Sequence record: PQ671645.1 | Direction: 5' to 3' (one strand) | From: Escherichia phage DCP548 | DNA: 64,000 nt | In this document: positions 1 through 64,000 of the stretch, piece by piece | How positions within the stretch are numbered: the stretch's first letter is position 1 | Layout of the letters: each line of letters starts with the position of its first letter | Translations under genes and position numbers: made by a program | The notes under the pieces: model-generated | Told to the model about the DNA's origin: nothing | Seen by the model: only the letters and a program-made list of their open reading frames with translations | Database searches by the model: none

Positions 1-764
1 ACATCTAAATCTATTGAGCCGCCTGTAATAGCGATTGCATTGGGTATGAATAAACTATCAATAGGGCCTTCCATTACCCAGACGTCCCCTTCCTTAACAC
101 GTTCAACACCATAAATTTTTGTTGCAGACTCAAACGCTTTAATAGTGATATATTTCTGAGGAGCATCTTTACGAAGTGCACGTCCTTGGAATGACTCGGC
201 CTTCCCATCTTTATTAAAAATAGGAATCACTAAACGTGGTTCGGGAATCTCTTTCTTATACGTACCAGGTTGAATCTTGTTGACCAATTTAGGCCATTCT
301 AATGTGAACCATAATCTGTTCCATGATTCTTTAGGAATACATCGAGACTTAACATATTTCACAATAGGATGCTCTTCAGGCAGCTTGTCCAGACGAGAAC
401 AAGACGGCAAAGAATTTATAGTCTTTTTCTCCGGTTCTGGTTTATGTTCAGGAACCTTTTCAATCTTTGGTTCCATTCTAGCTTTTTCTTTACGAACTTC
501 CATTAGATATTCGCGATAAAGCTCTTCATCATACTCTTTTAAGTACCCGGAAATTGTATTATGATATTGACAGTTATAGCAATGCACATTACCTGGAGTA
601 CCGCCATAATACCATCCGCGAGCTTTCATTGCATCTGTCTGGGAGTCGCCACAAACTGGACAACGAAATGTTAATTTAAATGTGCTTGAATTATTGATTT
701 GTCTAAAACGAGGTAGGTGAGAAAACGCACGATAAGCAAATTCATTATCTATCCATTCAGCCAT
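1..764 (-). CDS. 61: DNA primase gp61, N-terminal ~254 codons; 3' end lies beyond the window start
   Basis: Hand translation from ATG at 764: MAEWIDNEFAYRAF...FRCPVCGDS...CYNC zinc ribbon, colinear with remembered T4 gp61; absent from ORF track because no stop in window. Confidence 0.85.
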   Translation of the reverse strand, partial: MAEWIDNEFAYRAFSHLPRFRQINNSSTFKLTFRCPVCGDSQTDAMKARGWYYGGTPGNVHCYNCQYHNTISGYLKEYDEELYREYLMEVRKEKARMEPKIEKVPEHKPEPEKKTINSLPSCSRLDKLPEEHPIVKYVKSRCIPKESWNRLWFTLEWPKLVNKIQPGTYKKEIPEPRLVIPIFNKDGKAESFQGRALRKDAPQKYITIKAFESATKIYGVERVKEGDVWVMEGPIDSLFIPNAIAITGGSIDLD

Positions 765-803
765 AGTATTCTCCAGAGGCCTTAAATTAATAAGGCCATC
801 ATA

Positions 804-1298
804 TCACAACTTATTAATATTTACTTTAATTCGCTTTCTTTTCTTGGAAGGAATTTGTTCTGGACCTTTATTTACGACTGCACCTGTAGTTGTTCCTGAT
901 GCAATAGCTTGAGGACTACCGCCTGAATCACCAGCAACCATATCCTCAAATAAAGGGAGTTCTTTAAATATTTCTTTCTGTTGTTCTTCAGTAATGTTAT
1001 AGCGTGAAGCTACAGCACTCCAGGCAGACATCATTGAGGCCATTCCATTAAGACCTGGAACGGTGCTCATCATTCGCTTCATTGAACGAACTGAAGCATG
1101 AAAAGGTGTATACGCAGCTTTCTCTTCGGGAGTAGAAGGACGTTTAAGAACACTTCCACGTTCATCGATGATTTTGGCTTCGTATGCTTTCCATTCGGTA
1201 AAAGGTTTTTGCATTAGTCGAATAAACTTATATGCATAAACAGAATCTATTGCAGTGTTAATAATACCCATAGGTACCTCCTGAGTATATTTAATCAA
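804..1298 (-). CDS. hypothetical protein (61.1-position ORF)
   Basis: 164-aa minus ORF in the 61-41 interval; start uncertain. Confidence 0.5.
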   Translation of the reverse strand: MIKYTQEVPMGIINTAIDSVYAYKFIRLMQKPFTEWKAYEAKIIDERGSVLKRPSTPEEKAAYTPFHASVRSMKRMMSTVPGLNGMASMMSAWSAVASRYNITEEQQKEIFKELPLFEDMVAGDSGGSPQAIASGTTTGAVVNKGPEQIPSKKRKRIKVNINKL

Positions 1299-1488
1299 TT
1301 ACAAAGATTGCTTTGTCACCATTTATATCTGTGACTTCATATGTAGTGCCTTCATACTGTGGAATATTCCAAATTACGCCATCATTAGCTTTTACGCTAA
1401 TATGGTATTGGTGTTTTGAAACAACTTCATAATCTTCAAAACTTGTAAAAACACTAATTTTAGAACCAGTGCAAATTGCAGTAGTCAT
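1291..1488 (-). CDS. hypothetical small protein
   Basis: 65-aa minus ORF packed between neighbours. Confidence 0.4.
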   Translation of the reverse strand: MTTAICTGSKISVFTSFEDYEVVSKHQYHISVKANDGVIWNIPQYEGTTYEVTDINGDKAIFVID

Positions 1489-1489
1489 T

Positions 1490-2149
1490 TTAACCTCGAT
1501 TCATAAATGCATTAAATATTTGGTCATCAACAGAAATTTCTAATTCGACTTCAATTGCTTCAGCCTTTTCTTCAGGTGGTAATTCGTATCCACATACTAC
1601 AATTTTTTCATCAATATCAAAATATACAGAAGCAATATGATTAATGTTATTTTCGGTTAAGTCTAAATCAACATCAACATCTTTTTGACCTACACTTAAA
1701 GGATAACTAATACGGGTTATTTTATTATCTTTAACAAAGAGTCCACCGACATACTCTGTACTACGTTTGAAGTTTACACGTTTCCGAAATGAAAGATATG
1801 ATGCATCTTTACCGTGAGCTCGGCTCATAGGACATAATGAATAGCTAGAATAAGAGATGTCAAATCCTACACCTTCAATATGAGCCAACGTGTCATGAGT
1901 AAACCAATTATAATCATATGCCAAATCCATTAAATTATAATATGTGAAAGGCACCGGATTAACATCATATGTTGTACCTTTAAAATCTGCCCAGGCAACG
2001 ATTTCGTTATCTTTAACAATTACAAAAATTACACCAATATGATATCCTTTATTATTTTCATTCGGCGTTATATTATAACATTGTGCATTAGGAAATTTAC
2101 CATATTTAAATGGCGCATTTTTGTGCATATAATAAATCATATTATTCAC
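1490..2149 (-). CDS. hypothetical protein
   Basis: 219-aa minus ORF; no motif recognised. Confidence 0.5.
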   Translation of the reverse strand: MNNMIYYMHKNAPFKYGKFPNAQCYNITPNENNKGYHIGVIFVIVKDNEIVAWADFKGTTYDVNPVPFTYYNLMDLAYDYNWFTHDTLAHIEGVGFDISYSSYSLCPMSRAHGKDASYLSFRKRVNFKRSTEYVGGLFVKDNKITRISYPLSVGQKDVDVDLDLTENNINHIASVYFDIDEKIVVCGYELPPEEKAEAIEVELEISVDDQIFNAFMNRG

Positions 2150-2435
2150 CTGTGATTTCGGTTACGATATCTTTGTTATCGAAATTAGGGTCACAATACA
2201 AAACATAATTGTACTGCATGATACCACCGGACTTAAGTTGTTCAACAACTTTATTAACCATATTAGGACGGTCTCGTTTAGTGATGTTCATGATATCAGA
2301 GAAGATTTGTTGTTCAACATCTTCTTGATTTGCAGTCATTGACCACTCACAGAGGTCTTTATCATAACCTGCCGTAACTGGAGCTGGTGCACATGATACT
2401 GCAAGTAAGATTGCTGCCAATGATAACTTTTTCAT
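2142..2435 (-). CDS. sp: Spackle-like periplasmic superinfection-exclusion protein
   Basis: 97 aa with signal peptide MKKLSLAAILLAVSCAPAPVTA then GYDKDLCEWSMTA, matching remembered T4 Sp (61.3); same position between 61 and 41. Confidence 0.7.
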   Translation of the reverse strand: MKKLSLAAILLAVSCAPAPVTAGYDKDLCEWSMTANQEDVEQQIFSDIMNITKRDRPNMVNKVVEQLKSGGIMQYNYVLYCDPNFDNKDIVTEITGE

Positions 2436-2459
2436 TTTAACTCCTTAGTTGATTTGATA

Positions 2460-2494
2460 GGACTACTATACTATAGTCCATCTATAATGTAAAC
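2460..2494 (-). promoter_or_regulatory. early promoter with flanking inverted repeat, upstream of sp
   Basis: Minus GTTTAC, about 18 nt, TATAGT; inverted repeat GGACTA/TAGTCC around the -10. Confidence 0.5.
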
Positions 2495-2498
2495 AAGT

Positions 2499-2747
2499 TT
2501 ATTCTTTTTCGCGAATAATAATTACTTGTTGAGGCTGCTGAGCAGATTTCTTTTCGGCAACGATAGACCAAATTAAAGTTCCAATCCAACCAATCATCGT
2601 CCAGTTAAAGAGTAAAGATACAAAGAAGATTGCTGTTGTGCTTTTTGTGCCACGAATAAGCGCGATTACCCAAGGCAGCATGTAAATGATGATTGAACCA
2701 ATACCTGCGATTAAAACCGCTACTGAACTAGCTACGAATAATTCCAT
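2499..2747 (-). CDS. Imm-family superinfection immunity membrane protein
   Basis: 82 aa, two TM segments, YMLPWVIALIRG...NWTMIGWIGTLIWS resembles the Imm_superinfect family consensus. Confidence 0.55.
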   Translation of the reverse strand: MELFVASSVAVLIAGIGSIIIYMLPWVIALIRGTKSTTAIFFVSLLFNWTMIGWIGTLIWSIVAEKKSAQQPQQVIIIREKE

Positions 2748-2808
2748 GTTAATTTCCTCTTGATTTGTTATGTTTATAGTATCTTATTTTAACTTTGGTG
2801 TAAACCAA

Positions 2809-3177
2809 TTAATTAAATTTGTTTAAACGTTCAATACACTGGACGTAGTTATTTGCGATTTGTTTCTGGGTAGGCTCTTTACCAGTTGTTTCAACATAGC
2901 GAATGAATGCGATTTCAGTAGCCTGTAGACAATGTTCTTTAACGCGTTGTTCTTTTGACAATGCTACAGTATCAGAATCACGATAACGTTGAGCATGAGC
3001 ATCAGCTTGAATCATTCGATTACCTACAGTAACCGGGTCTTCCACTTCAACTTTAGGTTGGTTGTACTGTTTAACATTCGGGTTATAAATCAATTGGCCA
3101 ACATTATTAGGGATAAAGCCATGGGCACCACATCCGGTTAATCCAAATACCATTGCTAAAGCGATTAATTTTTTCAT
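2809..3177 (-). CDS. putative lipoprotein
   Basis: 122 aa; N-terminal MKKLIALAMVFGLTGC lipobox. Confidence 0.5.
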   Translation of the reverse strand: MKKLIALAMVFGLTGCGAHGFIPNNVGQLIYNPNVKQYNQPKVEVEDPVTVGNRMIQADAHAQRYRDSDTVALSKEQRVKEHCLQATEIAFIRYVETTGKEPTQKQIANNYVQCIERLNKFN

Positions 3178-3198
3178 TTCAATTTCCTCTGTAGTTGA

Positions 3199-3235
3199 TA
3201 GAAAGATAGTAACACATTATGTAGTGCTTGTAAAC
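3199..3235 (-). promoter_or_regulatory. early promoter upstream of lipoprotein gene
   Basis: Minus GTTTAC, about 18 nt, TACTAT. Confidence 0.4.
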
Positions 3236-3237
3236 AG

Positions 3238-3450
3238 CTATTTTAAACTTTTGCGAAATTTGCGTTTTTCTTGACGAATCTGTCGTTTAGTCGGACGTAC
3301 AGCAAATTTAACGAAGTCCACTTTGCCGTGTGGAAACTTTTCAGATGCTTCACAGTCCATCATTAGTTCCCATCCTTCCAGAATAAGAGCTTTCCATTGC
3401 GTAGTTGATGCAAATTCGTATGTCGATGGTTTAAACACAGTTGAATACAT
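3238..3450 (-). CDS. small basic protein, member of a three-copy paralog family
   Basis: 70 aa ending ...FAVRPTKRQIRQEKRKFRKSLK; same C-terminal motif as ORFs at 31248..31427 and 31852..32049. Confidence 0.5.
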   Translation of the reverse strand: MYSTVFKPSTYEFASTTQWKALILEGWELMMDCEASEKFPHGKVDFVKFAVRPTKRQIRQEKRKFRKSLK

Positions 3451-3451
3451 A

Positions 3452-3643
3452 TTATCCTCTTAAATCGGCTTCAAAAACTTTCTCGTCATTAACAAATGCT
3501 TTAACTAATGCTTTGTTCACTTCAGCAAGTTGTACCGCAACCCACTCGATTTCTTCGCGATCACCTGATAACATGATATCTTTAGTGAACATCTCGCCGC
3601 TTTTAAACCAACCGATAAAAGTAACTTTAGTTAATTTGCTCAT
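3452..3643 (-). CDS. dmd: Dmd-like antitoxin (discriminator of mRNA degradation)
   Basis: 63 aa, VTFIGWFK...AEVNKALVKAF resembles remembered T4 Dmd (61.5); position upstream of 61. Confidence 0.6.
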   Translation of the reverse strand: MSKLTKVTFIGWFKSGEMFTKDIMLSGDREEIEWVAVQLAEVNKALVKAFVNDEKVFEADLRG

Positions 3644-3957
3644 ATTTCCTCACAGAATGCCCATTCAGCATGATAAACTGTAGCACCTTTAGTATCATTC
3701 ATTTGAACTACATCTACCGGAGAAATTACTCGATAGAGTCGTGGTTCACCTCCATAAGAGCGTGCTGCTCGTCCTGCATAAATCTTTGCTAAACCGATAT
3801 CTTCAGTAAAGAATACACGATCCAAGTTTTTCTTACGTCCAGTTTCGGACAGAACTCCTGTTTCTTCAGGAGGACAAAGCATGTTTTCGATGTTAGCTGA
3901 ACTACTTGAACCGTGATAAAAAATCTTAAATTCTGCTTTACAATCGATGGTTTTCAT
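3640..3957 (-). CDS. Arr-like ADP-ribosyltransferase-fold protein
   Basis: 105 aa; FYHGS...RVFFT...YAGRAARSYGGEPRLYRV parallels rifampin-ADP-ribosyltransferase motifs (FYHGT ... IYFS ... YIYIVEP); own early promoter upstream. Confidence 0.45.
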   Translation of the reverse strand: MKTIDCKAEFKIFYHGSSSSANIENMLCPPEETGVLSETGRKKNLDRVFFTEDIGLAKIYAGRAARSYGGEPRLYRVISPVDVVQMNDTKGATVYHAEWAFCEEI

Positions 3958-3963
3958 TTTGTT

Positions 3964-4012
3964 CTCCAGTAGTTGATAGGTCTATAATAACACAACTACT
4001 GGAGAAGTAAAC
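3964..4012 (-). promoter_or_regulatory. early promoter with 12-bp inverted repeat, upstream of Arr-like gene
   Basis: Minus GTTTAC, 17 nt, TATTAT; perfect inverted repeat CTCCAGTAGTTG / CAACTACTGGAG flanks the -10. Confidence 0.55.
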
Positions 4013-4387
4013 TTAAAAATGTAATTTAGATACATCTGCGTTGATTTCACTTTGGTTTGCGTCATATGCAATTAAACGAACCGCTTTAGATGGGTCATTC
4101 AATGCATAGAAATGATGGAACATTGCTCGAACGATATCACCATTTACGAGTTCTACCTGGATAGGAGAACCTTTTTCGAGTTGGAAATGTTCATAAGCTT
4201 TGATGGTTCGCAGATAATCAAGTTTTTGATTTCCGGCTCCAACGATTTGTACGATACGTTTGCCCATGTTTTCCATACGAGATACAATAGTTTTAGGAGC
4301 AAGAATAACGTAGGTTGCCAGCGGAGAAACTACTTCAACAGTTGTGTTTTCGGTGATTGCAGTAAAAATTGCTTGAGACATATTCAT
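4013..4387 (-). CDS. hypothetical protein
   Basis: 124-aa minus ORF, ATG at 4387 with GAGAGG RBS; early promoter upstream. Confidence 0.5.
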   Translation of the reverse strand: MNMSQAIFTAITENTTVEVVSPLATYVILAPKTIVSRMENMGKRIVQIVGAGNQKLDYLRTIKAYEHFQLEKGSPIQVELVNGDIVRAMFHHFYALNDPSKAVRLIAYDANQSEINADVSKLHF

Positions 4388-4416
4388 AATGTTTTCCTCT
4401 CGGTTAGTGTAAGTAC

Positions 4417-4446
4417 ATCATATCATGCCTAGAGGGAGATGTAAAC
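4417..4446 (-). promoter_or_regulatory. early promoter upstream of ORF 4013..4387
   Basis: Minus GTTTAC, spacer, TGaTATGAT extended -10. Confidence 0.5.
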
Positions 4447-4453
4447 CCCGAAA

Positions 4454-4469
4454 GGAGACCGAAGTCTCC
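4454..4469 (-). other. intercistronic RNA hairpin with UUCG tetraloop
   Basis: GGAGAC-UUCG-GUCUCC on minus-strand RNA just after the gene 41 stop, directly upstream of an early promoter. Confidence 0.5.
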
Positions 4470-4475
4470 TTTTTA

Positions 4476-5918
4476 TTAAAATTTTAACTCATTGGCTAAG
4501 CTATCTAGGTCAGCACGTGTTGCTTTGGCTTTACCTACGCGTTCCGTACGATTCACCTCTGCCTGACGCATCTGAGCACCTGCGTTTTCATTTACTGTGT
4601 TAGGTGTGTTCATGCCTTCTTGCTCAATCTCAACCCATTTCTGATTGCCTTTACGTACACCCATCAGGAATTTATTCCACTTATTCTTATCACCATATCG
4701 TGATTTGATTTGTTTGATAAGTTGTTGTTCAGCTTGTGCAAGTTCTTCGGTTTCAATTACGGCCAACATGAAATCTGCCGTTGCTGGTAAACCTGCTGAT
4801 TCTGCAATATCGCTCATGTTCATATCCGAAGCATCCCATGCTGCACGTCCTACTTGAGCTGCAGTCCATAGAACTGTTTCAGATTCTACTGCTAATGCAC
4901 GAAGTTCTTCTGCGATAGCTTTAACTAATGTGTAACTATTTTCAGTGTAAACTCTGATGCGACAAGACCCACAAATACCTAAGTAATCAACCATGATTAC
5001 AGATGGCACAAAGTTCTTCTTGAGTTTCAATTCATTAAGCAATGCACGGAATGTATTAGCATTAGCTCCGCCAGTAGGATACTGTTTAACTACTAAACGT
5101 CCTAATGTGGATTTTGAACGCCATTTTTCCATCTTGGCTTTATATTCAGCATAAGATACGTTACCATCATCGATATCATCGAGCGATACGTCAAGCATAT
5201 TTGCATCTATACGCTTAGCACAAACTTCTTCAGCCATTTCCATGGAAATATAAAGAACATTATGTCCTGTTTGAAGATAATCTGCAGCAAGTGAACAAAG
5301 GCCTAAAGATTTACCAACGTTAACACCGGCCATTAAAACATTCAGTGTACCGGTTTCAGCACCACCTTTAGTGATTTTATTCAGAATGTTTAATTTGAAC
5401 GGGACCTTACGTGCTTTGTTCAGATAAGAAAGCCAGCGTGCTTCGTAGTCTTCCATCCAGTCGTGTCCAACATAACTATCAAACGAAATTGAAAGTGCTT
5501 GACGCATAATATCAGGAATAGCTCCTACGTCAGGCATTTTCTTGTTACGTTGTTCTGGAGGTAGTTCAGCATTAGACTGAATCTCAATGATTTTGGATGT
5601 AGCATTATACATCGCTTTTTGCTGGACATATTTCTCAGTTTCTTTAACCAACCATTCGTGGTCTTCAGGAGTATCAGCCAATTTTTCAATTAGGTCTGAA
5701 GTTCCTTTATATTCGGCTTCAGTTAAAGAACTGTTATCTAAAGCCACCTTTAATGCATTTATAGATGGCATTGCATTATATTCGTTAACGTGGCTCTTTA
5801 TAATTTTAAATACATTTTTTGCCGGTCCACGCTCAAAATACTCAGAATCCATATAAGGCCAGACCTTAGAAAAATAAGCCTGGTCATATACTAGATGAGA
5901 CAAAATAATTTCTACCAC
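4476..5918 (-). CDS. 41: replicative DNA helicase (DnaB-like) gp41
   Basis: 480 aa; Walker A GVNVGKS; size and synteny match T4 gp41. Confidence 0.93.
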   Translation of the reverse strand: MVEIILSHLVYDQAYFSKVWPYMDSEYFERGPAKNVFKIIKSHVNEYNAMPSINALKVALDNSSLTEAEYKGTSDLIEKLADTPEDHEWLVKETEKYVQQKAMYNATSKIIEIQSNAELPPEQRNKKMPDVGAIPDIMRQALSISFDSYVGHDWMEDYEARWLSYLNKARKVPFKLNILNKITKGGAETGTLNVLMAGVNVGKSLGLCSLAADYLQTGHNVLYISMEMAEEVCAKRIDANMLDVSLDDIDDGNVSYAEYKAKMEKWRSKSTLGRLVVKQYPTGGANANTFRALLNELKLKKNFVPSVIMVDYLGICGSCRIRVYTENSYTLVKAIAEELRALAVESETVLWTAAQVGRAAWDASDMNMSDIAESAGLPATADFMLAVIETEELAQAEQQLIKQIKSRYGDKNKWNKFLMGVRKGNQKWVEIEQEGMNTPNTVNENAGAQMRQAEVNRTERVGKAKATRADLDSLANELKF

Positions 5919-5927
5919 GATAACTCC

Positions 5928-6269
5928 TTAAAAGAATTTAAATTTTTTCTTGGTCCGTTCATTAAAAGCTTGTTGTACTTGCATTGTAACACATTTTTCA
6001 ACATGTGGTGCAAGTTCTGCTTTTCTGTCCTGGTCAAGAACTGCAAAGTCCATTACGATTTTACCATCAACCCAGTCTAGTTTTGTAATATAGACTATAT
6101 GATGAGAACCATCTTCAAGTGTAATCAGAATCTCTTGAATGACATTTTCCATTGCTGAACGGATAATTTTAAGAGATTCATTAAACACTCGTTCTTTGCG
6201 AATGTCTTCCCCTTCCGAAGAAGGGGATTCATCAACGATTTCTAGATTTAAATCATCGAGATTATTCAT
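5928..6269 (-). CDS. 40: gp40-like head vertex assembly chaperone
   Basis: ORF-track frame 5928..6413 trimmed to the ATG at 6269 (MNNLDDLN...), overlapping the uvsX stop by 8 nt; call is by synteny between uvsX and 41. Confidence 0.55.
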   Translation of the reverse strand: MNNLDDLNLEIVDESPSSEGEDIRKERVFNESLKIIRSAMENVIQEILITLEDGSHHIVYITKLDWVDGKIVMDFAVLDQDRKAELAPHVEKCVTMQVQQAFNERTKKKFKFF

Positions 6270-7434
6270 CGAAATCTTCCATTTCGTCAAGGTCGTTTTC
6301 AATATCTGCTGCAGACGGAGCATCAGAAGCTTTAACAGGAACTTTAGTTGTTGCTTTGCAATTAATAAGGTCGTTAACAGCGTCATCAACTTCTTTAATA
6401 GAAGAGATAGCACCTAGTTTATATTTAGCTTCAATTGCATCTCGGAAAGGTTTGTGTTTAAACAACGGTCCCCAGAATTCTACACAATCAGTAGCTTTAG
6501 CACGCCATGATTTTTCTTCACGAATCATTTCACCTGTTTCTTCGTCAAGGAATTCACGAGCATACCAACCGGCTTTAGGCTTAACAACAAATCCAATTTC
6601 AGTTGCCATTTCTAACAAGCCACTGAATGGATCGATACCGCCGTCAAAATTAACCGTGATTGGGAAAGTAGATTTCTCTTTAACTGTACGAGATTTTTCT
6701 GCTTTCAACGTGAAGTCATAACCGGTCAATTCTGTACCTTCTTTAACCTGACGTTTAGAGATAAAGAATACAGTGTTAGCAGAGTAAAGAATACCTGTAC
6801 CACCACCCATAATCTCTTTAGGATATAGTCCGCCGATTTCCATTGCTGTATGGTTGATTGCAACACACGGAATATCTTTAATAGTCAGATAAGGAGTCAC
6901 AATACGGAACAGAGATTTAAGTGCCTTAGCACGAGACATATCACCTACGACTTTCTCGTTCAATGCATCTTCGGTTTCTTTCTTAGATGCAGTATTACCG
7001 ATTGAATCGATAAAGATAATAACTTTATCACCGCGTTCAATAGCGTCAAGCTGATTAGTCATATCAACTTTAAGTTGTTCGACAGACTGAATTGGTGTAT
7101 GAACTACGCGGTCCAAATCAACACCCATTGAACGGAAGTAAGATTCCGAAGCACCAAATTCCGAGTCATAAAACAAACAGATTGCATCTTTATATTTCTT
7201 CATATACGCTGCAACCATGGTCAGTCCAAACAACGTTTTAAAGTGTTTAGAAGGAGCAGCAAAAATAGTTAAGCCTGATTGCAACCCGGCATTCAGTGCA
7301 CCACCTAATGCAATATTCAACATCGGAATACGAGTAGGGACTTCATCACGATTATTAAACAGCTTAGACTTAGTCAAGTCTGCAGTCATTTTAGAAGTAG
7401 AAGCTTTAATCAGACGAGATTTTAAATCAGACAT
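6262..7434 (-). CDS. uvsX: UvsX RecA-like recombinase
   Basis: 390 aa, MSDLKSRLIKASTSK... near-identical in outline to remembered T4 UvsX. Confidence 0.93.
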   Translation of the reverse strand: MSDLKSRLIKASTSKMTADLTKSKLFNNRDEVPTRIPMLNIALGGALNAGLQSGLTIFAAPSKHFKTLFGLTMVAAYMKKYKDAICLFYDSEFGASESYFRSMGVDLDRVVHTPIQSVEQLKVDMTNQLDAIERGDKVIIFIDSIGNTASKKETEDALNEKVVGDMSRAKALKSLFRIVTPYLTIKDIPCVAINHTAMEIGGLYPKEIMGGGTGILYSANTVFFISKRQVKEGTELTGYDFTLKAEKSRTVKEKSTFPITVNFDGGIDPFSGLLEMATEIGFVVKPKAGWYAREFLDEETGEMIREEKSWRAKATDCVEFWGPLFKHKPFRDAIEAKYKLGAISSIKEVDDAVNDLINCKATTKVPVKASDAPSAADIENDLDEMEDFDE

Positions 7435-7487
7435 TGTATTTTTCCATAGGCATCATTATATTTTACTCATGTTTAAAAGATAAGACG

Positions 7488-7514
7488 ATTATATACTAAG
7501 GGTTATACAGCATT
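7488..7514 (-). promoter_or_regulatory. middle-type promoter candidate upstream of uvsX
   Basis: Minus strand aaTGCTgtA, 12 nt, TATAAT; MotA-box-like with one mismatch. Confidence 0.4.
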
Positions 7515-7533
7515 TAAAACTTTAAACAGGCTC

Positions 7534-8082
7534 TTAACGAGCCCATTTGATAATTTCTGTAATCAAATTATTACGTTCGCTTGCATTAAATCCTATAACT
7601 TTGTTAGCACCATCATGATTAAGTAATTGATACGTTTGGATTTCGTTATGAATTGCAAACTCTTCAAAATATGAAATGACTGTATTAAAACCGAACGAAG
7701 ACAAAGTAATAAGGTCGTCTTCAAAACTTTCAGTCATTTCGTTACGTGTTAAAATAATTGTGAACACATCATGGTTTTGGCAAAGACGAACATAATCCTG
7801 TTCATAAACGTCAAGAACCGAGTCCGCATCTTGTCGAATACGTCCATAAACCCAGTTACTAATATATCCACGGTCTAACAGATAAATCTTAGTAGGGTCT
7901 AAATAATTCAACATCGTTTCGAAACAGCCAACTTCATTTCGAGACTTAACATCGAAACGTCCATCAACTGTTCGTTTAGGGAAATCAATCTTTACATATC
8001 TTTCACTAATTTCCATTATGTCATTAATGAAAGTTGTTTTACCAGCATTATCCGGGCCATCTACTAAAATAATTTTAGCCAT
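7534..8082 (-). CDS. P-loop kinase-like protein (dNMP/thymidylate-kinase-like fold)
   Basis: 182 aa; Walker A ILVDGPDNAGKTT and LLDRGYIS (DRY-like) motif; sits where T4 has beta-gt. Confidence 0.55.
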   Translation of the reverse strand: MAKIILVDGPDNAGKTTFINDIMEISERYVKIDFPKRTVDGRFDVKSRNEVGCFETMLNYLDPTKIYLLDRGYISNWVYGRIRQDADSVLDVYEQDYVRLCQNHDVFTIILTRNEMTESFEDDLITLSSFGFNTVISYFEEFAIHNEIQTYQLLNHDGANKVIGFNASERNNLITEIIKWAR

Positions 8083-8083
8083 T

Positions 8084-8983
8084 TTATTCCTCGATTACGA
8101 CATCTTCGTATTTAGGTATATTATACGGTGAAGAAATTAAAGCATTAAAGTAGATGAACTCACCAAGACCTGGATGGAATACTTCTTCAGGATTTTCGAA
8201 ATATTGAATCTTCGGACGTCCTTTAAGAATTTGATAGTACTCAGTTTTAGTTGGATTAAAAATTCGAATCAGCGCTTCTTCAGGATACTTATTTCTGTCG
8301 AAACTATTATTTGGATCAGTTATATAAAGCGGTTGACCTAATTGAATTGCGCATTCAACCACTTGTTCAAAACGATAGCATGGGTCACTAATTCGAAATG
8401 GATGAAAAATACCATCTAGATGAATAGGAGCCAAATCACCTACAAGACGCTGCATGACGGAAGGACGTATAACTTTCTGTGTTACGATAATCTTATTACC
8501 ATCCGCACCAGCGTTAACCAGCACTTCTTTTTGACGTTCATTCAACACAGTTGTTTGAAGTGAACGATTAACCGACAACATATCGGTTTTTAAGAATTCG
8601 TCAATATAAAAACGTGGTTTATTAGGGTCTGCGGTGATATTGAAATTGAATTCTACGTCAAAAGTGCCGTCATATCCAGTGATATCTGTGATTAGAAAAT
8701 CACAATCATAATAAGCAATTAATGAATCAACCACAAATTCATTTTCAGACCAGAAATATTTACGAGTGTTATACGCGTTATCTTTATACCATAATGGAAC
8801 AAACTTAAATTCCGGAAAAAGACGTTCACATTCTTTAATATCAGATGCATTACGTGGATATGTAATCACATCACCTGGATTAGCACGGTGCAAATGAAGT
8901 TGGAAGTTGCCATCCTTAAGGATAGCATACTGTCCAGTTTCATAAGACCGCATACTCAAGATAGGTACGCGGAAAATAGCCAT
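8084..8983 (-). CDS. hypothetical protein, candidate DNA sugar transferase (unsupported by motif)
   Basis: 299-aa ORF tightly coupled to gene 42 stop; no motif recognised; candidate role only by position in the glucosyltransferase slot. Confidence 0.45.
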   Translation of the reverse strand: MAIFRVPILSMRSYETGQYAILKDGNFQLHLHRANPGDVITYPRNASDIKECERLFPEFKFVPLWYKDNAYNTRKYFWSENEFVVDSLIAYYDCDFLITDITGYDGTFDVEFNFNITADPNKPRFYIDEFLKTDMLSVNRSLQTTVLNERQKEVLVNAGADGNKIIVTQKVIRPSVMQRLVGDLAPIHLDGIFHPFRISDPCYRFEQVVECAIQLGQPLYITDPNNSFDRNKYPEEALIRIFNPTKTEYYQILKGRPKIQYFENPEEVFHPGLGEFIYFNALISSPYNIPKYEDVVIEE

Positions 8984-9699
8984 TAGTCAAGGAATCCTTT
9001 AACATAATCAAAATCACGTTCAAACACATGGGCACTTACCATGGTATGAGTATAATCACCAACTTCTACACCGCATTCGTTAGCGATATAATGAAGTAAT
9101 TTTCCTTGGAGATAAAAATCCAACTGCATAACAACAGCACAGTTCTGAGAACGCATATGACAGTGGGTATAAAGCTTACCATCACGAATATAATAAGTCA
9201 CTGAGTCAGTACATGGATATTCAAGCGTTTCATCCGAATCAAGCAAAGCCTGATCTGAACTTTCAAGAATTTGAAACACAACTCTTCGTGAATTAGGTTT
9301 CTCTTTAAGTTCTTTGAGAAGAGCTGGTAACTGGGCCGCAATTCGTGGACCATAGAAAGTGTTGAAGTTCGCCGGCAAAACATCTGATTTTGGTTTAGAA
9401 ATAAATTTAGCGACATTAGGATACGCCTTAAACGCTTCTTCTGCGTTGGTACCACCAGAAATCATAAACTTCCAGAAATCTTCAGCATATTCATAAGAGA
9501 TGCGATTAATACGTGGGTCGGTCATTTTGAATGATGAAGGGGTATCAACAACTACTGTCATAGACCCAATTTCATTACAACGTCCAATACGAGAATCAGT
9601 TACGAATTCCGGGTTTTCTAAAATTTCACGATTGACAGCTTTAAATGCGGATTGAAAATCTGCGGCTTTAATATATTTCATTGTGTTATGTTTTCCCAT
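8983..9699 (-). CDS. 42: deoxycytidylate 5-hydroxymethyltransferase gp42 (thymidylate-synthase family)
   Basis: 238 aa; TS-family core RRVVFQ and catalytic Cys context YPCTDSVTYY; synteny. Confidence 0.8.
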   Translation of the reverse strand: MGKHNTMKYIKAADFQSAFKAVNREILENPEFVTDSRIGRCNEIGSMTVVVDTPSSFKMTDPRINRISYEYAEDFWKFMISGGTNAEEAFKAYPNVAKFISKPKSDVLPANFNTFYGPRIAAQLPALLKELKEKPNSRRVVFQILESSDQALLDSDETLEYPCTDSVTYYIRDGKLYTHCHMRSQNCAVVMQLDFYLQGKLLHYIANECGVEVGDYTHTMVSAHVFERDFDYVKGFLD

Positions 9700-9717
9700 G
9701 TTTACCTCAATACAGTT

Positions 9718-9741
9718 ATTATATACTCAATTCATAAAGCT
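9718..9741 (-). promoter_or_regulatory. middle-type promoter candidate upstream of gene 42
   Basis: Minus strand aAGCTTTA, 11 nt, TATAAT. Confidence 0.4.
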
Positions 9742-9880
9742 TATTTGAATTTCTTAGCGATGTTGATATAACGTAAAGCTTCAGCATCGATACTTCCAAG
9801 AACACTATGAAGAAATGCATCAGCGTAGTATTCTAGTTGAACAGGTTTCTTTAATCACTTTAGCCGCTTTAGTTTCAAAC

Positions 9881-9900
9881 AGGCCCATAAGGGCCTTTTT
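9881..9900 (+). terminator. terminator-like hairpin in plus-strand orientation (possibly bidirectional)
   Basis: AGGCCC-ATAA-GGGCCT followed by TTTTT on the plus strand, inside a 278-bp gap without a convincing ORF. Confidence 0.4.
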
Positions 9901-9977
9901 AAGAATTTGTTCGTTGCTGTTAATTTTCGTAGTCAAAATCTCTTCGTTAAGTTGGTGGTTAAAAGTTTTTCTAGAAA

Positions 9978-11138
9978 TCATTCTGGGTACCTCAAAGCGT
10001 CGTCAGAGTTAGTTATATCAATAATAGATATAGAATTTTCTGATAACCCATTTTTAGATAACTGACGTTTATAATATCTTTCACAATATGTACACGTCGT
10101 CCCGCAGATTTCATTAGCACAATCGAAATCTGGATGTTTGAACCACCTTTTTTCTAAAAAGCCATCTAACAAAGAGGTTTCAATATTTACCGTATGTGAA
10201 AACTCGGTCTCATTTTCAAGAGTGAAAATGGTCTCTAAAGGCTTCCACAATTCCAACAAATTACCTTCAAATTTTTCAGAAGCATAAGCTTCAAGAACTT
10301 TCAAAATGTAGTCTGTGCTACCTGTACGTCCTGAAACTTTGAATTGAGTGATACCAATATCATTATAAAGTTTCAAATCTTGAGGACGAACAAAACGAGT
10401 TCTCAACCAGTTAAATGGGTCTGTATCACGAGCTTTAATACAGTGCTGCATAGGATATCCGTTTAAGGATTTAGCATCATCAGCTGTAACATCAGTACTA
10501 TGGAAAATATAGCAAGAGTCACGATAGCTACAATGTGTTGTATACCCTTTACCAGCATTAGAACAGAACTCATTTACAAGAACTTCAAATATTATATTGT
10601 TCTTATTACAAAACTCTGCTGCACGCTTCAGGAAAGAAACTGAACGGTTCTTATGAATTCCACAGCAGACCTTTTTGATATTATATTGGTCGTGCAAGTA
10701 TTTGATTTGAGTTACAGCATCGACATGTAGAATTGTTGAAACTTCAATCTCAATGTCTTTATTGACTTCACGAACAATTTCCATAACAACAGGGTTAGCG
10801 ATAGTAATACGCCATACGCCTATTGACCAAAGATACTGAACATAATCCTGAATAGCTTTCTTCTTCCACTCAACTAGTTCTCTTTTTGAACCAGGATTTA
10901 TCGTGTTGAGTGTATAGTTAAAGCAAATACCTAATTCGTTACAACGTTTAACGTAATCTTCTAACATCTTTTTGTCAACGTCAGGAAGCCTAAAATCAGG
11001 TCTGGCTGCTACAAAAGCCATTTCTCTTGTAGAGCCGTATACTTCATTTATCAAGCTATTAGGATAAGTTTTATTGAGCTCTACGATTTTATCAAGAAGA
11101 GCTAAATCAAAATTCGTTCCGATTTTAAAGGTATTCAT
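9978..11138 (-). CDS. Cys-rich enzyme of unknown function (possible Fe-S protein)
   Basis: 386 aa; C-terminal FDCANEICGTTCTYC (C-x4-C-x3-C-x2-C) plus EFCSNAGKGYTTHCSYRDSC; first gene downstream of the sugar-pathway genes. Confidence 0.5.
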   Translation of the reverse strand: MNTFKIGTNFDLALLDKIVELNKTYPNSLINEVYGSTREMAFVAARPDFRLPDVDKKMLEDYVKRCNELGICFNYTLNTINPGSKRELVEWKKKAIQDYVQYLWSIGVWRITIANPVVMEIVREVNKDIEIEVSTILHVDAVTQIKYLHDQYNIKKVCCGIHKNRSVSFLKRAAEFCNKNNIIFEVLVNEFCSNAGKGYTTHCSYRDSCYIFHSTDVTADDAKSLNGYPMQHCIKARDTDPFNWLRTRFVRPQDLKLYNDIGITQFKVSGRTGSTDYILKVLEAYASEKFEGNLLELWKPLETIFTLENETEFSHTVNIETSLLDGFLEKRWFKHPDFDCANEICGTTCTYCERYYKRQLSKNGLSENSISIIDITNSDDALRYPE

Positions 11139-11192
11139 TTTTGCATCTCGCGTTAATTGTTGCGATGGTTTTTGCAGGTCTTACTTAAATTA

Positions 11193-11594
11193 TTATAGAT
11201 TCGGTTTATATGATTTAAATGTTTCGAATTCGCCTTTATTCATAAGAGCTTTGAATTCGTCAGGACGCATAGCTTTGTCGTCGATAATCCAATCATATAC
11301 TGGTTTATGTGTTAGCAAATTATGGTACTTCAAGCCAATGTTTGCCAAGTTCTGAATCAGACTTGGGAGAATGTCAATTGCTATACGGCCAGGACCTACT
11401 GACTTCATACCGCGAGCAGTGTAAAGCGTTATTGTATGCCCTGCATCATACAGGGCATTAATGGCAGACACCATTTCGACGTCTGGTTTGAAGTTCACGT
11501 AATCACGATTGTTATTCCACTCTGTTATACAATCATCGACATCAAAACAAAGATTAAGCATGTTTTCTACACGGTGCATTAGATTCGTTCCCAT
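11193..11594 (-). CDS. HAD-superfamily phosphatase, KdsC-like
   Basis: 133 aa; motif I FDVDDCI, later TARG and K...DD motifs. Confidence 0.6.
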   Translation of the reverse strand: MGTNLMHRVENMLNLCFDVDDCITEWNNNRDYVNFKPDVEMVSAINALYDAGHTITLYTARGMKSVGPGRIAIDILPSLIQNLANIGLKYHNLLTHKPVYDWIIDDKAMRPDEFKALMNKGEFETFKSYKPNL

Positions 11595-13264
11595 TGATGA
11601 GTGATATCGCCACCGATTGGACGATAGGAAACACCAGTTTCTTTATCAGTTAGTACCCATTTACCAGGATTTTTTGTAATCAGAGTAGCCGTTACAGGTT
11701 CTGCTACGTCATAACTAATAGAGCCGTCCTGAAGTACACGGCCCATGTTACGTAATTGCTTAGTCAGAAGTTCCATACCTTTATAATATGCGGCTACCGC
11801 TTTAAGTGGATTATTCTTGAAATAACCACCTAATGCAATCCAGATAATTGCCACTGCCAAATGATGATACTCGTTAAACGAACTCATCTTTCCATATTTG
11901 TAAACTAATGGATTGATGTTAATAGTCACATTACAAGTTGTTTCATCAATAGTAAATTGCCCCCAGGTCGGATTAGCATTGAATTCATCATAACCTGAAA
12001 CAGCATAAAGCACTTTAGCTTCATCATACAATTTTGGCCCATAAATCTTGGTTTCGCCAAAATATCCACGAGGGTCGATAAACTTGACTTCACCATTATC
12101 AGTAATCATAGTATTACTAAAGTTCGGGTCACCATGAATAACAGAGTACTGTCCCTGAGAACGGTTATGATAACGAATAAGGTGTTCTAAAGCTTGTTTC
12201 AGCATTGGCTTCAGACGCCCAATCTTAGTGTAGTTCACATGTGTGATTTTACCAAATGAATCAATCAATGGTTGAATACTTTCACAACGATCAATAACTT
12301 TCGTATAGAACTCTTTAGTGAAATCACGACGAACAGTTTCAGGACTTACAAAATAAGTGTCTGTGCTGAATTTCAGTGCGTCTAAAATTGCATCAACAAT
12401 TTGTGGACGAGCAAGACTTGATTTGGATTTAATATATTCAAATGCCGGCTTACCTTTAATGCGTTCCATTTCAAAGTTATTTTCATTAACAGAAACTAAC
12501 TGAGGAACTGAATCTGATTTCACTTTAAGATACCATGAAATCTCATCTTTCTGAAGAGCTCGGCCCTGTTCGGTTAATGCGAATTTAGTTACAGTTTCTT
12601 CACCGATTTCAACTGCATTAAAACTACGATTAAGTTCACGAACTTCATGAGCCTTTTCAAGTTTAGGCATATCACCTAAATCAATTAGATTCATAAGCTC
12701 TGATTTATTGAATGCGCTGCCGTAAAGGAATTCTACGAAATCACGTCCTTTGCAGTATTCATGAATTTCCTCATCAGTAGAACCCATATAGAATTCCCAG
12801 TCTTTGAACTGATAAATTCCTACAACATTACCACCTGTTGAACCTACGTTAGTGATATTTTCACCGTCGAAATTATATCGACATTCGTCACCCTTAACAT
12901 AGATTGCGTTAACATTCCAAGACCATGAACCAAAATCGGGAATAATATCACACCAGTTAACAATTACATTATGGCCGTCTAAATCTTTGTGCAATTTAGC
13001 AAGAGCATAAGCAGAACCATATGCTTCATCAACTGTACGAATAGTCACATTGAACCCTTCTTGCTCACAATAAGCTCGAACAGTTTCAGCAAATTTTGAA
13101 TGAACTACTACAATAATTTCGTCTGCGCCAAGGTCAGAATAAATTGTATACAAATTGCTCAGAATAGTGTCTTGTTTATAGTTAACAAGCACCTTAGGAA
13201 TATGATGCGTTATTGGATACAAACGAGTTGCCAGTCCAGCACCAAGAATAACAGCTTTTTTCAT
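11579..13264 (-). CDS. bifunctional sugar-1-phosphate nucleotidyltransferase / kinase (LicC-LicA-like fusion)
   Basis: 561 aa; N-terminal ILGAGLATRLYPIT...PK (GxGxRL nucleotidyltransferase signature); C-terminal HGDPNFSN and FIDPRG (Brenner and DFG-like kinase motifs). Confidence 0.65.
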   Translation of the reverse strand: MKKAVILGAGLATRLYPITHHIPKVLVNYKQDTILSNLYTIYSDLGADEIIVVVHSKFAETVRAYCEQEGFNVTIRTVDEAYGSAYALAKLHKDLDGHNVIVNWCDIIPDFGSWSWNVNAIYVKGDECRYNFDGENITNVGSTGGNVVGIYQFKDWEFYMGSTDEEIHEYCKGRDFVEFLYGSAFNKSELMNLIDLGDMPKLEKAHEVRELNRSFNAVEIGEETVTKFALTEQGRALQKDEISWYLKVKSDSVPQLVSVNENNFEMERIKGKPAFEYIKSKSSLARPQIVDAILDALKFSTDTYFVSPETVRRDFTKEFYTKVIDRCESIQPLIDSFGKITHVNYTKIGRLKPMLKQALEHLIRYHNRSQGQYSVIHGDPNFSNTMITDNGEVKFIDPRGYFGETKIYGPKLYDEAKVLYAVSGYDEFNANPTWGQFTIDETTCNVTININPLVYKYGKMSSFNEYHHLAVAIIWIALGGYFKNNPLKAVAAYYKGMELLTKQLRNMGRVLQDGSISYDVAEPVTATLITKNPGKWVLTDKETGVSYRPIGGDITHQWERI

Positions 13265-13305
13265 GTTGTGGTCCTCATTGGTAAGTAGGAGTATTGTACA
13301 CTATT

Positions 13306-13449
13306 CTAGTTAAAGCATTCATACTTTGCTTGTAGTCCAATCATAATCCATCCAATTACAAGTGTTGGAATCATTACCGGAGCCGTTAAGCTCCAGTAGA
13401 TAGTCATGACAAGCATCAATAGTAAAAGTCCTATTGTTATTGCTTTCAT
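13306..13449 (-). CDS. small hydrophobic peptide (47 aa)
   Basis: Hand-found: ATG overlaps the isomerase stop (ATGA); MKAITIGLLLLMLVMTIYWSLTAPVMIPTLVIGWIMIGLQ...; below ORF-track size cut-off. Confidence 0.35.
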   Translation of the reverse strand: MKAITIGLLLLMLVMTIYWSLTAPVMIPTLVIGWIMIGLQAKYECFN

Positions 13450-14081
13450 TGTTCGCCTCGTAACATGGCACCTAGTGCACCGCCAGGGTGGAACTTAAGG
13501 AAATCATTAGAGGTAAATCCACGTTCAGACGAAAGGTTGATAGCAAACGTATCGATAAGCGCTAACAACAATGTAGTGGACATTGTCGGAGCTAAAGAGT
13601 TCTCGTCAACTTCTACAGCGATACCGGTACAGAACGTATAATCAAAAAGAGCTTCGTATTCTTGTGGAATGTCAGGGTTACAATGCAACAGAATCTGTTT
13701 GACGTTCGGACGAATCATTTTAAGATGCTTAGCCACGCCTATCATTTCTTCAGTTTTACCAGAACGACTAATATGAATCAACACATCATTAGGCGCAATG
13801 AATCCTGCATCACCGTGAGAATAATGCCCGGTGTTCAAGTACATACTCGGGATACCGAGTGAAGCAAATGTCTCAGAAGCTTTAGTTGCGATATTAGCGT
13901 TCTTACCAACACCTGTAATAATTACACGACTTTCATAATTACTAAGTCCAGGGCGTCGAAGAGTTTCTAGAATAGCATTATAACGAGCAGGGTTTTGACT
14001 AATTACTTTGGCCATAGCGGCCAAAGAAGAAGCTTGTTTTATGATTGCGTCAATAGCGATAGTAATAGGAGTAGTTTTCAT
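13446..14081 (-). CDS. SIS-domain sugar-phosphate isomerase, arabinose-5-phosphate isomerase-like (KdsD/GutQ)
   Basis: 211 aa; GVGKNANIATK SIS motif and C-terminal FHPGGALG characteristic of KdsD/GutQ. Confidence 0.7.
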   Translation of the reverse strand: MKTTPITIAIDAIIKQASSLAAMAKVISQNPARYNAILETLRRPGLSNYESRVIITGVGKNANIATKASETFASLGIPSMYLNTGHYSHGDAGFIAPNDVLIHISRSGKTEEMIGVAKHLKMIRPNVKQILLHCNPDIPQEYEALFDYTFCTGIAVEVDENSLAPTMSTTLLLALIDTFAINLSSERGFTSNDFLKFHPGGALGAMLRGEQ

Positions 14082-14121
14082 ATTTCTCTCATTTAATTAG
14101 TTTACCGTCCATGTCATTATA

Positions 14122-16833
14122 TCAAAAATCGAACATATCGAATAGAGATGCTTTCTTCTCGTAATCGAGTTTCGCTGCTGATGTGAATCCTTCAAGTGGT
14201 TTAATAAATGTCTTCTCAAGGAGAACAGTGTAGTCCATCCAATGAAGTACGTCGTCTTTAATTAAATCTGTGATTTCAGTACCAGAAGGCCATGCGATAC
14301 ATTTATCACCGAATGGGTTTCCTTCGCGTAAAGGCAGAACATATACTTTTTCACCTTCTACAACTTGCGGTGCATCGATATTACCTTTGATAGCCCGGTT
14401 ATACGTCAGAATTCCACGAATATGGAACGGGCATTTGGGACCAGGGAATCCACCTACATCATATTTAGCAATGTTATTCGCAGAAGATACCGACGCGATG
14501 CTAATATAATTCAATTGACGGAATTCTTTTTCAAACTCTTTAAAATATTCTTGTAATGATTCTTCACCTTCTTGAAGCATACGACGAATACATTCTTTAA
14601 GAGCTTTCTGTACTGCTTTAGGAGTCGAAGATTTCTGAGTCTCTAGACCCATGATTTTGAGTTTAGGCTCAGCGTAACGAGTACCTTCCATATCCCACAC
14701 GTTTAATGCATAACGTTTCTTACCAGTCCAGAATCCACCAATACCTTTAGAACCGAGTGGAGGACCAGCGATAGCTTCTCGGTCCATGAACATTAAGTGT
14801 TGTTTATTGTTCATGTATTCACACATTTCACGGAAACCTCTATCAATAGCTGGTTCCATACGTTCACGTGCAAACTTATCTAAGAAGTCTACCCAATGGT
14901 TGGTATCACGGAATTTAGATTCACCAACCTTATCGATAATTTTATCAGCAGATACGTAAATAGAGTCTGTATCACCATAAAGAACGAAAGCTTCACCTTC
15001 TGTGCCACAAACTTCATTCAGATATTCATTAACTTTACGTTCAATCCACTGTAAAGCCATTTGACCAAATGTTGTGATTGCAGTAGCATTACGCAAATCA
15101 TAATAACGAAACCAAACGTTGCCAAGTGCACCATAAAGTGAGTTGATAAGCAATTTACGGTTAATTTGGGCAGTCATACCTGCAACTTCAGTACGTTGAG
15201 CTCTAAACAACATTTCATTAAGAGATTTAGCAGACAACTTTTTAATCTTTTCTTTAATCTCATCGCTGAAGTCGAAACGATAATCAACATCTAATGGTTC
15301 GTCAACAGAAAGATTAGGATTATGCAATGCCTCTTTAATTATTTCACCATTACGTTGAGCTGCAAGCATGTAACCTTTATGTTCTTTACGTTGATTAAAG
15401 ACCTTAGTGATTTCAGTTGGAACTACACCATCACGGTCTTTATAATACATCATGCCGTTAGGAGAACAACTGTACACATCAGAAGGACGTTCAGCAACAG
15501 CGTTAATATAATCATGCAATGGAGCTACTTTAAACGTTCCTGCTATTGTTTCTGGGCTAATATTCACTTGGCGAATAATACTTGGATACAGAGATGTAAG
15601 GTCGAAACTCATTACATATTTGTATCGATTTGGAATAGGTTCCTTAACAAAAGCGCCGGGATAAGGTTGAACCGGGTGAGAACGACCTTGTGGAATCACC
15701 TTGTTCTGCTCTTTAAGGCTATTAAAAATAATAGCATCCCATGTTTTAATTGGGCTAAACACAGATTGAATCTGTATCTTAGCATAATAACCCATGTCCA
15801 AACTCAAGTTGATGAACTGACGCTTAGCATCAATTTGCAATACACGATACACATCGATAATGTTATAAGAAATATATCGTTGGTGATTGCTTTCACGAAG
15901 CTTAGAAATAGGGCCGTCATATTTCAGTTTACCAACGTTCAATTCAAATTCTGAAATGTAATCCAGAGAATATGACGGCTGATTGGTAAAAGAGAATTTT
16001 TTGTAAAGGTCAATGTAATCAAGAACAGAGATACCGAATAATGTAATGATTTCACGAGAACCATACATGTTTTCGATAACTTTAACACGAGTTTTACGAT
16101 GTGGTGATAAACGTTTCGCAGTAGATTCGCCAAAAATATTCTTGATTCGGTTATACACATATGGAATATCAAATGACTCAACGTTCCATCCAGTCAAAAT
16201 GACAGGAGTTTTCTGTTGCCAGAAGTTGAGATATTCCATCAACAATTCTTTTTCGTTATCGAACGGCATATAAATGATTTTATCGATAATTTCGGATGGA
16301 ACTTCATCACCGCCTTGTTCTTGAAGCTTAGCAGCGATTTCAATAGACCATTCTTCTACATTACCATATGGAGAATTCAATAGATCAAATACGTAGAACC
16401 TGTCGTCAATTGAGTCATAATGGGTGATAGCATCAATCGGATGTTTTGCTTGTGACGGCTCAGGGAACCCATCTGGAGATGTTACTTCGATGTCGAAGTT
16501 AGCCACACGAATTTTTGTATGGTCGTATTTGATTTCATAGTTATAAGTGTCAGACAAATACGCCAATTTGAAATCGTCCATGCCAAGTGCTTCAAGTCCG
16601 ATATCTTCCATGCGTTTAATCCATTGTGAGGCATCACGCATATTGGCGAACAACTTACGAGTACACGGCTTACCGTAGATATCGAAATATTTCGTAGCCT
16701 GACTTTCTGGACAATGAGCAAACAGTGATGGTTTATATTCTACTTCACGAGTACGTTCACGGCCGTTAGAATCGATGTAACGTTCAAAAATTGAATCACC
16801 AATCTGTTCAACCGTTAAGTAAAATTCTTTCAT
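14122..16833 (-). CDS. 43: DNA polymerase gp43 (family B)
   Basis: 903 aa; MKEFYLTVEQIGDSIFERYIDSNGRE..., exo motif FDIEV, pol motifs YGDTDS and SLYPS; matches remembered RB69 gp43. Confidence 0.97.
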   Translation of the reverse strand: MKEFYLTVEQIGDSIFERYIDSNGRERTREVEYKPSLFAHCPESQATKYFDIYGKPCTRKLFANMRDASQWIKRMEDIGLEALGMDDFKLAYLSDTYNYEIKYDHTKIRVANFDIEVTSPDGFPEPSQAKHPIDAITHYDSIDDRFYVFDLLNSPYGNVEEWSIEIAAKLQEQGGDEVPSEIIDKIIYMPFDNEKELLMEYLNFWQQKTPVILTGWNVESFDIPYVYNRIKNIFGESTAKRLSPHRKTRVKVIENMYGSREIITLFGISVLDYIDLYKKFSFTNQPSYSLDYISEFELNVGKLKYDGPISKLRESNHQRYISYNIIDVYRVLQIDAKRQFINLSLDMGYYAKIQIQSVFSPIKTWDAIIFNSLKEQNKVIPQGRSHPVQPYPGAFVKEPIPNRYKYVMSFDLTSLYPSIIRQVNISPETIAGTFKVAPLHDYINAVAERPSDVYSCSPNGMMYYKDRDGVVPTEITKVFNQRKEHKGYMLAAQRNGEIIKEALHNPNLSVDEPLDVDYRFDFSDEIKEKIKKLSAKSLNEMLFRAQRTEVAGMTAQINRKLLINSLYGALGNVWFRYYDLRNATAITTFGQMALQWIERKVNEYLNEVCGTEGEAFVLYGDTDSIYVSADKIIDKVGESKFRDTNHWVDFLDKFARERMEPAIDRGFREMCEYMNNKQHLMFMDREAIAGPPLGSKGIGGFWTGKKRYALNVWDMEGTRYAEPKLKIMGLETQKSSTPKAVQKALKECIRRMLQEGEESLQEYFKEFEKEFRQLNYISIASVSSANNIAKYDVGGFPGPKCPFHIRGILTYNRAIKGNIDAPQVVEGEKVYVLPLREGNPFGDKCIAWPSGTEITDLIKDDVLHWMDYTVLLEKTFIKPLEGFTSAAKLDYEKKASLFDMFDF

Positions 16834-16845
16834 TTAATTTCCTTT

Positions 16846-16861
16846 AGACGAGTTATTGTCT
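16846..16861 (-). promoter_or_regulatory. candidate gene 43 translational operator hairpin
   Basis: AGAC-AAUAACUC-GUCU (4-bp stem, 8-nt loop) directly 5' of the AGGAA RBS of gene 43; resembles the remembered T4 gp43 autoregulatory operator. Confidence 0.4.
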
Positions 16862-16892
16862 TTTGTTTGTTGATGAACTTATTATACTCCAA

Positions 16893-16910
16893 ATGGGACC
16901 GAAGTCCCAT
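16893..16910 (-). other. intercistronic RNA hairpin with UUCG tetraloop
   Basis: AUGGGAC-UUCG-GUCCCAU 5 nt after the regA stop, followed by a TATAAT. Confidence 0.5.
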
Positions 16911-16914
16911 TGCT

Positions 16915-17292
16915 TTAATTACCAATTGTATATTTTGCTTTCAAAGTCCAGTCATCTTTCTGTTTAAAAGAGATAACACGGAAGTTATTAGTCAGGCCAA
17001 ACAGATCTTCACGAGCAGAGTCTTCAATAACAATCAATCCCCAGTCTTCAAGCAACTGAGCAATCGAATCACGTCGCTGATAGTCTTCACCATCAATATC
17101 AACCTGACGTCCGTCCATACGCAGCATTTCTTTAAAGTGGACGATATAGTACTTACCTTGCTTTTGGAGGATATGACAAGACTGGTAAAGGACTTTATCC
17201 TTGTTATTAGCGATGCCCATACGGGTCAAAGTCTCTTTGACTTTTAGAAAATCTTCAGGGTTCTTCAATTTAATTTCAATCATTTTTACCAT
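16915..17292 (-). CDS. regA: RegA translational repressor
   Basis: 125 aa; [29 protein letters not shown] and [11 protein letters not shown] match remembered T4 RegA. Confidence 0.9.
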
Positions 17293-17849
17293 TCCAATGC
17301 TAATTTTTTAAATTGTTTTTGTTCTTTCACATTTTTTGTAACTTCTTTGAGAAACTCATCAGTGACCATGGCCTTCAGTTCTTTAAGGACTATTGGCAAC
17401 TTGTTATTTTTTTCAAGGAGCCGCTTATACTCGGTAGCATCATTCATGTTGATTGTGTAATGTTTCATCAACAGTTTGATAACTAGTAACTCTGAAGTGT
17501 CTTCGACTAGTTTAGCCCATTTAGAGAATCGACGACCACGCGGAATTGCCGCCATCATATAGTTGAAGTGCGCTTCATCACTTAATTCAGAACCGACTAA
17601 GTTCATCATGTAAACAGCTGGCATACATTCTGGGAACTGGGATAATGAGTTCTCAACCATAAATTTTGAGTAGTCAACCTGAGCAATTGACATAGATTTC
17701 TTTTCATTAATAGCATTAATGATTTTAAAGAATTCATTCTCAGGTTTTTCTTTAAACATATCAGCACATTTTTGAATCGCATCAGCGTCATTAGACTTCC
17801 ATGCAATTTGGTGCTCGTTAAGCTGGACGTCATCATCGAATAAGTTCAT
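17286..17849 (-). CDS. 62: clamp loader subunit gp62
   Basis: 187 aa; synteny between regA and 44. Confidence 0.85.
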
Positions 17850-17850
17850 A

Positions 17851-18813
17851 TTATTTCCAAGTCAGTTCGCAGGTCAGTTGAAGAAGCATATACATAACAT
17901 GTAATTCAATATTACTTGCTAATCCATGAAACTTATTGTTTTCGCCTGCAATTTCATAAAGCGAAATAATACTTTTACCAGGTGCAACTTGGTCATAACA
18001 TTCTGAAACTAATTTATCGATGAACCATGAATAATCTGCGGCATATTTTGGAGCTAATGCACGAAGCTGTTTGATATCTTTGTTCTTCATTGCTTCTATG
18101 ACATCAGAGACTGTGCCACGGTCATTAGTTACGATAGACAAAATACCCGCATCAAGAACACCTTTAGACGAGTACTGGTCTAATTGACCGATTGTGCGAC
18201 GAAAGTCCGGGAAGTTCTTTTTAACAAGAGCTGCAACAACTTTCATATCAACGATTTCGATATTTTCGTTCTTACAGATTTCAACCATACGATGAATCAT
18301 TTTCTTCATCATCGAGATTTTATCTTCTTCGGTTGGACGTCCGAATTCGATAACTCGACAACGACTACGTAATGGTTCAATAATTCCATCGATGTTGTTA
18401 GCAGTAATAACAATAGAGCAGTTACTAGAGAATTCTTCCATAAACGTACGAAGGTGACGTTGTGATTCGGCGAGGCCACTACGGTCAAATTCATCAATAA
18501 CAATAACTTTAGGCTTGCCTTCCATTGAGACTGAACGAGCGAATGCGGTTAACGGACCACGCACAAAATCAATCTTACAATCAGAACCGTTGACAAACAT
18601 CATTTCGGCATTGATATCATTACATAATGCTTTTGCTACTGTTGTTTTACCTGTGCCAGGAGAAGGAGAGTGCAAAATAATATGAGGAAGTTTTCCTTTA
18701 GATACTAAAGACTTGAATGTTTCATGGTCATACGCAGGCAGAATACATTCGTCAATGGAAGAAGGACGATATTTCTGTTCTAGAATGTGTTCTTTGGAAT
18801 TGATAGTAATCAT
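17851..18813 (-). CDS. 44: clamp loader AAA+ ATPase gp44
   Basis: 320 aa; Walker [11 protein letters not shown], Walker [12 protein letters not shown] motif. Confidence 0.93.
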
Positions 18814-18839
18814 GTAATTTTCCTCATTATCATTAAACT

Positions 18840-18855
18840 GGAGGATTTCTCCTCC
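18840..18855 (-). other. RNA hairpin in the 45-44 intercistronic region
   Basis: GGAGGA-GAAA-UCCUCC on minus RNA, upstream of the gene 44 RBS. Confidence 0.4.
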
Positions 18856-18888
18856 ATAATAGTACTACATTAAACGTAAAGCTTTGAC

Positions 18889-19575
18889 TTAGAAGTCGTG
18901 AGTAGAATCGGCTTCCATCGCAATAACATAACTTACTTGAGGGCTTTCAAACTTGGCTGCAACTTTATCACCAGCTCCCCACAACATTACTTTATAGTTA
19001 CCTGGCTGGATTTTCATATTAGCCATATTGATTACGAAGTTAAAATTGTTAGAACCGTCATAATCGGTAAGAGTCAAAGAATACTTAGGACGGGTTAGTC
19101 CAGAATCTTCAACTTTATTATAGCCATTGATAACAATTTTACCATCTTTATTTGTAATAGCAATTGTATCAATCTGAAGACCACGTGAAACTCGAAGCAA
19201 TTGTTGAAGGTCTTCGGCTTTAATTTCAGTAATCACAGAAGCCACTGGGAATTGAATTGGCTTATTAGGAAAAACAATGGTGCTCTTGTCAGCGGCAGGC
19301 CAATAAACCGTGGAACGTGTATCTGCAATTTTAATATTGCCATCGGTGTGCATTGAAATTTCGGCATCATCAGACACTAGACTCAAAATGCTTAAGAAGC
19401 TATTCAAATCATAAAGTGCTACGTCAAAATCAATTTCATCAGAGATATTTGCTTCCGCATAAGTGGTGCCATTAACTGCACGAGTCATAATAAATTTACC
19501 TTGACTCAGCAGAATGCCGGAGTTAATAGAGGCAAAGTTTTTCAGAATAGCGATAGTATCTTTAGACAGTTTCAT
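18889..19575 (-). CDS. 45: sliding clamp gp45
   Basis: Track ORF begins at a TTG; trimmed to ATG at 19575 (MKLSKDT...) with AGGAA RBS, giving 228 aa as in T4 gp45. Confidence 0.9.
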   Translation of the reverse strand: MKLSKDTIAILKNFASINSGILLSQGKFIMTRAVNGTTYAEANISDEIDFDVALYDLNSFLSILSLVSDDAEISMHTDGNIKIADTRSTVYWPAADKSTIVFPNKPIQFPVASVITEIKAEDLQQLLRVSRGLQIDTIAITNKDGKIVINGYNKVEDSGLTRPKYSLTLTDYDGSNNFNFVINMANMKIQPGNYKVMLWGAGDKVAAKFESPQVSYVIAMEADSTHDF

Positions 19576-19617
19576 TTTATTTCCTTTCAAGACAATTCAA
19601 AGTTTATAACAAATTTA

Positions 19618-20034
19618 TTATGCAGCAACCATTTGCTTTTTAATAGCTTCAGGCAGTGATTCAATATATTCTGGAATTTTAGAAGCAACAATTTCGCCAG
19701 CTGCAATTAGCTGTTCGTCGGCATCAACACAGTAGAAATCTTCCAGACGCTCAGAACCATCTTTATCAAGAACGATTTTTCCGCCGGCTTCAATAGAATC
19801 TTTATAGTGCTTACGCATCAGATGAATCCACATAACAGATACATCGTTATCAATAAAACCATAAATCATAAAACGAGTTTCTTGTGGCAAAGATTGGAGT
19901 TTTTTAGCACTTACGTCATCACAATGCAGGACCCATGCTTTACGAACACGATTATGGTTATGTGGGTTAGCGTCAGTACGGATAGAAGTAACTTTCAGAT
20001 CAGCAGCAGTGAAACCTTTAGCAGTAGTAAACAT
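19618..20034 (-). CDS. rpbA: RpbA-like RNA polymerase-binding protein (by position)
   Basis: 138-aa ORF immediately downstream of gene 45 as in T4; sequence not independently recognised. Confidence 0.45.
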   Translation of the reverse strand: MFTTAKGFTAADLKVTSIRTDANPHNHNRVRKAWVLHCDDVSAKKLQSLPQETRFMIYGFIDNDVSVMWIHLMRKHYKDSIEAGGKIVLDKDGSERLEDFYCVDADEQLIAAGEIVASKIPEYIESLPEAIKKQMVAA

Positions 20035-20046
20035 ATTATTTCTCTC

Positions 20047-20247
20047 TTATTCGTAGAAGTCGGTAACTGTCCATGCGGAATTGCGATTAGACATTATTTT
20101 ATTATACTCATCTTTAAAAGCAGATTTGAGCATTTGTTCAGTAACAATATGTTCTTCACCTGAAAACGTATTGGTCAAAACATATTTTTTAATTTCAGGG
20201 ACAACGAGAAGATGTTGGCCAGTTGAATACTCCATGTTGTTCTCCAT
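20047..20247 (-). CDS. hypothetical small protein
   Basis: 66-aa minus ORF. Confidence 0.4.
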   Translation of the reverse strand: MENNMEYSTGQHLLVVPEIKKYVLTNTFSGEEHIVTEQMLKSAFKDEYNKIMSNRNSAWTVTDFYE

Positions 20248-20289
20248 TTAATTTGATGTGGTCATTATAACCACATCGTGTTAAAGCGT

Positions 20290-21978
20290 TTATGAAACAG
20301 TCATTACCGTAAATCGTCCAACTTTGCTCATTTGAAGATGTTGTCCATAAGCTTGTGGGTCATGGTCTCTATGACTAATTATAAACACGTTTGCATCGGT
20401 TAGAGAGTTAAGAATTGTTGAAATAGCTTTAATACCTTCAGAATCAGTCGCGGAATCCATGACTTCGTCCATAATTAATGTATTGATTCTAACACCAGAG
20501 ACCTTTTCAGCAATATCTCGCCATGTAAACAACAATGCGATATCGATACGTGCCTTTTCACCTTGACTAAATGAAGCATAACTGAACTCTTCACGGCCAC
20601 GTGATTTTATAGATTCATTGAATTCTTCGTCAATAGAAAACACGTAATCAGCTTCCATGATTTTAAGATAATGGTTAATCTGCTTGTTGAACAGAGGCAC
20701 ATATTTTTTAATGATAGCACCTTTAATACCAGAATCTTTTAACATATCTGTGATAATACCACGATGGTATTTTTCAAGAACGATATCAGATTTTGTTTTA
20801 ATGATTTTATCAAGTTCTTTTTGAAGCAAAGCTATCTCATCAGCATGGTCGATAAATTCAGCTGAGGCTTGTTCTATTGCAGCTTTAACTTTCTTAGCTT
20901 TATCAATAGTGGCAATCATTGCTTGTTTCTTGGTACGAATATCAGATGCAAGGTCCTGTTTAGTCTTAACATTAGCTCTATATTCGTCCACTAGGACACT
21001 CAGATTATCTCTGTGACATGTAAGTTGCTCGAATGAGTGATTACATTCATGAAGCTTATCGGTAATCTTAGAGACAATAGGATCACCCTGGTGCAACTGC
21101 GATGCACAAGTAGGACATGTACCACCATCATGATACATCTTAATAACTTTGTTATACGAGTCGATTTTAGATTTAATCAAGAATGCTTCTTGTCCTATCT
21201 TGTTGAATGCCTCAGTAGGGTCTTCGTCAAGAACGATATTAAGTAGTCGCTCATTAGCTTCTTCGATTTCTGCTTTTAATGAACGAGCTTCTTTGGCTAG
21301 GTCGTCATACATATTCTGTAGACGCGCTACATTATCACCAGATAATTTCTTTTGACGTTCGATATTCTCGTTATAAATCTTAATTTGTTGGATAACACCA
21401 TCTTTCTTGGCATCGAGAACTTGTCCCTGTGAATTAAGTTCTCGAACTTGAGACTTATTGATTTTATCCATTTCAGCGAGTGTGCCAACTTCTAAAAGGT
21501 CTTCGACAAGTTTTCTGCGAGCAGGGGTGCTAAGAGCCATGAAAGGGGTATACCCTGCCGTCCCAAGCACAACGATTTGTTTAAAAGACGCGTATGACAT
21601 TCCGATGCTACGTTCAAATTCTTCTTGGAAGTCACGACTGCTGGCAGATTCATCAAGACGAACACCGTCAACGGAGATTTCGAAAATATTGGGCTTTTGG
21701 CCACGTTTAATGAAGTATTTTTTACCATCGAATTCCATCCAAAGCTCAACTAAGAGCTCTTTCTTGTTCGTGCTATTAATGATTTGCCCTTTCTTAACAT
21801 CACGAAATGGTTTACCGAAAAGTCCGAAAGTAATGGCTTCTAACATCGTAGATTTACCACCACCATTTTTACCAGTGATTAATGTCTTTTGGACTTTATC
21901 TAATTGGATGTCAATAGGATTCCCACCTACCGACATGATGTTTTGATAACGAACACGATTTAATTTAAATGATTTCAT
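20290..21978 (-). CDS. 46: recombination nuclease subunit gp46 (Rad50/SbcC-like ATPase)
   Basis: 562 aa; Walker A GKNGGGKST, central coiled coil with CPTC zinc hook, C-terminal ABC signature/Walker B. Confidence 0.93.
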   Translation of the reverse strand: MKSFKLNRVRYQNIMSVGGNPIDIQLDKVQKTLITGKNGGGKSTMLEAITFGLFGKPFRDVKKGQIINSTNKKELLVELWMEFDGKKYFIKRGQKPNIFEISVDGVRLDESASSRDFQEEFERSIGMSYASFKQIVVLGTAGYTPFMALSTPARRKLVEDLLEVGTLAEMDKINKSQVRELNSQGQVLDAKKDGVIQQIKIYNENIERQKKLSGDNVARLQNMYDDLAKEARSLKAEIEEANERLLNIVLDEDPTEAFNKIGQEAFLIKSKIDSYNKVIKMYHDGGTCPTCASQLHQGDPIVSKITDKLHECNHSFEQLTCHRDNLSVLVDEYRANVKTKQDLASDIRTKKQAMIATIDKAKKVKAAIEQASAEFIDHADEIALLQKELDKIIKTKSDIVLEKYHRGIITDMLKDSGIKGAIIKKYVPLFNKQINHYLKIMEADYVFSIDEEFNESIKSRGREEFSYASFSQGEKARIDIALLFTWRDIAEKVSGVRINTLIMDEVMDSATDSEGIKAISTILNSLTDANVFIISHRDHDPQAYGQHLQMSKVGRFTVMTVS

Positions 21979-22241
21979 ATGTATTCTCTTCGAATGAAGT
22001 CCTCTACATATTTTAACATGTCATCTCTATCAGCAAAATATTCATCTAGTTCTGCATACATAACAACACCTGGTGCGTACTCACAGGTAACATACATTGT
22101 TCCAAAGAAACGAGGAGTTGATTCCTCGTAATTCTCAGTCCATTCAACGACACCAATATAACCGTCACCAATACTAAATTCATGACGATGGATTTCATAA
22201 TCAGTTTTCGTCATTATACGCATCCTTGATACATGCTTCAA
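21975..22241 (-). CDS. hypothetical protein
   Basis: 88-aa minus ORF; start may be internal. Confidence 0.4.
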   Translation of the reverse strand: MKHVSRMRIMTKTDYEIHRHEFSIGDGYIGVVEWTENYEESTPRFFGTMYVTCEYAPGVVMYAELDEYFADRDDMLKYVEDFIRREYI

Positions 22242-22458
22242 CCATTTTAAGAATAGAGCCAGGAGTATCGTTGTCCATTATATTAAAGCTAAATTCAATA
22301 GCCCAGTCGGTGCAGACATGAACTGCTTTAACTTCATTGCCTTCAACGCGTAATGGCTCAATCCAATACTTGATAGTGTTCTCGAATCCATCATCATCTT
22401 TAACGTCCATTTCAACTTCAAGCCTGAGTCCAGCATTGTTAAATTCATCTAAAGTCAT
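22201..22458 (-). CDS. hypothetical protein
   Basis: 85-aa minus ORF. Confidence 0.4.
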   Translation of the reverse strand: MTLDEFNNAGLRLEVEMDVKDDDGFENTIKYWIEPLRVEGNEVKAVHVCTDWAIEFSFNIMDNDTPGSILKMVEACIKDAYNDEN

Positions 22459-23474
22459 TGTGTTGCCTCAATATAAAGTTCGTTGGAATATTTGACCAGC
22501 GCTTCTCTGTCTTCGTCTGAGATATCTGGAATCGCGTCAATATATTCTTTAATGATATCTTGAAGTGATTTAATCTCGATTTCCTGGTCGTCATCAGATT
22601 CAACACTGTTATCAACTTTAGAAACCATACGAAGAGAGTGAACTACTTTTTCAAGTTCAGATTCAAACTTAGTCAACTCTGAATCAATTTCTGATACTAT
22701 AACACGTACGGCTAGATTAGTATAATCAGAATAATTGATTTTGCCTTTAAACGGATAAGTGATTCGTCGATGCCATGTTGTTTCATTAGGAATAAATTCC
22801 ATACGTTCAACATCGGTGTCAAATACCCAGAATCCGCGCGGGTCGTTTTCATCACCTGCAGTAAGGGTCCATGGTGTCCCAATATATTTGACGTTAGCAG
22901 CTTCAGAGATTGTGTGGAAGTGGCCAGACCAGACTTGTTTATAGGTCTTTAAGAAATCAGGTTCAAGCCCATGAGACTTCATTCCTTTATAGAAATAAAA
23001 ACCATTCAGTTCCCAGTGCCCAACACAAAAAGAAGCAGATGAAGTTTTGATATGTTCAAGAATTTCACCAGTATTTTCTTCGCACATCCAAGGAATTAAA
23101 TCAATCAAACATCCGTCAAAATCTACTGTAGTAGGCTTATCGTATACTTTAACATTAGGATATTTAGCTAAAAGCTCAGTAGAAGCGTTTGGAGTTAAAG
23201 TATTTTTAAAGTGCATATCATGGTTTCCTACAACAGTATGTAGGGTAATACCAGCATCATCAAGCATTTGAACTATTTCACGTGCGAACTCCATAGTTTT
23301 ATGCGTGATTGCTTTTCGCACATCAAAAATATCGCCGTATTGAATCCATGTAGTAATTCCATTTTTCTTAGAATATTCTATCGCCTGCTTAATTCCATCC
23401 AACTGAATGGATTGAACCCACTCATCATCGGCTTTAACACCTAAATGCCAATCACCTAAATTTAAAATTTTCAT
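22455..23474 (-). CDS. 47: recombination nuclease subunit gp47 (Mre11/SbcD-like)
   Basis: 339 aa; phosphoesterase motifs LGDWHLG, GDIFD, GNHD. Confidence 0.92.
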   Translation of the reverse strand: MKILNLGDWHLGVKADDEWVQSIQLDGIKQAIEYSKKNGITTWIQYGDIFDVRKAITHKTMEFAREIVQMLDDAGITLHTVVGNHDMHFKNTLTPNASTELLAKYPNVKVYDKPTTVDFDGCLIDLIPWMCEENTGEILEHIKTSSASFCVGHWELNGFYFYKGMKSHGLEPDFLKTYKQVWSGHFHTISEAANVKYIGTPWTLTAGDENDPRGFWVFDTDVERMEFIPNETTWHRRITYPFKGKINYSDYTNLAVRVIVSEIDSELTKFESELEKVVHSLRMVSKVDNSVESDDDQEIEIKSLQDIIKEYIDAIPDISDEDREALVKYSNELYIEATQ

Positions 23475-23520
23475 ATTATTTCCTCATTAGTTAATTCATT
23501 CTATCATCCGTTTATAAAGC

Positions 23521-23546
23521 AAAAAAAGGAACTCCGAAGAGTTCCT
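23521..23546 (-). terminator. rho-independent terminator
   Basis: Minus-strand RNA: AGGAACUC-UUCG-GAGUUCCU followed by UUUUUUU. Confidence 0.7.
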
Positions 23547-23718
23547 ATCCACATAGTACACCGTACAGAGGCTCATTTGAACTTTTAAATCGAATGGGCT
23601 TGTATGTAATAGTTCCTTCGGCTTTAGCTTTATCATAAGACTCTTTAAAACGTCTCATTCTTTCTGCTTTGCCTTTACGGATTTTATCGAAATTTTCAGA
23701 AGTCGGGATGTTCGTCAT
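23545..23718 (-). CDS. small basic ORF (57 aa)
   Basis: Hand-found; MTNIPTSENFDKIRKGKAERMRRF...; stop overlaps terminator stem. Confidence 0.3.
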   Translation of the reverse strand: MTNIPTSENFDKIRKGKAERMRRFKESYDKAKAEGTITYKPIRFKSSNEPLYGVLCG

Positions 23719-23757
23719 GCATAAGCACCTCTCAGAAAATGCCTAAATCGATTTCTC

Positions 23758-23979
23758 TCATCGTTTCCACCATTTCTTAACTTGAAATGAATCGACCCAC
23801 ACGAGTTGTTTTGGGTCTGCCTTTACAATAGGCGGACAAATTTCTGTAATAGAACCGTCGTGATATTCCTTTTCGGAAATTTTAACACAAAGAGGACCTC
23901 CCAATTTAAGGGTGAATCCTGCGTTCAGATTAAGACGTTTAAACTTTGTTTGAACTAGCGCCATTAATGATGTCCTCAA
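23758..23979 (-). CDS. hypothetical protein
   Basis: 73-aa minus ORF. Confidence 0.4.
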   Translation of the reverse strand: MRTSLMALVQTKFKRLNLNAGFTLKLGGPLCVKISEKEYHDGSITEICPPIVKADPKQLVWVDSFQVKKWWKR

Positions 23980-24262
23980 TAGCCTGACGAGTAGTAACCC
24001 ACTGGATTTTAATTAACTTGTCATTATATGGTTGTCGTAGAATATCCCGAGATTTCTTAATAGCATATTCGTAAGCTTCGAAGTTGTTTTGAATTGCTGC
24101 TTCTTGAGCATGAGCATAAAGACGGTTTAGCTCAAAACGATTCTTTTTAAGAATCTTTTCGGATTTTTTACGTGCTTCAGCTTCATTTTTCTTTTGGATT
24201 TCTTGTAGCATTTTAGCTACTGCATCTTCTGCTTCTTTATTTTCAATAATCTCGGTAGTCAT
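23939..24262 (-). CDS. hypothetical protein
   Basis: 107-aa minus ORF, charged/helical. Confidence 0.45.
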   Translation of the reverse strand: MTTEIIENKEAEDAVAKMLQEIQKKNEAEARKKSEKILKKNRFELNRLYAHAQEAAIQNNFEAYEYAIKKSRDILRQPYNDKLIKIQWVTTRQAIEDIINGASSNKV

Positions 24263-24263
24263 A

Positions 24264-24557
24264 TTATCTCATTAAATTAAAATAAAAACGTCCATCCTCT
24301 TCAATACAGAACTCATACTCAACCGGAGTCCCATTTATCGAAAATGACACGTCATGTGGGTTCAAAGGGTCGATGTCAAAATTAATTTTAAATTCACGAC
24401 CCAACAGTTTTACCAAATAAGGGATTGCTTCGTCAAAAGGTTCTTCTAAGTAGTTAGAGATGTCAATTGTCATCCTCATATAAAAAATCCAAACTAGGCG
24501 AATCGCTAACAACTTCCTTCTTTTCAGCCCCAGGAGCTTTATAAGCGGATTCTTCAT
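24264..24557 (-). CDS. hypothetical protein (start uncertain, probably internal near 24473)
   Basis: 97-aa track ORF overlaps the 3' end of gene 55. Confidence 0.4.
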
Positions 24558-25020
24558 AATGCGTCATTTTATCGTAGATGTCTTGAATAAACGTTTCATC
24601 TACCAACGCTACCATATCATCGTCATGACTGTCGTAGACGTTATGAACGAAGTAACTATATTTCTTTGCAACTTCCTTACGCTCTTTTTTGATACGTTGG
24701 ACAAAAGCATTAAAACAAGCTCGAGTTATGTATGCATGTGGGTTATTGTACTTAGTTTCGTCGAAATTATGAAGTCCCTTAATAGAGGCTTCAATCCCAT
24801 CTGCAATCATCTCCTGCTTCCAAGACTGGGTATATCCTGAAAAGTTGAAACGTTTGGACAGGCCTTCGGCGATAAGCATAATTGCTAAACCGATGGTATC
24901 ATTCTGACGAATAATTTTGTTTGGGTCTTTATTATTTAAGAGCTCCTTTTTCCACTCGATTATAGCGGCGAGAAGCTCTTTATTATTCACATAGTTATTT
25001 TTAGGTTTTTGTTCAGTCAT
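24463..25020 (-). CDS. 55: late sigma factor gp55
   Basis: 185 aa; [16 protein letters not shown] matches remembered T4 gp55. Confidence 0.9.
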
Positions 25021-25092
25021 AAGTACCTCTTAGCTCAATTCATAGGTCTATTATATCATAATATTTAGAGACCTATCTTAAAGCACGAGATA

Positions 25093-25362
25093 CTATCGGA
25101 GCAAACAATAAGCCTGAAACACTTTTTCCATTAAACGTTTGAACTCATGGATATCGATATAAAGCTCAGTAAGACCGGCATTATAAAGAAAATCTAAAAA
25201 GTTCTCATGTGTTTCGTTATAGTCGCCTTCGTTTAATTGAGATACATGAGTTTCCCAAAAACCAACACCTTTAACGAATGGAAAATACGTGACTTTCATA
25301 TATTCGTCAACATAAAATTCGCCCAGCTTTTCTTCAGTTATACTGATTCGAGTTAATTTCAT
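25093..25362 (-). CDS. hypothetical protein
   Basis: 89-aa minus ORF. Confidence 0.45.
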   Translation of the reverse strand: MKLTRISITEEKLGEFYVDEYMKVTYFPFVKGVGFWETHVSQLNEGDYNETHENFLDFLYNAGLTELYIDIHEFKRLMEKVFQAYCLLR

Positions 25363-25586
25363 TCTAGTTCCTTTGCTGCTTCAAGAGCATCATCCAACGA
25401 ATCAAATTGGTCAACGAAATCGATATTCAACGCATCGTCAGCCGTAGCATATAGCCACCATTGTTTGAATTCATATTCTAGGATAAATCCAAGCCCTTCA
25501 ATCTGAGAAAGACCTAGACTATTTGTACCAACTTCATAACCAGCTAGACGCAGGTCATTAATCAAAGTTTCTGTTAATACGCTCAT
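25359..25586 (-). CDS. hypothetical protein
   Basis: 75-aa acidic minus ORF. Confidence 0.45.
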   Translation of the reverse strand: MSVLTETLINDLRLAGYEVGTNSLGLSQIEGLGFILEYEFKQWWLYATADDALNIDFVDQFDSLDDALEAAKELE

Positions 25587-25915
25587 TTTACCGCCTTAAC
25601 AATTTTCAGGTCAACGAATTTTTTCTTACGTTGATTTTTCATACGACGGATAGTCTTTTCAGAGATTTCATGTTTCTGATAAGCTTTAGATTCAACACCA
25701 AATGCAGCAACGTCAAATTCAGAAAGAATATATTGTACTAGAATTTCACGAATAGAATTACGTCCAATTTTCTGGTCGTGTTTTTGCATAATTTCATAAA
25801 GACGGAATTCCCACGCGTCAAGGACTTGAGGAGTAACAATATTGCCGGATTCCAGAAGAGCAACAACTTTATCGAAAGCGAAAGAATTAACTACGTTTTT
25901 GATTTTAGTAGACAT
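25583..25915 (-). CDS. hypothetical protein
   Basis: Track ORF trimmed to ATG at 25915 (MSTKIKN...) with GAGGA RBS; upstream part overlaps the promoter cassette. Confidence 0.45.
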   Translation of the reverse strand: MSTKIKNVVNSFAFDKVVALLESGNIVTPQVLDAWEFRLYEIMQKHDQKIGRNSIREILVQYILSEFDVAAFGVESKAYQKHEISEKTIRRMKNQRKKKFVDLKIVKAVK

Positions 25916-25930
25916 ATTATTTTCCTCGGT

Positions 25931-25980
25931 TATTTTATTATCCAATGAGAGAATTATACTCTGCTCTCAAGAGTTTATAT
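25931..25980 (-). repeat. promoter cassette copy A (about 46 bp, near-identical to 56637..56684)
   Basis: ttattatccaatgagagaattatactctgctctcaagagttt; contains minus-strand TATAAT. Confidence 0.6.
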
Positions 25981-25981
25981 A

Positions 25982-26221
25982 CTATTTTTTAAGCATGAAA
26001 AGTAAGTAATTTGTATCACGTGGAGTAATATCAACACCCATATCAAAGATGCCTTTATAGATTGGGTATTTATTTTCGGTTGTATCGAAGCTGAAACTAT
26101 TTCCATCACAACTAACAGTAATAGCATCTGTTAAAATGTCATACTCAATCCTAACAATTGAATCCCCAATTTTAACGTCGAGGTGTTTTTTGAATTTGAT
26201 AAAATCTAATTCTTGGGCCAT
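25982..26221 (-). CDS. hypothetical protein
   Basis: 79-aa minus ORF. Confidence 0.45.
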   Translation of the reverse strand: MAQELDFIKFKKHLDVKIGDSIVRIEYDILTDAITVSCDGNSFSFDTTENKYPIYKGIFDMGVDITPRDTNYLLFMLKK

Positions 26222-26286
26222 GATATTTTCCTCATTTTAAGACGATAGGAAGATAATAACATTCGTCTTCCTATCGTTGTATATTA

Positions 26287-26499
26287 TTAACCGAACTTTT
26301 TAGCGCCTTTCCAGCCTTCGTACATAGTTGCGCAAGTCAATAGCACAGCATGTTGACATTCTTTGTATTTGTAAATCCAGAACCAACGTAAAAAGTCTTC
26401 ATCCTCAACGCCGTTGAGTTTCATATTGGCAAAGAATTCGGCACGTTCTTCACGAAGTTGCCATGACACAATATTTTCAGGATTCATTTTGTGTTCCAC
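26287..26499 (-). CDS. hypothetical protein
   Basis: 70-aa minus ORF. Confidence 0.4.
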   Translation of the reverse strand: MEHKMNPENIVSWQLREERAEFFANMKLNGVEDEDFLRWFWIYKYKECQHAVLLTCATMYEGWKGAKKFG

Positions 26500-26711
26500 G
26501 TCCCATTTTCATCGATGAACTTAATCCAGTCATTTACAGACCATTTAGTTGTATCACCCTTTGGATTAACATTTAAAGTATATAATCCCTGCTTAAAAAG
26601 CATTCGTTTGATATTCATAATTTCCTCAACTGTAACGATAACATTCGTTAGCTTTACGTTTGGCTTCAGTATGAGAAGTATTATAATCATAATCTTCTTT
26701 ACTGTAAACAT
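26484..26711 (-). CDS. hypothetical protein
   Basis: 75-aa minus ORF. Confidence 0.4.
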   Translation of the reverse strand: MFTVKKIMIIILLILKPNVKLTNVIVTVEEIMNIKRMLFKQGLYTLNVNPKGDTTKWSVNDWIKFIDENGTWNTK

Positions 26712-26946
26712 CTTTTTTCAACTTACGAACTTCTTTGCGAAGTTGTCGATTCATTTCGTTCTTGACTTCGGAATCAACGCCTTTCATACGTTTCCATTTA
26801 TCTGAGCGGAAAATGTTTTCAACCATGTCTTTGTGGCTAACACCGTCAGGAGCTTTACGTTTACCAAAATAGTCGTAATCACGAACTTTCAAATCTTTAC
26901 GACGATACGTTTTACCCATAAGTACCTCAGAGGTTGATTGATACAA
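26626..26946 (-). CDS. hypothetical basic protein
   Basis: 106-aa Lys/Arg-rich minus ORF; start uncertain. Confidence 0.4.
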   Translation of the reverse strand: MYQSTSEVLMGKTYRRKDLKVRDYDYFGKRKAPDGVSHKDMVENIFRSDKWKRMKGVDSEVKNEMNRQLRKEVRKLKKDVYSKEDYDYNTSHTEAKRKANECYRYS

Positions 26947-27175
26947 TGCGTTTGATAAAATTCACTTCACTTACTGAAAGGTCTTTAAGACCGATTGATT
27001 CTAAACGCTGAGTAAGCGTCAACATTGGGATATAGTCCCAATGTGTTTTAGACGTTTGATAAGTATGGACGCCATTAGCAATTTCAACATGCAAATCGGA
27101 AATGGTAACGAATACTGGACGCTCATCATTAACTTTAAGGGTTAGAACAACTTTCTTTGAATCTAAACTAATCAT
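26927..27175 (-). CDS. hypothetical protein
   Basis: 82-aa minus ORF. Confidence 0.4.
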   Translation of the reverse strand: MISLDSKKVVLTLKVNDERPVFVTISDLHVEIANGVHTYQTSKTHWDYIPMLTLTQRLESIGLKDLSVSEVNFIKRIVSINL

Positions 27176-27474
27176 GGCTTAATTTCCTTCGCAATTGAAC
27201 AGAAGATACCACGGTCACAAAGCATTTCACCAATTTCTGGATATTTGATCGAACGGTACCAAACATCCAGGCTTGAAACTCTGGTTATCTGTACTGCATT
27301 ACCATTGACAGAATAGTACTGGTCAACCTTAATTTCTTTATCTTCAATTGTCATTTTATTTTCCTCTATAGTGGATGGTTTAATCTTAACACATCTATTG
27401 AGGATGTAAACTGTTTTATGAAAATATTTTCGATTTGAGAGGGGCACAAGGAGATAGTGAAGTGAAGATTCCAA
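27172..27474 (-). CDS. hypothetical protein
   Basis: 100-aa minus ORF. Confidence 0.4.
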   Translation of the reverse strand: MESSLHYLLVPLSNRKYFHKTVYILNRCVKIKPSTIEENKMTIEDKEIKVDQYYSVNGNAVQITRVSSLDVWYRSIKYPEIGEMLCDRGIFCSIAKEIKP

Positions 27475-27519
27475 TGGATTATATTAGAAATGAGATAAAG
27501 AAGACCAGGCGGCACCTGG

Positions 27520-27972
27520 TCAATCTTCTATGATATCGGAGTCATATCCTAATGAAATCAAGGACTTTTTAAACTCTGCAATATTCTTTTGTTTCTTATC
27601 ATTTAAAAATATGACAGGATAACGAATATTAAGTGAAGTGAATCCTGCACGTTTAGCAAGAGATACGATTAAAGGACGGTCATATTCAATCTTACCATTA
27701 TTAGTGAGGACTTTATAAAATGTATAAGGAGCATTGAGCTCCTTTAAAAGTTTTGTAACAGTATAACATCCCGGACAACGTCCTACTTCTTCAGGGATGC
27801 CATAAATTTCAATCTTGTTCTTTAAGTTCGAGTTTTGTTCCACGAGAAATAATTCCTTGGTAAGCCCAATAAGGAGGATTAACAGAATCCTCGCCAGAGT
27901 TTTCTTCAGGAAAATAAACCTGGATAACAAATCCAGATTCATCAAAGGTAAAATAAACTGTAGGCAGTTCAC
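27520..27972 (-). CDS. nrdH: NrdH-like glutaredoxin; true start unresolved
   Basis: Glutaredoxin core IEIYGIPEEVGRCPGCY is in the 3' two-thirds; N-terminal 50 codons of the track ORF overlap the upstream gene and no ATG/GTG/TTG lies just before the redoxin core. Confidence 0.5.
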   Translation of the reverse strand: MNCLQFILPLMNLDLLSRFIFLKKTLARILLILLIGLTKELFLVEQNSNLKNKIEIYGIPEEVGRCPGCYTVTKLLKELNAPYTFYKVLTNNGKIEYDRPLIVSLAKRAGFTSLNIRYPVIFLNDKKQKNIAEFKKSLISLGYDSDIIED

Positions 27973-28126
27973 CTAACAATTCGGCACGAGCATTAATTTC
28001 TTCGAGATCTCGTTCACGTCCAGCCCAAAAACTAGGATTTAGATTACATTCGTAAAAATAATAGTCATTACCGAACATATCAAAACCTTTCCAACTCTCT
28101 ACCACATACCGCTCAAAACTAATCAT
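27809..28126 (-). CDS. hypothetical protein
   Basis: 105-aa minus ORF overlapping the nrdH-like frame. Confidence 0.45.
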   Translation of the reverse strand: MISFERYVVESWKGFDMFGNDYYFYECNLNPSFWAGRERDLEEINARAELLGELPTVYFTFDESGFVIQVYFPEENSGEDSVNPPYWAYQGIISRGTKLELKEQD

Positions 28127-28128
28127 AA

Positions 28129-28344
28129 TTAAGCCTTTTTATCAAGAACAGAATTCAGTTTATTAGTAATTTTGTCCAAACGTTCATTGAATTCGCTGGA
28201 GGATAAACCCTTTTCCGGAGAAATTAAACTAATCAAGAAAAATACAACAGTAAAAGGAATAAGAAAAATAGCTCCAACTGCCATAAACAAAAAGAACGTT
28301 ACAGTTGTAAGAAAATCAGCTAAACCTTTACGAAATTTATACAT
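28129..28344 (-). CDS. small membrane protein
   Basis: 71 aa with a long hydrophobic segment. Confidence 0.45.
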   Translation of the reverse strand: MYKFRKGLADFLTTVTFFLFMAVGAIFLIPFTVVFFLISLISPEKGLSSSEFNERLDKITNKLNSVLDKKA

Positions 28345-28454
28345 ATTTACCCTTAATTAACTAAGCATTGATAAACACCAAACTATACTGCGAATAAAAT
28401 TCTGGACCAAAACGAAAAATCATATCATTTATAGTATCCATAATGTAATTCAAT

Positions 28455-28925
28455 TTAATCATGTTTCCACACCCCATCGGTATTTGACCAAAGTCGCTGA
28501 TTATCTGATCCTCGCCACAGTTTTTTGGTCGGAAGATTTTTCTCATACTTCCCATCAATAATAACATCAACATATTTAAGCATTTCTAGTTGTTTAATAT
28601 CTTCAAACTTATATCCTGTCCACAACCAAATGCTTTTATTGGGATAAAGATTTTTTACTGTTTGAGCAATGCAATGAACAACATCTCTGTTATCGGGATA
28701 GAGAGGGTCTCCTCCAGTTATAGTTAATCCTTCTATATAATCATTATTCAAACATTCAATTAATTGCTCTAGTGTTTCACCCGTGAATGGAATACCATTT
28801 CTAGCGTTCCATGTTGATTTATTATAACACCCTTCGCATTTATGCAAACAACCTGTAACGAAAAGAACGACCCTGCAACCAGGGCCATTCACAAAATCGC
28901 AAGGATAAAATCTATCATAATTCAT
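28455..28925 (-). CDS. nrdG: anaerobic ribonucleotide reductase activating protein NrdG (radical SAM)
   Basis: 156 aa; CDFVNGPGCR...GCLHKCEGCYN cysteine motifs. Confidence 0.9.
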   Translation of the reverse strand: MNYDRFYPCDFVNGPGCRVVLFVTGCLHKCEGCYNKSTWNARNGIPFTGETLEQLIECLNNDYIEGLTITGGDPLYPDNRDVVHCIAQTVKNLYPNKSIWLWTGYKFEDIKQLEMLKYVDVIIDGKYEKNLPTKKLWRGSDNQRLWSNTDGVWKHD

Positions 28926-30739
28926 TGGTGTTTAACCCTATGCATGATTTCTTTATTTTTGCCGAGATTAAATCCGCGTTCGTTAGGATTTCCAAGATAA
29001 CCGCATGTTCTTCTTATGGTGTTCATCTTTTTAGGGTCAGTTTCTCCACAAATAGAACAAACAAATCCGGTTTCAGTAGGAGTCATTTCATGAGTACTTC
29101 CACATGTAAAACATTTATCTACTGGCATATTAACACCAAAATAATCTAAATGTTGTGCAGCATAATCCCATACAGCCTCAAGACCTTTTAGGTTATTTTT
29201 CATATCAGGAAGTTCAACATAAGAAATATGTCCGCCAGTCGCAATGAAATGATATGGGGCTTCGCGAGAAATCTTTTCAAACGGAGTGATATTTTCTTCT
29301 ACTGAAACATGGAAACTATTAGTGTACCAGCCTTTATCAGTAACATCTTTTACACTTCCATATTTCTCGGTATCAAGTTTACAGAAGCGATAGCACAGGT
29401 TTTCAGCAGGAGTAGAATACAAGCTAAAAGCAAAACCGGTTCTTTCAGTCCACTGCTTAAGACGAGCATTCATTTTGGTCAAAATTTCCTGTCCAATATC
29501 ACGTCCGACAAGAATATTCAATTCGTGAATACCAATGTATCCTAAAGACACTGAACTTCTACCGTTTTTAAATAACTCAATTATATCGTCATCAGGTTTA
29601 AGACGAACCCCAAATGCACCTTCTTGGTAAAGAATAGGAGCAACTGTTGCTTTAACACCTTTTAAAGAACTAATTCTACACATCAAGGCTTCAAAACACA
29701 GATCCATTCGTTCATTAAATAGCTCATCAAATTTCTGTTCATTGAATTGTGTTCCAATATAAGAATCTAACGCAATACGAGGAAGATTCAGTGTTACAAC
29801 ACCAAGATTATTACGTCCATCAAGAATTTCATTTCCAGTCGAATCTTTCCATACACTCAAGAAACTACGACAACCCATTGGAGAAACAGGAATAGATGAA
29901 CCAGTGATAGCTTTATTGTTCTTAACTGAAATAATATCAGGATACATTCTTTTGCTTGCACACTCTAGAGCAAGCTGCTTAATATCATAGTTCGGGTCGT
30001 CTTTATAAAGATTGACACCCTCTTCAATGAACATAACAAGTTTAGGGAAAATAGGAGTTATTCCATCACGACCAAGGCCTTTAATGCGGTTTTTAAGAAT
30101 TGCTTTCTGAATAATTCGTTCAGTCCAGTCAGTTCCAGTACCAAATGTAATTGTTACAAAAGGCGTTTGACCGTTTGAGCTAAAAAGAGTATTTACTTCA
30201 TACTCATAAGCTTGAAATGCATCGTATACGTCTTTTTCTGTTTTAGATTGGGCGTAATTCAACGCATCAGCGATTTGCCATTTTTCTGCATCCTCAATAT
30301 GTTTTGCATAGGTGCGTTTAACATAAGGAGAAAGTACTTTATCTACATTAGCAAAAGTCGTTCCGCCGTACTGATGTGAAGCAACCTGTGCGGTAATTTG
30401 TGCCATAATTGCAGTAGCAACACCAATCGATTTAGGCGTTTCAATTTGAGCATTGCCTAATTTAAATCCATTCTCAAGCATCCCCTTTAAATCGACTAAA
30501 CAGCAATTAGTAAATGGAAGAGCAGGGGAATAATCAATATCATGGAAATGGATAATTCCGCTTTCATGTGCTTTCATAATAAAAGACGGGACCATATTTT
30601 TGGCAATGTGCTTAGACACAATACCAGCCATAAGGTCCCGTTGAGTTGGAAAAACACGAGAATCTTTATTAGCATTCTCGTTCAAAAGATCTTTATTAGT
30701 TTTATGAATTAATCCTTCAATTTCTTTTTCAATTTTCAT
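28922..30739 (-). CDS. nrdD: anaerobic ribonucleoside-triphosphate reductase NrdD
   Basis: 605 aa; C-terminal zinc site CFTCGS...CSICG and glycyl-radical motif RRTCGYLG; uninterrupted. Confidence 0.93.
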   Translation of the reverse strand: MKIEKEIEGLIHKTNKDLLNENANKDSRVFPTQRDLMAGIVSKHIAKNMVPSFIMKAHESGIIHFHDIDYSPALPFTNCCLVDLKGMLENGFKLGNAQIETPKSIGVATAIMAQITAQVASHQYGGTTFANVDKVLSPYVKRTYAKHIEDAEKWQIADALNYAQSKTEKDVYDAFQAYEYEVNTLFSSNGQTPFVTITFGTGTDWTERIIQKAILKNRIKGLGRDGITPIFPKLVMFIEEGVNLYKDDPNYDIKQLALECASKRMYPDIISVKNNKAITGSSIPVSPMGCRSFLSVWKDSTGNEILDGRNNLGVVTLNLPRIALDSYIGTQFNEQKFDELFNERMDLCFEALMCRISSLKGVKATVAPILYQEGAFGVRLKPDDDIIELFKNGRSSVSLGYIGIHELNILVGRDIGQEILTKMNARLKQWTERTGFAFSLYSTPAENLCYRFCKLDTEKYGSVKDVTDKGWYTNSFHVSVEENITPFEKISREAPYHFIATGGHISYVELPDMKNNLKGLEAVWDYAAQHLDYFGVNMPVDKCFTCGSTHEMTPTETGFVCSICGETDPKKMNTIRRTCGYLGNPNERGFNLGKNKEIMHRVKHQ

Positions 30740-31209
30740 TTTAAACTCTTTCTAAGCTGCTTTTTGAATGAAGCTATTAATTGTGTTTTGGTATCAGATT
30801 CATTATATTCAAATCCTCTTTGAAGCATCTCAGCCATCATTTCCTCTTTACCTAGTCTTGAGAACTCTTTAGTTTTGTCTGGAACAAAATTAGGATGGAT
30901 ATTATTATCAGAATAATCTTGTTTCAAATAAGCAAGAAGAGCTTCAAGCCATTCGAGGTAGTCGACATCACGTCCTTTAAGACCGGAACGGTTGAACTTA
31001 TGCTTCATTTGGCCTTCTGCTGCGTTGCACAGATTACAGAGTAATCCACGAACTCTACCGGCTTTTGGCCCGTTTAATTCATGGTCGTGGTCAAGATGGT
31101 TACCTTGAACATCAGGGTCTAATTCACGGTGGCAAATAGGACACTTACCATTCTGTGCATCATAAAATTTTTGTTTTTCTTCTTTGTATAATTTGCCAGA
31201 TAATAACAT
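30736..31209 (-). CDS. 49: endonuclease VII (Holliday-junction resolvase) gp49
   Basis: 157 aa; MLLSGKLYKEEKQKFYDAQNGKCPIC...HLDHDHELNGPKAG matches remembered T4 endo VII. Confidence 0.93.
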   Translation of the reverse strand: MLLSGKLYKEEKQKFYDAQNGKCPICHRELDPDVQGNHLDHDHELNGPKAGRVRGLLCNLCNAAEGQMKHKFNRSGLKGRDVDYLEWLEALLAYLKQDYSDNNIHPNFVPDKTKEFSRLGKEEMMAEMLQRGFEYNESDTKTQLIASFKKQLRKSLK

Positions 31210-31215
31210 AATAAA

Positions 31216-31245
31216 CCCTTACCATATTAGATAAGGGTATTTATA
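31216..31245 (-). promoter_or_regulatory. gene 49 leader hairpin overlapping a late-promoter-like TATAAATA
   Basis: Stem CCCTTA...TAAGGG at 31216..31237 next to the RBS; minus-strand TATAAATA at 31245..31238. Confidence 0.5.
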
Positions 31246-31247
31246 AT

Positions 31248-31427
31248 TTAATAAATGTTATAAAAGTCACGATGGAAACGTTTGTATTGGCGAATCATTC
31301 TTTTAGTAGGACGTGTTACCGAAATGATTGAAGTCCTCATGTTCGGATTGTTTGGAGCACCAATTATAACAAATTTCCAAGATTTTTGACCGTTTGTTCT
31401 TTCGCCAAAAAATAATGCAGTTTTCAT
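31248..31427 (-). CDS. small basic protein, paralog-family member (59 aa)
   Basis: Hand-found; ...VTRPTKRMIRQYKRFHRDFYNIY; below track cut-off. Confidence 0.4.
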   Translation of the reverse strand: MKTALFFGERTNGQKSWKFVIIGAPNNPNMRTSIISVTRPTKRMIRQYKRFHRDFYNIY

Positions 31428-31436
31428 AATAAGCCC

Positions 31437-31850
31437 TTAACTTAAACGTCTTTCTAAATATTCAATGTATTCCGCTGCGGCTTGCATCAGATTACCTTCA
31501 TAACCGTCATTATTTTCTTGGGCGGCTAATTTAGCTAAAGCATAAGAAATACGTTCACCTTCGAATTCGCCAAGTCCACCATCACAAACTACTTGGTCAA
31601 TTTCTTCGAGTTCATCTATTGAATGGGATTCCCAGAAGCACCAAAGAGAAGTATCACGGTCATAGATGCAAAGTTTCTCACCTGTGTTCAACATCACTTC
31701 GATAATGCCATGGTCGCCATAACCATCTTCGGTAGTAGTACCAATTACCTTGATGATCGTATCTTTCTTTAATTCAGGAAACTTATCTTGGAGTTCTTCG
31801 TCTTCTTTAACAATCTTGAACCATTTACCGCGAGTTTCAGAAATATTCAT
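31437..31850 (-). CDS. hypothetical acidic protein
   Basis: Track ORF trimmed to ATG at 31850 (MNISETRGKW...) because the upstream part overlaps ORF 31852..32049. Confidence 0.45.
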   Translation of the reverse strand: MNISETRGKWFKIVKEDEELQDKFPELKKDTIIKVIGTTTEDGYGDHGIIEVMLNTGEKLCIYDRDTSLWCFWESHSIDELEEIDQVVCDGGLGEFEGERISYALAKLAAQENNDGYEGNLMQAAAEYIEYLERRLS

Positions 31851-31851
31851 A

Positions 31852-32049
31852 TCAATATTCTCTATAAAAGTTACGATGGGAACGTTTAGCTTTGCGAAGC
31901 TGACGTTTAGTAGGACGAACTGTAAATGGTTGTCCAGAGAAAAAATTCGGATCGGTTTTAATAAGCAAATACCAATCATGCTTGCCATTTTTTAATAAAC
32001 GGTACAATAATTTAACTTGCATAATAATCTCTTCCCATTTCCATATCAA
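31852..32049 (-). CDS. small basic protein, paralog-family member
   Basis: 65 aa ending ...FTVRPTKRQLRKAKRSHRNFYREY. Confidence 0.45.
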   Translation of the reverse strand: MIWKWEEIIMQVKLLYRLLKNGKHDWYLLIKTDPNFFSGQPFTVRPTKRQLRKAKRSHRNFYREY

Positions 32050-32150
32050 TTAATTCATTTATTGAAGGTTCATCATAACACGTTTCTTCGTCATTGTAAA
32101 CTGTTTCGACGTCTGGCTCGACTGTCTCCCATCGAGCCGAATACCACGGT

Positions 32151-32507
32151 TTAACCCCGGAGTTTATTGAGCTCTTCATAATCAATCCAGGATTCTAGTC
32201 CGGATGGCAGGTCACATTCAATGTTCCACAGAAGCTCTTCAATGGCTTGCAGGCGATTATATTCTTCAACGGTAATGGTAACCATTGGTGCAACCGGTTC
32301 TGCCTTTTTAACCATCATATCGTTCATCAGGACGTAAAGGTCATCACGAACGACAGTGTCGTTCCAACCCCATGATTTGGCTTCGTAAGCTAATGATGAA
32401 GGGAGCACATTTAAAACTTCAATAATAGTTGGAGCATCAGGACCAAGTTCATTGGCACAAACTTCGTATACATCTTGGAAATCTTTAAGATTTAATGAAT
32501 ATGTCAT
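32151..32507 (-). CDS. hypothetical acidic protein
   Basis: 118-aa minus ORF. Confidence 0.45.
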   Translation of the reverse strand: MTYSLNLKDFQDVYEVCANELGPDAPTIIEVLNVLPSSLAYEAKSWGWNDTVVRDDLYVLMNDMMVKKAEPVAPMVTITVEEYNRLQAIEELLWNIECDLPSGLESWIDYEELNKLRG

Positions 32508-32782
32508 TTAAAATATTCTCGTAGTTGGTCAAATCCACCAATGTGACTTCCGTCAGGAGCAAACACTTGAGGCATAGTCAATCCGACTTGTGATTCACGT
32601 CCAAGCTTAACCAGAAGCTCAGCAATTTTCTCATCGTCAAACACACCTTTTTCTGGCATAACATTAATGAATTCAAATGGCTGTTTCTTAACAGTCAGCA
32701 ATCGTTTCGCATTATCACAATAAATGCATTTATGAATAGTAGAGTCATACCCGTACACTTTAAACATTATTTTTCCTTTCAT
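32504..32782 (-). CDS. nrdC: thioredoxin/glutaredoxin NrdC
   Basis: FKVYGYDSTIHKCIYCDNAKRLL...GGFDQLREYFK matches remembered T4 NrdC; track start likely a few codons too long. Confidence 0.88.
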   Translation of the reverse strand: MKGKIMFKVYGYDSTIHKCIYCDNAKRLLTVKKQPFEFINVMPEKGVFDDEKIAELLVKLGRESQVGLTMPQVFAPDGSHIGGFDQLREYFK

Positions 32783-33173
32783 CGATTAAATATGCAACGC
32801 CAAATACAATACATGTAATAAAACCTGTGATACAGATAGAAACCAACAACACTGTACCAAAGAACCAAATCAAGTTATCTTTAGTAGTTTGTTTGATATC
32901 CATCTCACGAATTTCTATAGCTATCGTATCACCTTTATTCAGAAGCGTATAAAACGATGGCGATACACGCCTGTCAAAAACTCGTCCTTGCTCATCTTTA
33001 TAGACTGCAATAAATTCTAATTTAGAATATTTTCCTGTAGATTGGCCTGAGATTAATTCCACTACCTCCACAGGAATTACTTTAGTTTCCATGTAAGTAT
33101 TCTGGCTGTTCCAAATGAATGGAATAATAGTAAAAACTAAAGCTGCGATAAAACAACGAAGGCTATATCTCAT
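32760..33173 (-). CDS. membrane protein
   Basis: 137 aa with N- and C-terminal TM segments. Confidence 0.45.
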   Translation of the reverse strand: MRYSLRCFIAALVFTIIPFIWNSQNTYMETKVIPVEVVELISGQSTGKYSKLEFIAVYKDEQGRVFDRRVSPSFYTLLNKGDTIAIEIREMDIKQTTKDNLIWFFGTVLLVSICITGFITCIVFGVAYLIDERKNNV

Positions 33174-33478
33174 TATAATGTTCTCTCAAATTTGTGGAAG
33201 CATTTACGGCATTTCAATTTCAAGTTATCAGTGGTCCAGTTAACCAGTTGGACTTGGATAGTTCCACATTCCGGGCACGGATGTTTTGCTGCCGATTTGG
33301 CAGCATTTTCACGTCGTTCAACCATTTTCATTATTTCGTTCCATGCCGGAGGAACGAACTCTTCTTCAACGTGGATTTTATCTCGCTGAACAAATTCAAT
33401 CTTTGAACTATCGTCAATAAACTTAACCAAACCGTGATTAGTGTTCATATCAATATCCTCTAAAAGACGTAGTTTCAT
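33173..33478 (-). CDS. putative zinc-ribbon protein
   Basis: 101 aa; CPECG...CRKC pair. Confidence 0.45.
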   Translation of the reverse strand: MKLRLLEDIDMNTNHGLVKFIDDSSKIEFVQRDKIHVEEEFVPPAWNEIMKMVERRENAAKSAAKHPCPECGTIQVQLVNWTTDNLKLKCRKCFHKFERTL

Positions 33479-34422
33479 TATAAAACCTCAATGGCATTTC
33501 GTAAACCATCAGCTTTTGCATTCAGAGCTTTTAATGATTTAGTTTGTTCTGCAATCTGGGCTTCGACTTCTTTCAGGCGAGATTTGAGATATTCGCGTTC
33601 TTCTCTTAAGTTATCAACTTTTTCTGCTTTAGGCTCTTTAATAGGCTTATACTCGTTAGGGTTCTTCAACTTAATTTGAATGCGAGAACTGTATAACATT
33701 GAACCATTATCTTCGGTTTCATCATACATTTCTACCACGTCCATGATTCTTAACATCATGCGAAGTTTATAAGACAGCGAACGAATGGTTTTGTTGTGCT
33801 TATTAATTTCTTCGGCTTTCATGGTACCGAGATTACGTGAGTAGTAATAAGGAACCTGGATATCAATTGATAACGATGCGGTACCATTACCTGTTGGTTT
33901 GAACACTGCAGTAACCCAATCTTTAGCATGAACTGTATTTGTACGATCATCGCCACCTGTGAATAATTTACGTGAATGTTTAAAAAGCATATTCACTTGG
34001 TTATTGAATTCACAAGCAAATTTATCAGCAAATTTAGTTTCAGGAATGGTAGATAACCAATCAGCCAAATGAGTCTTTTTAACATCATTAACAATAGTGA
34101 ATTCAACCAAATCGGTTTTAGATGTCACAGATTTAATAAAGCTCGGCTTCATAAAGTTTTTAATGTTATCGCGAGCTACAGTAGAAGATAATAAACGAGA
34201 ACGTTTGAACCATTGAAGCAGTGTCCCTAATGAATGAGAATATGCATTCTGAGTATCTTTACAGATATGATTTTCTTGGCCTGTGTATGTACCAAAATCG
34301 CGAAGAATACCACTTACTACAACTCGGTGTGGAACATCAAATCCTAATGAACCAGAAGCACGTTGGGCATGAACGTTAGCGATAAGACCTGCAAAATAAT
34401 CAATGTAATGTGAACGTGTCAT
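33478..34422 (-). CDS. hypothetical protein with C-terminal coiled coil
   Basis: 314 aa; heptad-rich C-terminus; own promoter upstream. Confidence 0.5.
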   Translation of the reverse strand: MTRSHYIDYFAGLIANVHAQRASGSLGFDVPHRVVVSGILRDFGTYTGQENHICKDTQNAYSHSLGTLLQWFKRSRLLSSTVARDNIKNFMKPSFIKSVTSKTDLVEFTIVNDVKKTHLADWLSTIPETKFADKFACEFNNQVNMLFKHSRKLFTGGDDRTNTVHAKDWVTAVFKPTGNGTASLSIDIQVPYYYSRNLGTMKAEEINKHNKTIRSLSYKLRMMLRIMDVVEMYDETEDNGSMLYSSRIQIKLKNPNEYKPIKEPKAEKVDNLREEREYLKSRLKEVEAQIAEQTKSLKALNAKADGLRNAIEVL

Positions 34423-34450
34423 AATATTTTCCTCTCGTTAAGATAGAAAG

Positions 34451-34480
34451 ATTATACTCCAACCATCCTTGGTTGTAAAC
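34451..34480 (-). promoter_or_regulatory. early promoter with palindromic spacer
   Basis: Minus GTTTAC, aaCCAAGGATGGTTGGag, TATAAT. Confidence 0.55.
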
Positions 34481-34484
34481 TGAT

Positions 34485-35420
34485 TTATGATTTTAATGCA
34501 TTCATTGCGTTAAAAAGTTTAGAGTACTGCAACTGGAGCTTGGTAACTACTTGTTGAGCATCACGAAGCTTAGCTTGTGCTTTGTCAAGTTCAACAGACA
34601 GTTGGTCCACAGTGGCTTTGATTTGATTATAATAGTAATCTTCGGCAGGAAGAAGACCGTTAGAGATTTCCAGTTTAGTCGACGGTGAAGTGTATATAGA
34701 TGGAGCAGTAAAATATGCACCTTGAACTTCAGCATTGCCAATTGGGGTTGTAGTAATTGACGCTTCGAACGTTGCATTTTCCTTTTTAAGATTTTGATAG
34801 TATTCAGAGTCTTTGTGCCACCATGGCGCAGGAACCTTTTTACCAATAGATACACGAGCCTGGATAGCGATATGACCCTTATTCTTGATAGGGTTGATAA
34901 TATTAAGCTCACGAGAATAAATTGCTTTAATCTGGTGGATATTATCACCTAACACTTCCAACGCTTGGTGGAATACACGAGCAACGTTATCATTCTTAGG
35001 TTTATACGTAAGAGTGAACTCGTTCTCACTGATAACCATGATTTCTAACTTATCGTAAGTATATTTCAAATGTTTCATGTTAATTGCTTGAGGACGAATA
35101 CGAGAAGCAATGGCCATCAGATTGTTAAGGTTATTCCTGAACTGCTTAGCGAAATATTGTCCTTCACCGCCAATACAAAAATTACGAAGTTTCTGTTTGG
35201 CTAATAAACGGCTGAACTCACCATTTTTAATGAACTCTTTAACGGGTGTGTTAGTAACGCATTCAAATTGAGTAAACTTACGAGAATTAATCCCATAATA
35301 TGAACAGATTTCCTCAATCTCTTCAGGAGTCTTTACAGGCATACGGATAGGATTAGGTCCTGGGGTATATGCGTTCGAGGTAAATTCTTTGATAAGTTCT
35401 CTACGTGTAATAGAAGCCAT
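34485..35420 (-). CDS. hypothetical protein with C-terminal coiled coil
   Basis: 311 aa; own promoter upstream. Confidence 0.5.
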   Translation of the reverse strand: MASITRRELIKEFTSNAYTPGPNPIRMPVKTPEEIEEICSYYGINSRKFTQFECVTNTPVKEFIKNGEFSRLLAKQKLRNFCIGGEGQYFAKQFRNNLNNLMAIASRIRPQAINMKHLKYTYDKLEIMVISENEFTLTYKPKNDNVARVFHQALEVLGDNIHQIKAIYSRELNIINPIKNKGHIAIQARVSIGKKVPAPWWHKDSEYYQNLKKENATFEASITTTPIGNAEVQGAYFTAPSIYTSPSTKLEISNGLLPAEDYYYNQIKATVDQLSVELDKAQAKLRDAQQVVTKLQLQYSKLFNAMNALKS

Positions 35421-35446
35421 TTTATATTCCTCATGTTGAAAAATTT

Positions 35447-35476
35447 ATTATACTCCAACCATCCTTGGTTGTACAT
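35447..35476 (-). promoter_or_regulatory. early promoter with palindromic spacer
   Basis: Minus ATGTAC, aaCCAAGGATGGTTGGag, TATAAT; near-copy of the 34451..34480 element. Confidence 0.5.
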
Positions 35477-36471
35477 CATTCCTTAAGAAGTTTTACTACC
35501 TGAATAAGATTAGCTCGTTCTGTTTTATTTTTACTGTTTAAGCCTGCTAATCGTGAGATTTCATCGTCAGTCTGTTGAATAGTTACATTAAGTTCGTTAA
35601 TCAAAGCTTCAAAGTATTTGATTTGCTCAGCATGTTTTGATTCGAATTTCTGAACCGGAATAACGTCTTGGTTTAGTTCATCAATAAGGTCTTTAAGAGC
35701 ATCTTCTTGGTTGATATCATATTCAACTTCTTTTATTTCTTCAACGAGCTCGTCTTTATATCTAACGTCTTTTAGTCCTGGTGCTGGTCCTGAAATCTCT
35801 TCTTTAAGAGTACAAACATATCCAATACGGTATCCAATGCTGTCTCGCTTGATATCAACTTCGTCAATAAATCCACAATGTTTAAGACCAGAGCCGATTA
35901 GGTCAAAATATCCTTGACGTCGTCCTTCAAACGTTACACGAACTACTAAGACAGTTTTACCTGCGACCTTTTGAAGCTCACATTTATAAAAGTCTGTTGA
36001 ACCTGAATAACGTGGATGAGTTTTAAAGTTCATCTGACGATCTAGGCCCATTTGTAAGCGTGCTGATACGGCCATAAAACGTGTTTGATTCTCGTTAAGA
36101 TGAGCAACAATCCATTTCAAAGGCATTTTACACTGTTCACGACCGAACAAATCAGTACGTCCTAGATTACGCAGGATGTTGTTAGAGTTAATCATCGACA
36201 GAACGTTAAGTTTATTCAGCGCGCTGAAGATTCCATCGGCCATTGATTTTCCGTAACCTTTACACGCTTTAATAAGCGCTCGTGGTAGGTTAGTATAGAT
36301 TTCAGACGGCATATGAAAATCAAATTTACTAGTCAGTAATTGATGAACTTGGATAGCAATTTGCTCATAATTAAGTGCTCTGCGATCATTATGGTCTTTA
36401 AACCACACTTTAATCTGTGAAGCACATAAACCGTTAATTTCATGTTTTACCGCATCAGATGTAATGCTCAT
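35476..36471 (-). CDS. hypothetical protein with C-terminal coiled coil
   Basis: 331 aa; own promoter-like element upstream. Confidence 0.5.
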   Translation of the reverse strand: MSITSDAVKHEINGLCASQIKVWFKDHNDRRALNYEQIAIQVHQLLTSKFDFHMPSEIYTNLPRALIKACKGYGKSMADGIFSALNKLNVLSMINSNNILRNLGRTDLFGREQCKMPLKWIVAHLNENQTRFMAVSARLQMGLDRQMNFKTHPRYSGSTDFYKCELQKVAGKTVLVVRVTFEGRRQGYFDLIGSGLKHCGFIDEVDIKRDSIGYRIGYVCTLKEEISGPAPGLKDVRYKDELVEEIKEVEYDINQEDALKDLIDELNQDVIPVQKFESKHAEQIKYFEALINELNVTIQQTDDEISRLAGLNSKNKTERANLIQVVKLLKE

Positions 36472-36533
36472 AACTATTTCCTCAGATTGAATTGGAACTC
36501 AAAACCATTATAACCCGTCCTTGGGTAAAGCGT

Positions 36534-37061
36534 TTATGCGTGAACCGTCTTTAAACGTTCTTCAAATTTCCGAAGAGTACTAATACGTTCTGCTTTCTGT
36601 TTTGTATAGTTTGCAATACGTTCTGAAGTGAGAGCGTATCGTTCATTTACTGTTTCTTTCATGAAGTCAGGGATTTCACGAGAAGCTTTAATTTCGTCAA
36701 ACTTGTCGAGTACTGCCTGGTCTTCAGCGATTAAATTTTCGTACATCTCGATATCTTTCTTGATAAACTCGATATCTTCCTGGGTTACTTTGGATAAACG
36801 AGATGCTTTATCCTTTTTGTACTGCTCGTTAGTTTCACGAGACCAGAATAATGTACGTTTTTTGTTAGTGTTTTTGTAGACTTCCACAATTCCAACTGAA
36901 TCGATGATAGCAATCCAATTCCAGCGAGATTTGAAAATCTGACCTCCGTCCACGGTAATCTCGTTACCATAAGCAACGTCATTAAAGAACTTGCTTTGTG
37001 CTTCAGATTTAAATTTACCGTCGTTATAATTTACCAGGTTGAAAATATCTTTAGCGTTCAT
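36534..37061 (-). CDS. hypothetical protein
   Basis: 175-aa minus ORF; early promoter upstream. Confidence 0.5.
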   Translation of the reverse strand: MNAKDIFNLVNYNDGKFKSEAQSKFFNDVAYGNEITVDGGQIFKSRWNWIAIIDSVGIVEVYKNTNKKRTLFWSRETNEQYKKDKASRLSKVTQEDIEFIKKDIEMYENLIAEDQAVLDKFDEIKASREIPDFMKETVNERYALTSERIANYTKQKAERISTLRKFEERLKTVHA

Positions 37062-37084
37062 GTTTTACCTCCAGTAGTTGATAG

Positions 37085-37117
37085 GTCTATAATAACATAA
37101 CTATAGACCTTGTAAAC
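37085..37117 (-). promoter_or_regulatory. early promoter with inverted repeat
   Basis: Minus GTTTAC, spacer, TATTAT; inverted repeat GGTCTATA/TATAGACC. Confidence 0.5.
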
Positions 37118-37119
37118 AA

Positions 37120-37407
37120 CTAAAAGAAACTTTTTTCGGTATTTTTTCCACTGAACCAAACAGACTTCGGGATTTTTTGTAATTTTTCAGATTTAAGTTT
37201 CTCTTCCTGTTCTTTCTTATATACACCCTTGTCGTACTGGAGCATCTCTATGGCATTCTTTTGCAAATGATCTAAGGTAATTAAGGCTTTAGTTTTTCCT
37301 TTCAAGGAAGAGTCCTGGCGAACCTCCTCGCTATATTGCATCGTAGAACTAATCATACGATGAGCATAGAGTTCAACTGCGGCTTTAATTTTTTGCATAA
37401 AATCCAT
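37120..37407 (-). CDS. hypothetical protein
   Basis: 95-aa Lys/Glu-rich minus ORF. Confidence 0.4.
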   Translation of the reverse strand: MDFMQKIKAAVELYAHRMISSTMQYSEEVRQDSSLKGKTKALITLDHLQKNAIEMLQYDKGVYKKEQEEKLKSEKLQKIPKSVWFSGKNTEKSFF

Positions 37408-37545
37408 AACATATCCTCTTTGATTTGTACATCATTATTTTTAAATATTTCTATGCCCTCAGTAGGTTCCTAGTGTCCTTCTTTGAGGTAAGCCATATGA
37501 TTATTCATCTTTATGGCTTTTGTTACCTCAGAACTTCCTATAAGC

Positions 37546-38547
37546 TTATTTCAGTAAAGTTACTTCAGAGATTTCCTCCCAACCATCTTTATCAGTTGAA
37601 ATAAAATCTGCTACATAAAGAGCCGTACGTAATGATACATTGCGAAGACGAGATACGTTAGCCTTCATCCAGGACAATGCTTTATACGTTTCTGCATCCG
37701 TCAGACCACGTTTCTGCATCATGTCAGTAGATAATATTACGTCTTCAACTCGAACCATAATCTCTTCATTAGAGTGTACTCCAAGATCGAGATACACTGA
37801 ACGAGATACTAAAGCTTGAAGGTGTGGGGCAAGTTTCGAACCGCGTTCTAACTCTTTATCGATATCAACGTTTGTAATGAAAACGATAGTACCTTCAAAC
37901 TCAAATTCTTTATCAATACCCTTATCATCGAGATAAGATGACGCAGTGCTCCAACAAACTTTGCGTTTATCTCCAGTATCTAATGCTGCTTTAAGAAGGT
38001 TCAAGATGTCCATATCTGAGAATACGTCAACGTCGTCGATTAAGAGAACGCTGTCTGCATCACGGTTGAGCCAAAGTTGTTCGTAAAGGCCAATACCAGA
38101 GATTTTACCATTAATGCTTTTGTATTTGATGAAACCATTATCATTAGCATTATTAAGTGCTTTATCCAGAGAATACGTCTTACCAATACCAGCTGCACCT
38201 GAAATAATGAGTGAACGAATTTTGCCATCGATAATGCCATTCGTCATCATGTTCATTACTTTAAAGCGTTTGTTGATACGAGTTTTCATATCTTCAGTGC
38301 TTTCAACAACTGCAACTGGTGACGTCTCAACTCCTTCCATTACGATGTCTGATTTGAAGACCCATACTCCACGTTCAGAACCATCAATCATAACGAAAAT
38401 TTTACCATCACCTAAGTGGGAACATTCAGGATTAAGCTTTGCCGGGAACCAGGTCTTTGTGGCAACATAAGAACCAGAGATTTCGTTATTACGATAGATA
38501 CCTTTTTTGATTTGAACGTTGAACATTTTATTCTCCAATTTACTCAT
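37546..38547 (-). CDS. P-loop ATPase (AAA-like)
   Basis: 333 aa; Walker A GAAGIGKT, Walker B LLIDDVD. Confidence 0.6.
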   Translation of the reverse strand: MSKLENKMFNVQIKKGIYRNNEISGSYVATKTWFPAKLNPECSHLGDGKIFVMIDGSERGVWVFKSDIVMEGVETSPVAVVESTEDMKTRINKRFKVMNMMTNGIIDGKIRSLIISGAAGIGKTYSLDKALNNANDNGFIKYKSINGKISGIGLYEQLWLNRDADSVLLIDDVDVFSDMDILNLLKAALDTGDKRKVCWSTASSYLDDKGIDKEFEFEGTIVFITNVDIDKELERGSKLAPHLQALVSRSVYLDLGVHSNEEIMVRVEDVILSTDMMQKRGLTDAETYKALSWMKANVSRLRNVSLRTALYVADFISTDKDGWEEISEVTLLK

Positions 38548-38564
38548 TTCGTTTCGATAGGTCT

Positions 38565-38593
38565 ATAATAACATATCCTAAAAGCATGTACAC
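38565..38593 (-). promoter_or_regulatory. early promoter upstream of ATPase gene
   Basis: Minus GTGTAC, 17 nt, TATTAT. Confidence 0.45.
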
Positions 38594-38623
38594 CACTTTT
38601 TTAAATATTTTAACCCCCTAAAG

Positions 38624-38639
38624 GGACCCGAAGGTCCCC
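38624..38639 (-). other. intercistronic RNA hairpin with UUCG tetraloop
   Basis: GGGACC-UUCG-GGUCCC 4 nt after the stop of ORF 38644..38910, upstream of an early promoter. Confidence 0.5.
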
Positions 38640-38643
38640 ACAT

Positions 38644-38910
38644 TTACTTATCGCACTTAGCAACATAATTAGGCATATCACAGAATACGGAGCGAGTAAC
38701 TACTCGGCCCTTTGACCATGCTTCAGTTGCTTGTCCGGCGGTGCTATTAATATAGCTTGATCTAATGTTCTCAATACCCTGAGAATGTGATGCATTTACC
38801 GAACCATTAGAAGGCCCAGAAGACTGGTTACCACCAGCTCCTGCACCCGTGGTAGCACCAACAGAGAATGCCATCATTACTGCGAATAAACCAATTACTA
38901 ATTTTTTCAT
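38644..38910 (-). CDS. secreted small protein
   Basis: 88 aa; signal peptide then Gly/Ser/Asn-rich region, two C-terminal Cys. Confidence 0.45.
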   Translation of the reverse strand: MKKLVIGLFAVMMAFSVGATTGAGAGGNQSSGPSNGSVNASHSQGIENIRSSYINSTAGQATEAWSKGRVVTRSVFCDMPNYVAKCDK

Positions 38911-38941
38911 ATTTACCTCAAGTTAATGGTTATTTATCTAC

Positions 38942-39931
38942 TTATTTATAGTAAGAATTATGATTTTCGAGATAGACTTGTTCAAGGAAATCATCCCAGA
39001 AACTCATATCTACTTTTTGTTGCATACCGTTCTTGGCAGCTTGTTCTGACGCATGTTCAACTTGGTCGACGATATCTTCTAGGAATTCTTGTACAGTTTT
39101 AAACGTATGTTTACCGAGCTTAACATCGAGAATAAATGGAGCATCCTGAAGTGGGTAAACCAGGTCGCCGGTTTTATAAATTTCTAATAGTTGAAGTCCA
39201 CCACGACATGCATGACTCAATGCTTTCCAATCAATACCTTCGTTAGCTTCTGCCTTACGAGCACGTTCGCCATAGTTCTCTTCTAGTTTAACCAGGATGG
39301 CATTGAACTCTTTATTGGTTAATGTGTCTTGGAATTTACGGTCTAACAGATTATAGAATGTTTGCTTACCTGTTTTCTCGTTTTCGGTTTCAACCCATGA
39401 AGCAAATTCACCTACAGGCAGAACATTCTTCATATGTGATAAACGAATTACTGCACCATTATCAAAGTATTGTCCCCATTCATTAGAACGTTTAAGGGCT
39501 TGACGAAGAACAGCCAGTCGAGAACCCTTGACACCGTATTTAGAAGCTTGCTTACGGACATACCCTAAATAAGATTTCATGTTAGTGGTATAGAAACGAG
39601 ACCTGTTATCTTGAATATACTTCCATACATCAGGCAAATCAGATTTAACTACTAAACTTGGTGGAGTGTGAAGCATATCTAATGCGACGGTTTCACCATC
39701 TGCAGCTAATTTAAAGAAATATTTGAGACTATACAACTCGTGGTCCACGTCGTCTTTTGTATTCTTAGAAGATGTGTTATTCGTGTTCTTGCTCATATGT
39801 TCTTTAACGTTACCGGTCAAAATATCACGAGCATGAGGGACATAAATTTCTTTAAAATCGACGTCAGATTCAGGAGTAGACGTTCCATAAAGGTGGCTAC
39901 CAAAGTAGCCTTTCATAATTGTTTTCATCAT
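38942..39931 (-). CDS. pol-beta-superfamily nucleotidyltransferase-fold protein
   Basis: 329 aa; N-terminal GYFGSHLYGTSTPESDVDF (GS ... DxD signature). Confidence 0.5.
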   Translation of the reverse strand: MMKTIMKGYFGSHLYGTSTPESDVDFKEIYVPHARDILTGNVKEHMSKNTNNTSSKNTKDDVDHELYSLKYFFKLAADGETVALDMLHTPPSLVVKSDLPDVWKYIQDNRSRFYTTNMKSYLGYVRKQASKYGVKGSRLAVLRQALKRSNEWGQYFDNGAVIRLSHMKNVLPVGEFASWVETENEKTGKQTFYNLLDRKFQDTLTNKEFNAILVKLEENYGERARKAEANEGIDWKALSHACRGGLQLLEIYKTGDLVYPLQDAPFILDVKLGKHTFKTVQEFLEDIVDQVEHASEQAAKNGMQQKVDMSFWDDFLEQVYLENHNSYYK

Positions 39932-40401
39932 TTAGCCTTATATTCAAGAGTAGGACAGACTTTTTCTTTACGAGCTTTAAGGTATTCGCCTATTAATGAT
40001 TTCTTACGTTCAATAGGTTCAAGTCCATTTTTAATTCGTTCTTGGTTTTGTGCAATGAGCTCAATTTCTTTATAATATTTTCTGTCGTTATATTTGTCTA
40101 ACAACCAAGACGGACCAATTACCAACCCGGTAGCAATAAAAGCCATGACTGCTACCATTAAAATGCCTACGCCAATTGAGGCCGGAACTAATGTCCATAG
40201 ACTACTAAAAACAAAGAATTTAGTTAAAATTTCCTGGCCAATGATTGTGACTGCTGCTAAAATCGCAAATCCAATAATTGAAACAGCCAATACCGGGATT
40301 AGCGTTTTCCAAAAATAAGCACACAACGTTTTCGGACGATTCCATGTACTATTGAACGCGGCATAAATTTTAAAGTGCCAAGAGTTTTCATTGATAATCA
40401 T
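39928..40401 (-). CDS. membrane protein
   Basis: 157 aa with three to four TM segments. Confidence 0.45.
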   Translation of the reverse strand: MIINENSWHFKIYAAFNSTWNRPKTLCAYFWKTLIPVLAVSIIGFAILAAVTIIGQEILTKFFVFSSLWTLVPASIGVGILMVAVMAFIATGLVIGPSWLLDKYNDRKYYKEIELIAQNQERIKNGLEPIERKKSLIGEYLKARKEKVCPTLEYKAK

Positions 40402-40410
40402 AATAATTCC

Positions 40411-40941
40411 TTATTTCAAAGTCGGGATAATAGAATCAAGATAAGCTTTAAGAGCAACTGCTTCATCTTTGTCTAATGTAACGATATGTTGACGAAGGTC
40501 ATCAATTTGACGAATAACTACGACATCACCATCTTCATAAGAAGGATTAACGCCTAGGACTGTTGTATAGTTAGGGCGGTCCTGATTTGTAATAAAAGCA
40601 TTACGGCATTTAGCCCATTGAAGTTTGGCCTTTTTGGCTGTTTCAGATTCCATTAATTCTTTCACCTTAGTGACGAATGTTTTCCAATTATTAATAGAAA
40701 AACATTCGTCTTCAGTTTCGATATTAACCCCACTATAAAGTCCATGATAAAAACGAACTTGAAGGTCTTCGTTAATGTTAATTACAGATGCATGACCCGG
40801 TGGATTGAGTTTCAAAATCTTGTCCAGTTCCATAGGAAGAATAGTAGCAGCATCATCTTCTTGTGTCAGAACATACACATAACCACGTTTTTCAATACAT
40901 AAATCACCAAACAACTCGGTTGTTTCAATTACAGTTTTCAT
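40411..40941 (-). CDS. hypothetical protein
   Basis: Track ORF starts at TTG; trimmed to ATG at 40941 (MKTVIETTEL...). Confidence 0.45.
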   Translation of the reverse strand: MKTVIETTELFGDLCIEKRGYVYVLTQEDDAATILPMELDKILKLNPPGHASVININEDLQVRFYHGLYSGVNIETEDECFSINNWKTFVTKVKELMESETAKKAKLQWAKCRNAFITNQDRPNYTTVLGVNPSYEDGDVVVIRQIDDLRQHIVTLDKDEAVALKAYLDSIIPTLK

Positions 40942-40942
40942 A

Positions 40943-41122
40943 TTATTCACCAATTAAAGTTTCAACAAAATTCACCAAAGCATTCTGGCAAGCATCAACC
41001 TGATTTTCATAAAAGTCTTCGTTATCATTTACCGCATGATAAGCTACATCATTCAAATCTGAATCGGCTTCACGTAAGTCACGGATAAGGTCCATCAATT
41101 TATTAGCTTGTTCACGGGTCAT
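40943..41122 (-). CDS. small acidic ORF (59 aa)
   Basis: Hand-found; start overlaps the stop of the upstream peptide (ATGA). Confidence 0.3.
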   Translation of the reverse strand: MTREQANKLMDLIRDLREADSDLNDVAYHAVNDNEDFYENQVDACQNALVNFVETLIGE

Positions 41123-41229
41123 TTTACCATACTCGTTTCAATAAGATTCACTATGCCGTTTACCATGTTATAAGTAAACATCGGATAATTGTATTGTACT
41201 ACAACATAAGCGATAAGCAAAAGTTTCAT
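41119..41229 (-). CDS. small hydrophobic peptide (36 aa)
   Basis: Hand-found; GGAGAA RBS before ATG at 41229; early promoter upstream. Confidence 0.3.
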   Translation of the reverse strand: MKLLLIAYVVVQYNYPMFTYNMVNGIVNLIETSMVK

Positions 41230-41248
41230 TTTGTTCTCCATTTGTTTT

Positions 41249-41287
41249 GGTAGGATTACTATATCATAGTCCTACCAAGACGTAAAC
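41249..41287 (-). promoter_or_regulatory. early promoter with inverted repeat
   Basis: Minus GTTTAC, 18 nt, TATAGT; inverted repeat GGTAGGA/TCCTACC. Confidence 0.5.
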
Positions 41288-41577
41288 TACCGATTATGTT
41301 TTAAAATACTATAAAGAGCTTCTACTTGGCTTGCATCCAGGTAAATAACATCATCATCTTGCTCAATGGAAATTCCGCCAGTATTACCTTCAACGAAATT
41401 ACATTCGCATACTTCAACGGTGCGATATACATCACCAACTGGATGCTCAGGCTCCAGAACAATCACACCATCTTCAGAACAACCGCTTGGGTCATATAAC
41501 ATTACAGTTTCCTCGCCAACCATGAAAAGAATAAACCAATTAAAACAGGTCCTACAGCCATTGTTAACCAAGCCCAA
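41287..41577 (-). CDS. small Cys-containing protein, paralog of 41594..41812
   Basis: Shared MLYD..G.SEDGV..L.PE motif and CxxC pairs. Confidence 0.4.
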   Translation of the reverse strand: MGLVNNGCRTCFNWFILFMVGEETVMLYDPSGCSEDGVIVLEPEHPVGDVYRTVEVCECNFVEGNTGGISIEQDDDVIYLDASQVEALYSILKHNR

Positions 41578-41593
41578 GGTTCAAGATAATAAA

Positions 41594-41812
41594 TCATCTC
41601 ATGCTCCTGTGCCAACAGTTTCTTGGTTCACGTTTAAAAATTTCATCATGCATTGATTGACAACCAACACAATATATCACCACCATATCATCATCTTCAG
41701 CGCTTTCAGGTAAAAGTTCAAGTACACCGTCTTCAGATTTTCCAGTATAATCGTAAAGCATAATATCCTCACATAATCTCGTTAACATACATTTGCAATT
41801 CGGTGTGGGCAT
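41594..41812 (-). CDS. small Cys-containing protein, paralog of 41287..41577
   Basis: 72 aa; MLYDYTGKSEDGVLELLPE..., CVGC. Confidence 0.4.
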   Translation of the reverse strand: MPTPNCKCMLTRLCEDIMLYDYTGKSEDGVLELLPESAEDDDMVVIYCVGCQSMHDEIFKREPRNCWHRSMR

Positions 41813-41948
41813 CTGCCATCTTTTTCATAGCTCTGTTAATGTCGATGTCTCCATCTTCGCAACCATGAGCATTTTCCCAATCAGATACCGCATTAGCGTA
41901 CTCTTCAATCAAAAACATTAACTTAGAAATTTTTTCTTTACGTGACAT
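41769..41948 (-). CDS. hypothetical small protein
   Basis: Trimmed to ATG at 41948 (MSRKEKISKL...) with GAGGAG RBS; the longer track frame runs into the terminator. Confidence 0.4.
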   Translation of the reverse strand: MSRKEKISKLMFLIEEYANAVSDWENAHGCEDGDIDINRAMKKMADAHTELQMYVNEIM

Positions 41949-42015
41949 AACGTTCTCCTCTAGTAAGTAAGGACTACTATAACACAACCTAAGGAAAAGT
42001 AAACTGATAGATGCC

Positions 42016-42043
42016 AAAAAGCCCCAACCTTTCGGAAGGGGCT
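42016..42043 (-). terminator. rho-independent terminator
   Basis: Minus-strand GC-rich stem (GCCCC...GGGGC) with GAAA loop then UUUUU; downstream of ORF 42050..42352. Confidence 0.6.
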
Positions 42044-42049
42044 AGTAAA

Positions 42050-42352
42050 TTAGATAGATGTAGGCTCTAATTTTATTTTCATGAACTCGGCAAATTGTCT
42101 GGCAGTTTTTATGCCTTGTTCATGACATTCAAATGCATCATCACAGGGGCTATTTTTGTAATGCTTTGCCATATACTTATAGAATTTTTCAGAATTCTCT
42201 ACATTTTGAATTTCAAACAAAGTATATACGTTTTTAATCCCTGATTCCATAAAGTTATCAAAATATGGGTCGGTGTACGCAGTACCAACGATAGGAGTTG
42301 TTGCTGCAAAAAACCCCAGCATCGCCATGACAGCTATCGCTCTTAAGGCCAT
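42050..42352 (-). CDS. secreted protein
   Basis: 100 aa with N-terminal signal peptide. Confidence 0.45.
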   Translation of the reverse strand: MALRAIAVMAMLGFFAATTPIVGTAYTDPYFDNFMESGIKNVYTLFEIQNVENSEKFYKYMAKHYKNSPCDDAFECHEQGIKTARQFAEFMKIKLEPTSI

Positions 42353-42364
42353 ATAGGCCTCCTG

Positions 42365-42577
42365 TTAATTTTGGCCAGTATTTATTTTTCGCCTTTGGAC
42401 GGCCTTAACATCTGTGAGGTATTTTTCCAGCTTGCGCTTGCGTGTATAATCAGCTTTAGAACCAGTTTGACGGATATCCTCGTTTAAATGAGAAATAGAA
42501 TGTCCTAATTCTCTTCGGATTTCATCCAATTGGGCTACAGTAAGATTACGAAGTTGTCTTTCGTTTAATTGCTGCAT
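42365..42577 (-). CDS. hypothetical basic protein
   Basis: 70-aa minus ORF. Confidence 0.4.
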
Positions 42578-42604
42578 ATATACCTCTTGGTTAGATATTA
42601 GTAT

Positions 42605-43186
42605 TTATAACAACCCTGTCAAATCATTCCAATGCTTCCGGCATAATGACACATATCTATCAGTATCACCAATTTCAATTTGACTGCCATCTGTAATTGG
42701 AAGTCCGTCTTCCGTGACTCTAGCTACCATTGTGGCCTTTTTACCACAATGACAGACACCTTTAAGTTCAACAAGCTTATCGGCAATAGCCATTAATGCT
42801 TGAGAACCTTCAAATAGATTACCTTTAAAATCTGTTCGTAGTCCATATGCCATTACCGGCACATTGTATACGTCAACAATACGACTAAGTTGATACACCT
42901 TTTCAGTAGTTAAGAATTGAGCTTCGTCAACAAATACACAATGAATATCCTTTTGTGCTGCAGCCCATTTATAGAATTCAAAGATATCCATGTCTTTTGT
43001 AATTATATTGGCGTCCTGACGAATACCAATACGAGAGACTATTTCACCTTTTGAATCGCGAGTATCAATAGCCGGTTTAAGAACTAATACACCCATGCCA
43101 CGTTCTTTATAGTTATGTGCGGCAGTAAGTAATGAAGCAGACTTACCAGCGTTCATAGCGGCATATGTAAAAATTAAACTAGCCAT
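42605..43186 (-). CDS. tk: thymidine kinase
   Basis: 193 aa; MASLIFTYAAMNAGKSASLL..., VFVDEAQF, CHCGKKA zinc motif; matches remembered T4 Tk. Confidence 0.93.
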   Translation of the reverse strand: MASLIFTYAAMNAGKSASLLTAAHNYKERGMGVLVLKPAIDTRDSKGEIVSRIGIRQDANIITKDMDIFEFYKWAAAQKDIHCVFVDEAQFLTTEKVYQLSRIVDVYNVPVMAYGLRTDFKGNLFEGSQALMAIADKLVELKGVCHCGKKATMVARVTEDGLPITDGSQIEIGDTDRYVSLCRKHWNDLTGLL

Positions 43187-43195
43187 AAGAGTCCC

Positions 43196-43378
43196 TTATA
43201 GTGAATTCACGTAGTCAATGAGTTCTTGTTCTTTCCTGTCAAATGATTCCAACAATGTTTGATATTCTTCATCCGTCAAAGGAGCATATTCATCGTACGC
43301 ATTGGTGGCTGCTTGCTCATCCAATAGGTCATGGATAAGTTCGAACAGTTTAGCTTTCTCTTCTTTAGTTAATTTCAT
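43196..43378 (-). CDS. hypothetical small acidic protein
   Basis: 60-aa minus ORF. Confidence 0.4.
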   Translation of the reverse strand: MKLTKEEKAKLFELIHDLLDEQAATNAYDEYAPLTDEEYQTLLESFDRKEQELIDYVNSL

Positions 43379-43587
43379 TTAGGTTCACCTTCTTTAACGA
43401 AATCCGGGTAAGGGTAAAATCCTGAGTAAAACCCTTCACCTTTATGATTGCTACAACCTTTGTTCGAACAGTAACACCAATAATCAAAATCACAAGCCAT
43501 TTCGTCATTGCATAAAGCAAAAACTACAGGCCATTCGCATTTTTCGCATTTAGCACCTGTAAGAATTTTTGTTTGACTCATAACCAT
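43375..43587 (-). CDS. small Cys-rich protein
   Basis: 70 aa with 8 Cys. Confidence 0.4.
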   Translation of the reverse strand: MVMSQTKILTGAKCEKCEWPVVFALCNDEMACDFDYWCYCSNKGCSNHKGEGFYSGFYPYPDFVKEGEPK

Positions 43588-43805
43588 GTCACCTTTAAGC
43601 AGTATTCTTCTACATGCTGTTTACGACCTTTCTTATCAATAAAGGTATATTCAACGAATGTTCCGATGTAGTCTTTATCTACATCATGTGGACTATTAAT
43701 TGGACATTTGGTACGACAAATGCGTTCCCATTGACGAATAATTACTACCTTATTCTTTGGGTCATATGGATGTGGATAATGTATATTCATAATAACGGTT
43801 CCCAA
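43578..43805 (-). CDS. hypothetical protein
   Basis: 75-aa minus ORF. Confidence 0.4.
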   Translation of the reverse strand: MGTVIMNIHYPHPYDPKNKVVIIRQWERICRTKCPINSPHDVDKDYIGTFVEYTFIDKKGRKQHVEEYCLKVTWL

Positions 43806-44284
43806 TCAACAATCACAATTTCTAGTTTAGTGGAATACGTATCTAAAATCTCTTCGATGACATCCCAGTTTCCACCACCGATACCTGCACCAATTCTTGG
43901 CATATAAATTACAGGCTTTGTTATCTTATTCTTTCCGAATTCATTTAATTCTATTATACAATTCATTAAAGCAGAGTACTCAAAATTAGGTCCCGGCTCA
44001 AACTGCGTATAAAGATTAAAGCAATAAGCTTTATGGGTCTTAAAATATTTTTCATAAACCGAATAAGTCCCGAGTTTAGACTTGTCTCCGAATTCGGTTT
44101 GAAGTTTATCGGCTTCTAAAATTTTTGGATAAGCCTTTGCTAATTGTCCTGCCACACCAGCGCCCATTGTATGAAAACAATTACACCCATGAGCAATATT
44201 ATTACCTTTAGAAAACAGGGCGACAATATCGCCCTTGATATAGTTTTTAATCACTTGCTGCAAGTCCTCTATTATAAGAGTCAA
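43787..44284 (-). CDS. macro-domain protein (ADP-ribose binding/processing fold)
   Basis: 165 aa; NIAHGCNCFHTMGAGVAGQLAKAY and IGAGIGGGNW glycine-rich loops. Confidence 0.6.
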   Translation of the reverse strand: MTLIIEDLQQVIKNYIKGDIVALFSKGNNIAHGCNCFHTMGAGVAGQLAKAYPKILEADKLQTEFGDKSKLGTYSVYEKYFKTHKAYCFNLYTQFEPGPNFEYSALMNCIIELNEFGKNKITKPVIYMPRIGAGIGGGNWDVIEEILDTYSTKLEIVIVDWEPLL

Positions 44285-44594
44285 CTAGACGGTCCACCAT
44301 AGAATTGCATGCTGCCTTATCTTTAGGTTCCGCCACCGAGCATTCTAATATTTGCCATTTTTTATAGTATCTTTTAATTAAGGTAGACGCCTTGAACCTA
44401 CTAGACGCCCCATCTTTTTCTCCGTCTTTATACGCATATAACAATTTTTGTGAAAAATCTACTTTACACTCTTGACTTTTACCACAATAATCAGACGCCG
44501 TTCTGTTTGTATACTCCGTTACATCAGTATATGTAGTATTAGCAAGAGCGTTAAATGAAACCAAGCTAACTATTAAAGCCAACATTTTGGTCAT
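44247..44594 (-). CDS. secreted protein
   Basis: 115 aa with signal peptide MTKMLALIVSLVSFNALA. Confidence 0.45.
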   Translation of the reverse strand: MTKMLALIVSLVSFNALANTTYTDVTEYTNRTASDYCGKSQECKVDFSQKLLYAYKDGEKDGASSRFKASTLIKRYYKKWQILECSVAEPKDKAACNSMVDRLVDSYNRGLAASD

Positions 44595-45133
44595 TCTTTT
44601 ATTTCCAGTAGTTTATTTGATTTAAGGTAATTAGCCTTTTCTAGGACTTCAGAAGCATATTTACTTCCAGCACTTGTCTTCCATCCCGCATTATATGAGG
44701 ATATAGCTTTTCTTATATCCCCGTTATGTATATTTAACCAATAAGAAAATTCGATATAAGCCCATCTGGCTGAATTAGACCGCTTAGATAGCATTTTCTT
44801 AATTTGGGCATCAGTCATATTGTAACCAAGCTGGTTAATTCTTGCCCTCATTGTTGGTAGATAATTTTGGAACATTCCATACGCATGGTGACCTTTCTTA
44901 TCTTTAAGATTAATACCGGCAGATGATTCTTGCCATAGTATTGCGGCCATTATGTATCCAAGTCCTTTCTTATGCATATTTTCATGCGTTTTAAATTTTC
45001 CATCCTTAGAAAACTGTTCCCCAAACTGATAAGCATAATTCAAGTTATCGAGTTGGACATTACTAAAAGTATGCTCGGAGCTATGTGCTGATAATGAAAG
45101 AGCAAATAGACCAGCGAGTAGTGCTTTTCTCAT
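44591..45133 (-). CDS. secreted lysozyme-like / lytic transglycosylase-like protein
   Basis: 180 aa; signal peptide then ...ILWQESSAG... (SLT-type E-S motif). Confidence 0.45.
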   Translation of the reverse strand: MRKALLAGLFALSLSAHSSEHTFSNVQLDNLNYAYQFGEQFSKDGKFKTHENMHKKGLGYIMAAILWQESSAGINLKDKKGHHAYGMFQNYLPTMRARINQLGYNMTDAQIKKMLSKRSNSARWAYIEFSYWLNIHNGDIRKAISSYNAGWKTSAGSKYASEVLEKANYLKSNKLLEIKE

Positions 45134-45141
45134 GTTTACCT

Positions 45142-45600
45142 CTAGATTTTAATCACTGCTTTAGAAGCTTTTCCGGGTAGTCGTTTACTGTTAATAATAG
45201 CCATTCTGCATTGAAGAGTCTTCATTTTGAATGCTGGATTTTCGCGACAAACTGTAAGTCCTAACCAAAGATTTCCATCAGTTATTTCTAAACGGCCTGG
45301 GCGATATTCGACACCTTCGACAAAATCTTCATCAACATCTGGACGTGCTGGCATTGATAAAAATTCTGCAACTTCTTTAACATGATTTTTTACTTTACGA
45401 AATAATTCAAAAACGTAATTCTCATCTATTTCTCTCTGGATGGCACGATCTAAGAGATGTTGAGAATACTTGATATGAAAGCCTGGTAGTCCAAGAGACT
45501 TTGCAGCATCTTTTATACTGGCATTTATTTTGCGGAACTCCGTTTCAAAGATTCGACGGAGTTTATTACGGCGGATAAAAACGTCTGAATTGATAGTCAT
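45142..45600 (-). CDS. regB: RegB endoribonuclease
   Basis: 152 aa; MTINSDVFIRRNKLRR...GVEYRPGRLEITDGNLWLG...QCRMAIINSKRLPGKASKAVIK matches remembered T4 RegB. Confidence 0.85.
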   Translation of the reverse strand: MTINSDVFIRRNKLRRIFETEFRKINASIKDAAKSLGLPGFHIKYSQHLLDRAIQREIDENYVFELFRKVKNHVKEVAEFLSMPARPDVDEDFVEGVEYRPGRLEITDGNLWLGLTVCRENPAFKMKTLQCRMAIINSKRLPGKASKAVIKI

Positions 45601-45608
45601 TTTGATTT

Positions 45609-45657
45609 CTCCTCTAGTTGACAGGTCTATAGTAACACAACTAGAGGAGAAGTAAAC
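45609..45657 (-). promoter_or_regulatory. early promoter with 12-bp inverted repeat, upstream of regB
   Basis: Minus GTTTAC then -10 region; perfect inverted repeat CTCCTCTAGTTG / CAACTAGAGGAG. Confidence 0.55.
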
Positions 45658-45956
45658 TACTCTTTGAAAGGAATTAACTTTTTAACTGCTTTAGATACTT
45701 CGTCACGAACCTGATGGAAGTTCTTGAGCTGTTCAAGGCGTTGTTCGTAATACGCAATCTCATCTTCTTCAAGACAATCGTCAGCGTCTTCTTTCAGATA
45801 TGCCTTGTACTCATTAAAGAGGGCCCATAGGCGGTTCTCAAAGTCATCAAGGCTTTGAATTTTCTTGTGCTTCGGAACAAGGCCAAAAGGATTGCTTTCA
45901 GTTATGCGTCTAGATGATTCATAATGAGTTCCAAAGCCTGATAGGATTTGAGCCAT
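45657..45956 (-). CDS. hypothetical protein
   Basis: 99-aa minus ORF. Confidence 0.45.
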
Positions 45957-46222
45957 TAGTATTTTTCCTCAGGTCGAAATACTGCACGACAGGCCCACAT
46001 GCTGGCTTCTTTTAGATGTTGCTTAGCATACTTAAGAGCCTGCACTGCATCCATATCTTCTTTGGTTTGTTGCTCTGATTCATTTTCTTTCAAGATATAT
46101 GCTTCTTCAATCAGAGCATCAAACATCAATCCAAGACGGACTTCTGCGTCTTTAATAGCGTTCACTTTACTGATTTTATCATCGGTATGTGGCTTGTAGC
46201 CTTTGATGTCTTCAATCGACAT
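45956..46222 (-). CDS. hypothetical protein
   Basis: Track ORF trimmed to ATG at 46222 ([10 protein letters not shown]...) with GAGGAA RBS. Confidence 0.4.
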
Positions 46223-46436
46223 AAGGAATTTCCTCATAGGTGGCAAGGTCATATTCGACCAATTGGATAGGCTCATTAATACCATATCCGCGTACAGTGA
46301 TATCGGTTGACGGATATTTTCCAGTAATATCACCCGTTCTAAATGCTTCAATGAATGATTGCTCGCCTGAGCAACCAAACCAGGCGGCAAAACATTTTAA
46401 AACATCTTCAGACCCTTCTATAATCAATTTAGCCAT
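46212..46436 (-). CDS. hypothetical protein
   Basis: 74-aa minus ORF. Confidence 0.4.
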   Translation of the reverse strand: MAKLIIEGSEDVLKCFAAWFGCSGEQSFIEAFRTGDITGKYPSTDITVRGYGINEPIQLVEYDLATYEEIPYVD

Positions 46437-46798
46437 TATAGACTCTCAGTAAAGGTACGAGCGATAACGTCGCGCTGCTGTTCCGGAGTCAGAGAGTTAA
46501 AGCGAACTGCATAACCGGATACACGGATGGTCAGCTGCGGATATTTTTCCGGATGCTTAACTGCATCTTCCAGAGTTTCGCGACGCAGAACGTTAACGTT
46601 CAGGTGTTGACCACCTTCAATTTTAACTTTAGGTTGATGTTCAATTTCAATTTCACGAGCATGCAAACCGTAGAAAATTTCCGGGTCTACAATAGCATCT
46701 TCTTTAAAAGTCTTAGAGACAATAATCCGGGCTTGAGTACCGTCTTCAAAATAAATAGTGCCTTTATGTGCACCTTCAAGAATTTGATATGCTTTCAT
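46436..46798 (-). CDS. autonomous glycyl-radical cofactor (GrcA/YfiD-like)
   Basis: 120 aa; C-terminal RVSGYAVRF glycyl-radical motif. Confidence 0.8.
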
Positions 46799-46804
46799 AT
46801 AACC

Positions 46805-47176
46805 TCAATTAGAAAATAAATTTATCCAAGATTTTTCTTTAATCAAAAATGGGTCGGAATTAAACGCCATTAAACTTTGAGTGATTAATCCCTTAAATGG
46901 CCCATCAATAAATTCCATTTTGAAATGCGGAATACTAGTCATCAACTGTGCATTAGGAGCGGTACAAAGAACCTGCTGCCCTGCGAACGGACCTTTAGTC
47001 AAACGATATCGTTTAGGTTTAAAATGGTAAATCTCATAATTTTCTACAAGAGCCCTTTTATTGCATACTGGGCTGCTATAACAATACTCAAAAACTTCAA
47101 TAGTTGTCATCATTGCATTCCAATCACAAAAAATTGAGGACGAGCAATACCACCGATGCAATATTTGCTTTTGCAA
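46805..47176 (-). CDS. hypothetical protein (start probably internal near 47113)
   Basis: 123-aa track ORF overlaps the upstream gene by 67 nt. Confidence 0.4.
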   Translation of the reverse strand: MQKQILHRWYCSSSIFCDWNAMMTTIEVFEYCYSSPVCNKRALVENYEIYHFKPKRYRLTKGPFAGQQVLCTAPNAQLMTSIPHFKMEFIDGPFKGLITQSLMAFNSDPFLIKEKSWINLFSN

Positions 47177-47685
47177 CAGTGTTGGACTGTTTTAATATGG
47201 ATGTCGTAAATCTTATCCATATCAGGAGCTTTAATAGGCTCGTCAATTATGTACAGAATACGAGAAAGTGTTAATCCACGGAATTTATGTCCTTCATTAC
47301 CAATAAAACTACGGACAGAATCAGTAAATAAACGGAATCGAATATCATCGCTAGAATATCGAGAAAATTCTTTTTCAATGTTGCCAGCAGAAATTTTAGC
47401 ATAAGCTGAAGTATTAGAAAGAACAATAACCGTTCCGCCATCATACAACCAATTAGCAGCAAAATTAGTCACAGCAATTGATTTACCGGATTGTCTGCCA
47501 CCGTCTAAACGAAGTGTACAGTACTGCTTGAGTACGTCTTCAAATGGTGGGGCATAACCGTTCTTACAAATTTCTTCTACTCTAGCATCAGAATGGTGTG
47601 TAAAAGCATTCATCAGGGATAGATAAGGTCCAGTTAAAAATGTTCTCATATTATTTCTCTTAAGGTTTGGGCCATTCCGTGGCAC
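47110..47685 (-). CDS. P-loop NTPase-like protein
   Basis: 191 aa; Walker A LDGGRQSGKS, Walker B-like YIIDEP. Confidence 0.5.
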   Translation of the reverse strand: MPRNGPNLKRNNMRTFLTGPYLSLMNAFTHHSDARVEEICKNGYAPPFEDVLKQYCTLRLDGGRQSGKSIAVTNFAANWLYDGGTVIVLSNTSAYAKISAGNIEKEFSRYSSDDIRFRLFTDSVRSFIGNEGHKFRGLTLSRILYIIDEPIKAPDMDKIYDIHIKTVQHCCKSKYCIGGIARPQFFVIGMQ

Positions 47686-47821
47686 ATGTTAGGTCCTTCG
47701 ACTCGCTATGTAAACCCATTACCGCATTGCGCTCGACCTTATTACAGGTTGGAAAAGGTACATCACTCAGAGGACTCGACGTTCATAAGGAGAGGTTGCG
47801 TTTCCCTTTATTAGGCAAGAA

Positions 47822-48151
47822 TTATACTCTAGGCTTTTGAGCTTGTTTGGTATTGGATTCCCATGCGGCTTTGGTAATTTTGTTAGCGGCATAACCAAAG
47901 GCATTAGATAGAACACCTTTAGAGTTGAATACATCCAATCCAATAAGTACACCGGCCGCGTTAAATTTAGGAGCAAAGTATGCATTAGTTTTAGAAAGAG
48001 CTTTTTTCAATTCAGGGTCTTGAACCAAACCATCAAAAACGCCTTTACTATTTACTTTATATGTTACTTTGGGATTTTTACCTTCTTCGATAGCAGCTTT
48101 CTGTTCCGCAGATAATGTAACTTCAGTGATAAACTCTTGATACGTTTTCAT
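47822..48151 (-). CDS. internal head protein (capsid-targeted)
   Basis: N-terminal MKTYQEFITE capsid-targeting leader. Confidence 0.7.
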   Translation of the reverse strand: MKTYQEFITEVTLSAEQKAAIEEGKNPKVTYKVNSKGVFDGLVQDPELKKALSKTNAYFAPKFNAAGVLIGLDVFNSKGVLSNAFGYAANKITKAAWESNTKQAQKPRV

Positions 48152-48176
48152 TTTGTTCCTATTGTTTTAATTTATG

Positions 48177-48491
48177 TTATTCTTTAGGGAAGTTTTTAGA
48201 GTATGCATCATAAAGTTTATTACCAATACGGCGGAAGACTTTAGCTGCAAAACGGTTTTCAGGGTTTTTAATCATGATTTGCATCATGTAAGTTCCTGCA
48301 TCCGAAAGAGCTTCTTCATAGTACCCATTAATTTCTTTAAGAGTCCTACGTTTACCACCAGGACCATCAACAGTAATTTTCCATTTACCTGTAGAAGTGC
48401 GGCTCGGTGGCTCAACTTGTTCAATCCAAATATAACCACCTTCAACGCGTTGGTTGGCGGATTCTGCAATAAATTCTTTATACGTTTTCAT
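48177..48491 (-). CDS. internal head protein (capsid-targeted)
   Basis: N-terminal MKTYKEFIAE leader. Confidence 0.7.
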   Translation of the reverse strand: MKTYKEFIAESANQRVEGGYIWIEQVEPPSRTSTGKWKITVDGPGGKRRTLKEINGYYEEALSDAGTYMMQIMIKNPENRFAAKVFRRIGNKLYDAYSKNFPKE

Positions 48492-48555
48492 TTTTTGTTT
48501 CCTTGTTTGTTTTGATAGAGTAATTATACCATATTAATACTTAAGCGTAAACAAT

Positions 48556-48816
48556 TTAAGCTTTACCGCCAGAAATAATTCCGAAGTTGTTAAAATCGTA
48601 TCCAATATCGTCAACATCTACTTTAGGACTTACTACAACATAAGCAATTTCACTACGTTTTGCATAGGTGTTGATTTCTTTACCATCGCCACCTAAGAAA
48701 GAATACCCATTACGTTTTAATGAGCCAAAGTCTTCCGCATCACCAATGAAAGCTTTAACTTTAAATTTGGGGTCTTTGGCATCTGCTTCAGTGATAAATT
48801 CTTGATACATTTTCAT
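48556..48816 (-). CDS. internal head protein (capsid-targeted)
   Basis: N-terminal MKMYQEFITE leader. Confidence 0.65.
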   Translation of the reverse strand: MKMYQEFITEADAKDPKFKVKAFIGDAEDFGSLKRNGYSFLGGDGKEINTYAKRSEIAYVVVSPKVDVDDIGYDFNNFGIISGGKA

Positions 48817-48822
48817 TTTTCC

Positions 48823-49236
48823 TTAGTAAATTGATTTACCATAGTATTTGTACCAAGTCGGACGTTGAGCAATTTTTTCGTCTAAGCGTGCTTGACTTAT
48901 CGCAATGGACGCTTCGGACGGGACATAATTATTACGAAATTCGGCAGGGATGTCGGAAATATCCTGGACAGTCGTGTCCTTGATTTTGAAACCACGTTTC
49001 AAGCATTCGGCGATTAGCTCGATTTGACGTAAACGTAAAAATTCGAGTTTGTCGTAAAAGAATGTTACGTGACCTGTGCCTAAGATAAATGTTGGAGAGA
49101 TTTTAAAATCCTTGACACGTTTACCATTTTGAACATGTTTACGGACTGCACCAAATACGCGTGGTAATTCACGATACTCGGCCATAAGATGTTGGTCAGT
49201 CAGTTCAGAAACAAGTGTTAAATTGATACGAGTCAT
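48823..49236 (-). CDS. denV: endonuclease V (pyrimidine-dimer DNA glycosylase) DenV
   Basis: Trimmed to ATG at 49236 ([12 protein letters not shown]...[19 protein letters not shown]) with GGAGGA RBS; matches remembered T4 DenV. Confidence 0.92.
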
Positions 49237-49242
49237 AATTTC

Positions 49243-49293
49243 CTCCAAGTAGTTGATGAATGTATAGTATCAAAACCCTTGGAGGAAGTAAAC
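49243..49293 (-). promoter_or_regulatory. early promoter with inverted repeat, upstream of denV
   Basis: Minus GTTTAC at 49293..49288; inverted repeat CTCCAAG/CTTGGAG. Confidence 0.5.
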
Positions 49294-49294
49294 A

Positions 49295-49576
49295 CTATTT
49301 TTCTGAAGCGCCTGAAATATATTTTTCAAGACGTTGTTTCATCAGCGAGCCGTTCTTAGCGATTTCTTCCGGTTTATCGCACATACGTAACAAGGCTTCA
49401 AGCTTAGCGATATCGCTGGTACGTTCAAATTTGCGAGTATCTATCTTACTAGCAAGTTCAGAAATACGTGCTAATAGACTTTCGGCTTCAACCAAAGCTG
49501 CACCTAACTTAGTTGCAAATGTGTCAGTAGCTTCGTTAAGAATAGATTCTGATAAAAATTCACTATATGTTTTCAT
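49295..49576 (-). CDS. internal head protein (capsid-targeted)
   Basis: Trimmed to ATG at 49576 giving [10 protein letters not shown] leader; start overlaps the lysozyme stop. Confidence 0.6.
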
Positions 49577-50061
49577 ATATACGCTTTCCAAGTTCCTGTT
49601 TTAAATGTTGAGATTACGCGTTTCGCGCGATTAGGTGTCTGACGATACCATTTAGATTGTGCTAGATTTACTGCCGCTTCATCCCAACGTTTCTGTTGAA
49701 GCATACGAAGAGAATTAGTAAAACCAGCGACGCCTGCTACACCCATTTGGAAGACCATATTGACCAATGCACATCGACGAACCGCATCTAAAGAATCATA
49801 TACCGGTTTAAGTTTAACATTACCCAAGATTCCGCGAACAGCTTTATCAACGTCTTCGTTAAATAACTTTTCAGCCTCATCAAGGGTAATTGTACCGTTG
49901 CATTTACGCCCGATCATTCTGTCAAGTTCAGCTTTAGCTACAGCTAAAGACGGGTTCTTTGTTACTAAATGACCTATGCCAATTGTCCAAAAGCCTTCAG
50001 TGTCTTTGTATAAAGTCAGTCTAAGACCTTCGTCATTACGAAGCATTTCAAATATATTCAT
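49573..50061 (-). CDS. e: lysozyme (endolysin), T4 e-type
   Basis: Trimmed to ATG at 50061 ([31 protein letters not shown]...) with GGGAGG RBS; matches remembered T4 lysozyme. Confidence 0.95.
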
Positions 50062-50095
50062 AATACCTCCCACGTTTATAGGAGGTATTTATTAC

Positions 50096-50554
50096 TTATA
50101 GGATGGTAGTGAGCACCTTATATAATGATTTGCCCATTACATATTCCCACTGAGAAGGTTTAATTAAAGCGAATGCATCAAATTCAGGAATCTGTCGTCC
50201 GTCTGGGAACGTATGATAGGAATTACAAACACTGTTTCTGAATTGCTCGTGCTCTACAGGGATGGTATATAGGAACAGATGAATATTCTTATTGTCTGAG
50301 TAATGATGTTCACCTAGGTCTTTCAGGAAGGCGGGGTCATATTGTGTAAACCCAGTTTCTTCTTCGCATTCACGAATAGCGGCTTCGATAGGAGATTCAC
50401 CGGGCTCGACACGACCTTTAGGAATATCCCAGCGATGAGCTAATGCACCTTTAGGACGAGAACCAGTTACACGCCCCATGAATAATTCTTTATCTTCGGT
50501 AAGGAAAATAATACCAGCTGATAATTCTTTCACTTTATTTTTCTTACTCATCAT
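50096..50554 (-). CDS. nudE: Nudix hydrolase
   Basis: 152 aa; Nudix box GRVEPGESPIEAAIRECEEETGF. Confidence 0.85.
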   Translation of the reverse strand: MMSKKNKVKELSAGIIFLTEDKELFMGRVTGSRPKGALAHRWDIPKGRVEPGESPIEAAIRECEEETGFTQYDPAFLKDLGEHHYSDNKNIHLFLYTIPVEHEQFRNSVCNSYHTFPDGRQIPEFDAFALIKPSQWEYVMGKSLYKVLTTIL

Positions 50555-50795
50555 CTCGGTCCCATGATTTGGCCATTAATTCGGACATAAATTCTTCAAT
50601 GCGCGTTTCTTTAGATGGACTTTCACTATTAGAGACCGCAAGTTTGTAATCTGCAATAGGACAGAACATATCAAGGTCCATATTAAGGTCGTCTTTGATT
50701 TTTTCTTCTGACACATCTTTATCGTATGTGTACAGATAACTATCACATGATTCTGATTTAATGTAAATTGCTATACTCATCTCAAATTCCTGCAT
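50544..50795 (-). CDS. hypothetical acidic protein
   Basis: 83-aa minus ORF. Confidence 0.4.
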   Translation of the reverse strand: MQEFEMSIAIYIKSESCDSYLYTYDKDVSEEKIKDDLNMDLDMFCPIADYKLAVSNSESPSKETRIEEFMSELMAKSWDRDDE

Positions 50796-51268
50796 TCGGT
50801 AATAAAACGTTCAACTTCATTATTCTTGGCTTTTATCTTGTCTTTATGTTCTTGTAAACTACTTTTAATAAGATTAATAATGATGCCTACAGTACCTCCA
50901 CCAATTATACCGCCAATTATACTTACGATAGTAGATGCTAATAAGATAGCAATAATATCAACAAAACCGAAAGAACTCACCTTAGTACTAAAAAACCACA
51001 CTGATGGTACAAATATAATCCATCCTGTTATCCATTGACACTTATTGAAAAACTTTTCAAGCTCAGCTTGAGTTGTTCGTATTACTTCATCGATAGGTTG
51101 ATAACCATTAATATGTCTGTTCACGATAATACCTGCTGGCTGGTCGATTTTAAATTCTTGGCAAATACGTTTCACTAAGTAGGATGGACATCCTGTCCAA
51201 TCCACTGAATAGTACGAAATACCTTCATTGCCGTCGTCAATATTAGACCAATATGTTTTGTTAATCAT
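50777..51268 (-). CDS. membrane protein
   Basis: 163 aa; Gly/Ile-rich TM segments near C-terminus. Confidence 0.45.
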   Translation of the reverse strand: MINKTYWSNIDDGNEGISYYSVDWTGCPSYLVKRICQEFKIDQPAGIIVNRHINGYQPIDEVIRTTQAELEKFFNKCQWITGWIIFVPSVWFFSTKVSSFGFVDIIAILLASTIVSIIGGIIGGGTVGIIINLIKSSLQEHKDKIKAKNNEVERFITECRNLR

Positions 51269-51981
51269 TACCAGCCTTCCATAGGGAATTCCAGATAAAC
51301 TTGAGCGTTGACACGAATTTCGTTGGTAATCTTTTTAACTCGGTCTGTATTACGAGATACACGTCCGAACCAACGCCATCCATTACTAATTGCACGAGAA
51401 CCAGTGTGCCATGTTTGCCAATCAAACTGAAGAAGAGTACGGTCTGGAGCTTCCCATTTCTCTAGTTCGCCTTTTTCGATTTTTTCGAGGACTTCTTTGT
51501 GCCACTGGCGATAGATAAGTTCGCCATCAGGAATCTGACTGAACTCTGCAGTTCCTGTTGCAAAATGAGTAGGACACACATCAGCGTTAACAAGACCAAG
51601 AATATGTTCAGAATGGTAACGAGGGTTGTCATAATCAGGTTGTCCTGCAGTAATAAAGTGTTGACCAACCGGAATATCCGGGCGTGGTACATCATCATGG
51701 TGATAACCTGGGATAGCAGGGTACCAACCGGGCATCAGCATGTGGACTCGTGAATCAAATACAACCTGGTCGGTGTTCCAATCATCAGGCAAGTTCATGA
51801 TGAAGCTGCGAGTAATAGGACCACCGTTATTATAAGCAAATTCTAAACTACAGTTGAAGAACATAGGCTCGTTTTTAATCTGGTCATTTTTAATCGCATG
51901 AGCAAAACCACCTACTGCACGAGCTTGACTATTAAACACTTTAGAACTATTCATATTATTTTCCTCGACATTCTTTAACAA
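51268..51981 (-). CDS. hypothetical protein
   Basis: 237-aa minus ORF; His/Asp-rich stretch GYHHDDVP. Confidence 0.45.
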   Translation of the reverse strand: MLKNVEENNMNSSKVFNSQARAVGGFAHAIKNDQIKNEPMFFNCSLEFAYNNGGPITRSFIMNLPDDWNTDQVVFDSRVHMLMPGWYPAIPGYHHDDVPRPDIPVGQHFITAGQPDYDNPRYHSEHILGLVNADVCPTHFATGTAEFSQIPDGELIYRQWHKEVLEKIEKGELEKWEAPDRTLLQFDWQTWHTGSRAISNGWRWFGRVSRNTDRVKKITNEIRVNAQVYLEFPMEGW

Positions 51982-52261
51982 AATTTTCTAAATCTGTTGA
52001 TTCAATAGCTTTTTTACGAGCTTCAGCGTGTTCTTCTTCAGTTAATCTACGTTTAAACTTGACCCAAACATTATGGTCGAAACCTGTTGTCGCGTATAAT
52101 AACAGAGCACCAACGAATAACAAAAACGGTGATAAAAATACACAACCAGGAACACCGTCCATGCCATAGGCCTTTTGTAATACTGCAACAGAAAGCACAG
52201 CATAAAAAGGTGATGTAAGTATCGTTAAAAGGCCAATTCGGTTGGTTTCGGATAATTTCAT
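51956..52261 (-). CDS. membrane protein
   Basis: Track ORF starts at GTG inside the promoter; trimmed to ATG at 52261 (MKLSETNRIG...) with GGAG RBS. Confidence 0.45.
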   Translation of the reverse strand: MKLSETNRIGLLTILTSPFYAVLSVAVLQKAYGMDGVPGCVFLSPFLLFVGALLLYATTGFDHNVWVKFKRRLTEEEHAEARKKAIESTDLENFVKECRGK

Positions 52262-52280
52262 AATATTCTCCTCATGTTTA

Positions 52281-52318
52281 ATAGGACTACTATAACATAG
52301 TCCTATCAGTTTGTACAC
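52281..52318 (-). promoter_or_regulatory. early promoter with inverted repeat
   Basis: Minus GTGTAC, spacer, TATAGT; inverted repeat ATAGGACTA/TAGTCCTAT. Confidence 0.5.
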
Positions 52319-52519
52319 TTATTTTGACATTTCTTCGATGTCACGACGATACCCATCACGAACTTCACGAAGAGCTTCAAGGCCACACATAGGCTCGATA
52401 CCAGTAATGTGAACTTGATTAATCTGATACTCTACATCTTCTAACTGAGCGAAAACATAACGACGTTCTGCTTCACAACCAGGTTTAGCTTTACCGAAAC
52501 GTTTATTCAAAGTAGTCAT
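52319..52519 (-). CDS. hypothetical small protein
   Basis: Track ORF starts at GTG; trimmed to ATG at 52519 (MTTLNKRF...) with GGAG RBS. Confidence 0.4.
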   Translation of the reverse strand: MTTLNKRFGKAKPGCEAERRYVFAQLEDVEYQINQVHITGIEPMCGLEALREVRDGYRRDIEEMSK

Positions 52520-52547
52520 TTTTATATCTCCATTCACTCATTTGTTT

Positions 52548-52587
52548 TGATAGGTCTATAGTATCAACAACTACAGACCTTGTAAAC
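52548..52587 (-). promoter_or_regulatory. early promoter with inverted repeat
   Basis: Minus GTTTAC at 52587..52582; inverted repeat GGTCTATAGT/ACTACAGACC. Confidence 0.5.
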
Positions 52588-52599
52588 TGTTTTGTGAAA

Positions 52600-53556
52600 T
52601 TATTTGAAAGGTTTTACCATATGAAAGTTTTGTTTGAAACGCTTGACGTAATCGTCGTGTCCTAAGCTTTGGTACATACTTACTACTTTGCTATAATTTT
52701 CCCAAGCGAACTCACGGAACCATCCTGATGTGATTGATGTACAGACCTTTTCAAGGGCCATCATAAAACTATCACGTGGATGGATTTTAAAGTCGTTAGG
52801 AATCTGTGAACGTTCAAGAGCTAATACACAAGCTTCTTCATATACACCGGCTAATTTGACCATTTCTGGTAACGATTCGAACTTCTCGCGTGAGGTCATG
52901 ACTTCAGAACCGTCTTTCATATAAAATGTATACGCTGGACGGTCTGTTAGTGCAATGGCTTCATGAATAGTATCATGGTCATACGTATAGATGTCATCTT
53001 TAAAGAACGCACTTTTAGAAGTGTCAAGAACTGGGTGAGCATAGTTCAAGGTTTCTTTCTGGCGTTTTAGCATAATTTCAGTAAGTTCATCGTTCAGTGT
53101 AACACCTTTACCACGAAGATACTGAATATGGTTCATAGTCTTTAAAAAGAATGGATTATTTTTCTTGAAACGATGAGACATCTTAATTGCAAGACATATC
53201 TCAGGAGTTGCCCAATAAAACCCGTTCAAACGGTCTTTAGACAAATTTTTCTTGGCGTATTTTAAAAGGTCATAAGAAGACGTGAAATCTTCAGGAGTGA
53301 GTTCACCGACTAATTCACGGACATTAGTGATTGCCGGAACAATATATGCTTCAAAATGAGTTTCGCGTCCATTATGGAAGCATTTGAAAACTTGGACATC
53401 AGGGTTATCTTGATGAACATATACACCCATCATTTGATTTTTGAATGCATTCCAAGAACCTTGGTCCGCAATAAAGTCCCAATCGCTATTTTTGATAGCG
53501 CTAGAATCAATAAGACCATGATAGTGAAGTGCACGAGAACCAATAACTAACATCAT
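52600..53556 (-). CDS. hypothetical protein, possible nucleotidyltransferase fold
   Basis: 318 aa; N-terminal LVIGSRALHYHG...SDWDF resembles GS ... DxD. Confidence 0.4.
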   Translation of the reverse strand: MMLVIGSRALHYHGLIDSSAIKNSDWDFIADQGSWNAFKNQMMGVYVHQDNPDVQVFKCFHNGRETHFEAYIVPAITNVRELVGELTPEDFTSSYDLLKYAKKNLSKDRLNGFYWATPEICLAIKMSHRFKKNNPFFLKTMNHIQYLRGKGVTLNDELTEIMLKRQKETLNYAHPVLDTSKSAFFKDDIYTYDHDTIHEAIALTDRPAYTFYMKDGSEVMTSREKFESLPEMVKLAGVYEEACVLALERSQIPNDFKIHPRDSFMMALEKVCTSITSGWFREFAWENYSKVVSMYQSLGHDDYVKRFKQNFHMVKPFK

Positions 53557-53580
53557 AATATTTTCCTCGGATTAATTAAC

Positions 53581-53832
53581 TTAAATTTCACGACATGCGA
53601 TATTATATTCATCCCAGAGGTCGTCATGTGAAGCCTCTACCAATGGAACGATTGTACCGTTTATGTCTTCATTATAAGGGCAAATTGTACAGTGCGCATC
53701 TTCGAATCGGATGCCTTTGTGTTCAGATTTTTTATAACGCATATCAAATATCTTTGCAAACTTTTCACGAGTAATAGTTTTAGCAACTACTTCGGTTCCG
53801 ATACTTTCGTAATAAATCATTGTAGACTCCAT
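53581..53832 (-). CDS. hypothetical protein
   Basis: 83-aa minus ORF; early promoter upstream. Confidence 0.45.
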   Translation of the reverse strand: MESTMIYYESIGTEVVAKTITREKFAKIFDMRYKKSEHKGIRFEDAHCTICPYNEDINGTIVPLVEASHDDLWDEYNIACREI

Positions 53833-53842
53833 TTAATTTGAT

Positions 53843-53878
53843 AGGGCTACTATAACATAGCCCTATCTTGTTGTAAAC
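53843..53878 (-). promoter_or_regulatory. early promoter with inverted repeat
   Basis: Minus GTTTAC at 53878..53873; inverted repeat ATAGGGCT/AGCCCTAT. Confidence 0.5.
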
Positions 53879-53882
53879 TGTT

Positions 53883-54080
53883 TTAGCAAGAATAACTAGA
53901 TGATACCCAGCCTTGAACAGTAATACTATTATTTGATAACGAGATTGCGTCCTGGAGATTCAGACCCGCATTATCTTCAATCCACAATGTAACTTCTTCA
54001 CGCTCTTCGGTTGCAATCTGGAACAGGTTTTCCAGGGCAGCTACTGCCGTACGTACAGCACAATCTAATTCACGAGACAT
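53883..54080 (-). CDS. small protein, WVSSSxxC-terminus family
   Basis: 65 aa ending ...QGWVSSSYSC. Confidence 0.45.
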   Translation of the reverse strand: MSRELDCAVRTAVAALENLFQIATEEREEVTLWIEDNAGLNLQDAISLSNNSITVQGWVSSSYSC

Positions 54081-54089
54081 ATGATTTCC

Positions 54090-54362
54090 TTAACAAGTGT
54101 GAGAAGATGCAACCCAACCACCATCTTCAAGGCTCAAGTTGTAGTCGTATTGGTAAACGTCAGCCCATTCAGCATAACCGTTTTTTGTACAACGTTCAAG
54201 ATCGGCTTTAAGATGTCCTGGTGAATGATAGGTTCCACCCATGCCATAAGCTGGATACAAGTCGAATGTTGTGTTTTGTTTATCAGCAATTTCTTTGGCA
54301 GCCTCAATAGCTGCATAGATTTTTGCTACGGCTTCAGCCAGTTCGGTTTGTTCTTTAGACAT
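54090..54362 (-). CDS. small protein, WVSSSxxC-terminus family
   Basis: 90 aa ending ...DGGWVASSHTC. Confidence 0.45.
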   Translation of the reverse strand: MSKEQTELAEAVAKIYAAIEAAKEIADKQNTTFDLYPAYGMGGTYHSPGHLKADLERCTKNGYAEWADVYQYDYNLSLEDGGWVASSHTC

Positions 54363-54371
54363 AATGATTCC

Positions 54372-54677
54372 TTAGCACAACGCAGAAGACGAAACCCAAG
54401 CACCTTCAGTAATAATGTAACCATTACCTTCACGCTTAACATCGCCACCATTATTTTCAATTTCATCTTTCATCCACTGGGATACGATTTCACCCTTAGG
54501 ATAATAAGTACGACCACTACCATAATCACCTACAGAAAATGATACGGCATATTGGTCTGCGATCTTTGTTGCTTCTTCTTCGATACGTTCAGCTTGATTC
54601 AGAAGTTTATAAATTGCATCTGAAGCGGATTTGGCATCATTAAACTCTGGTACTTTAATTTCAATAATCTTACTCAT
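54372..54677 (-). CDS. small protein, WVSSSxxC-terminus family
   Basis: Ends ...EGAWVSSSALC; trimmed to ATG at 54677 (MSKIIEIK...), matching the MS(K/R) starts of its two paralogs. Confidence 0.45.
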   Translation of the reverse strand: MSKIIEIKVPEFNDAKSASDAIYKLLNQAERIEEEATKIADQYAVSFSVGDYGSGRTYYPKGEIVSQWMKDEIENNGGDVKREGNGYIITEGAWVSSSALC

Positions 54678-55032
54678 TTCTACATTCCTTAATAAAGTTT
54701 TCGATTGTTTCATTTTCACGTCTAGCTAGGAGTTCATTATAACTAATCATTTGAGAAGCGTAAACCTTTTTATTTTTCTTGTTATGGTTTATAAAATCGT
54801 AGTAAAAATAGACTACAGTACAAAAGGATGCGATGGATGCAAAGGCTTGGGTATACCTTAAGTCCTGCCATTGGTCTGTGAATCCACCAGTGTTCCCTAT
54901 AAATCCTAACACAACGCCGTCAATAAGAAATCCAACTAATCCAAAGGCAAATCCCATGCCAATACTCATAATAAAAATTAGAATGTTCTCACCAAGAGAA
55001 GGCCATACGGTTAAGAGTTGAGGCTTTTGCAT
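54670..55032 (-). CDS. membrane protein
   Basis: 120 aa; two TM segments; C-terminal ...FIKECRNE. Confidence 0.45.
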   Translation of the reverse strand: MQKPQLLTVWPSLGENILIFIMSIGMGFAFGLVGFLIDGVVLGFIGNTGGFTDQWQDLRYTQAFASIASFCTVVYFYYDFINHNKKNKKVYASQMISYNELLARRENETIENFIKECRNE

Positions 55033-55436
55033 CTTATTTCCTTAACAAATTCCATAGCTTCTTCATATTCATACTTTTTAACAGCTTCATCATACTGAGC
55101 TTGGGCTTTTGCGCACTGAACTTTCCATTCTCTTAATCGGGCTCTGTGATGACGTCCTTGGTACCAATATCCCACCCAGTTAATAGGCATTAATAAAAAC
55201 GGTACAATAAGTGGTGCGACGAACATTAATGAAAATGCTGCATCAGACGATATAACTTTATTGGAATCTAAAATAGCTCCTATAATCATAAAGATTAAAA
55301 ATGCTAAAGCTAAAATAGGACCAAACAACACTTCATTAGGAATTAATTTACGTTTGTATTCGTATGCCCAGGGCTTAATTGGCATGTATAGGGTTGGCTT
55401 TGACATATTCTCTACATTCCATAATAAATTGCTCAA
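55011..55436 (-). CDS. membrane protein (start uncertain)
   Basis: 141-aa track ORF; N-terminus overlaps upstream gene; C-terminal ...FVKEIRCKS resembles neighbours ending FIKECRNE and FVKECRGK. Confidence 0.4.
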   Translation of the reverse strand: MSNLLWNVENMSKPTLYMPIKPWAYEYKRKLIPNEVLFGPILALAFLIFMIIGAILDSNKVISSDAAFSLMFVAPLIVPFLLMPINWVGYWYQGRHHRARLREWKVQCAKAQAQYDEAVKKYEYEEAMEFVKEIRCKSLNS

Positions 55437-55992
55437 GGATTAAATTGTTAGTGAAATTAGGACTAACAACCATGGTTTCATAAAGCGCATCAATAGCACT
55501 TAAAGCATCAACTCTCTTAAGCAAAGGCTTGCCTTCATACATAGTTTCAGAATCGACGATTAAAGTGAAGTAGTATTTTTTATTATTGACCAGAACTTCT
55601 GTATCAATATAAAACATGTTAGACCTTAAAAGCTTGTCTCTAAAGCCTACGTAATCATCTGAACGTTCACTGATATAGTCCCATTCAGTGTTTAAACAAC
55701 AAACAGACCATGTAGGAGCAACGAAATCAGTGAATCTAATATCATGGTCTGCAACTAGTTTAGCAATAGCTCCGATATCATGAATCATAATACCTGGGGC
55801 TAATAAAGATTTTCGGTTATTTGCATATTCAGTTGTCTCATAAGAAGACGACCAGTACCATTTACGTCCAGTTGCAACATATCGTAATGAATCAACTAAA
55901 GACGTAGGTGGATTTACCTTATCTCGGAACTCTTCGAACATTGAGTCAATATCATTATTTTGGTTTCGCATGTTAACTCCTTTATTATCCAA
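55375..55992 (-). CDS. hypothetical protein
   Basis: 205-aa minus ORF ending ...FIMECREY. Confidence 0.45.
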   Translation of the reverse strand: MDNKGVNMRNQNNDIDSMFEEFRDKVNPPTSLVDSLRYVATGRKWYWSSSYETTEYANNRKSLLAPGIMIHDIGAIAKLVADHDIRFTDFVAPTWSVCCLNTEWDYISERSDDYVGFRDKLLRSNMFYIDTEVLVNNKKYYFTLIVDSETMYEGKPLLKRVDALSAIDALYETMVVSPNFTNNLILEQFIMECREYVKANPIHAN

Positions 55993-56020
55993 AAGGAGGA
56001 CCGGAGTCCTCCGTATTATT

Positions 56021-56614
56021 TTATTTCAAAGAGTTAATATATTCTTGTACATCAGCAGAAGTGGTTTCGACACCAGCCGGAGTGCCATTGAACGTTTCAA
56101 CACGAGTCAGAGTGTCTTCGATATCAACCTTAGTCAGTGCAGCGATTTCAATTACATCATCAGCCGTAGAGATACCAAGGGCATTGGCTGCTCGAGTTTC
56201 ACGAATGTATTCGAGTTTGATTGCCAGATTCTGACGAGCATCATCAAGTTCAACCACCTTACGAGCAATTTCAATTCGCATAGCGGCATACCCGTCAGCT
56301 TTTGTATTAAGTTGTTCGGCAGTTCGACGATACAGAAGACCAAGCTTAGCATGCATGGTAACATCTTGTCCTTCAGCCAGGAGCTTACGAATTTCACGTT
56401 CCTTAGAAGCGGCTTGCTTGTTCTTTTCATTAACAAGTTCGCGAATACGTTTTTCTTCATTAATAGATTTAACAGAAGCCGTTTTTAGTTCTTTGATTTG
56501 GGTAATCAACTTATCTGCAGCTGCGTTATACTGTTCTTCGACAGTCAGATTTTTAGCCATAGCAGTACCCAGTTTAGTGCGGATGAATTCAACAAGTTTT
56601 TTCAGTGTGTTCAT
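56021..56614 (-). CDS. hypothetical coiled-coil protein
   Basis: Track ORF trimmed to ATG at 56614 ([10 protein letters not shown]...); promoter cassette copy B upstream. Confidence 0.45.
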
Positions 56615-56636
56615 ATTATTACCTTTCAATTGGTGG

Positions 56637-56684
56637 TTTATTATCCAATGAGAGCATTATACTCTGCTCTCAAGAGTTTGTAAA
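56637..56684 (-). repeat. promoter cassette copy B (about 46 bp, near-identical to 25931..25980)
   Basis: ttattatccaatgagagcattatactctgctctcaagagttt; minus ATTTAC, 18 nt, TATAAT. Confidence 0.6.
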
Positions 56685-56912
56685 TTATTTTTTAATCAAA
56701 TTGACATAAAACTCGGCGTCTTCCGGGTGCATGCCTTCACAGTATTCTTCAACCATGAACTTCTTAACAGCTTCATAAGGACCACTCAGATTAAGCTCAG
56801 TTGTCCAGAACTTGGAATCTTGGACTGAATCGATACGAACTTCAGGGTGTCGGTTGCGAATAACTTCTTCGGTGTATTCATAATCAACGACATCAATACT
56901 AACTTTAGCCAT
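56685..56912 (-). CDS. hypothetical protein
   Basis: 75-aa minus ORF. Confidence 0.45.
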   Translation of the reverse strand: MAKVSIDVVDYEYTEEVIRNRHPEVRIDSVQDSKFWTTELNLSGPYEAVKKFMVEEYCEGMHPEDAEFYVNLIKK

Positions 56913-56924
56913 TTTGTTTTCCTC

Positions 56925-56970
56925 TTGATTTGATAGGACTACTATAACATAAACTTACTTAGATGTAAAT
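56925..56970 (-). promoter_or_regulatory. early promoter
   Basis: Minus ATTTAC, 18 nt, TATAGT. Confidence 0.4.
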
Positions 56971-57123
56971 TATTTCAACGTCACCTTTAGCTGCTTTATA
57001 ACCTTCAGCCCAAGATACAACAGAGTTTTTATCTGAGGATTCAAATTCAGGCATTGGACTTTCACCAATATTCACACAGTATGTTTCTTCATTTTCATCG
57101 AACCAAATAATTAAAGTAGTCAT
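56959..57123 (-). CDS. hypothetical small protein
   Basis: Track ORF trimmed to ATG at 57123 (MTTLIIWFDENEE...) with GGAG RBS; upstream part of the track frame covers the promoter. Confidence 0.4.
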   Translation of the reverse strand: MTTLIIWFDENEETYCVNIGESPMPEFESSDKNSVVSWAEGYKAAKGDVEIIYI

Positions 57124-57140
57124 TTTGTTTACTCCTCTGT

Positions 57141-57180
57141 AGTTGATAAGTCTATAGTAACACCGTCCTTGGCGTTTGTA
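57141..57180 (-). promoter_or_regulatory. early promoter variant
   Basis: Minus ATGTAC, spacer, TACTAT; shares CCTTGG core with the 34451 and 35447 elements. Confidence 0.4.
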
Positions 57181-57182
57181 CA

Positions 57183-57686
57183 TCATTTATTTTTAATTTT
57201 GCAAATTTTTTCTGCTTCAGCAATTGCAGCGTCAATGATGCTTTGTGCAATTTTATTACTAGTTGACCTGGCAATCACACTAAGAACAATTTCTTTTTCT
57301 TCACCACCCCAACCCCAAGTCCTTTGTTCGTGGGTACCTTTAACTACAGCTGAAACTTCAACAGAACGTCCACCATCAGAAGTTTTAACATCTACAACCC
57401 AATCACCATCTTTCTCTTCTACCCTTGATTTATCCCAAGAAATACTAATATATGATTCACTGTCAATAGAAGTCGCCGGGTTTTTCTCTACCGTAAGACC
57501 TTCACTTTCCAGCCATTCAATAGTATTTGCGCATAAATCAGAAGAACACCTCATCGGAAACCGGCAAGATTTTTCACCTTTAGATGCTGCATCGTACATC
57601 TTTTCTAAAATACGCTTTTGCACGTTTTTAAAAATAGTTTCAGCGGATTCTTCGGATTTTTTATTCAGTTCAGTATAAAGACTCAT
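57183..57686 (-). CDS. hypothetical protein
   Basis: 167-aa minus ORF; early promoter upstream. Confidence 0.45.
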   Translation of the reverse strand: MSLYTELNKKSEESAETIFKNVQKRILEKMYDAASKGEKSCRFPMRCSSDLCANTIEWLESEGLTVEKNPATSIDSESYISISWDKSRVEEKDGDWVVDVKTSDGGRSVEVSAVVKGTHEQRTWGWGGEEKEIVLSVIARSTSNKIAQSIIDAAIAEAEKICKIKNK

Positions 57687-57700
57687 AACATTTTCCTCTG

Positions 57701-57743
57701 TGGTTGATAAGTCTATAGTATCATGTTCTTAGAAGAAGTAAAC
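57701..57743 (-). promoter_or_regulatory. early promoter
   Basis: Minus GTTTAC at 57743..57738 with TATAGA/TACTAT -10 region. Confidence 0.45.
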
Positions 57744-57776
57744 ATCTTTATGAAATATTTTTATGCCCTAGATACC

Positions 57777-57803
57777 AAAAAGCCCCAACCGTAAGGAAGG
57801 GGC
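57777..57803 (-). terminator. rho-independent terminator
   Basis: Minus-strand GCCCCUUCC-UUAC-GGUUGGGGC then UUUUU; downstream of internal-protein gene 57810..58274. Confidence 0.6.
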
Positions 57804-57809
57804 ATTCTA

Positions 57810-58274
57810 TTATTTAATTTGTTTAGCAGACCAGATACGGTCTTTAATAAGTTTTTGGATATCTTCAACATACTCAAGGCTATGAGCGTGAGGATTATCT
57901 TTGAAGCTATGTGCTCGGGCCAGTTTCTGGCCTTCTGTTTTGATTACTAAAAGCTCTTTAAGAATTGCTTCATACTTAGAAATAATTCCTTTGGCGATAT
58001 TTTTTTCTTGAGCGGCTTTAGGGTCCGCTTTTGGCGCAGGTGCTTTACCTGTAGCTTTCTGGAACAATTCACCTGATGCAGCTAGGCTTTTAAAAACTCG
58101 GCTAACAGTATTAGCATTAGTAAAACCTTCGGCTTTAAAATCTCTAATAAAACGGAAACGTTCTTCATCAGAGGCGTCTTTGTAAGAATATTTACCTGCT
58201 TGAATTGCTGCAATCGCAGCGGCTTTTACATCTGAACTAGATTGTTCAGTCAAAAATTCAGCGTATGATTTCAT
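57810..58274 (-). CDS. internal head protein (capsid-targeted)
   Basis: N-terminal MKSYAEFLTE leader; terminator just downstream. Confidence 0.6.
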   Translation of the reverse strand: MKSYAEFLTEQSSSDVKAAAIAAIQAGKYSYKDASDEERFRFIRDFKAEGFTNANTVSRVFKSLAASGELFQKATGKAPAPKADPKAAQEKNIAKGIISKYEAILKELLVIKTEGQKLARAHSFKDNPHAHSLEYVEDIQKLIKDRIWSAKQIK

Positions 58275-58320
58275 GTTGCTTTTCCTAAGTTAATTAACTT
58301 ATCTATTTATTATTATGCAA

Positions 58321-58348
58321 AAAAAGCCCCAACCTTTCGGAAGGGGCT
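58321..58348 (-). terminator. rho-independent terminator
   Basis: Minus-strand AGCCCCUUCC-GAAA-GGUUGGGGCU then UUUUU; closes the 58349..58659 non-coding region. Confidence 0.65.
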
Positions 58349-58659
58349 ATGCCTTGCGGCAACCTTGTCGGGGTTCCACCTGCTAAGGCAAGTGTTTGTA
58401 CGAAACGCCGGGATTCGAACCCGGTTATTAAGCAGTTGACGCTACTCAATATTTTTAAAAGGCCATATCTCGACCATATCCGAACGTTCCGTCAAAAACG
58501 CTACTCGGCTTACGGCAAAGATATTTCCTCGAATCGATAATTCTGTGCGCCGTTTCTGCTGTGATGTAAGGGGATATTAACAAATCGTAAAGATTTATTA
58601 AGACCAGTCCTTACGCAGGGAACATCAGTCCGACGACTTACCGGTAGCGACCCGGCTTC
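58349..58659 (-). ncRNA. candidate structured RNA region with a tRNA-like T-arm and acceptor
   Basis: 310 bp with no ORF, bracketed by a CDS stop and a terminator; minus strand contains CCGGG-TTCGAAT-CCCGG plus a 7-bp acceptor pairing (plus-strand 58400..58491), but I could not fold a canonical D arm or anticodon arm. Confidence 0.3.
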
Positions 58660-59052
58660 TTATTTTGGCATATCATCAATTTGCTCTCGACGCCGACGCC
58701 ATAGATTAATCGCTTCATAAACACATTCTGCGTTTGGTATATGACGGCAATAATATAATGATTCGCGTTTCTGGAACCGATGTTGTAATGGAATTTCGTT
58801 TAAAAGGTCTTTACGATCAAAGTATTCAAAACTAGTTAACCCAGAACGATTTTTAAGGAACTTCCAATGGCCAAATTCATTTTGGAAATAAACGTAATCA
58901 GCGTGTTGATATAACGAATTAATCAACCGGTCGGAAATAACTGTATCCTGTTCATTAAAATAAAACGTTAAATCATGAACTACCAGATAAATATTACCTT
59001 TCATATTTTCCTCACTTAAAGTTGGTCGAGACAGAAGGATTCTAACCTTCAC
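58660..59052 (-). CDS. hypothetical protein
   Basis: 130-aa minus ORF next to the homing-endonuclease-like gene. Confidence 0.4.
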   Translation of the reverse strand: MKVRILLSRPTLSEENMKGNIYLVVHDLTFYFNEQDTVISDRLINSLYQHADYVYFQNEFGHWKFLKNRSGLTSFEYFDRKDLLNEIPLQHRFQKRESLYYCRHIPNAECVYEAINLWRRRREQIDDMPK

Positions 59053-59083
59053 CTTTAACCTTAGAATGATTATATGCTATCCA

Positions 59084-59752
59084 TTACACTATAGAAGCAA
59101 TTAAATTGTTTACTTTATCATCTTTATAAACTTCAGAATAGTGGAGTTCATAAATTTCCCAGCCCAGGGATTTTATAATATCATGTCTTTCCTGATAATA
59201 TGGGGCCAGAATTTTCTTGTTATGATCGGAGTAATGTTGGTTACCGTTAACTTCAATAATTATTTTCTTATCCATCAAAGCAATGTCACAGGAATATGCT
59301 CTATTTTTAACAGGTTGATATTCCTCAACAAATTGTATATTTGCTTCTATTAATTTATTTTTCAAAAATTCGCACGGAACAGATTTGAATTTTGAATTCT
59401 TTTTCCAAGGGTGTTTATCTGGATTTTCCTTTAACCAGGTCTTCCGGGCTGCTGATATCTTTTGTTTGGATTCAGACGAATGCTTTCGTCCTGTGCCTGC
59501 AGCAGACAATTTTTCTCTTGTTTCTTCAGAAACAACTAAAGAAATGCCCTTCTTTTTGGCAACCATGAATTGATTTAAATTACCAGATTCTTTGCGTGCT
59601 TTATTCATAGCAGCGACTGCATTTTTAGAACCCTCTTTATAAGAGGCGAGTTTTGGATTTTCAGAACACCATCTGGTATGACTTGCCATCCATCCCTTTG
59701 GTTTATCAGAAATATCAAATTCTTTATTGCAGTGTTTGCAGATGCTCATCAA
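59084..59752 (-). CDS. homing-endonuclease-like protein (zinc finger + NUMOD3-like repeats + DUF559/PD-(D/E)xK-like C-terminus)
   Basis: 222 aa; N-terminal CKHC...HTRWC; SEETREKLSAAGTGRK and SESKQKISAARK NUMOD3-like repeats; C-terminal YSCDIALMDKKIIIEVNGNQHY. Confidence 0.5.
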   Translation of the reverse strand: MMSICKHCNKEFDISDKPKGWMASHTRWCSENPKLASYKEGSKNAVAAMNKARKESGNLNQFMVAKKKGISLVVSEETREKLSAAGTGRKHSSESKQKISAARKTWLKENPDKHPWKKNSKFKSVPCEFLKNKLIEANIQFVEEYQPVKNRAYSCDIALMDKKIIIEVNGNQHYSDHNKKILAPYYQERHDIIKSLGWEIYELHYSEVYKDDKVNNLIASIV

Positions 59753-59776
59753 AATACTCCTATTATATTATAAGAG

Positions 59777-59784
59777 TATTTATA
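59777..59784 (-). promoter_or_regulatory. late-promoter-like TATAAATA
   Basis: Exact TATAAATA on minus strand about 25 nt upstream of the homing-endonuclease-like ORF. Confidence 0.35.
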
Positions 59785-59808
59785 ATTGAATAGAGCACCG
59801 TTCTAAGT

Positions 59809-59883
59809 TGGTGACCCTGGCTGGTTTCGATCCAGCTACCTATCAGTTATGAGCTGACAGCTCTCCCATTGAGCTACAGGGCC
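59809..59883 (-). tRNA. tRNA, anticodon CAU (Met or Ile2), with encoded CCA
   Basis: Hand-folded cloverleaf on minus strand: acceptor GGCCCTG/CAGGGTC, D-arm GCTC-AATGGGA-GAGC, anticodon loop CTCATAA, T-arm GCTGG-ATCGAAA-CCAGC, 3' ACCA. Confidence 0.7.
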
Positions 59884-59962
59884 TAAATAACTTTCTATTA
59901 TGAAAGGCACTTTAGAGCACCTTTGGTAATAGAGGGTATGAATTAATAATAACACATAATTC

Positions 59963-60478
59963 TTAAAGCAAATCAATCATTTTAACAGTTGGCAAAACGA
60001 TTTCTTCTTCAATATAAGCAAATTCAACACGTTCAACTACACGCAAGAAATCATAATCATAATATTCAGAAGCATGGCCGAGAATATCAATAAGGCCTTG
60101 GGATACCTCATCACCTTTCACAAAGAACAGGTCGAATACGCGGGCTTCGTCTTCTTCGGATTTATTACCGAGGTCGACTTCAATATCAAAGACCTTTTTA
60201 ATGAATTCTGGATAAAGCTGGTCTGAGAACAGCCCTTCAACCAAGTATTCATAGATTAAAAGCGAGCAATCACTGAATGGTGTATTACCACAATAACGTT
60301 CGGCTTTGGTGCTAGAATGACGGCTCTTAAATTTCTTCAAGAGATATTTAAACTGTTGGAGCTCATGCTCTTCCACTTCAAACAATGTTTTGGTTTTATA
60401 GTTGTCACCATCATTTTCATAGGTAGTGACATCAATTACGTAGCCCTTAGGAATTGTACTGCCTAAACGAATATTCAT
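59963..60478 (-). CDS. hypothetical acidic protein
   Basis: 171-aa minus ORF. Confidence 0.45.
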   Translation of the reverse strand: MNIRLGSTIPKGYVIDVTTYENDGDNYKTKTLFEVEEHELQQFKYLLKKFKSRHSSTKAERYCGNTPFSDCSLLIYEYLVEGLFSDQLYPEFIKKVFDIEVDLGNKSEEDEARVFDLFFVKGDEVSQGLIDILGHASEYYDYDFLRVVERVEFAYIEEEIVLPTVKMIDLL

Positions 60479-60482
60479 TTAC

Positions 60483-60773
60483 TCACCGTACCATATTAAT
60501 GTAGTTATATTCAATGCAACGTAATTTCAAAGGGTTCTTGAAAATATCATATTCAAGAGGACCTTTTTCTGTTTCAATAAAGAAATCAAAGTTCACACTA
60601 TTAAATTTGCGGTCTTCCCAAAGTAATTTAACCTGTGAAGATGAACGGTCGACGTAAACCTTTTCAACTTCAAAGTGGGTCAAAATACCATAGTAATCGA
60701 CTAGTGCTTTAGCTGCAGCTCGGTCGCTTTCATATCCATTCTCAACGGATTTTACCTTAGCATAAAGAATCAT
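60483..60773 (-). CDS. hypothetical protein
   Basis: 96-aa minus ORF. Confidence 0.45.
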   Translation of the reverse strand: MILYAKVKSVENGYESDRAAAKALVDYYGILTHFEVEKVYVDRSSSQVKLLWEDRKFNSVNFDFFIETEKGPLEYDIFKNPLKLRCIEYNYINMVR

Positions 60774-61150
60774 GAATGTTCCACCATTTCAAAGGTATGA
60801 GCATCAACAATATGATACCAGTCAAAATTTTCTTCTGCGTTTTTATAAATTTCGCGAAGAGCCTCAACAGTTTTTCCTGTAGCAACAAGGTCGTCAATAC
60901 CACCAAGAGGATAACAGTCATAACCAGCAAACAGAAGGAAATTAATAGTTTCTGTAGGTTCTGGATGCAGAACTCCGTTATCGTCTACCACTTCAAAGAA
61001 AGTGTAAGAAGGAGTACAAGTTTTAATCCAGGCCCATGCTTGAGCTGCTGAATCAAATGGCCTGCGTATCAAACGACAATCAGGGTCTTTAGAAGGATTT
61101 GCTTCAAAATCAGCATATACGTGATATTTCATTTTACTCACCTTTTGCAA
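60770..61150 (-). CDS. hypothetical protein
   Basis: 126-aa minus ORF. Confidence 0.45.
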   Translation of the reverse strand: MQKVSKMKYHVYADFEANPSKDPDCRLIRRPFDSAAQAWAWIKTCTPSYTFFEVVDDNGVLHPEPTETINFLLFAGYDCYPLGGIDDLVATGKTVEALREIYKNAEENFDWYHIVDAHTFEMVEHS

Positions 61151-61319
61151 TTTTATCCATAACGATAGCGATTAAGCCGATTAGAAATGCTACTACCAAT
61201 GAGATAGAGTTTTCAGTTGTTGTCAGTAGTCCACAAATGAATCCTACAAACATCGAAAAACTAAAAGCCATTGAAGCAATTACTACAGCAACATTACGAA
61301 TCAGTTCAGCGCGTTTCAT
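61134..61319 (-). CDS. small membrane protein
   Basis: Track ORF trimmed to ATG at 61319 (MKRAEL...) with GGAG RBS; two TM segments. Confidence 0.4.
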   Translation of the reverse strand: MKRAELIRNVAVVIASMAFSFSMFVGFICGLLTTTENSISLVVAFLIGLIAIVMDKIAKGE

Positions 61320-61339
61320 TTTATTCTCCATTTACTCAT

Positions 61340-61385
61340 TTGTTTTGATAGGACTACTATAACATAGTCCTATCATCATGTAAAC
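61340..61385 (-). promoter_or_regulatory. early promoter with inverted repeat
   Basis: Minus GTTTAC at 61385..61380; inverted repeat GATAGGACTA/TAGTCCTATC. Confidence 0.5.
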
Positions 61386-61387
61386 TA

Positions 61388-61651
61388 TTAAATACCAGCT
61401 TCGCGTTTAACATAATCGACGTAAGCTTGGATAGCTTTCTTGCTGGTAATTTTTACCTGACCACGACCATTGCCTTCTTTAGAGTTTTTCTTAACAACTA
61501 CATTACCATCTTTAACACCCCATACATGGACGTAAGTACCGATGTTTCGGTCGTAGAACATTGCATGGTCGTTGTTGTAAGAGAATGATTCGTAGTTCTC
61601 TGTCAGAGTAGAAGATTGAGATTCGGCGATAAATTCTTTATAGGTTTTCAT
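61388..61651 (-). CDS. internal head protein (capsid-targeted), ipI-position
   Basis: N-terminal MKTYKEFIAE leader; sits next to 57B where T4 has ipI. Confidence 0.65.
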   Translation of the reverse strand: MKTYKEFIAESQSSTLTENYESFSYNNDHAMFYDRNIGTYVHVWGVKDGNVVVKKNSKEGNGRGQVKITSKKAIQAYVDYVKREAGI

Positions 61652-61676
61652 TTTATTTCCTTGAGGCTGTTTATTT

Positions 61677-61715
61677 GATAGGATGATAGTAACACACCAT
61701 CATCCTTATGTAAAC
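61677..61715 (-). promoter_or_regulatory. early promoter with inverted repeat, upstream of ipI-position gene
   Basis: Minus GTTTAC at 61715..61710; inverted repeat AGGATGAT/ATCATCCT. Confidence 0.5.
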
Positions 61716-61728
61716 TGTTTTGTGAAAA

Positions 61729-62414
<686 letters not shown>

Positions 62415-62418
62415 TTTA

Positions 62419-63153
62419 TTACCTTAAGATTGTTTCAATTTTAGAATAAAGCTCTTCTAAAGAGCCGTCGTTTGTAATAACTAAATCGCCTTCTTCAATA
62501 GGCAACCCAGCTTCTGTAATATGTTTATCAACGGATTCCGTACCAGAGCGAACCACATGAATAACTGTAGCACCCATCGCTCTAGCGGTTTCCATTTCAT
62601 GGACTTGGCGTGTATCGGTTACAACATAGTAATCGAAATCACTTCCAATATAATCCATATAGTTTAATGCAAAAAGTTTAACCCAATACATACGGTCAAA
62701 TAAATTAACGACAACATCCGTACCGAGGGCTTGCATAAGACGGCGGATTGACCATGTGTCGTTGATATTATTTATAGCTTCACGCAGGGCTTCGTATGGT
62801 TTAATATCTAGATATGAATATCCACCTTCTAACGATGATAATACTTTAACATTATTAATTGGTAAATATTGACTTTGTAAATAAATTAGCGCTTCTTCCA
62901 ATAATTCAATAACATCCAACTTATTGAGATTTAATGGCGTTTCACGGTCGTATCCAATGCCTTCAAAGTATTCGTATTTCAACTCTGTGAATACATCAGG
63001 ATTTTCAGCATGCCTACGTCCCCAGGCTATTGCTAGAGCGTCTTTAATTGGATATGCTAATTGGTATTTTACGGATTTAAAGTTTGAATTGATGTAATCA
63101 GCAGTAGTGTCTTTACCACTACGTTTGATGCCACTTAAAAAGATTAGCTCCAT
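62419..63153 (-). CDS. 1: deoxynucleoside monophosphate kinase gp1
   Basis: 244 aa; MELIFLSGIKRSGKDTTADY..., RRLMQALGTD, VIHVVR, LVITNDGSLEEL match remembered T4 gp1. Confidence 0.93.
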   Translation of the reverse strand: MELIFLSGIKRSGKDTTADYINSNFKSVKYQLAYPIKDALAIAWGRRHAENPDVFTELKYEYFEGIGYDRETPLNLNKLDVIELLEEALIYLQSQYLPINNVKVLSSLEGGYSYLDIKPYEALREAINNINDTWSIRRLMQALGTDVVVNLFDRMYWVKLFALNYMDYIGSDFDYYVVTDTRQVHEMETARAMGATVIHVVRSGTESVDKHITEAGLPIEEGDLVITNDGSLEELYSKIETILR

Positions 63154-63206
63154 AGGTTTTCCTCATATAATTTATGAGTGATTATAACATACGGAGCTAG
63201 AAGCGA

Positions 63207-63791
63207 TTAACGCAAGGAAGGGTGTCTAGAAATGGATTTAGATTCGACCGCTTGACGTGGTTGTTGAGATACAATGACTTCACCATCCTTTTCTATCGTC
63301 ATATACGCGTAGTGAATAGTTGCTACGCACGTAACGGCAGGGTCAGAGTCTTCGGTGTAACTAAATTCGATTTCACTCAAATCAGAAATCCATGGTTTAT
63401 AGAAATTCGCCGTCAAAACTACTTCTGTCTTATTGTTGTTTAAAATGTGCAAAGTAACAAACTCAGGACCATCGGAGTGGGCCGTATTATGTCCGGTTAT
63501 ATAGTTATTAGTGCTGAGCATCCATTTATACATGTTCATCCAGGACGTCATGTCTTCATCAACTATAAATCGTACAACAAAAGGGTCGTATTCAAATGTG
63601 GTGCCTGCACGCATTGCACGTCCTAACCCCATTGTGCCTGTCACAGTTTCAACAACAGGAATTCTCACACCTGGCAATGGAGCCGTTTGGGCATTGAGCA
63701 CAAAACCTGACGTTCGTGTACTATCCGGGATATCCACAACAAAGTTTGTTATATTTGTTTGGTTAAAAATCTGTCTCGCTGGACGAGTCAT
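63207..63791 (-). CDS. 3: gp3-like tail completion / sheath stabiliser protein (by synteny)
   Basis: Track ORF trimmed to ATG at 63791 (MTRPARQ...) with GAGGT RBS; position upstream of gene 1 as in T4. Confidence 0.6.
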   Translation of the reverse strand: MTRPARQIFNQTNITNFVVDIPDSTRTSGFVLNAQTAPLPGVRIPVVETVTGTMGLGRAMRAGTTFEYDPFVVRFIVDEDMTSWMNMYKWMLSTNNYITGHNTAHSDGPEFVTLHILNNNKTEVVLTANFYKPWISDLSEIEFSYTEDSDPAVTCVATIHYAYMTIEKDGEVIVSQQPRQAVESKSISRHPSLR

Positions 63792-63893
63792 AAGCACCTC
63801 AAAAACGCTTTAATAAAAATGCAGTATAATGGTTTTAGGTCTCTTCCATTAATCTGGTTCAACAGAATATCAGAAGAACGGAAGAGAATAGAA

Positions 63894-64000
63894 TTAAGAT
63901 TTCCAAACAGTATTCGCAGAGAAACGTTTTCCTTTTGACATAAACTGCTGAGTAGGTAACATGATTATGTTAGCCCAGTCTTTAGGAGCTATTTCTGTTA
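63894..64000 (-). CDS. 3' end of an upstream late gene (gp2-position), truncated by window end
   Basis: Open minus frame running into the window end and stopping at 63894; gp2 assignment is by synteny only. Confidence 0.3.

Follow-up and report, generated by a model that had tools for sequence, protein, structure and literature searches.

A putative glycosyltransferase and a thymidylate-kinase-like protein downstream of a 5-hydroxy-dCMP synthase in a Mosigvirus genome

We consider it fairly probable that the two genes situated between uvsX (6262..7434, an open reading frame) and a thymidylate synthase (ThyA) homologue, in the 64,000-nucleotide stretch of DNA analysed here (the window), are the last two members of a hydroxylase-glycosyltransferase-kinase core, in which the first arabinose would be attached at the level of DNA and the kinase would act on a C5-modified dCMP. 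This conserved and tightly packed core (5-hydroxy-dCMP synthase, followed by a GT-B glycosyltransferase and a thymidylate-kinase-like kinase) would form part of the Mosigvirus cluster through which virion cytosine is replaced by mono- and di-arabinofuranosyl-5-hydroxycytosine. Work by others on 97-99% identical proteins established that the ThyA homologue places a hydroxyl on C5 of dCMP with flavin and O2, that a gp1-like kinase phosphorylates 5hodCMP and 5hodC reaches DNA, and that the SIS, AfhE-like and HAD proteins lead from ribulose-5-phosphate to UDP-arabinofuranose (PMC13326640). The 299-aa GT-B enzyme would draw on UDP-Araf to place the first arabinofuranose, in alpha linkage, on cytosine's 5-hydroxyl (most likely on replicated DNA, by analogy with the T4 glucosyltransferases), and a second glycosyltransferase, of the RB69 ORF003c type and encoded outside the window, would attach the second one. 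In turn, the 182-aa kinase would phosphorylate a C5-modified deoxycytidine monophosphate with ATP (most simply 5hodCMP to 5hodCDP), being dedicated to the hydroxylase module and, in T4-like phages, overlapping in part with gp1. The functional predictions for RB69 gp46:47 and gp45 are already known (PMC13326640 predicts alike), and our finding largely re-derives publications from 2025-2026.

The modification is of practical interest, as RB69-like phages with arabinosyl-5-hydroxycytosine DNA are common in phage-therapy collections and withstand many restriction enzymes; papers in which Mahler et al. 2025 is cited credit the modification, in addition, with protection from type I CRISPR-Cas and from the glycosylase Brig1. 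The 299-aa glycosyltransferase and the 182-aa kinase represent the least characterised steps of the arabinosylation pathway, and no published reconstitution of an enzyme that joins a sugar to C5 of cytosine through an aryl-type O-glycosidic bond was found in the literature covered.

Gene arrangement and the neighbouring ThyA homologue

The stretch derives from a Mosigvirus (97-98% identity to RB69, SSE1 and JS09). On its minus strand, the gene for the ThyA homologue (238 aa, 8983..9699) is followed by that of the glycosyltransferase (299 aa, 8084..8983; orthologue of RB69 gp46:47, ‘arabinosyltransferase 1’, of DLP3 gp79 and of Thanatos TH1_063) and by that of the P-loop kinase (182 aa, 7534..8082; orthologue of RB69 gp45 and DLP3 gp78). 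The ATG of the 299-aa gene overlaps the stop codon of the upstream gene (TAATG), and a single base lies between its own stop and the kinase ATG (TAAAATG). The initial annotation, made from the letters alone, had placed both reading frames correctly, with the right lengths and with the kinase motifs GPDNAGKTT and LDRGYIS, which we locate at residues 9-17 and 69-75, and had rightly noted that the 299-aa start abuts the stop of the upstream gene; its statement that T4 carries beta-glucosyltransferase in this slot held as well, with the omission of segA, which shares the interval (uvsX - segA - b-gt - 42). A diverged b-gt in the slot was ruled out, since the T4 gene has no sequence similarity in the window (tblastn, no match at E<=1e-3). 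As 138 homologues of the 299-aa protein were retrieved at E<=1e-3 (about 36% being the lowest identity among the matches listed), and 155 sequences are matched by the profile of the kinase family, sequence conservation identifies both as real genes and not chance open reading frames.

The upstream neighbour had been taken for gene 42 (hydroxymethylase), and hydroxymethylcytosine (hmC) for the acceptor; our results contradict both. The 8983..9699 product matches Pfam Thymidylat_synt (2.4e-15) and PDB entries 9iqc/9ir2/9iqu (E 3e-161), which we infer to be the hydroxylase of phage HY126 (their title in the PDB table being just ‘Thymidylate synthase’). It is identical at 235 of 238 positions to RB69 gp48, whose activity as a flavin/O2-dependent 5-hydroxy-dCMP synthase has been demonstrated (PMC13326640), and differs from T4 gp42 both in overall sequence (just 24.8% identity) and in signature residues, as it carries L143E, D169N and N177D, whereas D169 is retained in T4 gp42. 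With asparagine where E. coli ThyA has D169, the homologue is ruled out as a maker of hmC, and on these sequence grounds we regard it as a 5-hydroxy-dCMP synthase, not a dCMP hydroxymethylase. Since the neighbour makes 5-hydroxy-dCMP, the acceptor would be 5-hydroxycytosine and not hmC; the sugar would be D-arabinofuranose instead of glucose.

The rest of the arabinosylation cluster lies further upstream on the same strand. It comprises a 386-aa peptidase-U32-family protein (9978..11138; RB69 gp50; Pfam Peptidase_U32 7e-11, PHROG 5757, weak UbiU match at 9e-4), a 133-aa HAD-like phosphatase (11193..11594; RB69 gp51, HY126 AfhF; PHROG 1238, PDB 9iqw at E 8e-88, 1xpj), a 561-aa bifunctional nucleotidyltransferase and kinase (11579..13264; RB69 gp52:53, HY126 AfhE; Pfam NTP_transferase 8.5e-10, weak kinase-family matches, PHROG 4098) and a 211-aa SIS-domain protein (13446..14081; RB69 gp55), the last being a predicted arabinose-5-phosphate isomerase on the basis of the literature and of phmmer, which retrieved RB69 ORF055c at 1e-137 together with the PF01380 SIS genes of two related loci (L002 and L005). 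HY126 AfhF, as cited in PMC13326640, removes the 5-phosphate from arabinofuranose-1,5-bisphosphate, and the AfhE-type protein makes UDP-arabinofuranose, with sugar phosphorylation assigned to its C-terminal domain (PMC13326640). Of the 48 related loci, 17 have the peptidase-U32-family gene, in no case alongside a Flavodoxin_2-like gene.

The 299-aa glycosyltransferase

By sequence the 299-aa protein is nearly silent: neither Pfam (at E<=0.1) nor NCBIfam gave a match, a PDB search with the family profile returned no glycosyltransferase at E<=10, and its sole family match was PHROG 3891 (‘unknown function’, 1.4e-155, full length), in agreement with the earlier remark that it bears no recognisable motif. 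It is 98% identical to both halves of RB69 gp46:47, which the RB69 GenBank record splits through one extra T and which corresponds here to an intact single reading frame. AlphaFold2 gave an unusable prediction from the single sequence (pLDDT 36) and a usable, confident model from a 59-sequence alignment, in which two Rossmann-like beta/alpha/beta domains face a cleft in a GT-B arrangement, and whose top structural matches were retaining GT4-type enzymes and also T4 alpha-GT. Structure prediction, proposed in the initial annotation as a check for a glycosyltransferase fold, thus returned one, and we conclude from the model that the protein has a GT-B glycosyltransferase fold.

The GT4-type retaining enzymes (sucrose-phosphate synthase 6kih, BshA, MshA and PimA) have no detectable sequence similarity to the 299-aa protein, and their EX7E motif is not evident in its family, which possesses instead an invariant H270-P-G followed by E or D at 275. 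At the possible EX7E site, whose register is tentative, the C-terminal stretch reads H270-P-G-L-G-E275-F-I-Y278; across the family alignment H270, P271 and G272 never vary, E or D stands at 275 in 59 of 59 sequences, and position 278 is occupied by Y, H, F or V. The N-terminal domain contributes a further invariant set (R12, S13, Y19, K23-D-G-N26, R33 and R74). The family is acidic, with a median pI of 5.1 (vs 9.05 for T4 beta-GT), a weak pointer as to whether DNA or a nucleotide is the acceptor, since RB69 ORF003c, a presumed DNA-acting enzyme, is itself slightly acidic. In comparison to T4 beta-GT (GT63) and alpha-GT (GT72), which have 351-400 aa, a hydroxymethyl acceptor and UDP-glucose as donor, the smaller 299-aa enzyme would employ the phenol-like 5-OH of cytosine and UDP-arabinofuranose, presumably with DNA as the acceptor.

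We therefore present it as a predicted base-proximal arabinofuranosyltransferase on 5-hydroxycytosine. The initial annotation's view of it as the candidate DNA sugar transferase is strengthened by the GT-B fold and by its published standing as base-proximal transferase candidate (PMC13326640). Lee et al. (NAR 2026, PMC13326640) predict gp46:47 to be arabinosyltransferase 1 and gp45 to be a nucleotide kinase, with neither activity shown, and we see no substantive difference between the two proteins described here and RB69 gp46:47 and gp45 (or DLP3 gp79/gp78 and Thanatos TH1_063). A search for published activity of either protein type found none, within a literature set that excludes two possible direct tests (He et al. 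2026 and Mahler et al. 2025). That a transferase elsewhere in the genome might speak against the 299-aa protein had also been foreseen: a second one does exist outside the window, with rIIA on one side and a topoisomerase gene on the other (RB69 ORF003c / Bas46 Aat / HY126 glycosyltransferase, PDB 9iqz and 9ir0, 366 aa), and does not refute the candidate, its proposed task being the addition of the second arabinose (PMC13326640). It belongs to a different family from the 299-aa protein (BLASTP E 2.1 at best).

The 182-aa kinase and its genomic company

The 182-aa protein matches PHROG 761 (‘thymidylate kinase’) at 5e-45, is 99% identical to RB69 ORF045c (gp45), and carries a P-loop of the form GxxxxGK[ST] (G9-P-D-N-A-G14-K15-T16), in which G9, G14 and K15 are invariant, as are D11, F34, K36, D70, R71, S75, N76, Y79, R113 and D122 elsewhere in the family alignment. 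Searched against the PDB, the family profile retrieved vaccinia thymidylate kinase (TMPK; 2v54, E 1e-5), YorR (2axp, 6e-5) and 5uiv (1e-4), its alignment to solved thymidylate kinases spanning positions 4-161 and keeping the P-loop, FP.R and DR..S..Y in register; in the vaccinia alignment DRYAFSGVAY falls with the D70-R71 stretch and FPQR with FPKR. The profile was required for this, since phmmer with the 182-aa sequence alone returned P-loop noise only. Similarly, Pfam Thymidylate_kin (PF02223) had no match to the protein itself at E<=0.1, and was matched by 13 of 19 family members (best 2.9e-6), all below the gathering threshold. The likeness to thymidylate kinases obtained with the family profile is new here, and together with PHROG 761 and the sub-threshold Pfam matches it bears out the thymidylate-kinase-like character ascribed to the protein in the initial annotation.

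The family has the P-loop, FP-x-[RK] and DR-x-x-x-S-x-x-Y in common with thymidylate kinases (PF02223; vaccinia TMPK 2v54 and SPbeta prophage YorR), and differs from them in being shorter, in lacking a clear arginine-rich LID (R113 alone is invariant), in scoring below the Pfam threshold, and in occurring almost only beside a 5hodCMP synthase and glycosyltransferase pair. We accordingly predict, from sequence, a (deoxy)nucleoside-monophosphate kinase whose substrate would be 5-hydroxy-dCMP or a derivative thereof. We found no published assay of gp45-type proteins; the gp1-type kinase alone has been assayed, RB69 gp159 (the canonical gp1-type phage kinase) having been shown to convert 5hodCMP to 5hodCDP (PMC13326640). 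As a T4 gp1-like dNMP kinase is likewise encoded in the window (62422..63153, minus strand; tblastn with T4 gp1, 62.7% identity over 244 aa, E 5e-95), the 182-aa protein would be the second nucleotide kinase there, a point that is also new.

In a sample of 48 evaluable related loci (viral and metagenome contigs), a ThyA homologue was present in 45 and immediately upstream of the glycosyltransferase in 40, and the kinase was present in 46 and adjacent in 35. Furthermore, 15 loci in which searches for three arabinose-activation genes found nothing retain the kinase with hydroxylase and transferase, most of them in the order [Flavodoxin_2]-ThyAh-GT-kinase. As the kinase is kept in these 15 loci, it appears to be tied to the base and glycosyltransferase module and not to arabinose activation; its co-inheritance with hydroxylase and transferase across loci has, as far as these sequences allow, been recognised here for the first time. 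The initial annotation had left the kinase substrate as either a nucleotide or a sugar intermediate, of which the latter is disfavoured by this pattern. The two loci without a separate kinase showed no fusion of glycosyltransferase and kinase (‘Rosetta stone’): one has a HAD-GT fusion (L056) and the other a UDP-galactopyranose-mutase-like neighbour (L058).

The first acceptor and other readings of the two genes

The reading set out at the beginning is supported by the 98-99% identity to RB69 gp45 and gp46:47, the confident GT-B model, the profile matches to thymidylate kinases, the 5hodCMP-synthase signature, the synteny, the like arrangement of this glycosyltransferase and kinase in the Thanatos phages, and the agreement with the predictions of PMC13326640. 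Against it stand the in vitro negatives of DLP3 and TH1_063, the lack of a glycosyltransferase family match by sequence and the acidity of the family; moreover, a gp1-like kinase accepting 5hodCMP is already in the window, which would leave a second one without obvious need.

The alternative that the 299-aa enzyme arabinosylates free 5hodCMP, that the 182-aa kinase handles the resulting arabinosyl-5hodCMP (too bulky for a gp1-type kinase, which would refuse it), and that arabinosylated dCTP is polymerised into DNA, is in our judgement unlikely. It would account for the near-invariant abutting trio of hydroxylase, glycosyltransferase and kinase, for a second kinase (suggestive of a distinct substrate) where a gp1-like one already serves 5hodCMP, and for a glycosyltransferase family that is acidic when T4 beta-GT is not. 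Among solved structures the kinase profile fits vaccinia TMPK best; this enzyme accepts dUMP analogues with bulky 5-substituents, and we take a second PDB entry for it (2w0s) to be its complex with such an analogue. In vitro, 5hoC-DNA was not arabinosylated by single DLP3 glycosyltransferases supplied with either UDP-Araf or UDP-Arap, and according to the authors transfer of the first sugar onto the mononucleotide or onto DNA cannot be told apart (PMC13326640); these negatives, however, are given as ‘data not shown’ and could be technical. Hydroxylase and gp1-type kinase alone, when expressed, put 5hodC into DNA, later arabinoses go on at the DNA level, and that paper describes as post-replicative every phage base-glycosylation characterised on a hydroxylated pyrimidine (PMC13326640). 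Phages devoid of a gp1-type kinase, furthermore, would need a module kinase simply for 5hodCMP. Were glycosylation of the free nucleotide true, a glycosylated base would here, for the first time, reach phage DNA via the nucleotide pool, and this would explain why a second kinase is joined to the hydroxylase-transferase pair even beside a gp1-type kinase. Whether nucleotide or DNA is the first acceptor decides if the T-even model (DNA made, then decorated) fits the whole modification class, and the answer would also guide the enzymatic synthesis of glycosylated DNA.

Our preferred reading, with the 299-aa protein as the first arabinosyltransferase, also has to be set against results from the Thanatos phages (one pentose per cytosine), in which glycosyltransferase and kinase occur in a matching arrangement (the Thanatos-2 protein is 48% identical to the 299-aa protein, and the Thanatos-1 counterpart is TH1_063). 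TH1_063 produced UDP-xylose from xylose-1-P and UTP in vitro, and transferred nothing to plasmid DNA, dCMP, dCTP or cytosine (PMC12838424), from which it could be argued that the 299-aa protein forms a UDP-pentose and that another protein performs the first transfer. We deem this very improbable: the modelled fold is GT-B and not that of a nucleotidyltransferase (GT-A-like), the 561-aa AfhE-like neighbour already has a dedicated nucleotidyltransferase domain, none of the acceptors in that study bore a 5-hydroxyl (PMC12838424), and the reaction could reflect a GT-B enzyme running in reverse or phosphate chemistry. Thanatos, moreover, is described as having a single ara-GT, syntenic with the 299-aa type, and no other (PMC13326640).

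That the 182-aa kinase phosphorylates a non-nucleotide substrate (some sugar intermediate or, within DNA, cytosine's 5-hydroxyl) can be invoked from the example of 5-hmdU DNA kinases in thymidine hypermodification, from the sub-threshold standing of the protein itself among thymidylate kinases and from the gp1-like 5hodCMP kinase already at hand, yet it is scarcely credible given that the profile alignment takes in the NMP-site motifs (FP.R and DR..S..Y), that the kinase persists where searches for arabinose-activation genes came back empty, that the AfhE-like protein has a C-terminal domain to which sugar phosphorylation is already allotted, and that a phosphorylated 5-hydroxyl would presumably block glycosylation instead of aiding it.

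Gene order and the RB69 precedent

The initial annotation had placed two ORFs, of 182 aa (motifs GPDNAGKTT and LDRGYIS) and 299 aa, in the slot held by beta-gt in T4, and both the ORFs (minus strand, 7534..8082 and 8084..8983, respectively) and the slot are as it described: T4 reads uvsX - segA - beta-gt - 42 in the matching interval, so that the positional argument is correct. In the window, uvsX (6262..7434) lies after the kinase gene, and a thymidylate-synthase-like gene (ThyA homologue; 8983..9699, minus strand) lies upstream of the 299-aa glycosyltransferase (GT) gene. Almost no spacing is left within the trio: the ThyA homologue stop overlaps the GT start in TAATG, and a single base separates the GT stop from the kinase start in TAAAATG.

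A 7.1-kb stretch shares 97.6-98.4% identity with Shigella phage SSE1 and with Escherichia phages ST0, JS09 and APCEc01, as it does with about 150 further records, while RB69 (genus Mosigvirus) matches at 97.0% over 7534-9699 (2.2-kb query). The kinase is 99% identical to RB69 ORF045c, and the GT matches ORF047c in its N-terminal part and ORF046c in its C-terminal part, each at 98% identity. This RB69 gene is split because of one extra T in GenBank record AY303349 (alignment column 545; locus L001 6551..7451 aligned as DNA to window 8084..8983), whereas the GT is a single ORF in the window and in all other homologues; the split (gp46:47) is regarded as a sequencing error (PMC13326640).

A recent report describes mono- and di-arabinofuranosyl-5-hydroxycytosine in RB69 DNA (Lee et al., NAR 2026, PMC13326640), the earlier view having been arabinosyl-hmC (PMC6024577). 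In RB69, 5-hydroxy-dCMP (5hodCMP) is made by the ThyA homologue gp48, a synthase that depends on flavin and O2; gp159, a kinase of the gp1 type, phosphorylates it to 5hodCDP, and co-expression of gp48 and gp159 yields 5hodC in E. coli DNA (PMC13326640). Activity was demonstrated there for neither gp45 nor gp46:47, and the phage DLP3 GTs, assayed singly, gave no product on 5hoC-DNA (PMC13326640). As the transferase and kinase assignments were published, as predictions, for RB69 proteins 98-99% identical to those of the window, they are already known; the survey of related loci is new to the present analysis.

The upstream neighbour had been taken for gene 42, a reading that its sequence contradicts: the ThyA homologue shares only 24.8% identity with T4 gp42, as against 235/238 identical residues with RB69 gp48, and carries L143E, D169N and N177D (E. 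coli ThyA numbering). D169 is kept in T4 gp42, and D169N has been published as a predictor of 5hodCMP synthases. PDB entries 9iqc, 9ir2 and 9iqu also match (E 3e-161); we infer that they represent the HY126 hydroxylase, since their sole title in the PDB table is 'Thymidylate synthase'.

The transferase and kinase families

Neither Pfam nor NCBIfam gave a match for the 299-aa protein, PHROG 3891 (function unknown; E 1.4e-155) being its only family match. An AlphaFold2 model built with 59 homologues (alignment A1) reached pLDDT 95.4 and pTM 0.90 (pLDDT 36 in a single-sequence run); it matched MshA, 6kih and UDP-GlcNAc 2-epimerases in Foldseek (E about 1e-6) and, as best full-length match among viral models, the Acinetobacter phage KARL-1 homologue (TM 0.95). 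Given these matches of a confident model, the protein is predicted to adopt a GT-B fold, most like retaining GT4 enzymes. No sequence link to any known GT family was detectable (Pfam; family profile against PDB), and the profile search found no solved structure for the family in the PDB. The deposited HY126 glycosyltransferase structures (9iqz, 9ir0) are of the RB69 ORF003c type (E 5e-249), not of this family; neither an ORF003c-type GT nor its neighbours rIIA and topoisomerase matched within the window. Across the 59 sequences 30 columns are invariant; the N-terminal domain contributes R12, S13, Y19, K23-D-G-N26, R33 and R74, among others, and the C-terminal domain R197, K246 and H270-P-G. 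The textbook EX7E motif of GT4 enzymes is not evident. The family is consistently acidic, with a median pI of 5.14, a median net charge of -11 and only 3/59 members above pI 7 (T4 beta-glucosyltransferase, pI 9.05), which is odd if its substrate is DNA, as would be expected.

The Shewanella phage Thanatos-2 homologue TH2_066 (L007 4209..5111; 48% identity), counterpart of Thanatos-1 TH1_063, bears the GenBank note 'putative RNA polymerase binding protein', which looks wrong, as TH2_066 belongs to this GT-B family.

The 182-aa protein matched PHROG 761 'thymidylate kinase' (E 5e-45), its sequence alone giving only P-loop noise against Pfam and PDB. A profile of 19 family members (A5, including three from distant contigs at 25-28% identity) matched vaccinia thymidylate kinase 2v54 (E 1.1e-5, positions 4-161), SPbeta prophage protein YorR (E 6e-5) and thymidylate/uridylate kinase 5uiv (E 1.2e-4), with the P-loop, FPKR (FPQR) and DRGYISNxVY (DRYAFSGVAY) aligned; moreover, Pfam Thymidylate_kin matched 13/19 members below threshold. 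These alignments and matches uphold the thymidylate-kinase-like annotation and favour a nucleoside-monophosphate kinase over a sugar kinase. A gene for a T4 gp1-like dNMP kinase also lies in the window (62422..63153, minus strand; 62.7% identity to T4 gp1), so that the 182-aa protein would be the phage's second nucleotide kinase.

Conservation of the locus

We scanned 51 viral-contig loci, collected by GT profile, and several metagenome contigs with distant homologues, using the GT and kinase HMMs and the window's neighbouring proteins; counts refer to the 48 loci with enough flank. The ThyA homologue was present in 45 (immediately upstream of the GT in 40) and the kinase in 46. In 35 of these the kinase adjoins the GT; elsewhere it often sits with the HAD gene on one side and the U32 or ThyA gene on the other. 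Searches with the AfhE-like, HAD and SIS proteins recovered one or more arabinose-activation genes in 32/48, and 15 loci kept the kinase with none of these three found; most of the 15 read Flavodoxin_2-like gene - ThyA homologue - GT - kinase, and their contigs do not look clearly T4-like. The kinase is thus linked to the base-modifying pair rather than to sugar activation, which argues against a sugar intermediate, one of the two substrates initially suggested for it.

Both kinase-less loci are special cases. In L056 (5452..7107, an AT-rich viral contig) an N-terminal HAD-phosphatase-like domain is fused to the GT (551 aa), SIS and AfhE-like genes follow, the opposite strand carries an FMN-reductase-like gene upstream, and the kinase HMM detected no kinase in the locus. 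In L058 (3615..6201), where the same scan found none near the GT, the order is ThyA homologue - GT homologue - 317-aa FAD-type protein like UDP-galactopyranose mutase (assigned solely from its N-terminal dinucleotide-binding motif), which suggests a possible galactofuranose variant like Rhizobium phage RL38J1, a galactofuranose user (PMC13326640).

Proposed route and further genes of the locus

The transferase fold and the thymidylate-kinase-like protein of the initial interpretation stand, but its glycosylation of hmC does not: the chemistry here is arabinosylation of 5-hydroxycytosine. The best supported account, which we consider probable, has five steps. The hydroxylase would convert dCMP to 5hodCMP (demonstrated for near-identical proteins); 5hodCMP would be phosphorylated by the gp1-type kinase (demonstrated) and presumably by the 182-aa kinase; the modified nucleotide would enter DNA; the 299-aa GT-B enzyme would presumably attach a first alpha-arabinofuranose, donated by UDP-Araf, to the 5-hydroxyl; and an ORF003c-type GT, as others propose, would add the second.

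Alternatively, 5hodCMP itself would be the GT acceptor and the kinase would act on the arabinosylated nucleotide. The tightly joined hydroxylase-GT-kinase trio, the redundant second kinase, the negative GT assays on DNA in vitro and the acidity of the family (median pI 5.1 vs 9.05 in T4 beta-GT) fit this reading, the main rival, but 5hodC is polymerised directly and later sugars go on at the DNA level, and we regard it as unlikely. UDP-xylose was the reported product of TH1_063 when given xylose-1-P and UTP, and DNA, dCMP and dCTP were left unmodified (PMC12838424); that the GT is a UDP-pentose-forming enzyme seems improbable nonetheless. A non-nucleotide kinase substrate is the least credible option, given the profile matches to nucleotide kinases.

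A peptidase-U32-family gene (RB69 gp50; 9978..11138, minus strand, in the window) occurs in 17/48 related loci and a Flavodoxin_2-like (FMN-reductase-type) gene in 12/48, where in most cases the 5hodCMP synthase gene comes directly after it; the two co-occur in 0/48 (pattern listed for L002, L004 and L036-L049, beside the window). The U32 family includes the O2-independent hydroxylases RlhA, TrhP and UbiU/V. As the window protein also has a weak UbiU match, it might allow 5-hydroxycytosine to be formed anaerobically or help the flavin enzyme; RB69 gp50 is given only as 'sugar or heterocycle reductase' (PMC13326640).

Follow-up and report, generated by a model that had tools for sequence, protein, structure and literature searches.

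A conserved small gene broken by a frameshift, with a palindrome in its coding sequence, in the DNA-modification cluster of an RB69-like phage

Background

In phage T4, middle promoters depend on MotA and AsiA and consist of a MotA box near -30, 11-13 nt and a sigma-70 -10 element. Early and middle transcription units of T4 also contain stable GC-rich stem-loops and leaky intrinsic terminators. Template-switch mutagenesis at quasi-palindromes, the model of Ripley, was reportedly first described in T4 rII.

The closest described locus is the gene cluster responsible for arabinosylated 5-hydroxycytosine DNA, to which the minus-strand genes examined here correspond (PMC13326640). In RB69, gp48 is a flavin/O2-dependent 5-hydroxy-dCMP synthase and gp50, a U32-family protein, carries no assigned role (PMC13326640). 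Between these two genes, at exactly the position of the interval studied here, the RB69 record annotates a protein of 79 amino acids, RB69ORF049c (AAP75951.1).

Genomic context

The window is the whole stretch of DNA analysed, 64,000 nucleotides of Escherichia phage DCP548 (PQ671645.1), and the interval of interest occupies positions 9700-9977. For the 700 bases surrounding it, 153 phage records show 90-99% identity; every one is an RB69-like T4-type phage (Mosigvirus), with Shigella phage SSE1 as the best match (99.4%). Identity of the region to 153 Mosigvirus records is 97-99%. The source is an RB69-like T4-type phage (Mosigvirus), and the region is its gene cluster for arabinosylated 5-hydroxycytosine DNA. 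The neighbouring genes are as follows.

8084-8983, minus strand: gp46:47 arabinosyltransferase
8983-9699, minus strand: thymidylate-synthase homologue, RB69 gp48 (ORF list; Pfam Thymidylat_synt, E=2e-15)
9697-9699 and 9705-9708, minus strand: start signals of the gp48 homologue, ATG and GAGG respectively
9978-11138, minus strand: U32-family protein, RB69 gp50 homologue (ORF list; Pfam Peptidase_U32, E=7e-11; RB69ORF050c in the aligned RB69 record)
9978-9980, minus strand: TGA stop codon of the U32 gene
11193-11594, minus strand: gp51 homologue, UDP-arabinose synthesis (PMC13326640)
11579-13264, minus strand: gp52:53 homologue, UDP-arabinose synthesis (PMC13326640)

The gene downstream of the interval, taken for gene 42 in an earlier reading of the sequence alone, is the ThyA-like 5-hydroxy-dCMP synthase (RB69 gp48) and not a dCMP hydroxymethylase (PMC13326640).

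Two of the minus-strand genes, 8084-8983 (299 aa) and 11579-13264 (561 aa), are single ORFs in the window and are split in the RB69 GenBank record into genes 46+47 and 52+53. The splits have been attributed to sequencing errors in RB69 (PMC13326640), with which the uninterrupted ORFs agree.

A broken copy of a conserved small gene

The sequence-only reading treated the interval as a non-coding gap without a convincing ORF. It is true that neither strand holds an ORF of 60 aa or more, barring a chance-looking 65-aa ORF on the plus strand. The description as non-coding, however, does not hold: alignment with RB69 and SSE1 identifies on the minus strand a homologue of RB69ORF049c whose frame is broken by one inserted base, so that a 53-aa ORF (9820-9981) is continued in the next frame as far as 9741-9743. 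Its parts are listed below.

9990-9993, minus strand: Shine-Dalgarno sequence GAGG ahead of the small ORF
9978-9981, minus strand: ATGA overlap joining the U32 stop TGA to the small-ORF start ATG (9979-9981), read from the sequence
9820-9981, minus strand: truncated 53-aa ORF with 45 native codons, 8 out-of-frame codons and TGA (ORF list, alignment)
9846-9848: frameshift site, a TTT run with one extra base (minus strand GAAACC, against GAACC in RB69)
9741-9845, minus strand: out-of-frame C-terminal remainder PVQLEYYADAFLHSVLGSIDAEALRYINIAKKFK, ending with TAA at 9741-9743 and containing the conserved family motif (three-frame translation)

The extra base at 9846-9848 is the sole indel within the ORF when the window and SSE1 are compared with RB69, and the two frames, once joined, align with RB69ORF049c over its whole length. 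The shift falls at codon 46, and the C-terminal family motif, YYxDAFxHSxxGxIxxExxRHI, is encoded out of frame beyond it; an intact PHROG 8601 frame with this motif is not found in the window. Because of this, the window copy is, as judged from its sequence, a pseudogene or truncated allele of the RB69ORF049c family. In intact relatives, the 79-aa protein is encoded directly after the U32 gene and translationally coupled to it through the ATGA overlap; in the window, the extra A on the minus strand at codon 46 leaves at most a 53-aa fragment devoid of the third helix and the conserved motif. The lesion is a 1-nt insertion, which lends no support to the suggestion, made from sequence alone, that the gap marks a recombination scar.

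The family is small. The RB69 protein matches phrog_8601 with E=2.8e-51, neither Pfam nor NCBIfam has a model for the 79-aa protein, and a phmmer search of 1.84 billion representative proteins returned five clusters only, all of this same small family, so that its members are very few and restricted to these phages. Using tblastn, members were detected in 162 phage records, always beside a U32 gene, with identity falling to about 45% in the Yersinia phages TG1, phiR1-RT and fHe-Yen9-01 and to 31% in Serratia phage 92A1. Intact alleles give Nei-Gojobori dN/dS values of 0.08-0.19 in five comparisons, indicating purifying selection. A conserved small ORF in relatives had been named in the earlier reading as an observation that would speak against a spacer; given its presence in these 162 records and the selection acting on it, the gap is therefore a disrupted gene and not an intergenic spacer.

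In the family alignment the invariant residues (Y51, D54, A55, F56, H58, S59, G62, E67 and R70) lie almost all in the C-terminal half. An AlphaFold model of the protein is a confident three-helix bundle (pLDDT 85) in which that half forms the long third helix, and in this model it is exactly the conserved third helix that the frameshift at codon 46 removes. A Foldseek search against the PDB gave no informative structural neighbour for the 79-aa protein, none falling below E=4. The 4-nt ATGA overlap with the U32 gene is present in all the relatives examined that carry the small ORF (L003, L005, L010, L012, L017, L028, L030 and L032). The window copy resembles RB69ORF049c and PHROG 8601 in its position between U32 and ThyA-like genes, in the ATGA overlap and in its nucleotide identity of at least 97%, and differs from them in the break at codon 46, after which the conserved C-terminal helix cannot form.

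It is very probable that the interval as a whole consists of a small accessory gene inactivated by frameshift and a short promoter-bearing spacer before the next gene. The small gene itself is known, annotated and functionally uncharacterised. Since the hairpin described below sits within the old coding sequence, the window copy is a case of ordinary accessory-gene decay. The 53-aa fragment could keep some activity.

Probable recurrent loss in related phages

The same lesion is widespread. An exact 30-mer containing the extra base is found in 16 GenBank records that come from many different laboratories, among them JS09, SSE1, phi25-307, PHB12, ZQ3, 172859UKE1, PNJ-6, 308Ecol101PP, 348Ecol098PP, AV114-116, AV118 and EP02SG, and the corresponding 30-mer without it in 113 records. 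Products of the 53-aa type are also found in public data (P0027, P0029, P0030 and P0032). An exact-pattern scan of IMG/VR gave no match to the +A allele; that collection holds a single close Mosigvirus relative (L003).

Other lesions in an alignment of 14 sequences are diverse: +T in pEK20, +T and +A in HY126, +AG in RPN187 and AV113, +A with a 5-nt deletion in VIPECOMC06 and a 39-nt deletion in HX01. Moreover, proteins derived from metagenomes include nonsense truncations at 49 and 51 aa. About 11 of 56 RB69-like rows were disrupted in a spread tblastn sample. Among more distant relatives whose U32 gene is highly conserved (83-99% identity), the small ORF is present in some and missing from others; it may also be shortened, or survive as an N-terminal remnant that is fused to another ORF. 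It is absent or a remnant in L004, L006-L009, L011 and L013-L016. The variety of lesions, together with purifying selection on intact alleles, points to a dispensable gene that is decaying in some lineages, and we infer that it is being lost repeatedly across Mosigvirus lineages.

Phage HY126 is reported to make arabinosylated 5-hydroxycytosine (5hodC) (PMC13326640), and its copy of the small gene is doubly frameshifted. Because the small gene is broken in HY126 and in at least 14 further isolates, it appears to be dispensable for arabinosyl-5-hydroxycytosine DNA, at least in the laboratory, which shortens the list of genes required for this pathway. The SSE1 record leaves the interval unannotated and other records annotate only the truncated piece; records such as SSE1 can be corrected to show, in place of the gap, the conserved small gene with its frameshift.

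The spacer and its middle-promoter-like element

On the minus strand, 42 nt separate the old stop codon from the next ATG, and they include the series AAGCTTTA-TGAATTGAGTA-TATAAT.

9718-9740, minus strand: T4-type middle-promoter-like element, AAGCTTTA (GCTTTA at 9735-9740), 11-nt spacer, TATAAT (9718-9723)

The earlier reading had placed a middle-promoter-like element just upstream of the next gene, and it is borne out by motif counts: GCTTNA-N10-13-TATAAT has 8 matches in the window against 0.35 expected, of which 6 are on the minus (gene) strand. Tested against a MotA-type definition (box (a/t)(a/t)(a/t)TGCTT(t/c)A, 11-13 nt, -10 TAnnnT), the series ATAAGCTTTA, 11 nt, TATAAT fits the layout, with 6 of 7 core bases of the box. 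L029, the RB69-like relative that has diverged furthest (82% protein identity), keeps both the box and the -10 element and has a changed spacer; comparable box/-10 pairs can be recognised by eye ahead of the synthase gene in L030 and L032.

As in the MotA/AsiA-dependent middle promoters of T4, the AAGCTTTA box, an 11-nt spacer and TATAAT precede a nucleotide-metabolism gene, and the difference lies in the first base of the box, A and not T in the window (AGCTTTA versus TGCTTTA). From these last 42 nt, the 5-hydroxy-dCMP synthase gene would obtain both its ribosome-binding site and a MotA-dependent middle promoter, and on motif grounds we infer this to be the function of the spacer. A literature search found no Mosigvirus transcriptome.

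The hairpin within the small gene

The hairpin noticed in the earlier reading is present, as is the T-run that follows it on the plus strand: TTTT at 9897-9900, or five T when the last base of the stem is counted (9896-9900).

9877-9900: hairpin with its A-tract and T-tract; core stem-loop at 9881-9896 (plus strand AGGCCC/ATAA/GGGCCT; minus-strand loop TTAT)

The hairpin spans codons 28-35 of the small ORF (K K A L M G L F). In Markov-simulated sequence, a perfect 6-bp stem containing 4 or more G/C pairs arises by chance about 0.02 times per 278 nt. The window contains 31 matches (about 22 distinct hairpins) against about 5.6 expected per 64 kb. The 61-nt context of the hairpin folds moderately better than shuffled sequence on either strand (z = -2.4 and -2.3). 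The window has many strong hairpins, with about 75 clusters at or below -13.5 kcal/mol per 64 kb. A scan of 9400-10300 against Rfam gave no match beyond a chance lncRNA at E=0.23.

The 6-bp core of the stem is identical in all 14 aligned RB69-like sequences, and the loop takes the forms TGAT/ATCA and TTAT/ATAA, that is, two reverse-complement pairs. In VIPECOMC06 and 172859UKE1, inversion of the loop goes together with a change of the left arm that makes it exactly complementary to the right, correcting an A-G mismatch. As read from these alignments, loop inversion together with arm conversion is the mark left by template switching at a quasi-palindrome. The likeness to Ripley-type mutagenesis lies in loop inversions with one arm converted to the exact complement of the other; the difference is that here they are natural polymorphisms of phage isolates and not laboratory mutations. 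The hairpin illustrates palindrome loop inversion occurring naturally in a T4-like phage. At the protein level the inverted loops replace Leu-Met with His-Lys or His-Gln. The idea that they mark broken alleles only, as a result of relaxed constraint, is ruled out by the intact 79-aa allele P0018.

Across lineages the pairing stays in register through compensatory changes. Among nine sequences, to which 3 independent lineages chosen for keeping the hairpin register contribute, 96.7% of cells pair and 3 of 10 pairs change on both sides, a result reached by 0 of 500 shuffles; sliding the partner strand collapses the pairing of the stem. One stem pair is C-G in RB69-type phages, U-A in L029 and G-C in the Yersinia phages, so that a synonymous Ala site is tied to a Gly/Ser/Arg replacement. 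It should be kept in mind that template switching can generate matched stem changes without selection. The strong hairpin is absent from the site in L017, P0033 and L005, and in P0035 and 92A1 strong hairpins are displaced by several codons.

The occurrence of a strong hairpin past the U32 stop codon in every lineage seemed striking at first sight. A control with intervals of the same length reduced it to weak support: the per-locus fractions for a hairpin between the U32 and synthase genes are 0.07-0.59, and combining 12 distinct hairpin types by Fisher's method yields about 0.04, so that its presence there across lineages is weakly or marginally beyond chance.

Possible roles of the hairpin and alternative explanations

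The hairpin had been proposed to act in plus-strand orientation as an intrinsic terminator, stopping late or spurious antisense transcription before it enters the modification genes. By terminator criteria the plus strand does offer a 6-bp stem (5 GC pairs), a 4-nt loop and TTTT. Its T-run (9896-9900) directly follows the GC stem, the A5/T5 flank is retained in most RB69-like sequences, and the plus-strand fold is about as stable as that of the sense strand; moreover, the better U-run in the window follows the hairpin on the plus strand (TTTTT, versus GTTTG in the sense strand). However, the plus strand revealed neither a gene nor a late-promoter motif that such a terminator could serve. The window has no plus-strand ORF of at least 110 aa outside longer minus-strand ORFs, all five TATAAATA late-promoter motifs within the 64 kb are on the minus strand, and plus-strand sigma-70-like sites nearby are at chance level (4 versus 5.0 expected), so that the sequence motifs, on which this assessment is based, give no indication of transcription arriving from that side. 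The T-run is also the complement of lysine codons (AAA AAG), it is interrupted (AAACAG) in VIPECOMC06 and 172859UKE1, and the Yersinia-phage versions would show C-A mismatches in the antisense strand. A simple consensus terminator scan called the hairpin of the window on neither strand. Applied to relatives, the scan flags the antisense orientation only, because a G-T extension of the stem absorbs the sense T-run, and it is therefore uninformative on orientation. A plus-strand terminator is accordingly improbable.

If the hairpin is active, it would most likely act in the sense (minus) transcript, between the U32 gene and the middle promoter, by pausing or attenuating transcription or by protecting the 3' end of the RNA. 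The minus strand holds all the genes and all the late-promoter motifs, and the G-U pairs of the Yersinia versions pair in the sense strand only. In addition, L032 has AGGCCTC-AAT-GAGGCCT-TTTTT in sense orientation between the preceding stop codon and the promoter, and L004 likewise has a hairpin. These observations favour the sense strand, so that a role as attenuator, pause site or 3'-end protector in that strand seems the most likely one, if there is any; a looser role as a boundary or insulator between the U32 gene and the next promoter is possible. Like the stem-loops and leaky terminators of T4, the hairpin has a short GC stem, a tetraloop and A/T-tract flanks shortly before a middle promoter, and the hairpins of L032 and L004 are placed past the preceding stop codon. 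It is unlike them in lying inside a reading frame, in its imperfect sense U-run (GUUUG) and in its loop, UUAU/UGAU and not UUCG.

The perfect arms may also be kept simply by template switching during replication, and the palindrome would then be without function, a self-maintaining quasi-palindrome in a weakly constrained part of the gene. This is a substantial possibility, if one to which we give less than even weight. It would account for the four loop forms in two reverse-complement pairs and for the mismatch corrected together with an inversion; inverted loops occur in the intact allele P0018 as well as in broken ones, residues 32-33 are variable across the family, and equally strong hairpins are frequent in the window. 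It sits less easily with three different Watson-Crick pairs at a single stem position in lineages that diverge at many sites, with the replacement of Gly by Ser or Arg that one of the stem-pair changes requires, and with a strong hairpin at or near the site in the RB69-like, Yersinia, P0035 and 92A1 lineages. A quite different proposal would spare the gene: the +A allele might still yield full-length protein through programmed +1 frameshifting at AAA-GAA-A-CC. The same insertion site is indeed found on several sequence backgrounds, in 16 records, and most lesions lie downstream of the hairpin, a possible stimulator. The hairpin nevertheless precedes the shift site instead of following it, transcriptional slippage would need a longer run than A3, and ACC is a common A-site codon. 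The site offers no slippery or hungry-codon context, as judged against known +1 sites, and the lesions are heterogeneous (+T, +AG, -5, -39, nonsense codons) and not all of them rescuable; for these two reasons, programmed frameshifting is extremely improbable. Inactivation of the small gene by frameshift remains the preferred reading.

A more elaborate combination of these elements can be imagined, in which ORF049c and the hairpin would form a translation-coupled attenuator, the 79-aa protein would be an accessory subunit of the U32 enzyme, and U32, with prephenate supplied by the chorismate mutase that relatives have at the corresponding place, would produce 5-hydroxy-dCMP without oxygen. Were the attenuator part true, ribosomes that continue from the U32 gene into ORF049c would open the stem-loop so that transcription reads through, and uncoupled transcripts would pause, end or be trimmed at the hairpin; the balance between early read-through and MotA-driven expression of the 5-hydroxy-dCMP synthase operon would be fixed in this way. 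As a whole, the combination is speculative and very unlikely.

The neighbouring U32 gene

A number of relatives have, between their U32 and 5-hydroxy-dCMP synthase genes, an inserted gene for a type II chorismate mutase (Pfam CM_2, E=3.6e-13; NCBIfam models). It is sometimes fused to other sequence and is absent from RB69-like phages.

L005-L017, about 4160-4900 in each locus, and L028, 2740-2997: chorismate mutase region, the counterpart of 9700-9977 in the window

The U32-family enzymes TrhP, RlhA and UbiU/V are prephenate-dependent, O2-independent hydroxylases. This property, taken with a chorismate mutase beside the U32 gene, suggests a function for gp50: by analogy, the phage U32 protein might allow 5-hydroxy-dCMP to be made anaerobically, as a backup to the O2/flavin-dependent gp48. 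Although it lies outside the interval itself, the chorismate mutase beside the U32 gene is the more interesting lead. No link between phage U32 proteins and prephenate was found in a literature search. The similarity of the U32 protein to UbiU is weak (E=9e-4, far below the cutoff).

Near its C-terminus the U32 protein has a cysteine cluster, CANEICGTTCTYC, of the form CX3CX2C (residues 345-352; window 10083-10106, minus strand), which suggests an Fe-S site outside the Pfam U32 domain (residues 94-286).

In several of the relatives (L006-L011 and L017; for example L008:4178-4198), the N-terminal D-L-R-E-E-V of the chorismate mutase is encoded by a perfect GC-rich palindrome, GACCTCC-GNGA-GGAGGTC, with folding energies of -15 to -19.6 kcal/mol in 42-nt windows. 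This palindrome needs codon choices that are unusual for an AT-rich genome.

Other features of the window and of related loci

Long intergenic palindromes, several of them near-identical copies, directly follow GTTTACA-like motifs in the window. Judged by their sequence, they resemble early-promoter regions into which inverted repeats are built.

About 61361, 53854, 52294, 41263 and 26260: TAGGACTATGTTATAGTAGTCCTA-like palindromes
About 61693, 52566, 37097, 3984 and 45629, minus strand: further palindromes of the same recurring family
59809-59883, minus strand: tRNA-Met (CAT)
58343-58428: tRNA-like T-arm sequence, with no ARAGORN call in the scanned range

The NUMOD3 domain is typical of homing endonucleases. 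Inside the modification cluster of metagenomic relatives, ORFs with faint NUMOD3 matches occur at L030:684-1442 and L033:2555-3217.

Follow-up and report, generated by a model that had tools for sequence, protein, structure and literature searches.

A nine-gene Mosigvirus module for arabinosylated 5-hydroxycytosine and a candidate role for its U32-family protein

Extent and gene order of the module

In phage T4 the interval between genes 42 and 43 holds imm and imm.1, and not imm alone as an earlier, sequence-only reading of the DNA studied here had it, whereas in Escherichia phage DCP548 this interval is occupied by a sugar-nucleotide gene cluster. What do these genes make, which base receives the product, and what part is played by the Cys-rich protein encoded among them? 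We examined these questions in a 64,000-nucleotide stretch of sequence record PQ671645.1 (the window), which is DNA of a Mosigvirus, whose module proteins share 97-100% identity with their counterparts in phage HY126 and ~99% with those in RB69. Identity to HY126 is 100% for the SIS isomerase, HAD phosphatase and nucleotide kinase, 99.7% for the U32 protein, 99.0% for the glycosyltransferase, 98.3% for the ThyA-like enzyme, 97.9% for a 47-aa peptide and 97.1% for the bifunctional enzyme. Against RB69 it is 98.7-99.5% for the SIS, HAD, U32, ThyA-like and kinase proteins and 99.6% for the bifunctional enzyme.

The ORF list of the window contains five tightly packed, co-directional minus-strand ORFs at 9978-14081, flanked by the genes for gp43 DNA polymerase (14122-16833) and the ThyA-like protein (8983-9699). 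Their initial description as overlapping or coupled holds because the measured junctions lie between -16 and +54 nt: +40 nt for gp43/SIS, -4 nt for SIS/47-aa, +41 nt for 47-aa/561-aa, -16 nt (or -1) for 561-aa/HAD and +54 nt for HAD/U32. The five genes are indeed where they had been placed, but the functional unit stretches past 9978, down to 7534. A GT-B glycosyltransferase gene (8084-8983) and a thymidylate-kinase-like gene (7534-8082) adjoin, and therefore the module comprises nine genes at 7534-14081 on the minus strand, of which the five sugar genes are the sugar-donor half.

Two members of the module are small. With a mean Kyte-Doolittle value of 1.36, the 47-aa peptide (13306..13449; RB69 ORF054c-like), which matches PHROG 3610 (E 7e-27; function unknown), is strongly hydrophobic, in keeping with its earlier description as a membrane peptide, and is probably not enzymatic; it is kept in HY126, in LC53 (59.6%) and in JS98, where it adjoins imm. 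The other, an RB69 ORF049c-like gene (9742..9981; PHROG 8601, unknown function), is frameshifted by a single additional A that RB69 lacks (AAAGAAACC), leaving a 53-aa ORF at 9820-9981 and the rest in another frame. Most Mosigviruses have its counterpart unbroken; among the Mosigvirus matches listed it is split in ~9/56. We considered this gene as a chorismate mutase and rejected it: it has no Pfam match even at E <= 10, and it coexists with a true chorismate mutase in Yersinia phages and Serratia phage 92A1.

A pathway to arabinosylated 5-hydroxycytosine

The 211-aa product of 13446..14081, the RB69 ORF055c orthologue, is a single-domain SIS D-arabinose-5-phosphate isomerase, interconverting ribulose-5-phosphate and arabinose-5-phosphate (Ara5P). 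It matches Pfam SIS (41 bits), PHROG 5670 'arabinose 5-phosphate isomerase' (E 2e-116) and, over the SIS part only and under the cutoff of 203.7, NCBIfam KpsF/GutQ (112.7 bits); its best PDB match is 3ETN (E 5.5e-25), and it is 99.1% identical to its RB69 counterpart. It had been correctly recognized as an Ara5P isomerase, but its description as KdsD/GutQ-type does not hold: those enzymes join SIS to a CBS pair, whereas the phage protein has one SIS domain without it. The 561-aa protein (11579..13264; AfhE analogue; RB69 ORF53_52c) combines a Pfam NTP_transferase domain (residues 3-99; PDB 1JYK, E 2e-5) with weak kinase-fold matches (Fructosamin_kin, EcKL and RIO1) at residues ~344-409, in agreement with its proposed status as a nucleotidyltransferase/kinase fusion. 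The HAD-superfamily phosphatase (11193..11594; AfhF analogue; RB69 ORF051c) is encoded by an ORF of 133 aa from the first Met, although the product is probably 128 aa, starting at the second Met and matching the RB69/HY126 annotation and PDB construct 9IQW; residues 5-133 are 100% identical to 9IQW and to the HY126 protein. Previously described as KdsC-like, it is instead of the EcbF/BcbF capsule-phosphatase type (NCBIfam TIGR01689, E 4e-13). The reported motifs FHPGGALG (SIS residue 197), FDVDDCI (HAD residue 17, with DVDDC as HAD motif I) and HGDPNFSN (residue 377 of the 561-aa protein) are present; a motif search did not find a literal GxGxRL in the 561-aa protein, whose N-terminus bears the signature GAGLATRL (residue 8) instead.

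The acceptor is determined by the 'gene 42' product (8983..9699; RB69 gp48), a ThyA-superfamily 5-hydroxy-dCMP synthase predicted to carry out flavin- and O2-dependent hydroxylation of dCMP. It retains the catalytic Cys, has D at ThyA position 177, and bears the signature of the D169N hydroxylases, with Asn replacing, at ThyA position 169, the D of T4 gp42. It is 98.7% identical to RB69 gp48 and 98.3% identical to PDB 9IQC/9IR2, with four substitutions that are also its differences from HY126, 9IQC being the HY126 hydroxylase in sequence. RB69 gp48 yields 5-hydroxy-dCMP using O2 and flavin, as established by 18O2 labelling and with FMN (PMC13326640), and in the DNA of RB69 and Mosigvirus NP arabose is bound directly to the C5-O (PMC13326640, PMC13390438). 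Judged by these residues and identities, the acceptor base is 5-hydroxycytosine, not the hmC proposed earlier.

No glycosyltransferase had been recognized in the window, but one lies in the slot held by beta-gt in the T4 gene order. This 299-aa protein (8084..8983; RB69 gp46:47) is predicted to adopt a GT-B fold (AF2 model, pLDDT 93.6), with Foldseek matches to MshA 3C4Q (E 9e-7, TM 0.60), 6KIH and 9IR0, 'phage HY126 glycosyltransferase with UDP'; in sequence it does not resemble T4 beta-gt (E 0.54). Section 26 of PMC13326640 proposes the first arabosyl transfer for this enzyme, as a step neither demonstrated nor reconstituted there. The 182-aa P-loop kinase (7534..8082; RB69 ORF045c; PHROG 761 thymidylate kinase, E 5e-45), homologues of which adjoin the glycosyltransferase in distant phage contigs, probably phosphorylates the modified dNMP.

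Following the order of steps demonstrated in close relatives, dCMP would be hydroxylated at C5 by the ThyA-like enzyme, the SIS isomerase would provide Ara5P from ribulose-5-phosphate, and the kinase at the C-terminus of the 561-aa protein would convert this to arabinofuranose-1,5-bisphosphate, as reported for HY126 AfhE. The HAD phosphatase would then remove the 5-phosphate, and the N-terminal nucleotidyltransferase would combine Ara-1-P with UTP to give UDP-arabinofuranose (UDP-Araf), which serves in vitro as sugar donor for phage DNA (PMC13326640 sections 26-27). The thymidylate-kinase-like enzyme may help phosphorylate the modified nucleotide, the first arabinose would come from the GT-B enzyme, and the next from another glycosyltransferase, encoded at a different place in the genome. 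The chemistry and enzymology of this pathway in RB69-like phages are already published (PMC13326640 sections 24-27 and 29, PMC13390438; earlier proposal in PMC6024577). By orthology to these systems, the module apart from its U32 step can be taken as an essentially established pathway for arabinosylated 5-hydroxycytosine in Mosigvirus DNA. In this respect the sequence-only reading was right that a sugar-nucleotide pathway starting at an Ara5P isomerase feeds arabinosylation of a modified cytosine, and its remark that RB69-group phages carry arabinosylated cytosine was correct (PMC6024577; PMC13326640).

That reading had gp42 making hydroxymethyl-dCMP as in T4 and NDP-arabinose arising via free arabinose through the successive action of isomerase, phosphatase, anomeric kinase and nucleotidyltransferase, with arabinosyl-hmC as the product; it matches what the literature held in 2018 (PMC6024577) and is compatible with the domain content. 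It is contradicted by N169 in place of the D169 of T4 gp42, by 98-99% identity to 5-hydroxy-dCMP makers (PMC13326640) and by the direct C5-O linkage. In section 27 of PMC13326640, as it cites He et al. 2026, the HY126 route runs from Ara5P through Ara-1,5-bisphosphate and Ara-1-P to UDP-Araf, with the AfhE kinase step preceding the AfhF phosphatase and, in that account, no free arabinose. NMR/MS and enzymology have already refuted arabinosyl-hmC for RB69, NP and HY126, and we consider it very improbable here. Scarcely credible is a role in remodelling the host envelope by supplying Kdo, LPS or capsule sugars: the nearest cellular families of the isomerase and phosphatase are the capsule/Kdo enzymes KpsF/GutQ and EcbF/BcbF, and many GenBank records bear such names, but KdsA, KdsB and any transferase acting on envelope acceptors are missing from the cluster, its genes are embedded among those for DNA polymerase, a base hydroxylase, a DNA-type glycosyltransferase and a nucleotide kinase, and the HY126 orthologues make UDP-Araf.

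The U32-family protein and its neighbours

The 386-aa protein encoded at 9978..11138 (RB69 ORF050c) had been described as Cys-rich, which its 13 Cys, 10 of them invariant across its clade, bear out; no role had been assigned to it. It matches Pfam PF01136 Peptidase_U32 (42.2 bits; cutoff 22.4), and its AF2 model (pLDDT 91.7) is a TIM barrel with PDB 5D88 as top fold match. Pairwise BLAST against the E. coli paralogues gave no significant match, and hhalign against the four E. coli U32 hydroxylases gave a probability of 95.8% (E 7e-9), with RlhA as the best single paralogue (E 3.4e-5). Within the U32 family, to which RlhA, TrhP and UbiU/V belong as prephenate-dependent, O2-independent hydroxylases, the protein falls into a separate clade of phage members. 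Its C203/C209 align on C169/C176 of the ho5C synthase RlhA, which are essential for ho5C (PMC5727448); by position, 2/4 canonical Fe-S cysteines map, with a spacing of C-x5-C versus C-x6-C. Prephenate is needed for RlhA and is the proposed oxygen donor for UbiU/V (PMC10990095, PMC5727448).

Two independent observations link the phage U32 gene to prephenate. A gene for a CM_2 chorismate mutase stands beside the U32 and ThyA-like genes in 51/51 phage records where it was found (44.6 and 40.9 bits; cutoff 27), with 4-nt overlaps in both loci examined, LC53 and Entb_45; and U32 is immediately followed by a DAHP synthase gene (237 bits versus 63 for KDO8P synthase) in one metagenomic phage contig that is unrelated. 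In four distant metagenomic phage contigs, U32 (50-54% identical) occurs together with homologues of the module glycosyltransferase and with no ThyA-like gene in the 7-8 kb flanks; it closes an overlapping kinase-glycosyltransferase-U32 run in three of them, and in the fourth (L014) glycosyltransferase, SIS and AfhE homologues directly precede it. Conversely, three contigs found starting from the glycosyltransferase have a D169N ThyA-like gene and a Flavodoxin_2 gene, and are without U32. The neighbours of U32 in seven distant contexts are genes for dCMP deaminase, Tmk-like kinase, dUTPase, NT5C, dNK and TAGT, with no tRNA or rRNA modification gene among them.

U32 is accessory: it is absent from the arabinosylating phages Maestro and JS98. 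It is also absent from 57/57 Acinetobacter phage records carrying the bifunctional enzyme. Acinetobacter is an obligate aerobe. Where present, U32 is constrained, being the most conserved module protein relative to LC53 (83.7%, above DNA polymerase at 75.4%) and still 50-56% identical in phages whose bifunctional enzyme, glycosyltransferase and SIS protein drop to 23-31%.

Possible roles of the U32 protein

By analogy with what is proposed for RlhA, TrhP and UbiU/V, the phage U32 protein could place a hydroxyl on a pyrimidine by Fe-S chemistry, taking the oxygen from prephenate. We propose that it provides a second, O2-independent, prephenate-dependent route of pyrimidine C5-hydroxylation, a reading on which we are evenly divided. 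For it speak the family match, the prephenate-gene neighbours, the displacement of the ThyA-like gene, the accessory status and host range, and the constraint. On the other side, in vitro hydroxylation has so far been demonstrated for no U32 protein (PMC10990095), the substrates of the known relatives are RNA polymers or a quinone rather than nucleotides, and the partial Fe-S cysteine set and non-significant BLAST weigh likewise. Dhakaviruses such as JS98 have E. coli hosts, yet are without U32; Mosigviruses, including this window with its frameshifted small gene in that slot, have no chorismate mutase, nor was one found near U32 in the distant contigs, where the ThyA-like absence holds for the 7-8 kb flanks only. 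The label 'sugar or heterocycle reductase' given to RB69 gp50 (PMC13326640 Table 1) also counts against the proposal. In the literature covered, which was incomplete, we found no published statement of phage U32 as an O2-independent hydroxylase; this proposal is our own.

Rather unlikely, in our assessment, is that U32 is a pathway helper, either regenerating reduced flavin for the ThyA-like enzyme or acting as a sugar/heterocycle reductase. A flavin hydroxylase requires a reductant, electron transfer is common among Cys-rich Fe-S proteins, and the U32 gene of T4-like phages invariably has the ThyA-like gene close by; but the four contigs pair U32 with the glycosyltransferase (and in three the kinase) with no ThyA-like gene in the flanks, ThyA-like genes without U32 adjoin a Flavodoxin_2-family gene, a more obvious reductase, and a reductase leaves the adjacent chorismate mutase or DAHP synthase unaccounted for. 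Still less probable is hydroxylation of host or phage tRNA U34 or 23S rRNA C2501 to tune translation, with chorismate mutase supplying prephenate. Although RNAs are the sole characterized nucleic-acid substrates of U32 proteins (PMC5727448, PMC6599085) and RlhA is the best-matching paralogue, the phage protein lacks the RlhA-specific C-terminal region (386 versus 653 aa), and the genes around it in the distant contexts encode enzymes of deoxynucleotide metabolism and homologues of DNA glycosyltransferases. A genuine collagenase-like peptidase, as the family name and most database records including GenBank annotations have it, can be set aside, as the peptidase name is a historical one, hydroxylations depend on those E. 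coli members that have been studied (PMC5727448, PMC6599085, PMC10990095), and ten invariant Cys in a nucleotide-metabolism context suit a redox enzyme.

Taken as a whole, the best explanation, which we hold with considerable confidence, is a nine-gene module that replaces cytosine by arabinosylated 5-hydroxycytosine, with U32 as a proposed second hydroxylation route. If the U32 proposal is true, modified phage DNA could be made even when the facultatively anaerobic host is without oxygen.

Gene content of the arabinosylation cluster

Positions 9978-14081 hold five co-directional minus-strand ORFs, which code for a 211-aa SIS protein (13446-14081), a hydrophobic peptide of 47 aa (13306-13449), a 561-aa nucleotidyltransferase/kinase fusion (11579-13264), a HAD protein of 133 or, probably, 128 aa (11193-11594) and a 386-aa protein with 13 cysteines (9978-11138), hereafter U32. 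The ORF listing and the junction distances (neighbouring ORFs overlap by 4 or 16 nt or lie 40-54 nt apart) bear out the tight packing described in the sequence-only reading. The cluster lies between the gp43 DNA polymerase, an RB69-type enzyme, and a thymidylate-synthase-like gene, and base composition is uniform across the region. A promoter and terminator scan of 7300-14300 returned 22 promoter-like sites, where chance predicts 27 +/- 6; the scan adds no evidence for an operon to that of the gene spacing. Counting a Tmk-like kinase at 7534-8082, the functional unit comprises nine genes (7534-14081). More than 150 Mosigvirus genomes, RB69 among them, match the region at 97.5-98.5% DNA identity; the closest record shows 98.5% identity, with no identical record among those searched.

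Family scans (Pfam, PHROG and NCBIfam) classify the SIS protein as SIS/arabinose-5-phosphate isomerase, the 561-aa protein as NTP_transferase with weak kinase-fold matches, the HAD protein as an EcbF/BcbF-type phosphatase and the 386-aa protein as Peptidase_U32. The longest HAD ORF (133 aa) has five more codons at its 5' end than the 128-aa form annotated in RB69 and phage HY126 and used in the construct of PDB 9IQW; the shorter form overlaps the upstream gene by 1 nt, the longer by 16 nt. The 47-aa peptide is conserved in T4-like phages and adjoins imm in JS98; it may belong to the superinfection/membrane gene group rather than to the sugar pathway.

Papers of 2018 to 2026 already describe this cluster, its connection with DNA arabinosylation and the larger part of its enzymology, the chemistry having since been corrected to 5-hydroxycytosine. 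Arabinose was found in RB69 DNA, a frameshift correction merged ORF052/053 into a single 561-residue protein, and ORF055c and ORF53_52c, within an eight-gene module absent from T4, were proposed as UDP-arabinose genes (Thomas et al. 2018, PMC6024577). The sugar proved to be bonded directly to 5-hydroxycytosine; 5-hydroxy-dCMP is made by the FMN-binding ThyA homologue RB69 gp48, with oxygen derived from 18O2, and the DNA receives its sugar from UDP-arabinofuranose (Lee et al. 2026, PMC13326640). The resulting 5-O-arabinosyl-deoxycytidine has been shown in virion DNA of RB69, NP and other phages (PMC13326640, PMC13390438). As outlined in PMC13326640, citing He et al. 2026, the HY126 route runs from Ru5P to Araf5P by the isomerase, to Araf-1,5-P2 by the kinase domain of AfhE, to Araf-1-P by the phosphatase AfhF and to UDP-Araf by the nucleotidyltransferase domain of AfhE.

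The window genes are identical in kind and order to those of HY126 (Afh) and RB69 (gp45-gp55, gp3), with 97-100% amino acid identity and no functional difference. Relative to HY126, the SIS, HAD and kinase proteins are 100% identical, U32 99.7%, the glycosyltransferase 99.0%, the ThyA-like enzyme 98.3% and the bifunctional enzyme 97.1%; relative to RB69, identity is 98.7-99.5% for the SIS, HAD, U32, ThyA-like and kinase proteins (98.7% for the ThyA-like enzyme against gp48) and 99.6% for the bifunctional enzyme. Two window proteins have counterparts among solved HY126 structures: 9IQW has the same sequence as the HAD protein (whose other PDB relative is 1XPJ), and the ThyA-like enzyme differs from 9IQC at four positions, the same four at which it differs from HY126, which identifies 9IQC as the HY126 enzyme. 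Aligned with E. coli ThyA and T4 gp42, the ThyA-like protein keeps the catalytic cysteine (YPCTDS) and D177, the cytosine-specificity residue, and has asparagine at position 169 (RSQN), where T4 gp42 keeps aspartate (RSND). N169 is the signature given for 5-hydroxy-dCMP synthases (PMC13326640), and the window protein is accordingly not of the T4 (gp42, D169) dCMP hydroxymethylase type. Thus, the window combines a D169N ThyA-superfamily member retaining D177 and the catalytic cysteine, a SIS isomerase encoded together with the bifunctional and HAD enzymes, and a GT-B glycosyltransferase syntenic with RB69 gp46:47, as in the arabinosyl-5-hydroxycytosine module.

The glycosyltransferase (299 aa, 8084-8983) has no Pfam match, and its family aligns with T4 beta-gt at an hhalign E-value of only 0.54, the general GT-B fold being all that the two have in common. 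Its AF2 model (pLDDT 93.6) adopts a GT-B fold, with Foldseek matches to MshA (3C4Q), sucrose-phosphate synthase (6KIH) and 9IR0, described as 'phage HY126 glycosyltransferase with UDP'. Lacking both a Pfam match and similarity to beta-gt, this ORF was not recognisable to the sequence-only reading, which recognised no alpha-gt or beta-gt in the window and missed the GT-B enzyme. Like the T4 hydroxymethylcytosine (hmC) system (gp42, gp1, alpha-gt, beta-gt), the window system uses a ThyA-superfamily dCMP modifier, a kinase and GT-B decoration, with its glycosyltransferase standing in the position of beta-gt. However, T4 hydroxymethylates with folate, whereas the window enzyme hydroxylates with flavin and O2; and since the sugar is arabinofuranose, the phage, unlike T4, has to produce the donor itself. 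Between genes 43 and 42 T4 has imm, as had been supposed, and also imm.1, followed by beta-gt; the window has the sugar genes and U32.

Likewise, the Kdo and capsule pathways (KdsD/GutQ/KpsF; KdsC, EcbF/BcbF) share with the window a SIS catalytic domain, a HAD fold and the Ru5P to Ara5P step, whereas the window lacks CBS domains, KdsA and KdsB. The Kdo system ends in CMP-Kdo and the arabinosylation system in UDP-Araf (PMC13326640). Contrary to the type given in the sequence-only reading, the isomerase is not a KdsD/GutQ member: only the SIS part aligns, without tandem CBS domains, its scores fall below the NCBIfam cutoffs (107 against 505 bits for KdsD, 80 against 481 for GutQ, 112.7 against 203.7 for the KpsF/GutQ subfamily), and its closest solved relative is the single-domain 3ETN. 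Similarly, a KdsC/YrbI assignment of the HAD protein fails, its sole NCBIfam match being the EcbF/BcbF capsule phosphatase family TIGR01689 (49 bits).

Taken as a whole, the sequence-only reading was right in outline that sugar-nucleotide genes serve DNA arabinosylation, the HY126 orthologues being 97-100% identical, and its motifs are present, save that the one quoted as GxGxRL is actually GAGLATRL. Its interpretation was wrong on four points: the base, which is 5-hydroxycytosine and not hmC, given N169 in an enzyme 98.3% identical to that of HY126; the order of the sugar steps, which in HY126, by the account in PMC13326640 of He et al. 2026, pass through Araf-1,5-P2 and not free arabinose; the subfamily of the HAD protein; and the supposed lack of a glycosyltransferase. 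Its statement that RB69-group phages carry arabinosyl-hmC holds for the arabinose in RB69 DNA (PMC6024577), and the earlier assignment of hmC to RB69 is called an error in a 2026 survey (PMC13390438). The cluster finding as stated adds nothing new, and its possible importance lies in the leftover U32 gene.

The U32 protein: affinities, cysteines and distribution

In PMC13326640 the RB69 orthologue of U32, gp50, appears in Table 1 only, labelled 'sugar or heterocycle reductase', and neither chorismate nor iron-sulfur is mentioned anywhere in that paper. We found no literature linking U32 proteins or chorismate mutase to phage 5-hydroxycytosine in a search whose coverage did not extend to He et al. 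2026 and Mahler et al. 2025. A transposon-mutagenesis preprint on Bas46/LC53 contains nothing on these genes at the level of single genes. Characterized Peptidase_U32 members include RlhA (ho5C2501 of 23S rRNA), TrhP (ho5U34 of tRNA) and UbiU/UbiV (hydroxylation of ubiquinone under anaerobic conditions); they are Fe-S proteins that require prephenate and work without O2 (PMC5727448, PMC6599085, PMC10990095).

The window protein scores 42.2 bits against Pfam PF01136 (gathering score 22.4), and its AF2 model (pLDDT 91.7) retrieves the U32 protein 5D88 as top Foldseek match in the PDB (E 9e-8). A phmmer search of PDB sequences gave no match, so fold and profile methods are needed for this protein; pairwise BLAST against RlhA, TrhP, UbiU and UbiV was likewise not significant. 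A profile of the phage clade matches RlhA best (E 3.4e-5), followed by TrhP (2.5e-3) and UbiU (1.3e-2), and aligns with a profile of the four E. coli paralogues over 217 columns (probability 95.8%, E 7e-9). These alignments pair C203 and C209 with RlhA C169 and C176, and E190 with E161; both RlhA cysteines are essential for ho5C formation (PMC5727448). Ten cysteines are invariant across 33 clade members, down to 46% identity: C158, C177, C192, C203, C209, C233 and a C-terminal CX4CX3CX2C (C340/345/349/352). Of the four-cysteine 4Fe-4S motif two positions align (C203/C209), and the remaining two canonical Fe-S cysteines do not map. The phage protein has in common with its E. coli counterparts the TIM-barrel core, the aligned RlhA-essential cysteine pair, additional conserved cysteines and a genomic link to prephenate; it differs in cysteine spacing, in the extra C-terminal motif, in lacking the DUF3656 region of RlhA and in its presumed substrate, a deoxynucleotide or DNA rather than RNA or quinone.

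A tblastn search places U32 in 221 phage records, with identities of 80% or more throughout; the hosts are Enterobacterales and Shewanella. For the bifunctional enzyme the count is 373 records, 57 of them from Acinetobacter phages without U32. Maestro (Acinetobacter) and JS98 (E. coli Dhakavirus) carry the rest of the module without U32, which is therefore accessory to arabinosylation; an essential role is ruled out by these two and by DLP3-type Acinetobacter phages (also PMC13326640). Compared with Serratia phage LC53, U32 is the most conserved module protein (83.7% identity, the others 60-82%; polymerase 75.4%). LC53 also carries a putative homing endonuclease gene (5352-5990) between the HAD phosphatase and U32 genes, indicating that this junction tolerates insertions. 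In a profile search of 1.84 billion representatives the clade amounted to only 457 clusters when E <= 1e-30 was required, and to 1,664 with E <= 1e-3. By its sequences it is thus small and stands clearly apart from ordinary U32 proteins, and all members examined lie in phage or phage-like contexts.

Gene neighbourhoods of the U32 clade

LC53 and Entb_45 have the gene order U32 - chorismate mutase - ThyA-like, with 4-nt overlaps, their small proteins reaching 44.6 and 40.9 bits against Pfam CM_2, above the cutoff of 27. By tblastn this phage chorismate mutase occurs in 51 phage records from about a dozen host genera, always between U32 and the ThyA-like gene. Similarly, an unrelated 80-kb metagenomic phage contig (L014) has a type I-beta DAHP synthase directly after U32; the alternative of a KDO8P synthase was rejected at 63 bits against 237 and 216 for DAHP synthase. 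DAHP synthase catalyses the first step on the way to chorismate and prephenate. No chorismate mutase was found near U32 in the distant contigs, and tblastn with the phage mutases found no match in the U32 region of the window.

Mosigviruses lack the mutase, which is confined to other genera, and have in its slot a separate small gene, ORF049c. RB69 ORF049c gives no Pfam match at E <= 10 and no CM_2 signal; it is not a decayed chorismate mutase, as it lacks this signal and both genes coexist in Yersinia phages and Serratia phage 92A1. The window copy (9742-9981, minus strand) is frameshifted by one extra A (AAAGAAACC), leaving a 53-aa ORF, and HY126 has this insertion plus a second one. RB69 has an intact 79-aa form, as do most Mosigvirus records among the matches listed, which rules out a Sanger sequencing error in RB69. 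On this pattern, either the phages can do without the gene or its homopolymer stretches invite sequencing errors.

Clade members with 50-56% identity all lie in phage or phage-like contexts next to replication genes, among deoxynucleotide genes coding for dCMP deaminase, Tmk-like kinase, dUTPase, UDG, NT5C and dNK. Three metagenomic contigs (L010, L015 and L016) have an overlapping kinase-glycosyltransferase-U32 run, in which the glycosyltransferase is homologous to the 299-aa window enzyme (E 9e-9 to 1e-12) and the kinase, more weakly, to that of the window (E 7e-3 to 2e-5). In L014 a glycosyltransferase (E 8e-17), a SIS protein (E 2e-21) and the bifunctional enzyme (E 4e-49) directly precede U32. 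No ThyA-like gene was detectable in the short U32 flanks of these four contigs. Conversely, three distant glycosyltransferase homologues, in contigs of 122-356 kb, belong to modules with a ThyA-like gene (N169/D177), a Flavodoxin_2-family gene and the kinase, and without U32. Thus, the glycosyltransferase module is accompanied by the flavin enzyme in some phages and by U32 in others, and enterobacterial T4-like phages have both.

Several further arrangements were observed. The Flavodoxin_2-family gene, similar to FMN-dependent NAD(P)H oxidoreductases, lies directly upstream of the D169N ThyA-like gene in L021 (6739-7293) and L022 (6715-7275) and about 5.8 kb upstream in L020 (1-523); its product is a candidate flavin reductase partner of the ThyA-like hydroxylase, of which we noticed no mention in PMC13326640. 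The 61-kb contig L015 encodes in a row (4777-13179) a Gly_transf_sug protein, the kinase, the glycosyltransferase homologue, U32, a TAGT-like glycosyltransferase, a dUTPase/DCD and UDP-galactopyranose mutase; this looks like a different DNA hypermodification built on the U32 enzyme, probably one containing galactofuranose. In the 86-kb contig L008, U32 is accompanied (5135-15428) by NT5C, a PnuC-like transporter, a deoxynucleoside kinase, a radical-SAM/SPASM protein, a second, diverged U32-like gene (22% identical) and a nucleoside 2-deoxyribosyltransferase. That cluster is deoxynucleoside-centred, and a nearby dockerin-bearing GH43 indicates that L008 probably derives from a Clostridia-like host or prophage. 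Two jumbo-phage-like contigs have a conserved 248-254-aa protein directly after U32 (L007, 9175-9939; L013, 8080-8826); the two copies are 58% identical and match no family. There a dCMP deaminase precedes U32 and this protein, an arrangement that would fit dUMP rather than dCMP as substrate.

A possible oxygen-independent deoxynucleotide hydroxylase

Together, the family affinities and gene neighbourhoods suggest, on the most economical reading, that U32 may be an O2-independent, prephenate-dependent C5-hydroxylase of a pyrimidine deoxynucleotide, dCMP here and possibly dUMP elsewhere, a proposal that we consider evenly balanced between right and wrong. Under this proposal U32 would hydroxylate C5 without O2, taking the oxygen from prephenate, and in some phages a phage-encoded chorismate mutase or DAHP synthase would raise the supply of this donor. 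T4-like phages of enterobacteria would have in U32 an anaerobic counterpart to the flavin- and O2-dependent ThyA-like 5-hydroxy-dCMP synthase, and many uncultured phages in which U32 goes with the same glycosyltransferase and kinase would depend on it as their sole hydroxylase. The E. coli U32 proteins are themselves O2-independent twins of O2-dependent enzymes, and the phage pairing would mirror TrhO/TrhP and UbiI-H-F/UbiU-V.

Against this hydroxylase reading, the cysteine motif is only half conserved, JS98 infects E. coli without U32, the window has no chorismate mutase, and the flanks in which no ThyA-like gene was detected are short. Moreover, no U32 protein has been reconstituted in vitro, there being still no hydroxylation assay for the family (PMC10990095). 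A reductase or helper function, as in the published label for RB69 gp50, appears unlikely beside the prephenate-pathway neighbours and the four contigs that have U32 with the glycosyltransferase and no ThyA-like gene in the short flanks. That known U32 substrates are RNA or quinone (PMC5727448, PMC6599085, PMC10990095) also counts against deoxynucleotide hydroxylation; hydroxylation of RNA is a rival reading, which we consider quite improbable for a clade lying among deoxynucleotide genes. A true peptidase, as the family name has it, can practically be dismissed, the characterized relatives being hydroxylation proteins.

Deoxynucleotide hydroxylation by U32 would also meet a physiological demand. 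The published hydroxylase needs O2, yet every cytosine is replaced and the hosts are facultative anaerobes, gut bacteria often living without oxygen, from which we infer that a second route would be needed. The folate-dependent T4 hydroxymethylase needs no O2, and T-even phages have both aerobic and anaerobic ribonucleotide reductases. If the proposal is true, U32 would be the first enzyme of its family with a small soluble substrate and, with a mononucleotide to work on, much simpler to reconstitute than those whose substrates are the ribosome, tRNA or membrane quinones; the hypothesis is thus specific and cheaply testable. An O2-independent route would explain how these phages replicate without oxygen and would be relevant to phage therapy in anoxic sites. 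The U32 clade marks hundreds of uncultured phage lineages, in which there may be unknown glycosylated bases.
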